From IMG/VR virus record IMGVR_UViG_2706794694_000014: DNA of 41,126 nucleotides. One strand, written 5' to 3'. The number at the start of each line of letters is the position of its first letter. Position 1 is the stretch's first letter. Below the pieces are notes generated by a model. It was not told where the DNA came from and did not search any database. It saw nothing but the letters and a program-made list of their open reading frames with translations. The stretch comes from a virus. Lineage: Duplodnaviria; Heunggongvirae; Uroviricota; Caudoviricetes. Made by a program: the position numbers and the translations under genes. Of this stretch, positions 1-41,126 are shown piece by piece.

Positions 1-858
1 ATGATGGCATTATTACTGGAGCCACTGCAGTTCACCTTTATGAGTCACGCACTGCTGATTTCACTGGTAGTTTCCATACCCTGTGCGCTGCTGTCGGTCT
101 TTCTGGTCCTGAAAGGTTGGGCACTGATGGGTGACGCGATGAGTCATGCGGTTTTTCCTGGTATTGTGCTTGCCTGGATTCTGAGGTTACCTCTGGCTAC
201 AGGGGCATTCGTCGCCGGAGTATTCTGCGCGGTGGCGACGGGATACCTGAAAGACAACAGCCGAATCAAGCAAGATACAGTGATGGGGATTGTTTTTTCT
301 GGCATGTTTGCCGCAGGTCTGATCTTGTATATTGCAGTCAAACCAGACGTACATCTTGACCATATTCTTTTCGGCGACATGCTCGGGGTAACCATCGGCG
401 ATATAATCCAGACGGTGATTATTGCCGGGCTGGTTACACTTGTTATTAGCGTAAAATGGCGGGATTTTTTGCTGTTCAGCTTTGATTATCAACAGGCGCA
501 GGTAAGCGGTTTGCATACGAGATGTCTGCATTATGGGCTGCTGTGCATGGTCTCTCTGACCATTGTGGCGACGCTGAAAGCGGTAGGTATCATTCTCTCC
601 ATTTCTCTGCTCATTGCGCCTGGCGCCATTGCGGTACTCCTGACACAACGCTTTCATATTGCGCTCCTACTGGCGATTGGCATATCGGTAATAGTGTCAA
701 TGACTGGTGTCTGGTTGTCCTTTTTTATCGACAGTGCACCAGCTCCGACGATTGTCGTCTTATTCGCGGTTGTGTTCATCATGACGTTCACCGTTACCAG
801 CATCAACGCACGCACAAAGGGAAACACCCATACACAGGATTTGTCATCACCCAATTAG
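1..858 (+). CDS. sitD: ABC-3 family metal (Mn/Fe) transporter permease, SitD/MntB-like; probable prophage cargo
   Basis: 285-aa highly hydrophobic multi-TM ORF starting exactly at position 1; sequence recalled as SitD-like permease. Upstream sitABC would lie outside the window. Confidence 0.6.
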   Translation: MMALLLEPLQFTFMSHALLISLVVSIPCALLSVFLVLKGWALMGDAMSHAVFPGIVLAWILRLPLATGAFVAGVFCAVATGYLKDNSRIKQDTVMGIVFSGMFAAGLILYIAVKPDVHLDHILFGDMLGVTIGDIIQTVIIAGLVTLVISVKWRDFLLFSFDYQQAQVSGLHTRCLHYGLLCMVSLTIVATLKAVGIILSISLLIAPGAIAVLLTQRFHIALLLAIGISVIVSMTGVWLSFFIDSAPAPTIVVLFAVVFIMTFTVTSINARTKGNTHTQDLSSPN

Positions 859-1016
859 CACAACATCCGAGGACAGCATCGTCCGCTGGCCCACAGAAGT
901 CCGGAAAGTCATGGAAGGTCGTTGTTGGGAGGAGGTACAAATTCTCTCATGCAAAAAATACGTAAAATCGATAATAGCTGGAAATAATTCAATACATGCA
1001 CTCTCGAAAGTGCATC

Positions 1017-1060
1017 AGCCAACCGCAGAACGTTATTGCATACAACGTTTCTGCGGCATA
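1017..1060. terminator. Hairpin between convergent sitD and tfa (ccgcagaacgtt ... aacgtttctgcgg)
   Basis: Near-perfect 12-bp inverted repeat with ~11-nt loop in the convergent intergenic region; no strong U-run. Confidence 0.3.
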
Positions 1061-1070
1061 ATCCCAATGA

Positions 1071-1341
1071 TTACTCCCTGACAGGGTTCGTAGGCCACTC
1101 AATATCAGGTGCAGTTGACGTATCAACACGGTTCAGCAATACCCGATACTTTTTCCATGCTTCCAGCAACGAGATTTCTTCCTCCGTTGCAATTTCCAGA
1201 TCTGCAGCATCCTGAAGCGGCGCAATATGCTCACTGGCTACCTGCATCAGGTTGTTTTTTGTTTCTTCCGCCTCCCGGATCCGGAACAGTTTTTCTGCTT
1301 CCGTATCCTTCACCCAGGCTGTGCCGTTCCACTTCTGAAAC
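1071..1341 (-). CDS. tfa: Tail fibre assembly protein Tfa, C-terminal part (N-terminus lost in N-run)
   Basis: C-terminal ...[28 protein letters not shown] matches the lambda Tfa C-terminus. The ORF track merges it with stf only because Ns translate as X. Confidence 0.7.
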
Positions 1342-1574
1342 NNNNNNNNNNNNNNNNNNNNNNNNNNNNNNNNNNNNNNNNNNNNNNNNNNNNNNNNNNN
1401 NNNNNNNNNNNNNNNNNNNNNNNNNNNNNNNNNNNNNNNNNNNNNNNNNNNNNNNNNNNNNNNNNNNNNNNNNNNNNNNNNNNNNNNNNNNNNNNNNNNN
1501 NNNNNNNNNNNNNNNNNNNNNNNNNNNNNNNNNNNNNNNNNNNNNNNNNNNNNNNNNNNNNNNNNNNNNNNNNN
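1342..1574. other. N-run (233 nt), assembly gap at stf/tfa boundary
   Basis: Run of n characters. Confidence 0.99.
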
Positions 1575-4286
1575 CATACCTACTGAGCCTTGTACACCCC
1601 AGGTATTTTGACCTGAGCTTGTATAACCATATTGATAAGTATCTTTAAAAACACTGGGGTTAAATCGACGGCCATCTCTATGGCTGTGATTACCAGCTGC
1701 ATTCGTGCTGCCACTTAAACTATGGGTATGCGCACCAGTGTTATTCGTGGATTTAGTGCCGTAATCAAACGACGATGTGGTTTTCGTCCCCAAATCCGTA
1801 CTGGATGCGCTGGCGCTGTGGGTATGCGATTTAATGCCGTCCTGTTCCTGAGACAATACGGCCCGACCACTGGCAGGTTTGCCCTTAATCGTCCAGCCAC
1901 GCATATCAGGGATCACGCCTGACGGATAAGCCGCTGCAAGTTTCGGGTATGCAGATTTGTCAAAAGCCTGCCCCTGCATCAGGGCATAGCCAGACGGAAC
2001 GGTATCTGATGGCCACGGGATTGGTGCGCCAGGCGGATAAAACTGCTCTGATGGCGTATAGAGTGAATAAACTGTACCGTCCGTTAACCCTTCCGGCTTA
2101 TTAGCAGAATATGCTGGTGACGTATGAATCGTCACGCTGGCATTACTGGTATAATCCCATTGAATATTTACACCAGTCGCATAATTTCCGATTGCAACGT
2201 AAATATCGTAAGTATCACCAGATGTATTAACCCAGGCAAAATTTGTAAACCCTGTCAATGTGCGCTGCCATAAAGCACCAGTAATCCCCTTCGGATTACC
2301 ATTACCTGCACGTAAAACAAGTTCAGATATACCTGCCTGTTGAGGTGACCCCACGTTAAATCCAGCGCCACCAATCAACGTAATTGAAACAACAGAACTC
2401 GCCTGTGGCATGGTTACCGTTGCTAATTTGAACCAACCAGCACCACCGCTGAATGACATTGTTGTTGAGTTAAGCGTACCAATATCTTTCGGCGTCAGTG
2501 TTATATCCGCTGAAAGCGCCTTACCATTCACCTTACGGGCAGAAGGTACCCGACCATTCGCATTGTCATTAGCTGCTTTCACTGCTTTCGGTGTCGCAGC
2601 AAGCGTTTCAGATGTGCTGTTGGTTGCACTACTGAGCTGGACAATTCCTTTTTGTGCTGTCGTAGCGTCCTGTGCGGTGTATTTCCCGTTAGCCAGGTCA
2701 TACGCGGCCTTAACGGCTTTTGGCGTTGCCGCCTGTGACTCGGAAGTGCTGTTAGTCGCACTGCTGAGCTGAACTATCCCTTTCTGTGCTGTCGTTGCAT
2801 CCTGTGCGGTGTATTTCCCGTTAGCCAGGTCATACGCGGCCTTAACGGCTTTTNNNNNNNNNNNNNNNNNNNNNNNNNNNNNNNNNNNNNNNNNNNNNNN
2901 NNNNNNNNNNNNNNNNNNNNNNNNNNNNNNNNNNNNNNNNNNNNNNNNNNNNNNNNNNNNNNNNNNNNNNNNNNNNNNNNNNNNNNNNNNNNNNNNNNNN
3001 NNNNNNNNNNNNNNNNNNNNNNNNNNNNNNNNNNNNNNNNNNNNNNNNNNNNNNNNNNNNNNNNNNNNNNNTGACGCCTGTCTGGTCGCCTCATCTTTTG
3101 AAGCAGACGCAGATGATGCCGATGACGCCGCCGAACTGGCGGACGATGCGGCAGCCGTTTTTGAGGATTCTGCGCTGGTTTCCGACGCTTTCGCGTTCGT
3201 TTCGGATGTCTTCGCTGCGGAAGCAGACCTCGCTGCTGCGCTGGCCTGTTCAGTGGCTTCGCCAGCCTTCGTTGTGGCTGTTGAAGCGGATGATGCGGCG
3301 CTTTCTGCCGATTTTCCGGCGGCGGTGGCACTGACTGCTGCCTCCTCTGCCTTAATGGACGCCTCACGGGCCGATGATGCAGCTGCTGTCTCAGAGTCTG
3401 CCGCAGCTGAGGCGCTCTGTTCCGCTGCCGTTTCAGAAGACTTAGCATTCGTCTCGGACGTTTTTGCCGCCTTCACGGAATTTCCTGCCGCCGTTGCCGA
3501 GGAGGCTGCACTGCTGGCGCTTGTGGAGGCGTTCGTTTCTGATGATTTTGCCGCCTCTTTGGAGGCCGCCGCATCTCTGGCTGAAGTGGCGGCTTCTGAC
3601 GCTTTCGTTGTCGCAGTGGATGCAGAAGTGGCTGCTGATTTTTGTGACGCTGCAGCATTCGTTTCTGACGTTTTCGCCGCACCGGCACTGGTGGCCGCCG
3701 CGCTTTTTGAGGACTCTGCAGCGGCAGCACTTTTTGATGCTTCAGTGGCCTTTGTTGATGCCGTTCCTGCGCTGGAAGACGCCTCCTGAGCCGAAGTCGC
3801 GGCCTGTCCGGCTGACGTGCTGGCTGCACGCGCTGAGCCTGCAGCATCAGTCGCATGGGTTGCCGCCTCACGGGCAGATGTGCCGGCATCACTGGCTGAC
3901 TTCTTCGCGGCTGCCGTGTTCTGTGCCACCGCGGACGCGTTACGCGCCACCTCTTCCACCATCAGTTCAAAACGGCGCAGAGCCTCCGGACGGGCATCAT
4001 CCTCCGTCATGGCACCGAGAAAATCATTCAGCGTACCGGGTCGGGAATCTTCATACACAGTGATGGTCCCGGCATGTGACGGCGGGAATCCTTCCACCAA
4101 CAGAATAACGCTGTACTGACCGTACTCAACGTCCATGCTGTAACGCCCGGCTTCATCCGGATTTTCTGAGGCCAGCGTGTTCACCACCACCGTGGTGCTG
4201 TTACGTTTTGCTTTCAGCTGGATTGTGCAGTTCTGTACCGGTTTTCCTGTGCCGTCTTTCAGTACACCTGAAATCTTTACTGCCAT
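1575..4286 (-). CDS. stf: Side tail fibre protein (lambda Stf homologue); C-terminus lost in gap, internal gap 2854-3071
   Basis: N-terminus [62 protein letters not shown] is near-identical to lambda Stf; long Ala/Ser/Thr-rich shaft; ATG at 4286 preceded by GGGGTG (track start 4292 is a GTG two codons upstream). Confidence 0.85.
2590..2853. repeat. Intragenic tandem repeat in stf (unit ~132 bp, at least 2 copies, continuing into gap)
   Basis: gtatttcccgttagccaggtcatacgcggccttaacggctttt occurs at ~2681-2723 and ~2811-2853; encoded peptide [41 protein letters not shown] repeated. Confidence 0.8.
2854..3071. other. N-run (218 nt) inside stf, adjacent to 132-bp tandem repeats
   Basis: Run of n characters immediately after a repeated 132-bp unit. 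Confidence 0.99.
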
Positions 4287-4295
4287 ATTCACCCC

Positions 4296-4326
4296 ACAAA
4301 AAAGCCCGCCTGAACCGGCGGGCTGT
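4296..4326 (-). terminator. Rho-independent terminator downstream of lom
   Basis: Minus strand agcccgcc-ggttc-aggcgggct followed by TTTTTT. Confidence 0.7.
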
Positions 4327-4350
4327 CATAACACTGTGTTACCTGGCTAA

Positions 4351-5413
4351 TCAGAATTTATAACCGACACCCACGATGAAACCGTCAGTGCGCCAGTCGC
4401 CACTGCCGGAGCCTTCATAAGCAATATCAATGGCCACGGATTCGGTCGGGTTAAACTGCACGCCAGCTCCCCACGCCAGAGACGTGTTGCTGTGGCGACC
4501 GTCATCACTTCCGGTCAGCACGTCGTGCGTTTTCCCCTTATTGTCAGTTACGCGGATATAATCCCCGGAAAAAGTCGACACACGGCTGTAAGCCACACCC
4601 GCCATCGCATACGCGCTGAACCANNNNNNNNNNNNNNNNNNNNNNNNNNNNNNNNNNNNNNNNNNNNNNNNNNNNNNNNNNNNNNNNNNNNNNNNNNNNN
4701 NNNNNNNNNNNNNNNNNNNNNNNNNNNNNNNNNNNNNNNNNNNNNNNNNNNNNNNNNNNNNNNNNNNNNNNNNNNNNNNNNNNNNNNNNNNNNNNNNNNN
4801 NNNNNNNNNNNNNNNNNNNNNNNNNNNNNNNNNNNNNNNNNNNNNNNNNNNNNNNNNNNNNNNNNNNNNNNNNNNNNNNNNNNNNNNNNNNNNNNNNNNN
4901 NNNNNNNNNNNNNNNNNNNNNNNCCAGCGGGTATCGCTGTAACGGGTCAGCTGGCGATTCTTGTCTCCTGCATAGCTGAACGACGTCACCATCCCCAGTG
5001 TGTCCGTAAACTCATAACGGTATTTCACGTTAATCCCGTTCAGATCATCACTGCCGGGAACGTTCGTCCGGGCATGAAGATACCCCGCGCTCAGCGTGGA
5101 CTGATGTTCAGACGCCCATGCAGGCGCACCGGATACGGACGGAATCTTCATGCCAGCGGGTATCGCTGTAACGGGTCAGCTGGCGATTCTTGTCTCCTGC
5201 ATAGCTGAATGACGTCACCAGCCCCAGCGTATCCGTAAACTCATAACGGTATTTCACGTTAATCCCGTTCAGATCATCACTGCCGGGAACGTTGGTCCGG
5301 GCATGAAGATACCCCGCGCTCAGCGTGGACTGATGTTCAGACGCCCATGCAGGCGCACCGGATACGGCCAGACAAATGGCTGCGGACAAAATTGCTGCAC
5401 AAACTTTACGCAT
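4351..5413 (-). CDS. lom: Lom-like outer membrane protein (Ail/Lom family), disrupted in assembly by a 300-nt N-run and a ~228-bp tandem duplicate of its 5' part
   Basis: N-terminus MRKVCAAILSAAICLAVSGAPAWASEHQSTLSAGYLHARTNVPGSDDLNGINVKYRYEFTDTLG and C-terminus ...DIAYEGSGSGDWRTDGFIVGVGYKF match lambda Lom; 4924-5151 nearly duplicates 5152-5380. Confidence 0.8.
4624..4923. other. N-run (300 nt) inside lom
   Basis: Run of n characters. Confidence 0.99.
4924..5151. repeat. Tandem duplicate (~228 bp, a few mismatches) of lom 5' coding region 5152-5380
   Basis: Direct comparison of the two segments; junction encodes ...TRWHEDSVR then restarts at the signal-peptide sequence VSGAPAWA. Confidence 0.85.
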
Positions 5414-5424
5414 AATTACCTCTC

Positions 5425-5465
5425 GCTTTTCTGCAATAAAAAAGGCGTCATTCCTGACGCCCTTT
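5425..5465 (-). terminator. Rho-independent terminator downstream of J (tJ-like)
   Basis: Minus strand ggcgtca-ggaa-tgacgcc followed by ttttttatt; A-run on the other side, so possibly bidirectional. Confidence 0.7.
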
Positions 5466-5483
5466 ATTGGGGTTATAAATATT

Positions 5484-8400
5484 TCAACGAATACTGATGC
5501 CGGAAGCGGCTTTTTTGGTCACAATCACCGTACAGTCGGTGATATTGCCTGCCCCCTGATTGCCTTTCTGGAAAATCTTAAACTCCAGAGTGACGCTTCC
5601 CCTGCCACTCGGCATATCAATAACTGCACTGTAACTACCGGGAATGGCCCCTTTAGTTTCTCTGGATGCGATTAATACGCCGTTTTTGCGAACTTCAAAA
5701 CCATAACCCGTGTATCGCGTGCCTCCTGGGTTATTTCCGCTCCCCGGATCGTCATACGCTATACCGTTAAAAATAATGGGCGGAATAATAATCTGGCGGT
5801 CAAAGTTATGATCATCGCTGATGGTGACTGTAACCGTACCGTTTGGTGTTTCCGTGTTACCCCACGTACCGACTTTTTTCGGGAAGGCTTTTGATACAGC
5901 TTTAACGAAATCTCCTCTGACCTGGGTCGCCTCCAGCATGCCCTTAATCGTACAGTTCTGGTTAATCGTGACATTGTTGAGCGTCCCTGAATTTGCATTC
6001 ACATTACCGCTGATATCCGCATTTTTAGCGGTCAGCTTTCCGTCTGGTGTCAGGGAAAATGCCGGCGGATTTCCACCGCTGGTAATGGTGGGAGCCGTCA
6101 GGCGTTTCAGGAACACGTCATTCATGAATATCTGGTTGCCCTGCGCCACAAACATCGGCGTTTCATTCCCGTTTGCCGGGTCAATAAACGCGATACGGTT
6201 AGCGGCAACCAGAAACTGGCTCAGTTTGCCTTCCTCCGTGTCCTCCATGCTGAGGCCAATACCCGCGACATAATGTTTGCCGTCTTTGGTCTGCTCAATT
6301 TTGACGCCCCACATGGCATTCCACTTATCGTTGGCGTCCTTCCACTCTTTCGAAAACTCCTCCAGTCTGCTGGCGTTATCCTCCGTCAGGTCGACTTTTT
6401 CCAGCAGCTCCTGGCCGAGATGGGATTCGGTTATCTGGCCTTTGAAAAAATCCAGGTAACCTTCCGCATCATCGCTCGCCCGACCGACAGCCTCCACGAA
6501 TGCTGATTTGCCGACGGTGTTCACACTGCGGATATAAAAGTAATAATCATGGCCCGGCTTAATATTGATACTGGCGGCTATCCAGTACAGCCCCGTGCCA
6601 AGGTAGCGGGCTGTGGTTTCAACCTGCCTGATATCCGCAATCCGTTTTTCCGAGAACCAGAACTCAAACTGTACCGTCGGGTCATAAACCGCAAGATGCG
6701 GCGTGGCGGTTATCTGAAAATAGCCCGGCGTCAGCTCAATCCGCGACGGCGCTGCCGGTGCGGCAATCCGGAACGATACCGACGCCGGATCGCCCTGCTG
6801 CCCCCACGCATTTACTGCCCGGACTGTCAGCCTGTAGTTCCCCAGAGCCAGTTGTGTGAAGCGGTAAGTGGTTTCCGTCGTCCGGGCCGTGCTGACCAGC
6901 CGCTCACGGCCGTCATCCGCTGCCACGGTCAGGCGAAGCAGGAAGCTCACGCCCTTCACCACCTTCGGCGTGTCCCAGCGGGCCAGCACCTGGTATTCCC
7001 CGCTGTCTGCGGTGACTTCTGCGGTCAGGTGCTGCACCGCTGGCGGCGTGACACCATTTACCGTGCCGCTCTGGTCGCCGTCAAAGTGCGCCCCGTTATC
7101 CACGATGGCCTCTTTTTCCGGTACATGCTGCACGGCAGTGATGGCATACGTGCCGTCGTCGTTCTCACGGATACTCACGCAGCGGAACAGGCGCTGGCGC
7201 AGCGTCGGCAGCTTCAGCCCCCATACGCTGTATTCAGCAACGCCGTCAGGAACACGGCTCACTTTCACCTTCACGCCGTCGGTGACGGACTGAACCTCCA
7301 CGCTGACCGGACTCCCCTGCCCGTCAACCAGGCTTATCAGCGTGGTGCCGGAAGATGGCAGCGTGATTTCACGGTCGAGCGTCAGCGTCCGGGTCTGGCT
7401 GTTTACCGCCAGCACGCGCCCGCCGGTGCGGATACCGGCATAGTCATCATCGCAGATTTCAATGACATCGCCCGGTACATGGCGAAGCCCTTCGGCACCC
7501 ACGCTGAAGTCCACGGTCTGCGTTTCCAGCAGTTCTGTTTTAATCAGCCACAGCCCGGCGCGGTGTGCCTGCCCCCGGCTGGTACAGCCAAAAGCATCCA
7601 TCTTCGTGACGTTACGACCGTAACGGGCAATGGCCTGCGTGTCCTCCACAAGCTCTGTCGCCGTCTCCCAGCCGTTATTCGGGTCAATCCAGTTCACCTC
7701 AACGGCATTATGGCGGTCCTTCAGGGCGCTGAAGCTGTAGCGGAACGGCGCACCATCATCCGGCATCACCACATTACTGCGGTTATAGGTCCACACCTTA
7801 TCCGACGGTCGGTCCTGCACGAACGTCAGCGTCTGCCCGTTCCATACCGGCATACAGCGCATCGCCGAGCAGAAATCACTGAGCACATCCCACGCCTTGC
7901 GCTGTGTGGTCAGGTACGCATTACAGGTGATGCGCGGCTCCGTGCCGCCAAAACCGTCCGGCACCGACTGATCGCAATGCTGGCCGATGACATACAGCGC
8001 CCATTTGTCCACATCCGCCGCACCAAGACGTTTCCCCATGCCGTAGCGCGGATGGGTCAGCATATCCCACAGACACCAGGCCATGTTGTTGCTGTATGCT
8101 GGCTTAAACGTTCCGTCCCAGATACCGCTGTATTGCCGCGTCTGCGGGTTATAGCTCGACGGCACCTGCAGAATGCGCCCGCGCAGATGATAATTACGGC
8201 TCACCTGCTGGCTGCCGAACTGCTCCGAATCCACCTGCACGCCGACCAGTGCCGTGTTCGGGTAGCACTGTTTCACATCGATGATTTCGGTGTATGACGA
8301 CCAGAGCGTTTTGTTCTGCAGCTGGTCTGTGGTGCTGTCTGGCGTCATCCTGCGCATCCGTATATTGAACGGGCGCGGCGGCAGGTTACCCACCACCACC

Positions 8401-8897
8401 GAGGCCAGATACTGCGAGGTGGTTTTGCCCTTAATGGTGATGTCTTTTTCCGTCACCCAGCCACCATTACGTTGTATCTGAACCAGCAGGCGGACTTCCG
8501 ACGGATTCCTGTCCCCCTTTGAGGTGGTTTCCACCAGTGCCTGCACACCGAAGGTAAAGCGCAGACGGTCAATGTTTGCCGACGTGATGGTCCGGGTGAT
8601 CGGCGTGTCGTATTTCACTTCCGTACCCAGTACCGTCTCGGAACCTGATGATTCAAATCCCTCCGGCGGTGTCTGTTCCTGCTCACCTGCCCGGAACACC
8701 ACCGTGACACCAGAGATGTTGGTATTCCCCTCACTGTCCAGCACCGGTGTACTGTTCAGCAGCACGCTTTTTAATCCATCCACCGGACCTTCAACCGGCC
8801 CTTCGCTGATGGTATCGATCACACTCAGCAACTGCGTGGACTTCAGGTTGTCCTTTGCTTCGCGCGGGGTATGCCCCTTACTGCTGCCTTTACCCAT
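5484..8897 (-). CDS. J: Tail tip central fibre / host specificity protein J, with C-terminal receptor-binding region differing from lambda
   Basis: 1137 aa; N-terminus [34 protein letters not shown] and most of the length match lambda J; the last ~150 aa do not match the lambda J C-terminus as recalled. Confidence 0.95.
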
Positions 8898-8957
8898 TCC
8901 TCACGCTCCATAAACGACAAAACCGCCCGGAGGCGGTTTCACATAAAACATTTTGCA

Positions 8958-9605
8958 TCAGCGACCAATCACCACAACCTGACCACCATCCCCTTCGTCT
9001 GCCGTGCTGATCTCCTGAGAAACCACACGTGACCCCACGCGCATTTCACCGTACAGAACAGGCAGAACATTGCCCTGGGCAACCATGTTATCCAGTGAGG
9101 AGAAATAGGTGTTCTGTTTGCCGTTATCTGTACTGGCTGCCGTGGGCGTCCTGGCTTTCGGTGCCAGCATCTGCGCCACTCCGCCCAGGATCATACTGGC
9201 CCCTGCCGCATACATGCCCGATACAGCCGCGGCCCCCAGCCAGCCCACAGGGTTCCACCATGCCACCGCAATCAGCGCCGCCCCAAGCACCACCTGAAAC
9301 ACACCGCCACTTTTAGCTCCCGCCAGACGCGGCACGATGTGGATCACGGCACCATTTGCCAGCGGCTCATTAAGACGGGCAGATAATTCATTTTCGCCTG
9401 CATCACGCCCGGCAATGCGCACCTGATACCAGCCCTCATTCAGTTTCTGACGAAACGCCGGGATCTGCATGGCCAGCGCCCGGATGGCTTCGGACCCCGT
9501 TTTCACTCGAAGGTCGATGCGGCGGCCAAATCGTTGTAAATCCCCGTAAAGGCAGATGCGTGCCATGCCCGGTGACGCCAGAGGGAGTGTGTGCGTCGCT
9601 GCCAT
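8958..9605 (-). CDS. I: Tail tip assembly protein I
   Basis: MAATHTLPLASPGMARICLYGDLQRFGRRIDLRVKTG... and C-terminus GNVLPVLYGEMRVGSRVVSQEISTADEGDGGQVVVIGR match lambda I. Confidence 0.9.
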   Translation of the reverse strand: MAATHTLPLASPGMARICLYGDLQRFGRRIDLRVKTGSEAIRALAMQIPAFRQKLNEGWYQVRIAGRDAGENELSARLNEPLANGAVIHIVPRLAGAKSGGVFQVVLGAALIAVAWWNPVGWLGAAAVSGMYAAGASMILGGVAQMLAPKARTPTAASTDNGKQNTYFSSLDNMVAQGNVLPVLYGEMRVGSRVVSQEISTADEGDGGQVVVIGR

Positions 9606-10246
9606 TTGTCGGTATACCTCTCTCGTTTGCTCAGTTGTTCAGGAATATGGTGCAGCAGCTCGCCGTCACCACAGTAAATGGCGGCATGATTCGGCACCGA
9701 TGAACCAAAACAGCACAGCAGCACATCGCCCGGCTGCGCCGCTGACAACGGCACCTGATACAGCCCTGTAGCCTCCAGATTATCCAGATAGAGATTCTGA
9801 CCGTGACGCCACCAGTCATCCCCGCGATGAAAATCCGGCATCTCAATCCCCGCCAGATGGTAAGCATCCCGGAACAGCGTGTAACAGTCCGTCACCCCGT
9901 GCTCAAAGCGCCGCCCGGTAAGATGTGGCACACAGCGGAACTTGTGAATCGCCCCCCGGCAGACCAGCCACCACGGCAAATCACTCTGCACCTGCAGCCG
10001 CCGGTCGGCCTCACTCAGCCAGGGCAGACCACCGGGGTGGCTGTGGACCAGCGCCACAATCTCACCCTGCATCTCTGCCCGCAGCCAGTCCTCCGGCGAC
10101 ATCCGGAAATACTCCTCCGGCTCACCGGAGATATTCACGCAGGGAAAATATCTTTCCCCCTCCGGTGTTCTCACCACGAAGCCGCACGACTCCGCTGGCG
10201 CACATCGCCGGGCGTGCGCCAGAATCGCTGATTCTGTCTCTGTCAT
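9503..10246 (-). CDS. K: Tail tip assembly protein K (JAB/MPN + NlpC/P60 domains)
   Basis: JAMM motif HSHPGG...SEAD and NlpC/P60 Cys motif GVTDCYTLF; overlaps the start of I by ~100 bp as in lambda; ATG at 10246. Confidence 0.9.
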   Translation of the reverse strand: MTETESAILAHARRCAPAESCGFVVRTPEGERYFPCVNISGEPEEYFRMSPEDWLRAEMQGEIVALVHSHPGGLPWLSEADRRLQVQSDLPWWLVCRGAIHKFRCVPHLTGRRFEHGVTDCYTLFRDAYHLAGIEMPDFHRGDDWWRHGQNLYLDNLEATGLYQVPLSAAQPGDVLLCCFGSSVPNHAAIYCGDGELLHHIPEQLSKRERYTDKWQRRTHSLWRHRAWHASAFTGIYNDLAAASTFE

Positions 10247-10251
10247 GGGAT

Positions 10252-11158
10252 TTACTGCGAAAGTTTGTTAATGGAAAGGAAGCCGCCAAAGTTGCCGACG
10301 TTATTGCGAAACTTACAGCCGCTCAGGCATTTGCTGCATTTATCCTTCGTGATATCGGACGTCGGCTGATCATATTCATCCGCGACCGCCGGACCGTGAT
10401 AACCGCACTCATCGCCGCGATAGGTCCAGGTGCAGGTGTTGGCCAGCATGATACGTCCCGGAAAAACAGCGCCATCCGTTTCCGTCGGCGTGGACAGTAC
10501 AAANNNNNNNNNNNNNNNNNNNNNNNNNNNNNNNNNNNNNNNNNNNNNNNNNNNNNNNNNNNNNNNNNNNNNNNNNNNNNNNNNNNNNNNNNNNNNNNNN
10601 NNNNNNNNNNNNNNNNNNNNNNNNNNNNNNNNNNNNNNNNNNNNNNNNNNNNNNNNNNNNNNNNNNNNNNNNNNNNNNNNNNNNNNNNNNNNNNNNNNNN
10701 NNNNNNNNNNNNGAGGCACTCACCGCGCTCAGTTCGCTGCACTGCTCGATGCGCCAGCGGCTGATCACCTCCTGCTCCGGATCGGCGTCACTGTTTCCGT
10801 TGACGAAGTTCACCGCATCCAGAAAACGGGCGTAAACCTTACGCCGGACCACCGTTCCGCCGACCAGACTCTGCAGATCTTCCGCCATCCCGGTGACCAT
10901 GCCGTGCAGGTTAGAAACCGTCAGTGTCGGACGGGCAGCACTGCCCTTGCCGTTCAGTTCAAAACCACTCCCCTGAATGGGATACGGCTGATACTGTCGC
11001 CCCTGCCAGGTGACCGGCTCACCTTTTTCGTTCTGCTCATTACAGAAAAAATAACGTTCTCCACCGACCTCTGTCAGATCGATTTCCCAGAGCACCACCT
11101 GGGCTGACTGAGTGAGGCGTGTCGTCTCATGATGTGTTTCCTGTGGAATATCCTGCAT
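10252..11158 (-). CDS. L: Minor tail protein L (interrupted by N-run; flanks are contiguous in protein sequence)
   Basis: MQDIPQETHHETTRLTQSAQVVLWEIDLTEVGGERYFFCNEQNEKGEPVTWQGRQYQPYPIQGSGFELNGKG...; C-terminal Cys cluster TCTWTYRGDECGY...CSKCLSGC. Confidence 0.9.
10504..10712. other. N-run (209 nt) inside L
   Basis: Run of n characters; flanking codons encode ...SELSAVSA(S) and FVLSTPTETDG, which are adjacent in lambda L as recalled. Confidence 0.99.
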
Positions 11159-11167
11159 CAGAGACTC

Positions 11168-11497
11168 CTATGCCACGACCTGTTCAAAATCTGCCGTTAT
11201 GGTTACCCACAACGCCCCCACGCTTGCCGACCATTTACGACAAACCACCCTGATCGGCTTCCAGTCATAAGGTGGCGTCCACTGAAATGCGCGGACGCCA
11301 CCGTGCCGTTCCAGAAAGGCTTTTAAAGATGGGTGTTCACATTTACGAACACGTATCGTCACGCTGTAAGTCGACAACTGGTTATTCAGTCCCGCCGCAC
11401 GACGCTGTTCATAACCATCGCCCAGCTTCACTGTCACCACTTTCGGCTCTGATACCACATTCATATCCGGGCGCACTTTCCAGTGAAACGTCTCCAT
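11168..11497 (-). CDS. M: Minor tail protein M
   Basis: 109 aa, METFHWKVRPDMNVVSEPKVVTVKLGDGYEQRRAAGLNNQLSTYSVTIRVRK... matches lambda M. Confidence 0.9.
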   Translation of the reverse strand: METFHWKVRPDMNVVSEPKVVTVKLGDGYEQRRAAGLNNQLSTYSVTIRVRKCEHPSLKAFLERHGGVRAFQWTPPYDWKPIRVVCRKWSASVGALWVTITADFEQVVA

Positions 11498-14400
11498 TAC
11501 CGATATGCTCCACTTAACCGACCACCATCACGGGCCTGCTGTTGCATAAAGTCCGCTGCCGCTTTTTTCCCAAGGTCATAAACCACCTTCAGGGCAGCCG
11601 GACCTATCTGCCCGTTCGTGCCATCGTTATTGATCTCGATGTTGTACTGCGGGGCAAACATCGCCATACCTGAACCACCAATATCCGCCACAACCCCCAG
11701 CTTACCGTCAGCACCACGACGCAGTGGCAGAATGGCTTCAGGTCCCGCTTCCCCCATCACACCCGCGCCTTTTGCAAAAGCAAAAAACGTCGGACGGTTA
11801 ACCACCGTGCCACTGTAACGACTCAAATCAGCAGACTGATAAATCCCCCCATTGGCATTCAGGGAAAGGCTGCTGAGATCAAATCCCAGTACACTGCCAA
11901 TCCCTTTTATCGATTTCATCATGGTTGCCTGCGCCAGGATTTTCGCCATATCTGACAGCACAGAAGAGGTGAAGGATTTGAAATTGAGTTTGCCGGTAGT
12001 GACAAAAGTTGCCAGGCCATTTCCCATGTTGCTGAAGGCTGACGAGAACACCTGTTCTGCTGTTCCTGCCGTATTATCTGCATCCACGGTAAAATCCTGA
12101 AATGCACGCAGGACTCCGTTTTTCCAGTTACCCTGCACAACTTCAAGCTGTTGCCAGTAACGGCGATTCTCATTCAGTTGTCGGTTCAGGCTCTCCGTCA
12201 GCGCCTGCTCGGCCTTTCTGTAGTCATCCGTGTTATATGTTCCTTTCTGCTCACTATCCCGCCTCAACTGCTCCAGCTGTTGCTGGTATTTCTGGCGAAG
12301 ACTCAGTTGTACCTGATATCGCTGCCGCTGCTGATCACCCATACCCACCGTGGCGATATCCAGGTCATGTTGCTGACGCTGAGCGCGCTCTTCTTCAGCC
12401 AGTTGACTGGTCAGCTGAATTGTTTTTTTCTTCAGCTCGTTGAGTGCCGTCTGTTTCTGAAGCTCCTGCTGTTTTACATCCAGCAGCGTCAGTGCCTGAA
12501 TCAGTTCATCTTTACGGGCCAGCACACTCTTTTCATCTGCCGTCAGTTTTTTCCCGTCCAGGTCGCTGATGCGCTGCTGCAGAGCCAGAAGCTGTTTATG
12601 CGCTTCTGTCATCCTTTCCGTGGCAATGCCTGCTGACTGTCTGGCAGCAGCAATCTGTCCTTCCACCTGTGCCTGTTGCTGACTGTACTGCAGCAATAAC
12701 CGGGTGGCCTCATCATTACGGGGTTCGCGTGTTTTTTTCTTACCGGATGCCAGGGCTTTCTCGTAACGTTCATTTTCACGTTGTATCGCCGCATCCCTGA
12801 CAGCCTGATCGGCGTACTGCATGGAATTAATACGCGCAATTTCACGCTGATGTCGTGCTGCTTCCGTTTCATTCATCCGGTTCAGTGCAGCATTTTCAGC
12901 ATTACGGCGTTTCTGTTGCTCCTGATAATTCCGCTCTGCCTGCTCTTTTGCATCCTGCAAATCCTTCTGGCGTTTTTTCTCCTGAAGCTCGTTAAGACGC
13001 TGCTGATCGTACTCAACCTGAGAAGATGATGCCGTCCAGGGGAGTCTTTTCGCCCGCGACACTTTCTCCTGTAAAGCGGAAATCTGTTCATCCAGCGAGT
13101 CTTCACGACCAATATTCATGGCCGCATCCCAGAAACGACTCCATAAATCAGACAGATACTTCAGCGTACTGCCCAGCGCATTGAGGTTATTATCAATATC
13201 CGCAGTACGCCGACCGGTTTCCTCTGCCAGTGCAGACATGGCTATCCGTGCCGCATCACTGGACCGCCCCTGTTCCCCAAGGACGCGTATCTGCTCAAGC
13301 TGAGTGGCAGTAAGAAAATGCAGCTCATTGTCCAGAGCCTTCGCGGCATTTACAGGATCATCCTTCAGCCGCTTAAACTGATTTATGGTATCGCTGACCG
13401 ACTGGCCAACCGATCGCTCCATCTGTGCGGCAGCTCTCGCCACCATACCGATATCGTTTCCACGAAATGCACCACTCCCCACCACCTGAGCCAGCGCACC
13501 GGCTGCAGCATGTTGCGTAATACCATTCCCGGAAATAGCACGACTGAGCGTCCACAGCTGCCCGGCAGTGACTCCGGCATAATGCCCCGTCAGCGACAAC
13601 TGGCGGTTAAATTCTTCCCCCTCCTTCTGACCGTCATACCAGGCTTTACCCAGACCATAGACAGCCGCGGCAATACCGCCAATAACCCCGCCCAGCATCA
13701 TGCCTTTCGGTGACATCAGTGTGTCTATCCATCCGGCACGGTTAGCCAGCGTTATTCCGGACCCCCTCAGCGCCCCTAAATTGCCGCGGGCCAGTTCACC
13801 TATCAGAACGCCTATCTCCTGGCGGGCTGCTGCACTTTTCAGACCCAGCGAATGCGTGGCTTTTCCTGCCTGCTCCATTTTGCGGATATACACTTCTGCA
13901 GCACTGCTTACCCCCAGCTGGGCAGCCTTAGCACGAAGCAACTCAGAAGATGAAAGATTCTGGCGGGTTGCCTGCTCTTTAAGCTGACGGATAAACGCCA
14001 CTTTCTGTCGGGTAGCCTCTTCCTCAGCCTGTGTAAGAACACGGGTTTTCGCCGTAACCTCAGAAATCAGCGCCAGATAATCCTGCTGACCAATCCCGCC
14101 ACTGTTTCTGGCCTGTCGGATCTGCTGCTGAATACGCTGTAATTCCTGCAGCCCCGCACTGGCCTGTTTCACACTGTCAATCTGACGATAAAACGCAGCA
14201 GCCGCTTTATCCTGAGCCTCCGCCAGAGCCATGGCCTGCGCCTGTTCCTCGCGCATTTTCTGGCTCAGTGCCTCCATGCGCTGGCGGGTTTTCTCCACCT
14301 CGCGGGACATGCGTTCATGAGCCTGTGCGTTCTTCTCCACCGTCTGCGCATGGACGGATGCGGCTGTTGCAGCCGAAGAAGCCGCCTGCGTTGTCTGCCG

Positions 14401-14562
14401 GGCGGCCTGAGTCTGACGCTCCATAAAACGCTGCATACGGGCAGAAGACCGTTCTGCATCGCTGGCTGCACCATTCAGAAGGTTTTTGATACGGGGAATT
14501 TCATTTTTAAACTCTGCCGCATCAATCCCCAAATCAATGACCAGGTTGGCTATCTGGTCCAT
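11497..14562 (-). CDS. H: Tail tape measure protein H
   Basis: About 1020 aa, coiled-coil-rich; C-terminus INNDGTNGQIGPAALKVVYDLGKK...DGGRLSGAYR matches lambda H; ATG at 14562 with GGAGG RBS (track start 14592 is a TTG further upstream). Confidence 0.9.
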   Translation of the reverse strand: MDQIANLVIDLGIDAAEFKNEIPRIKNLLNGAASDAERSSARMQRFMERQTQAARQTTQAASSAATAASVHAQTVEKNAQAHERMSREVEKTRQRMEALSQKMREEQAQAMALAEAQDKAAAAFYRQIDSVKQASAGLQELQRIQQQIRQARNSGGIGQQDYLALISEVTAKTRVLTQAEEEATRQKVAFIRQLKEQATRQNLSSSELLRAKAAQLGVSSAAEVYIRKMEQAGKATHSLGLKSAAARQEIGVLIGELARGNLGALRGSGITLANRAGWIDTLMSPKGMMLGGVIGGIAAAVYGLGKAWYDGQKEGEEFNRQLSLTGHYAGVTAGQLWTLSRAISGNGITQHAAAGALAQVVGSGAFRGNDIGMVARAAAQMERSVGQSVSDTINQFKRLKDDPVNAAKALDNELHFLTATQLEQIRVLGEQGRSSDAARIAMSALAEETGRRTADIDNNLNALGSTLKYLSDLWSRFWDAAMNIGREDSLDEQISALQEKVSRAKRLPWTASSSQVEYDQQRLNELQEKKRQKDLQDAKEQAERNYQEQQKRRNAENAALNRMNETEAARHQREIARINSMQYADQAVRDAAIQRENERYEKALASGKKKTREPRNDEATRLLLQYSQQQAQVEGQIAAARQSAGIATERMTEAHKQLLALQQRISDLDGKKLTADEKSVLARKDELIQALTLLDVKQQELQKQTALNELKKKTIQLTSQLAEEERAQRQQHDLDIATVGMGDQQRQRYQVQLSLRQKYQQQLEQLRRDSEQKGTYNTDDYRKAEQALTESLNRQLNENRRYWQQLEVVQGNWKNGVLRAFQDFTVDADNTAGTAEQVFSSAFSNMGNGLATFVTTGKLNFKSFTSSVLSDMAKILAQATMMKSIKGIGSVLGFDLSSLSLNANGGIYQSADLSRYSGTVVNRPTFFAFAKGAGVMGEAGPEAILPLRRGADGKLGVVADIGGSGMAMFAPQYNIEINNDGTNGQIGPAALKVVYDLGKKAAADFMQQQARDGGRLSGAYR

Positions 14563-14886
14563 AACGCACACCTCCGGAAATACCTTCCCCAAGATGCATC
14601 AGTTCTTCGTCCGTTCGCTCCGGTATCCCGTTCTCTTCCGGTAAAAGGCTGAAATCAGCCACCGCAGCATCACTGCTGCCGGACACCATTCTCACGATCA
14701 ATGCCTTCAGCGAGGCAAACTGCGCATCCATCCACACATCACTGAAGCTCTGCATCCGGAAATAATCGCCCCACTGACCAAGCTCAGTGGCCGACATTTC
14801 CGACAGCATCCGCCGCCAGTCTGCCCGCCGGAACTCCCGGGCAAGCCGCATGACAAACTGCATTTCCCGCGTCAGGACTTTTCCGG
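14534..14886 (-). CDS. T: Tail assembly chaperone T, made as G-T fusion by programmed -1 frameshift near the end of G
   Basis: ORF in the -1 frame relative to G, open from just upstream of the G stop; position equivalent to lambda T; overlaps the H start. Confidence 0.6.
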
Positions 14887-15261
14887 CGTCAGCCCCTCAT
14901 GCTCCAAATCCCCGGCATTATCAATGGCCCCCATACCGCTCAGCGACAGAACCATCTCCGCCCCCGCACCCAGGGCATCATACGACCATGTTGTAATAAC
15001 GGATGCGTAAAGCGTCTCAACATCCTGAGACTGTTCCGCATTCCACAGTGAGCGGGAAACCAGCCAGGCATTGATATCCATCCCCATCCGCAGAAAAGCA
15101 ATCTGTCGTTCAGCCTCCGGCAGTTCTCCCTCCCCGGCATCAAACTTTGCCGTTCGCTGCTGAACAAACGTCAGATATTCAATTCTCTGCAGCCCGGACA
15201 GCTCACTGAGCACCACGGACTGTTTTTCATAATTAAACGTGTCCTGTTTCAGAAACATCAT
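14872..15261 (-). CDS. G: Tail assembly chaperone G
   Basis: Position between V and T/H; MMFLKQDTF... resembles the lambda G start MFLKTESFEH; ATG at 15261 with GGTGGAG RBS. Confidence 0.8.
   Translation of the reverse strand: MMFLKQDTFNYEKQSVVLSELSGLQRIEYLTFVQQRTAKFDAGEGELPEAERQIAFLRMGMDINAWLVSRSLWNAEQSQDVETLYASVITTWSYDALGAGAEMVLSLSGMGAIDNAGDLEHEGLTPEKS
14878..14884 (-). promoter_or_regulatory. Candidate -1 frameshift slippery site (GGAAAAG on minus strand) in the last codons of G
   Basis: G frame ...ccg gaa aag tcc tga; -1 frame reads gcc gga aaa gtc ctg... into T. Not an exact X-XXY-YYZ heptamer. Confidence 0.4.
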
Positions 15262-15271
15262 GTTCTCCACC

Positions 15272-15298
15272 TGTAAAAAAGCCCCGAATAACCGGGGC
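15272..15298 (-). terminator. Intrinsic terminator-like hairpin between V and G
   Basis: Minus strand gccccgg-ttat-tcggggc followed by tttttt, 20-45 nt downstream of the V stop. Confidence 0.6.
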
Positions 15299-15318
15299 AA
15301 ATGATGAGTATCGTCCTG

Positions 15319-16062
15319 TTAACCTGCTGCGCTGACAGTCACCGTAGCCACTGCCACAAAATTCCCGTCAGCGGTCATGCCCACAATGCTGACACTGCCC
15401 TGCTTCACGCCTTTCACCGTGGCCACAAGCCCGTTCAGGGTCACCGTGGCAGTCTGTGGATCTGTCGAATGCACACTGATCGCTTTGTCACTGGCTCCGT
15501 CAGGTTTTACTGTAAAGGTCAGCGTGGTGGTTGCTCCCACTTTTACACTGGCAGATGCCGGTGCCACCGTCAGCCCGGTAACGCTCACTGTTTCAGTGCC
15601 TTCCTCTGCCAGATACGGACGCCCCACACCGCTGATTTTCACTGTGCGGGTCATCACGTCTTTTGAGGCAATGGTTTTACCCAGTGAACTCAGCCAGCCA
15701 CGGAAAACATCAACAGTACCGTTGGGATATTTGATACGAAACGCGCAGACTTCACCGGAGTCGAACAACTGAACCAGTTTTTTCTGCCCGCTGTCACCCG
15801 GACGCCAGGCCAGCGTCGCCGAAGTATCACCAACGGATTTCTGCCCCTGGGTTGTCGTTTTCCAGTCTGCATCTTCATCATCGAGATAAGTGTCATCTTC
15901 TGCATCAGCGGTCATTTCGCCAGGTTGCAGATCCTTCACCATCGCAAGACGCAGCCAGTCAGTGTCCGATAAAGGGTTCGCAAACGCATCGCCCTTGCCG
16001 GTATACATCCAGAACGTCGTTCCCGCACCTTTCGTTTTTGCCAGTGGATTTGGTGTGGTCAT
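15319..16062 (-). CDS. V: Major tail protein V with C-terminal Ig-like domain
   Basis: MTTPNPLAKTKGAGTTFWMYTG... ; C-terminal beta-rich Ig-like segment (VSVTGLTVAPASASVKVGATTTLTFTVKPDGASDKAISVHSTDPQTATV); AAGGAGG RBS before ATG at 16062. Confidence 0.9.
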   Translation of the reverse strand: MTTPNPLAKTKGAGTTFWMYTGKGDAFANPLSDTDWLRLAMVKDLQPGEMTADAEDDTYLDDEDADWKTTTQGQKSVGDTSATLAWRPGDSGQKKLVQLFDSGEVCAFRIKYPNGTVDVFRGWLSSLGKTIASKDVMTRTVKISGVGRPYLAEEGTETVSVTGLTVAPASASVKVGATTTLTFTVKPDGASDKAISVHSTDPQTATVTLNGLVATVKGVKQGSVSIVGMTADGNFVAVATVTVSAAG

Positions 16063-16072
16063 TACCACCTCC

Positions 16073-16474
16073 TTAATTCGTGTACGTGATCTGGTACGTG
16101 ATTTCCGCCATCGCCCAGGTGGCCATCTCATTATCACGTTGATAGTTAAAACCGAGTGGGATCAGGGTGTCGATGAGTCCGGAAAGTGCTGGTACATCAT
16201 TCAAGGCCGGGAAAATGGTGCTCTCCATCCACATATCCAGCTCTGAATCCGGTGCCTGTGCCCGGATGAAGACAGCAATATGCAGAACAGCCTGCCAGTC
16301 ATCTTCATCCGTCATTTTTCCGGTGTACTGAGCATCACTCAGCCACACCGCCACGGCAGGCAGTTCCTGCGCATCAACAAATGCCGGAAGCCCGTCAAAA
16401 AACGTGGCGCTGTCTCCACACTGTTCCCGAAGGCGTGCCAGTACGACCTGGCGGATTTGTGTATGTCGGTTCAT
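16073..16474 (-). CDS. U: Tail terminator protein U
   Basis: ...GDSATFFDGLPAFVDAQELPAVAVWLSDAQYTG...DSELDMWMESTIFPALNDVPALS resembles lambda U; ATGA overlap with the Z stop. Confidence 0.85.
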   Translation of the reverse strand: MNRHTQIRQVVLARLREQCGDSATFFDGLPAFVDAQELPAVAVWLSDAQYTGKMTDEDDWQAVLHIAVFIRAQAPDSELDMWMESTIFPALNDVPALSGLIDTLIPLGFNYQRDNEMATWAMAEITYQITYTN

Positions 16475-17049
16475 CGGGTCAGCCATAACCTCAGTTGTTG
16501 TTTCAGTGCATACCCCAGCTGTTTCGGCATTTCCGCAGCAATGATGCGGTCGCGGGCATCTTCAAATGCCTGTGTCAGCGGTCCGGACAGCGGGATTTTC
16601 ACCACATCAATGGGGTAACGATTTTTGCCATCAATACGCCGCATCACATGCCAGCGACCATTCGCCAGTTGCTGAATAAACGCATCCCGGAAAAGATATT
16701 TACCCACCTTCAGCACACTGCCACGGTACTGCAGTTTTCCACCACGCCGGGCCAGTCTGACCCGGGCTGTCCCCAGCTTAATGGCGGGCAGATTGCCCCG
16801 GTTAACGCGGATCCTGGCCGTCATTTTTCCTGACGGACTGGCTTTAAACACCCGGACACGCTGACGTACCAGTTTCAGGGGGATCCCTTTCACCTGGTTA
16901 TCTCCCGCAACGGTATTCCCGGCAACCTGCCGGGTGGCAACCGAGACCGCTTTCTGTGCCACACGGTTTATCGCCCATGCGCTGGCCTGTGGCACCATAC
17001 GGGTATCAAGGCTGTTCAGATTGCGGATGGCATTCTCAAGCCCCTTCAT
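16471..17049 (-). CDS. Z: Tail completion protein Z
   Basis: 192 aa, same length and position as lambda Z; basic protein. Confidence 0.8.
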   Translation of the reverse strand: MKGLENAIRNLNSLDTRMVPQASAWAINRVAQKAVSVATRQVAGNTVAGDNQVKGIPLKLVRQRVRVFKASPSGKMTARIRVNRGNLPAIKLGTARVRLARRGGKLQYRGSVLKVGKYLFRDAFIQQLANGRWHVMRRIDGKNRYPIDVVKIPLSGPLTQAFEDARDRIIAAEMPKQLGYALKQQLRLWLTR

Positions 17050-17060
17050 CCCACACCTCT

Positions 17061-17336
17061 TTACTCAATAAAGATCATTGGCTTACCGTTAAAGCGTTCA
17101 TGCCGTGTGACCGTCCATTGTTGTCCGTCATAAACAACGCGATCCCCGCGCCGTGGGCGGTATCCCGAAGAAAACACCACCAGAGAGACCGCAGGTCCGG
17201 ACAGAGCATTCAGCTCTGCCAGTGTTTCTCCCGGGATCACAGTCATATCGACATCATTAATCGAGGCTGTCTTTCCCATCTTTCTGACCGTGATCGCATC
17301 CATACGCGCTGCCAGCCGGGAAAAGGGATCAGACAT
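17061..17336 (-). CDS. Head-tail joining protein (FII-like position)
   Basis: 91-aa ORF between head genes and Z; assigned by position and size only. Confidence 0.5.
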   Translation of the reverse strand: MSDPFSRLAARMDAITVRKMGKTASINDVDMTVIPGETLAELNALSGPAVSLVVFSSGYRPRRGDRVVYDGQQWTVTRHERFNGKPMIFIE

Positions 17337-17652
17337 TGAGTTTTACCGGCACTTCTTCTGCACTGGTTCCGGCATCTGCCCAGACAACCCCGACCAGCGG
17401 ATCAGAGCCGCTGTTAGTCAGCTGAACTTTTCCGGACTTCAGATAAACCTTCTTACCCGTTTTCATGTCATCCGTTTTCAGCTTAGGCAGCATAAACACA
17501 CCTTCGGTCAGGCCGTCGCCTGTTTCACCCTGTGGAATATCGGTCAGTGCCACCGCAAAAACATCACCCACCTGCACCAGATCTCCGCTGCTGATGGCTG
17601 CACTGGCAACAATCGCCACCGTTTTTCCTTCTTCTACAAAATTCTTTGCCAT
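17329..17652 (-). CDS. Capsid-associated small protein (DUF2190-like, putative decoration or head completion)
   Basis: 107-aa ORF directly downstream of the capsid gene; GGAGA RBS before MAKNFVEEGK; family assignment from memory. Confidence 0.5.
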   Translation of the reverse strand: MAKNFVEEGKTVAIVASAAISSGDLVQVGDVFAVALTDIPQGETGDGLTEGVFMLPKLKTDDMKTGKKVYLKSGKVQLTNSGSDPLVGVVWADAGTSAEEVPVKLNV

Positions 17653-17738
17653 AACTGTCTCCGCACAGCCCCGTTCAGGGGCTGATTTCAGGTACAAAAA
17701 AAGCCCTTACGGGCCATCAGAGTTGTTGTCTGCGACGT

Positions 17739-19697
17739 TTACGCCGTACATTTCACCAGACCGCGGTGATCAACTGGCGCGACACCGGCGTCAATACGCA
17801 CTTTCGTTGTCACGCCATCCACACTGAAGCCCTCCATCTGATCAATATATGGCGTATCCACACCGTTGAGATAAGCCACTTCAATCGTATCGGAGCCTTT
17901 TGACGCAGCCAGGTAGAAGGTGGTCTGGCTGTTATCATCAAGACGAGGCTCTGCAATAACGGTCGCAAAATCTTTCACCGGGTTAATAATACCGGCGTTA
18001 ATGTCGGCCCCCTTGACACTTGAGGAGCGAATGACCTGGTTAGCAACAGACTCCATCGCCGTCGGTACCAGTACGAACGCAGGACGAATATTCAGATGAC
18101 GCTCCCCCTCTTTCTGAACGCGCATCAACTGGCGGGCTTTATCCAGCGATGCCACGTCCATTGCAGCGCTATCCAGTACGTTTGCATGTTTCGCTTTATC
18201 GAACAGACTTACATTATCTGTGGAGATTTTCGGGTTAGACGTCAGAATGGCATAAACCAGATCGGCAATAGTGGATTTCGCCGCACGGCCCAGTTTCATC
18301 GGGACATCGGTCAGCATATTCAGATCATCATTGATAATGGCCTGACGGGTGATACTGAACAGCTCGCCATAGGTCGCCAGTGCAATAGTGGCCTGTTTAT
18401 CTCCGGTGGTGACGTATTTATATTCCGCCCCTTCACGCACCTGACGCAGAGCACTGAAGCCCCCCATACCCACACGATGGGCAATTTTAAAATCAGACAA
18501 CTGACCTTTCCGCGTCCACTGTTCATAGGTTTCAGGGGCATCTTCCCAGCCCTGCAGAATGGCTTTGTTCGCAACATCCAGCAGAATATTACCGAAGTCA
18601 GACGTACTGTGTGTGAACGCCGCACCGACCATCTGCATCGGGTTATAACTGGAAACCCCAATACCCCGTTCAGTCAGTGACATACGGGCATATTCACGCA
18701 GGGTCATCCCGTTGTAGACATTATCACGTTCGGTTTTTTCAAATCCGGCACGCGCCATCAGCGCCTGGCGGATCCCGTCCCCCACAAAATTACCGTTTCC
18801 GGCATAAATATGAGCCGGGGTATTTTTATTGGATGGCGTGGACTCGCGCCCCATCTCGTTCAACAGCTTTTCGCGGGCCTGCTCCAGCGAACATTCAGGA
18901 TCGGCAAGACACTGAGCCTGCAGCGTCTGATAACGCCCGCCAAACATGGCAAACAGATCATTAATACCGTTTACACGCGCTTTTTGCTCTGCCAGTACCT
19001 GCGCACGGATACTGTTTTCATCCACCACGGGTGCTGCTGCCTGCACTGGCGTCCGGGAGGCTGCAGGTTCATCATCCTGTACGCGTGGAGCACTGTTGCG
19101 TGGCGGAGTAATCATGTTTCGAATGGATTCCGGCATCTTTTTAAATTCCTCTGTACGTTTTGACTGAATACATGCCATTGCCTTAACGGCTGGCGTCACC
19201 TGATCAGCAAATCCCTGTGCCAGACATTCGGCACCGGACATCCAGGTCTCATCCGCCAGCATGGCAGCAATTTCATCGGTGGTTTTCCCGGTTTTCTGTG
19301 CATAAGCGGGTAACAGAACCGCCTCAACCTTATCGAGCAGGTCGGCATAGGTGCGCATGTCCTCCGCATCACCGCCCGTAAAGCCAAATGGTTTATGAAT
19401 CATCATGAAGGTGTTTTCCGGCATAATGACCGGGTTTCCCACCATCGCAATGACCGACGCCATTGACGCCGCCACACCGTCGACATAAACGGTAATGGAC
19501 GCACCATGTGTTTTCAGCGCATTAAAAATGGCGATGCCTTCAAAGACATCGCCACCCGGTGAATTAATATGGAGATTAATGTGGGTGATATCGCCCAGTG
19601 CATTCAGATCACTGATAAACTGCTTCGCTGTAACACCCCAGAAACCAATCTCGTCATAAATATAAATATCCGCGTCACTCTGGTGACCAGCCTGCAT
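17739..19697 (-). CDS. Fused prohead protease (ClpP/S49-like) - scaffold-like linker - major capsid protein
   Basis: N-terminal DIYIYDEIGFWGV...INSPGGDVFEGIAIFNAL...MIHKP (ClpP-type serine protease); central Ala/Gln-rich linker; C-terminal ~300 aa capsid-like; start at MQAGHQ 13 nt after the portal stop. Confidence 0.8.
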   Translation of the reverse strand: MQAGHQSDADIYIYDEIGFWGVTAKQFISDLNALGDITHINLHINSPGGDVFEGIAIFNALKTHGASITVYVDGVAASMASVIAMVGNPVIMPENTFMMIHKPFGFTGGDAEDMRTYADLLDKVEAVLLPAYAQKTGKTTDEIAAMLADETWMSGAECLAQGFADQVTPAVKAMACIQSKRTEEFKKMPESIRNMITPPRNSAPRVQDDEPAASRTPVQAAAPVVDENSIRAQVLAEQKARVNGINDLFAMFGGRYQTLQAQCLADPECSLEQAREKLLNEMGRESTPSNKNTPAHIYAGNGNFVGDGIRQALMARAGFEKTERDNVYNGMTLREYARMSLTERGIGVSSYNPMQMVGAAFTHSTSDFGNILLDVANKAILQGWEDAPETYEQWTRKGQLSDFKIAHRVGMGGFSALRQVREGAEYKYVTTGDKQATIALATYGELFSITRQAIINDDLNMLTDVPMKLGRAAKSTIADLVYAILTSNPKISTDNVSLFDKAKHANVLDSAAMDVASLDKARQLMRVQKEGERHLNIRPAFVLVPTAMESVANQVIRSSSVKGADINAGIINPVKDFATVIAEPRLDDNSQTTFYLAASKGSDTIEVAYLNGVDTPYIDQMEGFSVDGVTTKVRIDAGVAPVDHRGLVKCTA

Positions 19698-19710
19698 CCT
19701 GAACCAGGAA

Positions 19711-21219
19711 TTATTCTTCGGACTGGTCGTCGGTGTGCTGCGGCTCCTGTCGTTTCGTTGCGGCACTGCTGCCTCCTTTATCACTGGCCGGATCGGTATC
19801 AAATACCAGATCCAGCTTGCGGTTTTCATCAATTTCGGCCTTGCGCCGACGTTTGACATCATCCGGATTACGACCACCTGCACGTACCCAGTCTGATTCT
19901 GTCGCCGCTCCACCACGAATCTGGATTTTCCAGGCCTCAGCCTCCTTAACAGGGTCAATCCACGGCATCACCGGTCCGGAATACACCGCGGTATACAGTG
20001 AAGAACGGTCAAGATCGCGGGGTAGCCTGATAACACCGGATGCCACAGCCTGTTTCAGCCATGCACGATACATCGGGCGGGTGACGGCACCAATAAACCA
20101 GTCCTGCAGGATCAGGTAGCCATCAGTAGATTCAACCAGCTCCTGACGCTGGGCGCTGTAAGTGCCGTTATAGTTGCGCGCTGTACTGGAAAAACTCAGA
20201 CGACTGCCCGCCGCCACGGCACGCAACTGACCATTACGAAAAGTTTCAAGGTTAGGATTGGGGCGATCCGACTTCACCATTCCGATTTCTTCGCCGGGTT
20301 TCAGATCGTCGTAAATAATGCCTGGCTGAATGGTAAGCTCGCGTTCCTTATCCTTGCTGCCATTACCATCCGGTTCATAGCTCTGCCCGTCGCCTTTGCG
20401 GATGTACATCCCCAGAGCAGCGGCGATCCTTGCTGCAGTCAGCTCATAATCTTCATAATCTTTCAGGGCACTGAGGCGGATCAGCACACCGGACAACAAA
20501 GACGTCCCGCGCATCTGGTGCAGACGGCGAACAAATTTAAGATGCAGCATTCGCTCTGCATCCACTTCTTTGGTTTCCATCTGCCGTCCGGATACGGGAC
20601 GGCTTTTATACACCAGATATTTTTCGGGACGCCCCCAGTCATCAACAAACACGCCCTGATTCAGCCTGTTGCTCTCATCACTGGTCATGGGAATAAAGTC
20701 CGGCTCGAGCGCCTCCAGCCAGAAATGAACACCGGCAGAAGGCGTCAGGCTGTTTATGCGCCCGGAAACCATCTGGGCAAACACCTCACCATCGCGCAGC
20801 CAGGTACGCAGCATCAGACGTTCCAGCATCGGACGGGTAAACTGCCCGGTGACTTCCGGGCTGACAGACCATTCACTCCATCGGGTGCGAATCTCCGCAG
20901 CCAGGTCACGGGCAATGGCCCCATTGCGTAATACCGGATGTGGCTCGACAATAATCCCGTTTTTCCCCACCACCCGTTCTTCCAGCTTGTCAAATACACC
21001 AATAACCAGATCGTGGTTGTTATCAAGGTAACGGGCCTGCTCACGTAACGACACGGCCCCGTACTGGCTTAACTGGTCGGCAGTTCGGTTTTCCCGCCGG
21101 CCTTTGTGTGTCCGCGTCGTTTTTACGGCCTCATAAGCCTGGATCACCGCACGGGAACGCAGCCTTGCCGCTTTCCATCCTGGTGAAAAAACGCCAATCA
21201 CATCATCAAGAATTGCCAT
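19711..21219 (-). CDS. Portal protein (lambda B family)
   Basis: About 500 aa between W and the protease/capsid gene; start MAILDDVIGVFSPGWKAARLRSRAVIQ overlaps the W stop (ATGA). Confidence 0.85.
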   Translation of the reverse strand: MAILDDVIGVFSPGWKAARLRSRAVIQAYEAVKTTRTHKGRRENRTADQLSQYGAVSLREQARYLDNNHDLVIGVFDKLEERVVGKNGIIVEPHPVLRNGAIARDLAAEIRTRWSEWSVSPEVTGQFTRPMLERLMLRTWLRDGEVFAQMVSGRINSLTPSAGVHFWLEALEPDFIPMTSDESNRLNQGVFVDDWGRPEKYLVYKSRPVSGRQMETKEVDAERMLHLKFVRRLHQMRGTSLLSGVLIRLSALKDYEDYELTAARIAAALGMYIRKGDGQSYEPDGNGSKDKERELTIQPGIIYDDLKPGEEIGMVKSDRPNPNLETFRNGQLRAVAAGSRLSFSSTARNYNGTYSAQRQELVESTDGYLILQDWFIGAVTRPMYRAWLKQAVASGVIRLPRDLDRSSLYTAVYSGPVMPWIDPVKEAEAWKIQIRGGAATESDWVRAGGRNPDDVKRRRKAEIDENRKLDLVFDTDPASDKGGSSAATKRQEPQHTDDQSEE

Positions 21220-21437
21220 CAGAACCTCGCCAGCCGGTACCCGGGATGCCCCCGTCGTCGTGTAATCAGAGCCGCAAGGCGGCGCTCCCACTCCTGCCGT
21301 CCCTGCCGGATCTCAGATAAGTTTTCCATGGTCATCTGCTGACCATTAAAGGTGACGGATTTTCCGTCCAGCACCGCCATTTCAGCTTCCGTATAACGCT
21401 GAATCATGGCTTCAATATCATTCTGGTTCATAACCAT
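21219..21437 (-). CDS. W: Head-tail joining protein W-like
   Basis: 72-aa ORF between terminase large subunit and portal, ending ...RRRGHPGY like lambda W (..RRRGPAGF). Confidence 0.7.
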   Translation of the reverse strand: MVMNQNDIEAMIQRYTEAEMAVLDGKSVTFNGQQMTMENLSEIRQGRQEWERRLAALITRRRGHPGYRLARF

Positions 21438-23530
21438 CCTCCGGAAGTCAGCCAGGGGTTAACATCGTCAGTTACTGTTTTCTTCCGTTTTTGTTTTTTA
21501 ACAGGCGTGGATACCGGTTCCGGTGAGGGTGACGGTTCGGTACTGTCCGGGACACACTCCAGCCAGGTTTCCCGGCTCGCCCACTCCGGTGCATCCGGCC
21601 AGCGGATCTTTTCGTATCCATGCAGAATGACCAGAGCCTCGGCATACACCATCAGGTCAAAAGCTTCGTTGGCACCGCGACCCGGCTTACTCCATTTCCC
21701 GTCACTGCTCCGCTCTTCATACGTCAGTTCGTCGTAAAACCAGCTCCCCAGCCAGTCAGGGAAATGCACATAGCCGGGACCTGGCGAGTCACGCCATAAC
21801 GCGTTATTCACCCGGTCTTTCAGTGCATCCGTCTGAAGAAGCCAGAGCGGCACATCACCTGCGGCCTGCGCCCGTCGGCCCGTTCGTCCGGTGTTATCAG
21901 GGAATGTACGGGTGATCAGTTTTGCGCGCCGGATGCTGTCGCCCTTAAACAGGTAAATACGTTTACCAAGGCCATCACGACGGCAACGACGCCAGAATTT
22001 ATAGGCATTATCAGTGACCCCGTCTTCACCGCCGGAGTCCACCGCCATTGCCATCAGTCGCATTTGTTGAGAAGGATCGGAGGCCAGCGGCCAGCTTTTA
22101 TGAAAAACATCCGTCAGCAGGACATCCCAGTCTTCCGGATAGCTGGCCGGATCAATTCGCTGGCTCTCCCCGTCGCTGTCACCGCGCAATGACTGCGTGA
22201 TGTTGTAACGATCAATAATCCAGCGTTCGCCACGGCTGCCATAGCCCGTTACCTGAACCACAAAACGGCGATGACGTCCCGCCTGCACATCCACTGTCGC
22301 CACAAGGAAATTAACGCCATCCGGCACACTGCGGGAAGGAACTGGCTCTGCCCGCTGCTCAAGCAGTTCACTTTTTCGTTGCTCCATGCTGGCGCGGGGA
22401 AGATAAGGTAATCCCCAGTCGGTATTGATAACCGTCTTGAGTGTTTCTTCACTTCCGGTTGTCTCGTATTCCTGTTCTGCAGTAAGCAGTTTGTAAACGA
22501 GTTGCGAGAGTGTCTGGTAAGCAGCTGCCGGACCCTCCATCCAGAATGACGCAATACGTGAGCGTCGGGGATCACCATAACGACTGCCATCCGCATTGAT
22601 GGATTCACCATCCCGCAACCAGACCCCACGTCCGTTCAGCTCACGTTTGTGTTCAGGCATAATCCGTCCTGAACAGGAAGGACACTGAATATAAGCCGCC
22701 TCACTTGCCAGCACGGGATCGGCAATATCACGGAAACCAGCAACCACATCGCCGCAGGGCTGAAAATACTCACCACAGTGTGGACAGGGCCAGTACCAGC
22801 GACGGCGATCGCCACGGTTATAGAGCGACAGTATCCCCGTGGTTGGTGGAGCCTCATGCGGTGAAGTCCGTCGCCATTTCACATCCTTCACATCCCTGCC
22901 GGGGGAACTCTCCACAAGCGTCATACCACTGGACATAAATGTTGTGGTACGTTTTGAGGCAAGAGAGAAAGCATCCCCCTCGCCATCAATATCTTCCGGA
23001 AAACGGTCATAATCCGTCAGCGCGACGCATTTATAATCTGATGAGGACATGATATTGACTGACGGCCAGCCGATTTTCAGGTAGTTACCAGCAAGGAATG
23101 TTCTGTCATAAACGTTGTTGTCATTTTTGTTCGGACTCAGGCGACTGACCACTTCCGGGCTGACGCGAAACGTTCTGGCGAGTCGTTTTTTGGAGTGTTC
23201 GCGGGCTTTTTCCTCCGTCATCTGAATGATCAGCATATCAGCAGGATCGCAAATCACGTTGTAAATCACCCAGCCGTCAATCAGGCCGATAGTCTTGCCG
23301 GTTCGTGCCGGGCCAACAAATATCACTGCGTCGTATTCACGCGAGGCCAGGCAGTTCATCGGCTCAATAACATACGGTGCCACCAGCGGATCCCACGGGA
23401 CTGAGTTCCCTGCCCCCATGGGCACCCGCATATACTGAGCAACGGCATCAGCAACCCGCATTCGTCTCGGTGCGCGAAGGATATAACCTGAATCGGTTCG
23501 TGCTGCCTTTGCGGTTTCCTGATTCAGCAT
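21428..23530 (-). CDS. A: Terminase large subunit (lambda gpA family)
   Basis: 700 aa; Walker A-like VGPARTGKT; Cys cluster WPCPHCGEYF...CPSC as in lambda A. Confidence 0.9.
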   Translation of the reverse strand: MLNQETAKAARTDSGYILRAPRRMRVADAVAQYMRVPMGAGNSVPWDPLVAPYVIEPMNCLASREYDAVIFVGPARTGKTIGLIDGWVIYNVICDPADMLIIQMTEEKAREHSKKRLARTFRVSPEVVSRLSPNKNDNNVYDRTFLAGNYLKIGWPSVNIMSSSDYKCVALTDYDRFPEDIDGEGDAFSLASKRTTTFMSSGMTLVESSPGRDVKDVKWRRTSPHEAPPTTGILSLYNRGDRRRWYWPCPHCGEYFQPCGDVVAGFRDIADPVLASEAAYIQCPSCSGRIMPEHKRELNGRGVWLRDGESINADGSRYGDPRRSRIASFWMEGPAAAYQTLSQLVYKLLTAEQEYETTGSEETLKTVINTDWGLPYLPRASMEQRKSELLEQRAEPVPSRSVPDGVNFLVATVDVQAGRHRRFVVQVTGYGSRGERWIIDRYNITQSLRGDSDGESQRIDPASYPEDWDVLLTDVFHKSWPLASDPSQQMRLMAMAVDSGGEDGVTDNAYKFWRRCRRDGLGKRIYLFKGDSIRRAKLITRTFPDNTGRTGRRAQAAGDVPLWLLQTDALKDRVNNALWRDSPGPGYVHFPDWLGSWFYDELTYEERSSDGKWSKPGRGANEAFDLMVYAEALVILHGYEKIRWPDAPEWASRETWLECVPDSTEPSPSPEPVSTPVKKQKRKKTVTDDVNPWLTSGGWL

Positions 23531-24024
23531 TACTCCTCCTGCTGTAATTCCTCCTCATCATCCGCACCTGCTTCAGTCACCCGCAGGGCTATCTGATCGC
23601 GCAGATCATCAATAATGGACTGAACACGGCTCACAGCGGCAGGCTGCAGACCGCAGTCACGTTCCAGAATATCCGGTAATGTCTCCAGCACCTGCACGAC
23701 CGCTTTTGCCCAGATGGCAAACTCCCGTCTGACATCACTGGCCGGAATGAGTTGTGCCGTTTCCTGTTCGAACTTAAGACGCTCACGTTCAGACTGATAC
23801 CAGGCTTTGCGCTCATGCGCGTCCATTTCGCCTTCTGCAACCGGCGGTGGCAATGCCAGAAATGCCGACACAATATCAACCACCCGATAAAGCTTGAGGT
23901 TGCTTTCATGCCCCCCTGCAACGGGTAGATTTTGCAGCCTTGCCGCAGCAGTCTGGCGATGTACACCTGACAGTGCCGCCAGTTGACTGATATTCAGCGT
24001 CAGATTTTTTAACTCTCGATCCAT
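23530..24024 (-). CDS. Terminase small subunit (Nu1-like, HTH)
   Basis: 164-aa ORF immediately upstream of and overlapping the large subunit; N-terminal HTH-like LTLNISQLAALSGVHRQTAAARL; acidic C-terminus. Confidence 0.75.
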   Translation of the reverse strand: MDRELKNLTLNISQLAALSGVHRQTAAARLQNLPVAGGHESNLKLYRVVDIVSAFLALPPPVAEGEMDAHERKAWYQSERERLKFEQETAQLIPASDVRREFAIWAKAVVQVLETLPDILERDCGLQPAAVSRVQSIIDDLRDQIALRVTEAGADDEEELQQEE

Positions 24025-24185
24025 ACCCGCTCCAGAATGTTTTAAACATGCATCTCGCGAACAACTTTAGGCAAACGGTGTTAGTGATGAACAAAAAACA
24101 ATCAAAATCGACACCATAAAAACAAAACCACTGTAATATCAATCTATTACAGTGGTGGTGATGACGAATGAAATTTCAAAAACTA

Positions 24186-24212
24186 GCCTTTTTCCGCGAC
24201 GCTCCCGCCCCG
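24186..24212. other. Candidate cos site (cosN-like GGGCGGGAGCGT followed by CGCGG on the minus strand)
   Basis: Resembles lambda cosN GGGCGGCGACCT-CGCGG (8 of 12 plus the flanking CGCGG) and lies ~175 bp upstream of the terminase small subunit start. Confidence 0.3.
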
Positions 24213-24381
24213 TGGCAGGCCACTCCACCGGGAGGACCCGTCAGCCTGACAGACATGACGAACGTCTGATACAGCGCCTTGCATGAATGGCATCGGGATA
24301 ATCCAGAAAGGAATAGCATCGTGCCCACAAGAATCTGTGTGAGTATCCTGTTTCTTCCACCCCCGCACAGGACTGGCGAGC

Positions 24382-24558
24382 ATGAGGGACAAACCCGCGA
24401 ACCATAAACGCGGTAAAAACCCGGTGTGCATCGTTTTTGATTATTCCCGCACACTCTCGCAGAAGGAGTTCCCCGTCGGGCTACGGTCTCTGTTAATACG
24501 GGAATACGGCGACGATACAGCGCATGATGTGTCAGGCTTGAATACCTTTATCCGTTAA
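24382..24558 (+). CDS. Small hypothetical ORF (58 aa) followed by a hairpin terminator
   Basis: ATG...TAA ORF MRDKPANHKRGKNPVCIVFDYSRTLSQKEF...; hairpin gccact-ctgtaggg-agtggc + tttt about 50 nt downstream; weak RBS. Confidence 0.25.
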   Translation: MRDKPANHKRGKNPVCIVFDYSRTLSQKEFPVGLRSLLIREYGDDTAHDVSGLNTFIR

Positions 24559-24839
24559 AAGGGATATCAGTTAAGTTATCCCGTGTAGGGTATAAGCCAT
24601 TATCAAAGCCACTCTGTAGGGAGTGGCTTTTGTAATGGCAATAAAAAGCCCCGCGAATGCGAGGCTAAATCCAGGTATTTTTAATGACTGGCTCTTATTT
24701 CAACGCAGCCCCTTACCGCGCGCCAGATGCTCAACTTCAAGCATCAGCAATGAGATGTTTAATCTGGATTCACTCCAGAAGTGATCACCACCCTGTCTAC
24801 AGAGCCAAATGTGAAGGATGATGAGTAAAATTATCGCTA

Positions 24840-25322
24840 TCATCGAAGGCATTGCGTCCTGATATATTCCTGAAGCGTTCTCAGTGCTGTCTGGTCTCTG
24901 ATGATTCCGTCCCGGATACCGAGAACGTTTCGTCCAGCAACTGGAGAGAGTTCGACGGTGGCATCATTGCCCATGCCGGAGGCGCTGGAGGTTTCGGCTG
25001 AGGATGGCACAGAGCATTTTCCTTTGACGAGCACCCGACCACCATTATCAAGCTTGCGCCGAAGAGCATCATTTTCAGCTTTCGCATCAGCCAACTCCTT
25101 CGTGTATTTAGCATCGAGTACATCAGCAGCACGCTGGCGTTGCTGCATGTCAGTAATGGTGGCGGTCGCCTGCTTCAGCTCACTGACTTTTTTATCACGC
25201 TGTTCTTTGTAGGCGATGGCGTTATCACGGTAATGATTGACCGCCCACGACAGGCAGACGATGATGCAGATAACCAGAGCATAAATAATCGCGGCGACTC
25301 TGCTCACTGATCTATCCCCCAA
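24840..25322 (-). CDS. Rz: Spanin inner-membrane subunit Rz (i-spanin)
   Basis: N-terminal [37 protein letters not shown]..., coiled-coil, ...LQEYIRTQC. Confidence 0.9.
24881..25087 (-). CDS. Rz1: Spanin outer-membrane lipoprotein Rz1 (o-spanin), embedded in Rz in another frame
   Basis: [21 protein letters not shown] lipobox followed by a Pro-rich segment [16 protein letters not shown]. Confidence 0.85.
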
Positions 25323-25837
25323 CAGGCTAATGCGCTTTCCTGGTCACGACGAATAACCTGTCCATAGCAGTTATTTGAACGTATGCGGCAATCGCGCCCA
25401 CCATCTTTTATCCACCAGCGAATCGCCTCGCATGCACCTTTACGATCACCAGCATTCAGCCGCTTATAAAACGTCGACGGAAAACACTTACCGGGGCCAA
25501 TGTTATAGGGACAAAATGACGCGATACCCGCTTTTTGTGGCTCGGTCAGTGGTACTTTAATATTGCGCTCCACCCATGCCAGCGCCTTATCACGCTCAAT
25601 GGCGTTGACCTGGTCGCATTTTTCCTTCGACAGTTTCATACCGGGAAAAACGGGTTTTCCATCCACCATCGTGGCACCCCGACAGATGGTCCAGATGCCG
25701 GACCCATCGCGGTATGCCGTTGTGTGGTTACCTTCTTTTTCATCCAGAAACTGGTCGAGAATATCAGGCGCGGGCGCACCGACGGCAATCAGTGCCAGAA
25801 CGGCAGCCGACAGGCCGTATCTGATTTTTGCGTTCAT
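25304..25837 (-). CDS. R: Endolysin, GH24 lysozyme with N-terminal signal-anchor-release (SAR)-type segment
   Basis: [24 protein letters not shown]... then E-x8-D-x5-T catalytic motif ([16 protein letters not shown]); resembles E. coli RrrD. Confidence 0.9.
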
Positions 25838-25982
25838 GGATATTTATCAGGATTTATCGGTTTCTGCCCACGGACAGGTTTATCTGTTCCGGTCAGTGAC
25901 TTAAGGTTGTGATTCCGGAGGAGTCTTCAGAGAACCAGTAATTCTTCCTGGTAGCTTTCCTTTGTAGGTTATCCAAACATTC

Positions 25983-26292
25983 NNNNNNNNNNNNNNNNNN
26001 NNNNNNNNNNNNNNNNNNNNNNNNNNNNNNNNNNNNNNNNNNNNNNNNNNNNNNNNNNNNNNNNNNNNNNNNNNNNNNNNNNNNNNNNNNNNNNNNNNNN
26101 NNNNNNNNNNNNNNNNNNNNNNNNNNNNNNNNNNNNNNNNNNNNNNNNNNNNNNNNNNNNNNNNNNNNNNNNNNNNNNNNNNNNNNNNNNNNNNNNNNNN
26201 NNNNNNNNNNNNNNNNNNNNNNNNNNNNNNNNNNNNNNNNNNNNNNNNNNNNNNNNNNNNNNNNNNNNNNNNNNNNNNNNNNNNNNNNNNNN
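25983..26292. other. N-run (310 nt) removing most of the holin gene
   Basis: Run of n characters. Confidence 0.99.
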
Positions 26293-26364
26293 AAACCAGT
26301 ACCCGGCACTACCTGCTGAGGTGCCATAGGCGACACCCGTTGTTAACTTATCCATGGATTTCAT
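26293..26364 (-). CDS. S: Holin, N-terminal fragment only (phage-21 S / EssD-like pinholin with dual start MKSMDK)
   Basis: [24 protein letters not shown] then Ns; two in-frame starts (M1, M4); GGTGGGG RBS. Confidence 0.7.
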
Positions 26365-26431
26365 AACCCCACCTCGCAGATGCGGGTGCTGTGTAATGGA
26401 AATAAAAAGGCCACCTGACGTGGCCACCAGA

Positions 26432-27484
26432 TTATTTCCCCACCAGCTCGTTTATCTCTTTCACTGTCTGATTAAACCGCTCTGACTCAAGCTCAACACC
26501 TAAGGCCCGACGCCCCAGCGCCATTGCTGCTTTTATTGTGGAACCGGATCCCATAAAAAAATCAGCAACCAGATCACCTGGTCGACTACTGGCATTGATT
26601 ATTTGCCTGAGCATATCCGCCGGTTTCTCACACGGATGTTTCCCCGGGTAGAACTGAACGGGTTTATGCATCCAGACATCGGTATAAGGCACGGAGACTG
26701 ATACGGAGAAATAGCGCCGGAGAGATTTAAACTCATCCAGCAATTCAGAATATTTACGATTCAGTGAATCATAAGATGCCACCAGCTGGTGGTGTGGTTG
26801 TTCCAGTTGTTGTTCCTGAAACTTCTCTGCCGCTATACGGGAAAACAGTGCCTGTAACTTCCGATAGTCAGCCTCATTCGGCAACTGCCACTGACTGGCA
26901 CCAAACCAGTGGGAAACCATATTTTTCTTACCTGTGGCTTCGGCAATTTGTTTTGCCGTTATACCCAGTTCGGCACGAGCATCCCTGAAATACGATATCA
27001 GCGGTGCCATTATGTGCTGTTTGAGTTCCCTTTCTTTTGCCGCATAGCCGTCACTTTTGCCGCGATATGGCCCCTGGTAATGTTCAGCAAACAGAACGCG
27101 CTCTGTGGCAGGAAAATATGCGCGCAGACTTTCTTTATTACACCCATTCCAACGTCCGGACGGCTTCGCCCAGATGATATGGTTAAGCACGTTGAAACGT
27201 TCACGCATCATGATCTCAATATCAGATGCCAGGCGATGCCCACAGAACAGGTAAAGGCTTCCGGCAGGTTTCAACACCCGCCAGAACTGGGCCAGACAGT
27301 GGTCCAGCCACTTAAGGTAATCTTCGTCCCCTTTCCACTGATTGTCCCAACCGTTGGGTTTCACCTTGAAGTAAGGCGGATCGGTAACAATCAGGTCAAT
27401 GGAATCATCAGGCAGGGACTGAATAAAATGCAGGCAATCAGCGTTGATTAAATCAACACTGTTTATTTTTACAGTATTTTTCAT
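26432..27484 (-). CDS. DNA methyltransferase (N6-adenine/N4-cytosine, beta class), orphan
   Basis: IVTDPPYF (motif IV) near the N-terminus; no adjacent restriction endonuclease. Confidence 0.8.
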
Positions 27485-27634
27485 GGATCAGTAAGCGTAA
27501 CTCTGGTAGGCTCACTCTGCTTTTGCGCTAAAGCAGTGGGCCGTGGTTCGCTTGTGACCAGTAAGCATGAGCGAATGGCTGGCAGGTGCTACCAACACCC
27601 ACCAGCCGCCCATTTTCACAGCAGGAAACCGCCA

Positions 27635-27862
27635 TTACTGGCAGCGTCTGAATTTATTCCCGTACCCGCCGTTATCCTTCGCCAGACCCGCCAGAACTAA
27701 CTGAGTCAGTATTAACTGGCACCGGGCTTCGCTTACTCCGGTAGTTCTCGTCATCATGCGTGGCGTTACCCACTTGTCAGCAGGTAAGAAATGAAGGACT
27801 GCGGCGGCGGTTTCTGTCATATCTTGCTGTTTTAGCATGTCTTTTTCCCTTCTGGTTAACAT
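27635..27862 (-). CDS. Hypothetical small protein (possible winged-helix DNA-binding)
   Basis: 75-aa ORF between the moron and the MTase; start codon uncertain. Confidence 0.35.
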   Translation of the reverse strand: MLTRREKDMLKQQDMTETAAAVLHFLPADKWVTPRMMTRTTGVSEARCQLILTQLVLAGLAKDNGGYGNKFRRCQ

Positions 27863-27959
27863 GACATACCAATAACTCTTGTCTAAAAAGCCAGCAAGAT
27901 AAAAAGTCAGTATTCACGACCACCAGCGTGTTTACTGTACTGCACCAAGTTTACGGGTA

Positions 27960-27988
27960 CAAAAAACCCGCTCAGTGGCGGGTTGCTA
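27960..27988 (-). terminator. Rho-independent terminator downstream of the lipoprotein moron
   Basis: Minus strand aacccgcc-actga-gcgggtt followed by ttttttg. Confidence 0.65.
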
Positions 27989-28061
27989 TCACAGCTATAT
28001 ATTTACTTATTATGCCGTTACTAACATTTATCTTCGACATATAATCGAAAACAAGGTTTGC

Positions 28062-28487
28062 TTAAAACTCTGCTTTCATTTTATCCGGGAATTTTTTATT
28101 TGCAGCATAATAACTACCAAGTACATAAGCGTTCATTTGCTGCTCTACATCAACCCGACATGCCGCACTAGAACAAGCTCCACTGATAAGCCCAAAAGAA
28201 CTCCCTTTAGCAGAGAGATCAGCTTTGATTTCCTCTACAGTGTTTTTCCCCATAGCAACTACACACCCTGTCACAATATATCTAGCTTTCACATCATCCA
28301 TGCTAAGGATAGTAGTTTTCGCAATTTTGCTGTATCCATCATTTTTATAAACATCCATGGCAAACGCACGGCAATCTGTATAATACGGACTTGCTTTAAC
28401 TTGCGAATACTCAGGTAATTTCATACCTGCACAACCAACTAAACAAAAACCTATCGCTGCTATTAATACCTTTTTCATTACAGTCAT
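28062..28487 (-). CDS. Moron lipoprotein (141 aa, signal peptide + lipobox), function unknown
   Basis: MKKVLIAAIGFCLVGCAG lipobox; AT-rich segment flanked by two near-identical hairpins; sits at the Q-to-lysis locus (position of stx in Stx phages). Confidence 0.7.
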   Translation of the reverse strand: MTVMKKVLIAAIGFCLVGCAGMKLPEYSQVKASPYYTDCRAFAMDVYKNDGYSKIAKTTILSMDDVKARYIVTGCVVAMGKNTVEEIKADLSAKGSSFGLISGACSSAACRVDVEQQMNAYVLGSYYAANKKFPDKMKAEF

Positions 28488-28633
28488 AACCTAGAAGCAT
28501 CATTGAAACTAATTTATTAAATAACCATCGAGTTTCTGGAATACAGACGTTAACCATCTCTCCAAAATCTAAAAGATAATAAGAAAAAATGTTTAACGCA
28601 CCAATCCATTTCATAGTTTCATGAGACATCAGG

Positions 28634-28664
28634 CACAAAAAACCCGCTCAGCGGCGGGTTTTTG
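28634..28664. terminator. Bidirectional rho-independent terminator (tR'-like) about 100 nt downstream of Q
   Basis: aaaaaacccgc-tcagc-ggcgggttttt, with A-run and T-run on either side. Confidence 0.7.
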
Positions 28665-28689
28665 ACATTTACCAACGGTAGACATACAA

Positions 28690-28730
28690 GGCCCATCGTT
28701 GAGAAAATCTTATCCATATTTTTTGAAAAA
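28690..28730 (-). promoter_or_regulatory. Candidate late promoter PR' (-35 TTGCAT, 17-nt spacer, -10 TAAGAT on minus strand)
   Basis: Sigma-70-like hexamers in the Q-proximal intergenic region upstream of the tR'-like hairpin. Confidence 0.3.
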
Positions 28731-28766
28731 TGCAAGTATCACGTCGACATCTTCGGCGAAAATTAT

Positions 28767-29519
28767 CTATCTTGTCACTTTTCTCAATTGCGATTCAGCA
28801 TACGCTTCTTCCTGCCAGCACTTTGTAACCAGTTTATTAATAACGTCTGCATATCCTTTGTACCACTGATAATCCGTCAGGTCCGGTACCAGTTTCTGGA
28901 CATGATGCCGCGCCAGTGTGGTTGGTAAACGGCTAAACCGGTTGCCATTGCAACGCCCACAAATCTTATAAACAGGCACACCATGAAGCCGGGTTCTTTT
29001 TTCATCCAGGACAATACCTTTACCCTTACACCCTCTGCACGCTGTGCTGACTTCTCCCTTACCATGGCAATGCTGACATAGTTCCTTCACCCACTCTTCC
29101 TTGATAACAGATTCCCCGCTTCTGGAGTGTTTCACCACTTCGCGCAATACATTATGAAATCCAGTACCAGCACAATGCTCACAGCGAGCCTTACTTGCCG
29201 CAGACCTGGAATAATCAGCAAAGGCAAAATTCACAAGGTAAGGGATGATCTGTAACCGGGTTTCTTCACTCAATTTGTTCAATGTCGGGTTATCCAGTGC
29301 CATCGCGTAATTGAGCAGACCTTCAATCGCAAATTGAGGATCCTGAACACCAACTTTTGCCAGGAATAAGGCAAACCCAAGCGGTGCTTTCGACTGCACC
29401 ATCCCCTGCGCAGCCATCACATCCGTAATCGTTAAACCACCTGAGCCTGTCGCCGGTGCGTCATCGCTCAATTTTGGAGATTTTGGGGAGTAATATTTTG
29501 GTAAGGCTTCAAGGTTCAT
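28767..29519 (-). CDS. Q: Late-gene antitermination protein Q (QuuD/phage-82-type)
   Basis: MNLEALPKYYSPKSPKLSDDAPATG...; Zn-finger Cys clusters CEHCAGTG, CQHCHGKGE, CRGCKGKG, CGRCNGNR; resembles E. coli QuuD. Confidence 0.9.
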   Translation of the reverse strand: MNLEALPKYYSPKSPKLSDDAPATGSGGLTITDVMAAQGMVQSKAPLGFALFLAKVGVQDPQFAIEGLLNYAMALDNPTLNKLSEETRLQIIPYLVNFAFADYSRSAASKARCEHCAGTGFHNVLREVVKHSRSGESVIKEEWVKELCQHCHGKGEVSTACRGCKGKGIVLDEKRTRLHGVPVYKICGRCNGNRFSRLPTTLARHHVQKLVPDLTDYQWYKGYADVINKLVTKCWQEEAYAESQLRKVTR

Positions 29520-29532
29520 GCTCGTTCTCCAC

Positions 29533-30528
29533 TTACGCCAATACGCCAATTGCCAGCGCACGATCGATAAAACGAAATATCAGCTCCAGCTGGGAGCCAT
29601 ACTTCTCTTCAAATGCCACGGTATCCGCATGCAGCTCGTCGTGATGCTTTCTGCACAAAGGCAACACAAAGAGGTCATGCGCTTTTGTACCCATTCCACC
29701 CTGACCGTGGCCTATCAGGTGGTGGGGATCATCAGCAGGCTTTCCACAACATGCACACGGCTGTGTCTTAACCCAGCGCGTGTACTTTTCATTAACCCAG
29801 CGGCGGCGTTTTGGGCGTAACATAAAAGACTCCGGCGACTCCGGATCCACTTTCAGCGCCAGCACCTTTTTTGCCTTATCCTGGATGATGCTGGTGGCAG
29901 GAACCGAAGGCACAAGGTCACTTTCCCGGGTGACAGACGGCACAACAGGCTTTGGTAATCTCAGTGCCTTACGGGCTGCACTTTCCGGTAAGGCATCCGC
30001 CAGGTCATTACGAATCAGCCACCAGCACAGTTCCGGCATTGTCACAACGTGACTATCATCAAAACCGAGATCCCGACGCACAACAGACAACACCCAGCGG
30101 GCACAGTTATCCGTTGCCATTGATTCCAGCCGTTCCGTGAACTGATCGCGCAGCTGGTTATCGCAGTGCCAGCACAGACGGATTGCGCCCGGAGCGTGTC
30201 GCATTGTGGTCATGTTCTCGCTGTGCCAGTCGGAATGAGGCCACTGGCAGCCTTTTTCACGAAGTAACCAGCTTTCAAGACATTCCACGCCACCAGCACG
30301 ACGGATCACTGCCTCATTGCGGAACACGGCCCGAACGGCAGGATCATCCGCCAGCGGTTGTGATGCCGCCGGAACGGCACCACTGGCGAAAGATGAATAA
30401 CGTTCCGGCTCAGGCTCCAGCAGAACACGCCCCTGCATAAACAGGGGCATCAGCTCTGAACCTGGCCTGAACAATACGATCCCCATACGCGGGGCAATTT
30501 CAGGGGTCAGTAGTGCTCTCACGGTCAC
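29533..30528 (-). CDS. DUF968-like protein with HNH-like His motif
   Basis: C-terminal CACCGKPADDPHHLIGHGQGGMGTKAHD...CRKHHDELH; typical nin-region position. Confidence 0.6.
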   Translation of the reverse strand: MTVRALLTPEIAPRMGIVLFRPGSELMPLFMQGRVLLEPEPERYSSFASGAVPAASQPLADDPAVRAVFRNEAVIRRAGGVECLESWLLREKGCQWPHSDWHSENMTTMRHAPGAIRLCWHCDNQLRDQFTERLESMATDNCARWVLSVVRRDLGFDDSHVVTMPELCWWLIRNDLADALPESAARKALRLPKPVVPSVTRESDLVPSVPATSIIQDKAKKVLALKVDPESPESFMLRPKRRRWVNEKYTRWVKTQPCACCGKPADDPHHLIGHGQGGMGTKAHDLFVLPLCRKHHDELHADTVAFEEKYGSQLELIFRFIDRALAIGVLA

Positions 30529-30529
30529 C

Positions 30530-31339
30530 TCAATGAACGGTATCGAGCAGCTTTAACAGCTCAGGGAATCGGGATTCGAAGAAATGCGGCTGCGTCTCGC
30601 GCGGATTTGCAGGACTGGTGATGTTCTTGCCGAACATGCAGCCTTTCGCCGTCAGCGACCAGAATTTTTTGATGTTGTTAATCGCGGTACGGCTGTATCG
30701 TTCGCGTTGTTCAACGATCCCCAGCTTCACCATCTGGTGATATGCCTGATTAGCCGTCAGGCGGATACCATACTGCTTCAGCAGTGCACTCAGCGACAGC
30801 GTGGGGCGACTTGAGCCATCAGGCGCGTCAGCAGGAGCATCAATGGCATAGCGCGGTGCCAGATTCGGTAAGCCAACAGCCTCCTGAAGCTTCTGACAGG
30901 CTCCAAGCACTGATGAGTTAGACAGATTTAATTCCCGGCGCATAAAGTCCAGCAGGATCACGCCAGCCTGCATCTTGTCAGCAGCCTGTCCGGATAATTT
31001 TTCCGGTGCGCTGGTTACCATGTCGAAAGTACGGATCACCTTCAGATGGAATGACGGGCTGATCCACATTGCATAGGCATACACCAGTTCTTTGCAGACA
31101 TACGTCCCCTGGTTATTTCCGCCATTAATGACGCTAACTGGTTGATTTTGTTCCAGAGGCGGAATTCCACCCTCGGTGAAAAGTTGTTCAATCAATTCAC
31201 AGGTTTGCTTATTGGAGAGCCAGTATTTCGGGCGGTTTTTTTGTTCTCCCCCGGCTGCCCTGTGCAGATCGTTCAGGCTGTAACGCCCATAAGCATCACG
31301 ACGAACTTCAATACCATCAATGACCATCAGATTATTCAT
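30530..31339 (-). CDS. KilA-N domain protein
   Basis: MNNLMVIDGIEVRRDAYGRYSLNDLHRAAGGEQKNRPKYWLSNKQTCELIE (KilA-N-like); GAGGAG RBS. Confidence 0.7.
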   Translation of the reverse strand: MNNLMVIDGIEVRRDAYGRYSLNDLHRAAGGEQKNRPKYWLSNKQTCELIEQLFTEGGIPPLEQNQPVSVINGGNNQGTYVCKELVYAYAMWISPSFHLKVIRTFDMVTSAPEKLSGQAADKMQAGVILLDFMRRELNLSNSSVLGACQKLQEAVGLPNLAPRYAIDAPADAPDGSSRPTLSLSALLKQYGIRLTANQAYHQMVKLGIVEQRERYSRTAINNIKKFWSLTAKGCMFGKNITSPANPRETQPHFFESRFPELLKLLDTVH

Positions 31340-31358
31340 ACTTCGTTTCTCCTCTTGA

Positions 31359-31748
31359 TCAGGCGGCTGCACCCGCCGGTTTCTCATACTTACTGATAGT
31401 GATCTCGACCTTCCCTTTCTGGATAACCGGTCCCCACTCCACCAGCATTCTTTTCACCTGGCTGTCGTCTTCCCACACCCCCGCGTGGGTCAGGGCGTCA
31501 AACAGCGCCTTGTTATAGTTGTCCAGATCGCGGATCCGGTTATCCGGAGGAAACAACACGATCTCCACTGAAGCAGGTGCCGACGTTGGTTTTGGCAGAC
31601 GACGTAACTGCTCAACTATTGCTGCGCACGCCGCGCTCTGAAATTTTCGCCCCGCCGCGCTTATCAGGCTCTTACCAGCAAATGCCCCTTTGTTGGGGTG
31701 TCGCCAGTACGTGTTCACGCTGGGCGGGAAAGGCAGGATCAGCTTCAT
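31359..31748 (-). CDS. rusA: Holliday junction resolvase RusA
   Basis: 129 aa; PPSVNTYWRH...IRDLDNYNKALFDALTHAGVWEDDSQV (RusA catalytic Asp motif). Confidence 0.85.
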   Translation of the reverse strand: MKLILPFPPSVNTYWRHPNKGAFAGKSLISAAGRKFQSAACAAIVEQLRRLPKPTSAPASVEIVLFPPDNRIRDLDNYNKALFDALTHAGVWEDDSQVKRMLVEWGPVIQKGKVEITISKYEKPAGAAA

Positions 31749-32071
31749 ACTTTCAGGCCTCTCTCATGTAACCAGTGGGTTGCACGCAGCCTGGCGTTTT
31801 CCTCACCGGCAAGCAGTGAGCGGATAATCCCGACCGCCTCGCTGTCGTCGTCCTTCACCGCGGTATGAAGAGTGATACCCCGGGCCATGCCACGCTTTAT
31901 CGTGATGACGCCTTTTTTCTCCAGTGCGCGAAGATGTTCCACCGCTGCATTCACTGAACGGTATCCCAGCATGGTTGCCACCTCCTGATTGGTTGGCGGG
32001 AAGCCACGTTCTTTCTGGTAAGAAATCAGCATATCCAGCACCTGCTGCTGGCATTGAGTTAACGTCGTCAT
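31745..32071 (-). CDS. LexA N-terminal DNA-binding-domain-like protein, lacking the S24 peptidase domain
   Basis: LTQCQQQVLDMLISYQKERGFPPTNQEVATMLGYRSVNAAVEHLRALEKKGVITIKRGMARGITL parallels the LexA N-domain; only 108 aa. Confidence 0.65.
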   Translation of the reverse strand: MTTLTQCQQQVLDMLISYQKERGFPPTNQEVATMLGYRSVNAAVEHLRALEKKGVITIKRGMARGITLHTAVKDDDSEAVGIIRSLLAGEENARLRATHWLHERGLKV

Positions 32072-32721
32072 GCCGCCATCTCCCTGACCAGTTTTTCCGC
32101 CTGCTGGCGAACCTGCGCCAGAAACGCCTCACCACATGCCTCAAGTTCATCGCGCCCGATGTAGCTGATTGCCGGTCCCTTCCAGGTCTTGTCGAAAACA
32201 GCAATAGCACCAGCGAAGAAAGCGCCTGTCGGCACCTGCTTCTCGTCCTTCGGGATAAACCAGGCAGGCAGTTCAAAACCAATACGCCCGCGAATAAAAG
32301 CAATATGATCTGCATCTTCCGGCCACCACACTTCGCTGGTGGCAGCTTTGATCAGGAAAACATAGCGTCCGCCCTTATCACGCATGGCACTGGCATGTTT
32401 CATGATGTAACGCATGCCGGTGATGTATTGCCCTTCATGCTGACTGGCGCGGCTGTACGGGGGATTACCAAAGGCAGCACCTTTAAGCTCCGCAAGACGT
32501 TCAGACCAGTCATGCGCCAGCGCGTTGTCTTCCGCAGTGTAATAAGCGGCACATTTGGCGTTATCACCATCAGTGAACAGATCCAGAACAAACGGGCCAA
32601 ACAGGGTGTTAATTCCCCAGAAAATGTTATCCGGCGTGCGCCACTGATCGCCCACTTCCTTCAGTTCATGGGCTGGTTTGTTCCGCAGCTCCACCAGCGC
32701 CTGGCAATATTTATTACTCAT
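32068..32721 (-). CDS. Phage Dam-like DNA N6-adenine methyltransferase
   Basis: FGNPPYS motif; size and nin-region context; track ORF extends to 32754 (possible alternative start). Confidence 0.8.
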   Translation of the reverse strand: MSNKYCQALVELRNKPAHELKEVGDQWRTPDNIFWGINTLFGPFVLDLFTDGDNAKCAAYYTAEDNALAHDWSERLAELKGAAFGNPPYSRASQHEGQYITGMRYIMKHASAMRDKGGRYVFLIKAATSEVWWPEDADHIAFIRGRIGFELPAWFIPKDEKQVPTGAFFAGAIAVFDKTWKGPAISYIGRDELEACGEAFLAQVRQQAEKLVREMAA

Positions 32722-33215
32722 TAAGCCCCCACGTAATTCCCTGACAGATACCACTCTTCACCCGATGCAGCGCGCTTGCTGCTTTTCCGTAAGCACCGCT
32801 CACGACGCGCCAGAAAATTGTTTCGTTCTGGCTGGGAGTGGCTTTCACGGAATGCCGCCATCCACACCGTTGCAGCACGACGGTATAAGCCCCTGGACTC
32901 CAGTTCTTCCGCCTGGCGGGTCAGGCACAAAATCACCCGGGGATCGTTAGTGCCGACATAGAAATTGCGCACAGGTCTGGTTTCACGAACTGGTTGTGGT
33001 TCCGGCTCCTGCGCTCTCTCAGTCAGGCGTGGGAAATGTCTGCGTGTATCTCCTTCATAACGGTGAGCCACACGCCCACTCTGACGTAACTTGCTTGCTG
33101 ACTGCAGAACGCGCTGCCGTGAGTAACCTGCAAAAGCATCCGCAATGTCTCCGGAAGTACACCCCGGATGGGCTTCAATGAATTTCTGAACTTCATTCAA
33201 AAGACTCATGATCAC
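32721..33215 (-). CDS. PerC-family-like transcriptional regulator (putative)
   Basis: ...AEELESRGLYRRAATVWMAAF resembles the PerC/Pch signature; from memory. Confidence 0.4.
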   Translation of the reverse strand: MIMSLLNEVQKFIEAHPGCTSGDIADAFAGYSRQRVLQSASKLRQSGRVAHRYEGDTRRHFPRLTERAQEPEPQPVRETRPVRNFYVGTNDPRVILCLTRQAEELESRGLYRRAATVWMAAFRESHSQPERNNFLARRERCLRKSSKRAASGEEWYLSGNYVGA

Positions 33216-34030
33216 CCCCTGAATCCTGCCGGGATCTGGCTGTAGTCCACGTTGTCGTAACTGGCTTTGAAGTACGGGTCCTCGCGTCTGGCTGCAGATA
33301 CCGCAGGAACTTCCCAGAATTCTTCGAAATGACGATCCGGACCAAAGAACGTGACAGCCTGTTTCACAAATTGTGTGCCGCTGTTACCCATCGCAGATAC
33401 CCATCCCGCGTAGCGTTTCACACCTTCCAGCATGGTTTCGGGGTTTACTCCCTCATTCAAACGGGCTTTCCAGGCTTTGAAGGCTGCAGATTTTGAATTG
33501 CCACCAGCACGTTTGGGATATGCCAGCCATGCCTGCTCAAACTCCGGAGAGTATTCCGGTCGGTTTGAACGAACTCGCACGGACTCATCAACTGATGCAC
33601 CAACAGCTATTGGTTCATTGACTGGTTCTTTGACTGGTTCAAAAGAGTGACTGGTTCTGGGTGAATCTCCTGCACTACCCCCTGGTGCAACTCCTGCACT
33701 ACCTGGTGAATTTGCTGCACCAGATAGTGAATTATTTGCACTACCCCCTAGTGAATCTCCTGCACCATCCAGATGAAGGAGATAGATATTACTTGAGTTA
33801 CCTTTTTCACCTTTCCGGGTGACTTTTTTTACCAGCCCGGACTCACAAAGGGCCGCAATATGATTCATCACAGAACGTTTGCTAATTTCGCACTGGTCAG
33901 CAATATGCTGGTAGCTGGGCCAGCACTCACCCTGATCGCTGGCATTATCAGCCAGCTTGATCAGAACCAGTTTTCGCAATGGATTACCCACTCGAATTTT
34001 CATCGCTTTAACCATCAGCTCCATACTCAT
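33212..34030 (-). CDS. Putative replication initiation protein with N-terminal winged HTH
   Basis: N-terminal NPLRKLVLIKLADNASDQGECWPSYQHIADQCEISKRSVMNHIAALCESGLV; low-complexity Gly/Ser linker; position of O. Confidence 0.5.
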   Translation of the reverse strand: MSMELMVKAMKIRVGNPLRKLVLIKLADNASDQGECWPSYQHIADQCEISKRSVMNHIAALCESGLVKKVTRKGEKGNSSNIYLLHLDGAGDSLGGSANNSLSGAANSPGSAGVAPGGSAGDSPRTSHSFEPVKEPVNEPIAVGASVDESVRVRSNRPEYSPEFEQAWLAYPKRAGGNSKSAAFKAWKARLNEGVNPETMLEGVKRYAGWVSAMGNSGTQFVKQAVTFFGPDRHFEEFWEVPAVSAARREDPYFKASYDNVDYSQIPAGFRG

Positions 34031-34263
34031 GCTGCACCTCCGAGATGCTTCATGTTTTTTCCGGAGCGAAAGGCTATAAGCGGCATACTGACGCGGTAAT
34101 TACGGCCCAGCGGTTCACAAATCACCTTCTGGCATTCACGGTCAACCAGGCTAACACGTAGAACATGCCCTGCAGGCGTGGTGTACCACTGCCCAACTGT
34201 AGGAATTGATATTTTTTTACGCTGAAGCAAACGGCAAATATTGAGGATCAACGGATTAAGCAT
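34027..34263 (-). CDS. Hypothetical protein
   Basis: 78-aa ORF coupled by overlap to both neighbours. Confidence 0.4.
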   Translation of the reverse strand: MLNPLILNICRLLQRKKISIPTVGQWYTTPAGHVLRVSLVDRECQKVICEPLGRNYRVSMPLIAFRSGKNMKHLGGAA

Positions 34264-35092
34264 GACGATGCCCTCCGCTGATATTCAGGAGACGGTGAAT
34301 ATGAAAATTAGCCTTATCCGCCAGACGAATACGTTCAGCTTGCAAGTTAAGAAGGGTTTCTACCAGAACCTGATGTGCCTGCGGATCCGAAAGAGTTACC
34401 TTGCGCAGAGCACGTAGTGCAGTTGTTACATAACTGAGTTTATGTAAGTCTTCATCATTCAGACGAGTGAGGGCTGGGACAGTAGCCATGATGGCAGCCT
34501 CCTTGATCGGTGAAATACTTCCACCACCGGAAACGCCAATTTCGCTGGTGGTGAACTGAACGGGGTTGGCGTAACCGGTGATCAAGGAAACCGGCGCATC
34601 TTTCGATGCCCCCGCCCAGCCCACCATAACTTTGATGTGAGCAAATGCGGACGATAAAAAAGACGCTGGCGCGTCATATATCGCCTTGATCAATTCCAGG
34701 ACGCCAATCCCGGCACCCGCTTTATAAGGTGCCTGAACAGTGTAACGTCCCGGAATGGCAGAATCAATGTGCTGGTGGTCCTTCACACTCAACAAAATCA
34801 CGCCTGAATTTCCACAAAGGACTAAAGCACTCATGCGGGTAGTCTTTGCGAAGATAGATAACGCGCTGTGTTTCTGGCTCCCAACGAATAACATGAACAT
34901 AAAGTCCTCTTCCGTCACGAAACCAGCGGTTAAGTTCCTGCACAACTCGCCCCCCACAGTCAGGTAAAGTTCTCTGTGGTTACTTACAGCCAGGTGATTT
35001 GGTAATCTGCATTCATGCCGTAACAACAGGTGTTCAGCGACGCTGACCACCAGCTGTTGCGACAAACGGTTATTTGCCGTTAAACTGTTCAT
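34256..35092 (-). CDS. Hypothetical protein (replication-region, unrecognised)
   Basis: 278-aa ORF translationally coupled to neighbours; no motif recognised. Confidence 0.5.
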   Translation of the reverse strand: MNSLTANNRLSQQLVVSVAEHLLLRHECRLPNHLAVSNHRELYLTVGGELCRNLTAGFVTEEDFMFMLFVGSQKHSALSIFAKTTRMSALVLCGNSGVILLSVKDHQHIDSAIPGRYTVQAPYKAGAGIGVLELIKAIYDAPASFLSSAFAHIKVMVGWAGASKDAPVSLITGYANPVQFTTSEIGVSGGGSISPIKEAAIMATVPALTRLNDEDLHKLSYVTTALRALRKVTLSDPQAHQVLVETLLNLQAERIRLADKANFHIHRLLNISGGHRHA

Positions 35093-35652
35093 GCGTTAGT
35101 TTCTCCACAGACACAAAACGCCACGACGCCCGGAGCTGCACACTCGCGGGCGTCACTCTTTTCTGGAGCGCAAAAGATTTTGTAGACCAGTGCTGCATGC
35201 TCCTGGAGCTTCGAAATTGACAGATACAACTCATCATTAATTGCTGTCTGCTCGTGTGGCTCCACTACCCCATCTTCGATTGCCGAACGAATCTGCTTTG
35301 AGTAACTCCCGATCTGTTCGATGACTTCCAGCAGGCGCTGGTTTATATCGGCGTTCTCTACTTCCTCAATTTCAGGAAGCGATACAAACACCCCACCAGC
35401 AGACTGTGCGACAGCATCCGCAATGTAGTGAGTGCCAGCCGCGCGCTGTAAAATCATTGCCCATCCCAGCGGGAAAATCTGATCGCCATCTGCACGAAGG
35501 CGGTTGAATAAAGCGTTCTCTGTTACATCCAGCCACTCAGCAGCTTCAGCGTAACCCCCCGGCAACGCCGCGATAGTTTTTCTGACAGCTTTCACGTACC
35601 ACTCAGGCTGTTTTTCTACTTTCCAGTGATGCTTACCCACGGTTAGCCTCAT
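35089..35652 (-). CDS. Putative phage regulatory protein (CII/CP76-like)
   Basis: 187-aa ORF immediately downstream of the cro-like gene; family assignment from memory. Confidence 0.4.
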   Translation of the reverse strand: MRLTVGKHHWKVEKQPEWYVKAVRKTIAALPGGYAEAAEWLDVTENALFNRLRADGDQIFPLGWAMILQRAAGTHYIADAVAQSAGGVFVSLPEIEEVENADINQRLLEVIEQIGSYSKQIRSAIEDGVVEPHEQTAINDELYLSISKLQEHAALVYKIFCAPEKSDARECAAPGVVAFCVCGETNA

Positions 35653-35683
35653 CGTTCTGTGGTTAAAAATTGAAGGTGTTCTG

Positions 35684-35884
35684 TTAATCTTTCGGATAGA
35701 TATCCGGTCTTAAGTCAGATTTCGTAATTGCACCTGACGTGCATTGCTCAAGTTTTTTAGCCAGCACAAAACTGGCTTTTTTATAACCATTGAAAACCAG
35801 CCGTAAGTAGCCTGGTGTTGAGCCAACTTTTCCGGCCAACTCACCCTGCTGTTCTTTGGTTAAAGAGTCCCAATACGCTTTCAT
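35684..35884 (-). CDS. Cro-like HTH repressor
   Basis: 66 aa, MKAYWDSLTKEQQGELAGKVGSTPGYLRLVFNGYKKASFVLAKKLEQCTSGAI; divergent from cI; GGAGG RBS. The longer track ORF 35684..36187 is an upstream extension. Confidence 0.8.
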   Translation of the reverse strand: MKAYWDSLTKEQQGELAGKVGSTPGYLRLVFNGYKKASFVLAKKLEQCTSGAITKSDLRPDIYPKD

Positions 35885-35974
35885 ACAATATGTACCTCCG
35901 GTATACATATTACATGATTGAGATGAACCTTCAAGATACTTGTACCTTATCGGTACAAAGGTTTTAATTTCTTT
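35885..35974. promoter_or_regulatory. Immunity-region operator/promoter (OR-like) with palindromic operator candidates and divergent promoters
   Basis: tgtacctccggtataca (~35891-35907) and ttgtacc-ttatc-ggtacaa (~35940-35958); candidate rightward promoter on minus strand (-35 TTGAAG, -10 TAATAT). Confidence 0.6.
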
Positions 35975-36649
35975 ATGAAAACAGTCCATGACATCCGGCG
36001 GTCTAACGCCAGAAAACTGAGAGATGGTGTTGGCGGGAATTCTTCCTTTGCCACCATGATTGATCGCGAGCCAACCCAGACCAGCAGGTTTATGGGAGAT
36101 GGTGCAACTAAAAATATCGGTGACAGCATGGCACGGCACATCGAAAAATGTTTCGACCTGCCTGTCGGATGGCTTGATCAAGAACACCAGACAACGAACA
36201 TCACAAAAAAACCTGACGTTTCAATCACTAACAAACAAATAACGTTAGTCCCTGTCATATCATGGGTACAGGCCGGAGCATGGAAAGAAGTTGGCTATTC
36301 TGAGGTTGATTTGAGCACAGCAGAAACTTATCCCTGCCCTGTACCCTGTGGCGAAATGACTTATATCTTGCGGGTGATTGGTGATTCAATGATTGATGAG
36401 TACCGCCCGGGAGACATGATTTTTGTTGATCCTGAAGTCCCTGCCTGCCACGGTGACGACGTTATTGCATTGATGCACGATACAGGCGAAACCACCTTCA
36501 AGCGGTTGATAGAAGATGGAACACAGCGTTATCTCAAAGCATTAAACCCAAACTGGCCTGAGCCTTACATTAAGATTAACGGTAATTGCTCTATAATTGG
36601 TACAGTGATTTTCTCAGGAAAACCAAGAAGATACATAATAAAGGCCTAA
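35975..36649 (+). CDS. CI-like prophage repressor (HTH + LexA-like S24 autopeptidase domain)
   Basis: C-terminal VISWVQAGAWKEV...LRVIGDSMIDEYRPGDMIFVDPE...FKRLIEDG...LKALNPNWPEPYIKINGNCSIIGTV closely parallels P22 C2 / lambda CI. Confidence 0.9.
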   Translation: MKTVHDIRRSNARKLRDGVGGNSSFATMIDREPTQTSRFMGDGATKNIGDSMARHIEKCFDLPVGWLDQEHQTTNITKKPDVSITNKQITLVPVISWVQAGAWKEVGYSEVDLSTAETYPCPVPCGEMTYILRVIGDSMIDEYRPGDMIFVDPEVPACHGDDVIALMHDTGETTFKRLIEDGTQRYLKALNPNWPEPYIKINGNCSIIGTVIFSGKPRRYIIKA

Positions 36650-36660
36650 TCAATATTTAT

Positions 36661-36684
36661 AACCTGCTTCGGCAGGTTTTTTTA
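36661..36684 (+). terminator. Rho-independent terminator after cI
   Basis: cctgc-ttcg-gcagg followed by ttttttt. Confidence 0.75.
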
Positions 36685-36687
36685 TAC

Positions 36688-36716
36688 TTGACAATGTACC
36701 TTTGGGATACATAATG
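36688..36716 (+). promoter_or_regulatory. PL-like early-left promoter with embedded operator
   Basis: -35 TTGACA, 16-17 nt spacer, -10 CATAAT; spacer contains tgtacctttgggataca, matching the OR operator motif. Confidence 0.6.
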
Positions 36717-37152
36717 TATCTAAAAGAAACACAGCACAGGCAAGATTAAACAAAATTTGGTTGTAACACGGCGTATGGCACATGCGTCGTTAGCGGTCTG
36801 GGGACGTTAAAGGGGACAATCCACTCCTTGCTCGGGCAAACAAACCAGGTAGCCGGAATGTGCAAGTCAATGATGATGCTGATAAGACGCCTAACCAGCG
36901 TGGCGATTCGGTTTGACGCCTGGGAAGAGACCAGGGTGCAACGATGAGGACATTTATGGAACCGCGACAAAGTGTGGTGCCGTAACTGGCTAAGTGCTCT
37001 CAGCGTTGTGGTGAATGCGCAGGCTGATGCGCGAAAGACATTGCAGCTAATGCGGAAAAGAGCTGTTCGGCGGGGCAATTAAACGCCCGTGAGAGTCTGA
37101 AATAACCGCAAGCCGGAGATCAGCACCGGTCACCACAACAGCCACTGCTTTG

Positions 37153-37198
37153 GCGGTACCAGTTTGTACACTTGCTTCCGGCTGGTACCGCTCTTTTT
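37153..37198 (+). terminator. Terminator-like hairpin in the early-left leader (tL-like)
   Basis: 10-bp perfect inverted repeat gcggtaccag ... ctggtaccgc with 19-nt loop, followed by tcttttt. Confidence 0.5.
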
Positions 37199-37201
37199 AC
37201 A

Positions 37202-37284
37202 AAACAGAGAAGAGCATCACCGGACGACGGGCTCATAACCAAATCCATCCGGGCGGCTGCCACCGCAGGTGTTCTTCTCTGTTT
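37202..37284 (+). ncRNA. Structured leader RNA element (12-bp perfect inverted repeat enclosing ~59 nt) upstream of the first early-left gene
   Basis: aaacagagaaga (37202-37213) pairs with tcttctctgttt (37273-37284); no ORF longer than ~30 codons with an ATG start in the 600-nt leader. Confidence 0.35.
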
Positions 37285-37335
37285 TGTGGAGAAACCAACC
37301 GACCTTGCAGGGTCGATATGATTAGGAGCAGCAAA

Positions 37336-37698
37336 ATGGCTAGCGAACGCAGTACTGATGTGCAGGCATTTATTGGGGAGCTGGACGGCGGCGTATTTGA
37401 AACCAAAATCGGCGCAGTTCTCAGTGAAGTCGCTTCCGGTGTGATGAACACGAAAACCAAAGGTAAGGTCTCACTCAACCTGGAAATCGAACCATTTGAT
37501 GAGAACCGTGTGAAAATCAAACACAAACTCTCATATGTTCGCCCGACTAACCGCGGGAAAATTTCCGAAGAAGACACCACCGAAACGCCGATGTATGTCA
37601 ATCGCGGTGGTCGCCTGACTATTCTGCAGGAAGACCAGGGACAATTACTGACTCTTGCCGGTGAACCTGACGGAAAACTCCGCGCAGCAGGTCATTAA
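37336..37698 (+). CDS. Hypothetical early protein (YfdP-like)
   Basis: 121 aa from MASERSTDVQAFIGELDGG with AGGAG RBS; the track ORF 37150..37698 is an upstream extension. Confidence 0.6.
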   Translation: MASERSTDVQAFIGELDGGVFETKIGAVLSEVASGVMNTKTKGKVSLNLEIEPFDENRVKIKHKLSYVRPTNRGKISEEDTTETPMYVNRGGRLTILQEDQGQLLTLAGEPDGKLRAAGH

Positions 37699-37763
37699 TA
37701 TCGTTCTTAATTAACCGATTATTTATCTCATCACTGAATATCTTTATATAGTGAGGACTTATT

Positions 37764-38588
37764 ATGTCTCAGAACTTAGACGCAACCGCAATTAATCAAA
37801 TCCATGCCCTTATTTCTGCTCAGGGTGTTAATGAAATTATCAGTAAGATTGGTGCCGATGCTGTGGCATTGCCTGAGAATTTCCGCATTCATGATCTGGA
37901 AAAATTAAATTTAAATCGTTTCCGTTTCCGTGGTGCGCTTTCCACTGCCAGCATCGATGACTTTACTCGTTATTCTAAAGATCTTGCAGATGAAGGCACC
38001 CGCTGCTTTATCGATGCTGATAATATGCGTGCCGTCAGTGTTCTTAACCTGGGTACTATTGATGAACCAGGTCACGCAGATAACACCGCCACTCTCAAAC
38101 TGAAAAAGACAGCTCCGTTCTCTGCTCTGTTGTCTGTTAATGGCGAGCGTAACTCCCAGAAGTCACTGGCAGAATGGATTGAAGACTGGGCCGACTACCT
38201 TGTGGGCTTTGATGCTAATGGTGACGCCATTCAGGCAACCAAAGCGGCTGCGGCGATCCGTAAAATCACAATTGAAGCGAACCAGACCGCTGATTTTGAA
38301 GATAATGACTTCAGCGGCAAACGCTCCCTGATGGAGTCTGTCGAAGCGAAGACCAAAGACATTATGCCAGTGGCATTTGAATTTAAATGCGTTCCGTTTG
38401 AAGGTCTGAAAGAACGTCCGTTTAAATTACGCCTCAGCATTATCACTGGCGATCGTCCTGTACTGGTTCTGCGCATTATTCAGCTGGAAGCGGTACAGGA
38501 AGAAATGGCTAACGAATTTCGTGATCTGCTTGTTGAGAAATTCAAAGACAGCAAAGTAGAAACCTTTATTGGTACTTTCACCGCCTGA
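37764..38588 (+). CDS. DUF2303-like protein (YfdQ-like)
   Basis: 274 aa, [21 protein letters not shown]...; GAGGA RBS; family from memory. Confidence 0.6.
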
Positions 38589-38599
38589 TTTCATTACTG

Positions 38600-38626
38600 C
38601 AAATGCCCCTGCGGGGGCATTTACGG
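38600..38626 (+). terminator. Terminator-like hairpin after the YfdQ-like gene
   Basis: atgcccc-tgc-gggggcat followed by ttac (weak U-run). Confidence 0.4.
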
Positions 38627-38764
38627 AAGCGATAATTTTAACTATTGCCGCCCCTATAAAGAACCATTAAACAATAACGTGACGTAGCTATTGATAGTAA
38701 ATGAAGCACTTGCAAAATAATTGCATTGCGTATATATACACACATGTGTTGTATTACAGCGATA

Positions 38765-39559
38765 ATGGTAAAGCAAATGATTAACTCTGAAGCAATTGAG
38801 CAACTAATGTGGCTATGGTCCTTATTTGACATTAAATTCTTATCTATTCTTGCCGCTGCCTTCACTATATATTTTGGCGTGCAAAAAATATCAAAAAAGG
38901 TGACAGTGTCGTATTCAGCAAATGCAAGTAGAATATATGACATGCATATATCAACCATAATCCTGAATAATAAAAGAGATAATGCAATTGCTATATCTTC
39001 AATCAATATGGAGGTTGAAGGTAAAGGGATACTACAAGTTATTAAATTTGACTCCCCTCTTCTTTTAAAGAACTATGATTCTTTAAAAGTTGAACCACCA
39101 AAATTTAGCAGCCTTTACAATAATGATGGCGTAGTTAAGTTAGATATTTCTGATAAGTTTCATTTTTATATAATCACGACATCTGGAGATGAAATTAAAT
39201 GTATTTCTGAAAATAAATATGTAGCACCAAACATGGAAAACAAAATAGCTACAGACATAAGAAAATTTAATGGCATTGTCTTAACAAACAGAATGTCTTA
39301 TATTTTTTTCTATGCAAATGACAACGGAGAGAAATACTGCATAATAGATGTTTCATTGTTCATAAATGGTGACAACCCATTTCATTTTAATTTTTTAAAA
39401 GAAGATGAATTAAGAGATTTTTCTAGCATCCTTATTAGTTACGGATATCACCAACAGTTTAAAAGTTATGCATTGTTTAAAATAGACAACCATCTTGCTC
39501 CTTCTTTGGTTTTAAATAAATCAATGATAGAAAATAATATTATTGAAATGAATAAGTAA
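38765..39559 (+). CDS. AT-rich moron: membrane-anchored protein of unknown function (candidate exclusion/abortive-infection protein)
   Basis: Sharp drop in GC content over ~38700-39560; N-terminal TM helix LWSLFDIKFLSILAAAFTIYFGV; candidate own promoter (TTGCAA...TATATA) upstream; alternative starts at 38726 and 38777. Confidence 0.6.
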   Translation: MVKQMINSEAIEQLMWLWSLFDIKFLSILAAAFTIYFGVQKISKKVTVSYSANASRIYDMHISTIILNNKRDNAIAISSINMEVEGKGILQVIKFDSPLLLKNYDSLKVEPPKFSSLYNNDGVVKLDISDKFHFYIITTSGDEIKCISENKYVAPNMENKIATDIRKFNGIVLTNRMSYIFFYANDNGEKYCIIDVSLFINGDNPFHFNFLKEDELRDFSSILISYGYHQQFKSYALFKIDNHLAPSLVLNKSMIENNIIEMNK

Positions 39560-39595
39560 CTCACCGGGTGCAGCCGGTTATGATGGAGAAATGAT

Positions 39596-39877
39596 ATGAA
39601 TACCTTGTTTTTACTGATGGCTGAATTCAATACCCCAAACATTGAACTCTCAGCAGTTAGTCAAAAATACTTTGGTATGAGTCCAGCCACAGCAGAAGCA
39701 AAAGCAAACGCTTGTAAGTTGCCTGTACCTACATATCGCATCGGTACATCACAAAAAGCAAAACGTTGCATCAATATTCAGGATCTTGCGGAATACATAG
39801 ACAAAAGACGAGAAGAAGGACGTATCGAGTGGGAACAGGTCAGAACAGGCAAACAGAAGGGCAAAGAACATCACTAA
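39596..39877 (+). CDS. PrtN-family (pyocin-activator/excisionase-like) DNA-binding protein
   Basis: MNTLFLLMAEFNTPNIELSAVSQKYFGMSPATAEAKANACKLPVPTYRIGTSQKAKRCINIQDLAEYID matches the PrtN-family pattern as recalled; GGAGA RBS. Confidence 0.6.
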   Translation: MNTLFLLMAEFNTPNIELSAVSQKYFGMSPATAEAKANACKLPVPTYRIGTSQKAKRCINIQDLAEYIDKRREEGRIEWEQVRTGKQKGKEHH

Positions 39878-39878
39878 A

Positions 39879-39906
39879 GAAAAAACCCGCCTAAAGGCGG
39901 GTTTTC
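39879..39906. terminator. Bidirectional rho-independent terminator between convergent operons
   Basis: aaaaaacccgcc-taaa-ggcgggtttt. Confidence 0.8.
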
Positions 39907-39923
39907 AAAAAGCACCAGCTATG

Positions 39924-40097
39924 ATCATGCTGCTTTGCGACGACGAAGCTTACCCTGCTGCTCTTTACCAGAGACAGTAGCGTGAGTGAACGCATTAGGA
40001 GCAGCCTTCATCAGAACTTCAACAGCAGCACCCATACCTGCGAATGCTTTCATTGTGTCGAACTTAACCTGTGGCTTGGTTGCTTTTTGATCTTCCA
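39924..40097 (-). CDS. Small hypothetical protein (57 aa), last gene of the Panacea operon
   Basis: ATG with GGAG RBS ~8 nt upstream; MEDQKATKPQVKFDTMKAFAGMGAAVEVLMKAAPNAFTHATVSGKEQQGKLRRRKAA; ends just before the bidirectional terminator; below the ORF-track cutoff. Confidence 0.4.
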
Positions 40098-40137
40098 TAG
40101 AAAACTCCAGAAGCTATACCGAAACAATTCCTGTTGT

Positions 40138-40557
40138 TTACTCATCATCAATAGATGATACGCAATATTTATTTTTAAATTTAAGGTTCTTTGGCGTAAC
40201 TTCATCAGATATATCAAAACCGTCCAGAATTCTATTGAATGTAGCTTCTGGCATATCATCATGAACGGAAATCTCACCCGATCGCTGCTTTCTAACCATG
40301 TTATCCACTCGCCAAATTATAGCTTCAGCGTAAACAACATAACTTGGATGCTTGATAAAGCGATGATCACCAGAATTCAAGACGCAAGACGGATCGTGGG
40401 GGACACCATCCTTGATACTAGAAATATTAACAACTAAAACACAATAACAATCGTTAACGGGGTAATAAACAGGATCATTACAAATCACATGAAGATGATT
40501 GCATGGCCCAGTTGGGGCAAGCACAGTTCCTTTCCTGTATGGCTGATAATCCGTCAT
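40138..40557 (-). CDS. Unrecognised Cys/His-rich protein (139 aa), candidate toxin/effector partner of the Panacea-domain protein
   Basis: 4-bp overlap with the upstream Panacea gene; GPCNHLHVICNDPVYYPVNDCYCV...HDPSCVLNSGDHRF Cys/His cluster; no family recognised. Confidence 0.6.
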   Translation of the reverse strand: MTDYQPYRKGTVLAPTGPCNHLHVICNDPVYYPVNDCYCVLVVNISSIKDGVPHDPSCVLNSGDHRFIKHPSYVVYAEAIIWRVDNMVRKQRSGEISVHDDMPEATFNRILDGFDISDEVTPKNLKFKNKYCVSSIDDE

Positions 40558-41126
40558 GATAATTGCAAAGAAAATTCCTTAAGTTTCTGAGATTCTTCCA
40601 TTTTGCCAATTATACGATTAGCCTCATCCTCGCTTTTACCCTCACTGATCAGCATTTCTTTCAGGTCTATAGGCTTACGAGAATTGCCAGGATTGTGCCA
40701 CTCTGGACAAACGCTTTCTAAATGCGTCATGTTTGCGAGATCAAATCGGTTCATATGCCCATACAGAGAATAGATTTCATCTAAAATCCGGATATCTGCA
40801 CGGCTCAACTCATCAAAGACCTCGTCTGCATCCATTTCCCTCGGATCTGAACGCAACAACACATCATGCCCGTTCGTCTCTATCAGGTTGTACCAGTAGT
40901 CACCAATACCTTCAGCCTTACCACGAATCAAGTTCAGCGTATTCGACATGACTGGACCAAATTTCATAGAGTAAAGGCTATCTTCGCCGATCATCCTGCC
41001 ATGCTTCAAAATCGACTTGCGGTTAGACAGATAGAGCAGCTTCATCAATTTCAGATATGCCATGCGCCCACCTCGCTTAAGAAGTAGGTATGCAGCCATT
41101 TGAGCTACTTTTTCTTCGCAAAACAT
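40554..41126 (-). CDS. Panacea (DUF4065) domain protein, putative PanA-type antitoxin
   Basis: MAYLKLMKLLYLSNRKSILKHGRMIGEDSLYSMKFGPVMSN matches the DUF4065 signature (K-L-x-K-L-L-Y ... GPV) as recalled; ATG is the last codon of the window. Confidence 0.65.
   Translation of the reverse strand: MFCEEKVAQMAAYLLLKRGGRMAYLKLMKLLYLSNRKSILKHGRMIGEDSLYSMKFGPVMSNTLNLIRGKAEGIGDYWYNLIETNGHDVLLRSDPREMDADEVFDELSRADIRILDEIYSLYGHMNRFDLANMTHLESVCPEWHNPGNSRKPIDLKEMLISEGKSEDEANRIIGKMEESQKLKEFSLQLS

Follow-up and report, generated by a model that had tools for sequence, protein, structure and literature searches.

The closest described relatives of the locus analysed here are the PanAT toxin-antitoxin pairs. 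Kurata et al. (2022) surveyed the neighbourhoods of genes encoding DUF4065, named the domain Panacea, and grouped its partners in 88 clusters (PMC8832971). The type member of their cluster T6 is a pair from Pseudomonas moraviensis, PanA WP_083354365.1 and PanT WP_083201923.1. This PanT is toxic in E. coli and PanA rescues growth; the toxin was pulled down and co-purified with PanA as a direct complex, and in labelling assays it specifically inhibited methionine incorporation, that is, it blocked translation (PMC8832971). By HHpred it is EndoA/PemK/MazF-like (PMC8832971). Not every predicted PanT is toxic: 8 of 25 were non-toxic in E. coli, including that of a T1 ("mRNase-like") pair from an E. 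coli prophage (PMC8832971). Among the antitoxins, the PanA of C. doosanense carries a Phd-C extension (PMC10440598).

Two further groups of systems share part of this architecture. MazEF and PemIK (Kid-Kis) are two-gene operons in which the antitoxin comes first, and the type VI system SocAB of Caulobacter has, like the pair described below, a Panacea-domain antitoxin. Unlike what we propose for that pair, SocA serves as an adaptor of ClpXP, and SocB acts by blocking the replication clamp.

Here we analyse two genes at one end of a phage-derived stretch of 41,126 nucleotides (IMG/VR record IMGVR_UViG_2706794694_000014), the whole of which is called the window in what follows. An earlier note made from its sequence had proposed that these genes, together with a small third one, form a novel toxin-antitoxin or defence module. 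We consider it likely that the two, panA and panT, are a type II PanAT module of the published T6 class, which a dusA-integrating lambdoid E. coli prophage carries at its attachment-site end as accessory cargo. The pair is thus a predicted representative, from an E. coli prophage, of a PanAT class that is already known, and not a new kind of system.

Results

The Panacea Gene Overlaps the Gene for a Putative Toxin

The features of the locus are collected in Table 1. The open reading frames of the earlier note and the 4-bp overlap of its first two genes were borne out by the sequence, in which the panA stop and the panT start share an ATGA. The DUF4065/Panacea signature it had seen in the first gene was likewise confirmed by an HMM match, PanA aligning with Pfam PF13274 (SocA_Panacea) over residues 27-137 with an E-value of 1.8e-18 and 67.9 bits (cut-off 25.7). 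RefSeq labels the protein (WP_000458583.1) "Panacea domain-containing protein". The panA ATG is the final triplet of the window. The annotations of phages SKA5 and Lys8385Vzw and those of RefSeq E. coli genomes use this start too, for a product of 190 aa.

Table 1. Features at the panA end of the window.
Feature	Coordinates	Strand	Description and evidence
Excisionase gene, PrtN-type	39596..39877	+	PF11112, E 3e-23; phrog_1300 "excisionase"
Intrinsic terminator	39881..39906	both	11-bp stem, -19.3 kcal/mol, z -3.8; serves the minus-strand genes as well as the excisionase gene convergent with them
orf57	39925..40098	-	57 aa; phrog_2741 (unknown function); GGAG 6 nt before ATG
panT	40138..40557	-	139-aa putative toxin, PanT cluster T6; modelled MazF/Kid/CcdB-like beta-barrel plus three helices; H21, D55, C58 and H65 conserved
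panA stop/panT start overlap (ATGA)	40554..40557	-	Sequence; -4 or -1 overlap also in relatives
panA	40554..41126	-	190-aa predicted antitoxin; Pfam PF13274; phrog_1281; RefSeq WP_000458583.1; collinear alignment of 27 partner PanAs

The Panacea/DUF4065 core, at approximately residues 27-137, is followed by a C-terminal extension of about 50 residues, which is conserved and collinear in all of the PanAs that accompany the 139-aa toxin family (27 partner PanAs aligned). The SocA equivalog of NCBIfam, NF047745, was not matched by the window PanA (13.5 bits, against a cut-off of 190). At their very C-termini (window 40554..40580, minus strand; loci L004-L012 and L022-L025) the PanAs have a conserved tail, ...(K/Q)(E/K/A)FSxxL(S/A) or ...LLAELA. 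This tail could be a toxin-contact or protease-recognition element; it does not act as a ribosome-binding site of panT.

The panT start is not preceded by a Shine-Dalgarno sequence at a suitable distance, and its ATGA overlap with panA implies translational coupling. Overlaps of -4 or -1 recur in the copies from Kosakonia, Pluralibacter, Brenneria, Pantoea, and Chimaeribacter. The PGAP/RefSeq annotation starts panT at an internal GTG, which gives a protein of 128 aa and a 29-nt gap to panA (L003 4579-4965). We favour the ATG start and the 139-aa product because the N-terminal residues 5-11 are conserved (PYRKG; G10 is invariant among close relatives) and so are the ATGA/TAATG junctions. A construct made from the RefSeq 128-aa protein would miss conserved residues, G10 included.

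Searches of Pfam, NCBIfam, and PADLOC with the 139-aa protein returned nothing meaningful, while PHROGs assigns it to phrog_19071 (function unknown). The earlier statement that it matches no recognised family therefore holds for the first three collections, but the protein does belong to a PHROGs family and, as described below, to a published PanT cluster. With a word-indexed search we retrieved 62 clusters of homologues, a number that rose to 271 with a profile; no Pfam domain was detected in any of them. An HMM was also run exhaustively against 1.84 billion representatives. At E<=1e-3 it matched 2,663 clusters, counted as representative clusters at a 50% identity level, and at E<=1e-10 it matched 896. 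The best 150 of the 2,663 matches are all single proteins of 78-187 aa.

The Pairing of panA and panT Is Conserved

Among 28 loci from species-representative genomes, 26 encode a PanA homologue directly upstream of that of PanT, ending only a few bases from the toxin start; the remaining two are truncated by the end of the contig. These 28 loci come from gamma-, alpha-, and beta-proteobacteria (Enterobacterales, Methylococcales, Sutterella, Sphingomonadales, Rhizobiales, and Rhodobacterales). The pair is also found in four further phages, among them YeP1 of Yersinia, where it adjoins the integrase, ST13-OXA48phi12.5 of Klebsiella, and the P2-like phage Sirocco of Pseudomonas; the temperate phages that carry it have Yersinia, Klebsiella, Pseudomonas, and Vibrio as hosts. 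For distant members of the toxin family (27-38% identical), a SocA_Panacea gene lies directly upstream in all five informative metagenome contigs, with a 4-nt overlap in four of the five. The partner PanAs of five other loci scored 74-86 bits against PF13274. Linkage of the toxin family to Panacea was found at every locus with readable upstream DNA.

Compared with the Kosakonia and Pluralibacter copies, panA and panT have dN values of approximately 0.09-0.11 with synonymous sites saturated, which indicates strong purifying selection on both genes. Of 5,426 complete E. coli genomes, 193 (~3.6%) have the full cassette.

The Window PanT Belongs to Cluster T6

The accessible T6 entries of Dataset S1 include Pantoea septica LMG 5345, with the antitoxin first and a spacing of -4, and "Yersiniaceae bacterium 2016Iso4", with a spacing of -1 (PMC8832971). 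We found homologues 55-56% identical to the window PanT in P. septica LMG 5345 (L009) and in 2016-Iso4 (L008), and their junctions are -4 and -1, exactly as these entries give for the two strains. It is on this match of strain, spacing, and name, a strong though indirect link, that the window PanT is placed in T6. The window accessions themselves, WP_000458583 and WP_014640052, are not among the accessible entries of Dataset S1, which comes from a survey of one genome per species. The toxin of phage Sirocco is 48% identical to the window PanT. The P. moraviensis PanA begins with MIFSEQKVAQ (PMC8832971), that of Sirocco with VIFSEQKVAQ, and that of the window with MFCEEKVAQ.

The window pair resembles the P. 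moraviensis pair in several respects. In both, the Panacea antitoxin is encoded upstream and has no N-terminal domain, the toxin gene overlaps panA by 1-4 nt, the toxin fold is MazF/PemK-like, and the N-terminal motif of PanA is conserved. What sets the window copy apart is that it resides on a lambdoid prophage of E. coli, beside the attachment site in dusA. With the domain match, the conserved pairing, and the T6 membership, there is good support for reading the two genes as a toxin-antitoxin pair whose antitoxin is the Panacea protein. The partner, on the other hand, is not the novel protein it had been taken for, since the 139-aa protein has a MazF-type fold in our model and belongs to a published cluster with a validated member (PMC8832971).

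The Modelled Fold Is That of MazF but the Conserved Residues Differ

The AlphaFold2 model of PanT, built on a 26-sequence alignment, is a confident one, with a pLDDT of 89.9 and a pTM of 0.84. In this model a five-stranded barrel (residues 10-83) is followed by three helices. The MazF-like fold of the model was supported by two independent structure searches, and its beta-barrel is of the MazF/CcdB type. At the level of sequence, the PanT family profile aligned with E. coli MazF by hhalign with a probability of 0.1, a profile search of all PDB sequences with the family gave chance matches only and no MazF, and PF02452 (PemK_toxin) had no match in 33 diverse members (the window protein at E<=1 and 32 relatives at E<=0.1). 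A sequence-level link between PanT and MazF was dropped after these three results, the relationship being visible by fold comparison only. PanT, as modelled, has a MazF-type fold, yet it is a separate sequence family.

The catalytic residues of MazF are an Arg at the start of strand 2 and a Thr or Ser at the end of strand 3. Throughout some 2,600 representative clusters of the PanT family, H21, D55, C58, and H65 show little or no variation. Judged from motif position, H21 would stand at the place of the catalytic Arg and the conserved S/T47 at that of the Thr, and D55, C58, and H65 are in an insertion of approximately 14 residues after the strand that carries S/T47. The Cys/His cluster remarked on in the earlier note is thus real in part: H21, C58, and H65 (with D55) are kept family-wide, but C19, C37, and C39 are not conserved, and H23 and C26 are conserved among closer relatives only and not across the wide family. 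The conserved residues could provide acid-base catalysis by His, a metal site, or a Cys-His-Asp triad. Because this His/Asp/Cys/His set differs from the Arg and Thr of MazF, RNase chemistry is an assumption for PanT.

The comparison with MazEF and PemIK can now be drawn more fully. The toxin fold, the two-gene operon, and the antitoxin-first order are common to them and the window pair, and the translation target would be as well. However, the toxins have no detectable sequence similarity, and the antitoxin of MazEF is of the MazE/AbrB type while that of the window is a Panacea protein. Moreover, the window PanT has His21, Asp55, Cys58, and His65 conserved instead of Arg and Thr, and it has an extra helical C-terminal part as well as the insertion with D55 and C58.

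orf57 Is Outside the Conserved Module

Between the three minus-strand reading frames we found neither a terminator nor a promoter better than chance. Promoter scans gave scores no better than those of shuffled sequence, with none visible inside the window; as the window ends at the panA ATG, any promoter would be outside it. When the 420 bp preceding panA in strain A14 were searched for an autoregulatory operator, no inverted repeats were found. A weak TTGACC-17-TAAACT match lies approximately 125 nt upstream of panA, outside the window. Downstream, the minus-strand genes end at a terminator whose 11-bp stem is followed by UUUUUUCUUU. On the plus strand the fold is equal but has a run of 4 U only, so the terminator, described earlier as strong in both directions, is so on the minus strand but weaker in the plus-strand direction.

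orf57 is probably co-transcribed with panAT. It was found only in E. coli phages of the window type, its dN/dS comparison rests on 1-2 differences only, and PADLOC and NCBIfam gave nothing useful for it. mEp460 and O157:H7 prophages have orf57 together with the excisionase gene but lack PanAT. Conversely, orf57 is missing beside PanAT in Kosakonia and Pluralibacter, where PanAT directly adjoins the excisionase gene, and in all of the more distant loci. Because each occurs without the other, orf57 lies outside the conserved PanAT module. The "three-gene" unit of the earlier note is therefore correct as a description of three reading frames with no terminator between them, orf57 having a GGAG of its own, but not as a three-gene functional module.

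The Pair Occupies a Variable Slot Next to dusA

The excisionase gene is convergent to panAT; it is the last gene of the early-left operon and forms the inner edge of a cargo slot. Both the convergence of the minus-strand genes with the early-left operon and their variable cargo position, as first suggested, were upheld, sibling prophages carrying other cassettes in the slot. Of the 5,426 complete E. coli genomes, 550 have the excisionase gene together with orf57. Where a genome carries an identical copy of the cassette, that copy is the last element before the prophage/host junction in dusA, and a leftover 5' fragment of the host dusA lies approximately 250 bp upstream of panA on the same strand (L003 5568-5925 in A14; L041 5068-5425 in APEC37). 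The host dusA promoter may transcribe the cassette in lysogens.

In mEp460, O157:H7, and other genomes, PanAT is replaced by a 177-aa protein of unknown family. This protein (WP_000956557.1, gp23 of mEp460) is encoded beside orf57 (L035 3361-4264 in mEp460; L036 2830-3733 in O157:H7 DEC4E) and had no match in Pfam or PADLOC. The slot of the ZY22049 prophage (L039 2803-3847) holds a different PanAT, in which PanA is WP_000287252.1 and a gap of 22 nt separates it from the toxin. That PanA was validated as the antitoxin of a membrane-targeting T3 toxin by Kurata et al. 2022 (PMC8832971). The "Esc. col." pair to which it belongs shares with the window pair a Panacea antitoxin and the same excisionase-dusA slot, but its toxin is a small membrane protein and its genes are separated by the gap rather than overlapping. 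The two PanAs are only 20% identical, which argues that whole cassettes were exchanged and not merely partners swapped.

One other gene of this region has an unusual composition. The window segment 38726..39559 (plus strand), between yfdQ and the excisionase gene, is an AT-rich reading frame (GC 28-32%, against ~50% nearby) for a protein of 277 aa (260 aa in RefSeq, WP_047654657.1) assigned to phrog_14996. It has no match in Pfam, NCBIfam, or PADLOC and looks like separately acquired cargo.

Discussion

The P. moraviensis pair allows us to propose how the window pair would work. panA and panT would be translated in a coupled fashion, and PanA would bind PanT directly and hold it inactive. Free PanT, with its divergent MazF fold, would shut down protein synthesis and thereby arrest growth, and cleavage of RNA at a site equivalent to the MazF active centre is the most likely means. 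A candidate for the neutralising part of PanA is its conserved C-terminal extension, by analogy with the C. doosanense PanA. For the lysogen, the module may provide superinfection defence by abortive infection, or it may stabilise the prophage. While toxicity and neutralisation of the window pair are inferred from P. moraviensis, its domain identity, modelled fold, conserved pairing, T6 family identity, and location in a variable slot are established here.

The first of these roles can be put more strongly. PanAT could be a dedicated anti-phage abortive-infection system, in which the Panacea domain senses phage and frees the MazF-fold effector, protecting the lysogen population. The cassette sits in the cargo slot at the attachment site, where sibling prophages have alternative cassettes, and the related prophage of strain A14 bears a DRT-type RT_UG17 and SLATT at its other end. 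What is more, the pair recurs in temperate phages of several host genera, and a sensory role of Panacea is favoured by the NetFlax authors (PMC10440598). However, PADLOC-DB v2 had no match at E<=1 for PanA, PanT, or orf57, no report of phage defence was found in the PanAT literature surveyed, and location cannot separate defence from addiction or stabilisation. We regard a dedicated defence system as a tentative reading, somewhat doubtful on present evidence; it is compatible with, and not exclusive of, a T6 PanAT module carried as accessory cargo.

For the T6 module itself, mechanistic interest centres on the His/Asp/Cys/His site. One proposal would be that T6 PanT keeps the MazF scaffold with its active-site chemistry replaced, by a metal site or a Cys-His-Asp triad located, as judged from topology, where MazF has its Arg/Thr centre, and blocks translation by a reaction undescribed for the fold; in the window prophage it would possibly be released by a Panacea sensor on superinfection and possibly be expressed from the host dusA promoter. 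Taken as a whole, this proposal strikes us as unlikely.

It also seems decidedly unlikely that panAT is non-toxic in E. coli and has some other role for the phage. The non-toxic PanTs, which include that of the T1 pair of Salmonella phage Emek as well as the E. coli prophage T1 toxin, offer a precedent, but the T6 member that was tested in E. coli, that of P. moraviensis, proved toxic. The strong purifying selection, together with Panacea linkage wherever upstream DNA is readable, also argues against such an explanation. That PanT, whose modelled barrel is of a type common to MazF and CcdB, poisons DNA gyrase in the manner of CcdB or has some other target that is not RNA, and is no RNase, we consider improbable. 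Finally, a SocAB-like type VI mechanism, in which PanA is a ClpXP adaptor promoting toxin degradation without sequestration, could draw on the Panacea domain common to SocA and the window PanA and on C-termini of T6-partnered PanAs (...FSxxL(A/S)) loosely reminiscent of protease tags, but it is very hard to sustain given the unmatched SocA equivalog, the assignment of SocB to another PanT cluster, T10, and the stable complex that the P. moraviensis T6 pair gives in pull-downs (PMC8832971).

Two genes that about 3.6% of complete E. coli genomes and several temperate phages carry under the labels "hypothetical" or "Panacea domain-containing" gain a name and a likely activity from the assignment to T6, and the start codon given to panT by automatic annotation is corrected. 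As the kind of system is already published, the remaining interest is in the chemistry of a large toxin family, with 2,663 representative clusters, Panacea linkage, no Pfam model, and a conserved His/Asp/Cys/His site, and in the single dusA-adjacent prophage slot that swaps whole PanAT cassettes of differing toxin classes. Such a slot is a convenient natural system for asking how PanAT benefits the lysogen.

Both ends of the window coincide with start codons. At the left end, the first triplet is the ATG start of a gene for a transporter permease of the ABC-3 family (1..858, plus strand; PF00950, E 2.5e-76), which adjoins the tail-fibre gene of the prophage (1071..4292, minus strand). In the dusA prophage of strain A14, the other end (L040 41271-43170) encodes an RT_UG17 reverse transcriptase (PADLOC, E 1e-158) and an RT-associated SLATT protein (E 1.5e-56), a DRT-type defence pair between the tail-fibre assembly gene and dinI/int. 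The presence of this RT and SLATT at the left end of the window was considered and rejected, as the translation did not fit and the permease gene is there instead, beside the tail fibre. As its left end differs from that of A14, the window prophage is a mosaic relative of the A14 prophage and not the same element.
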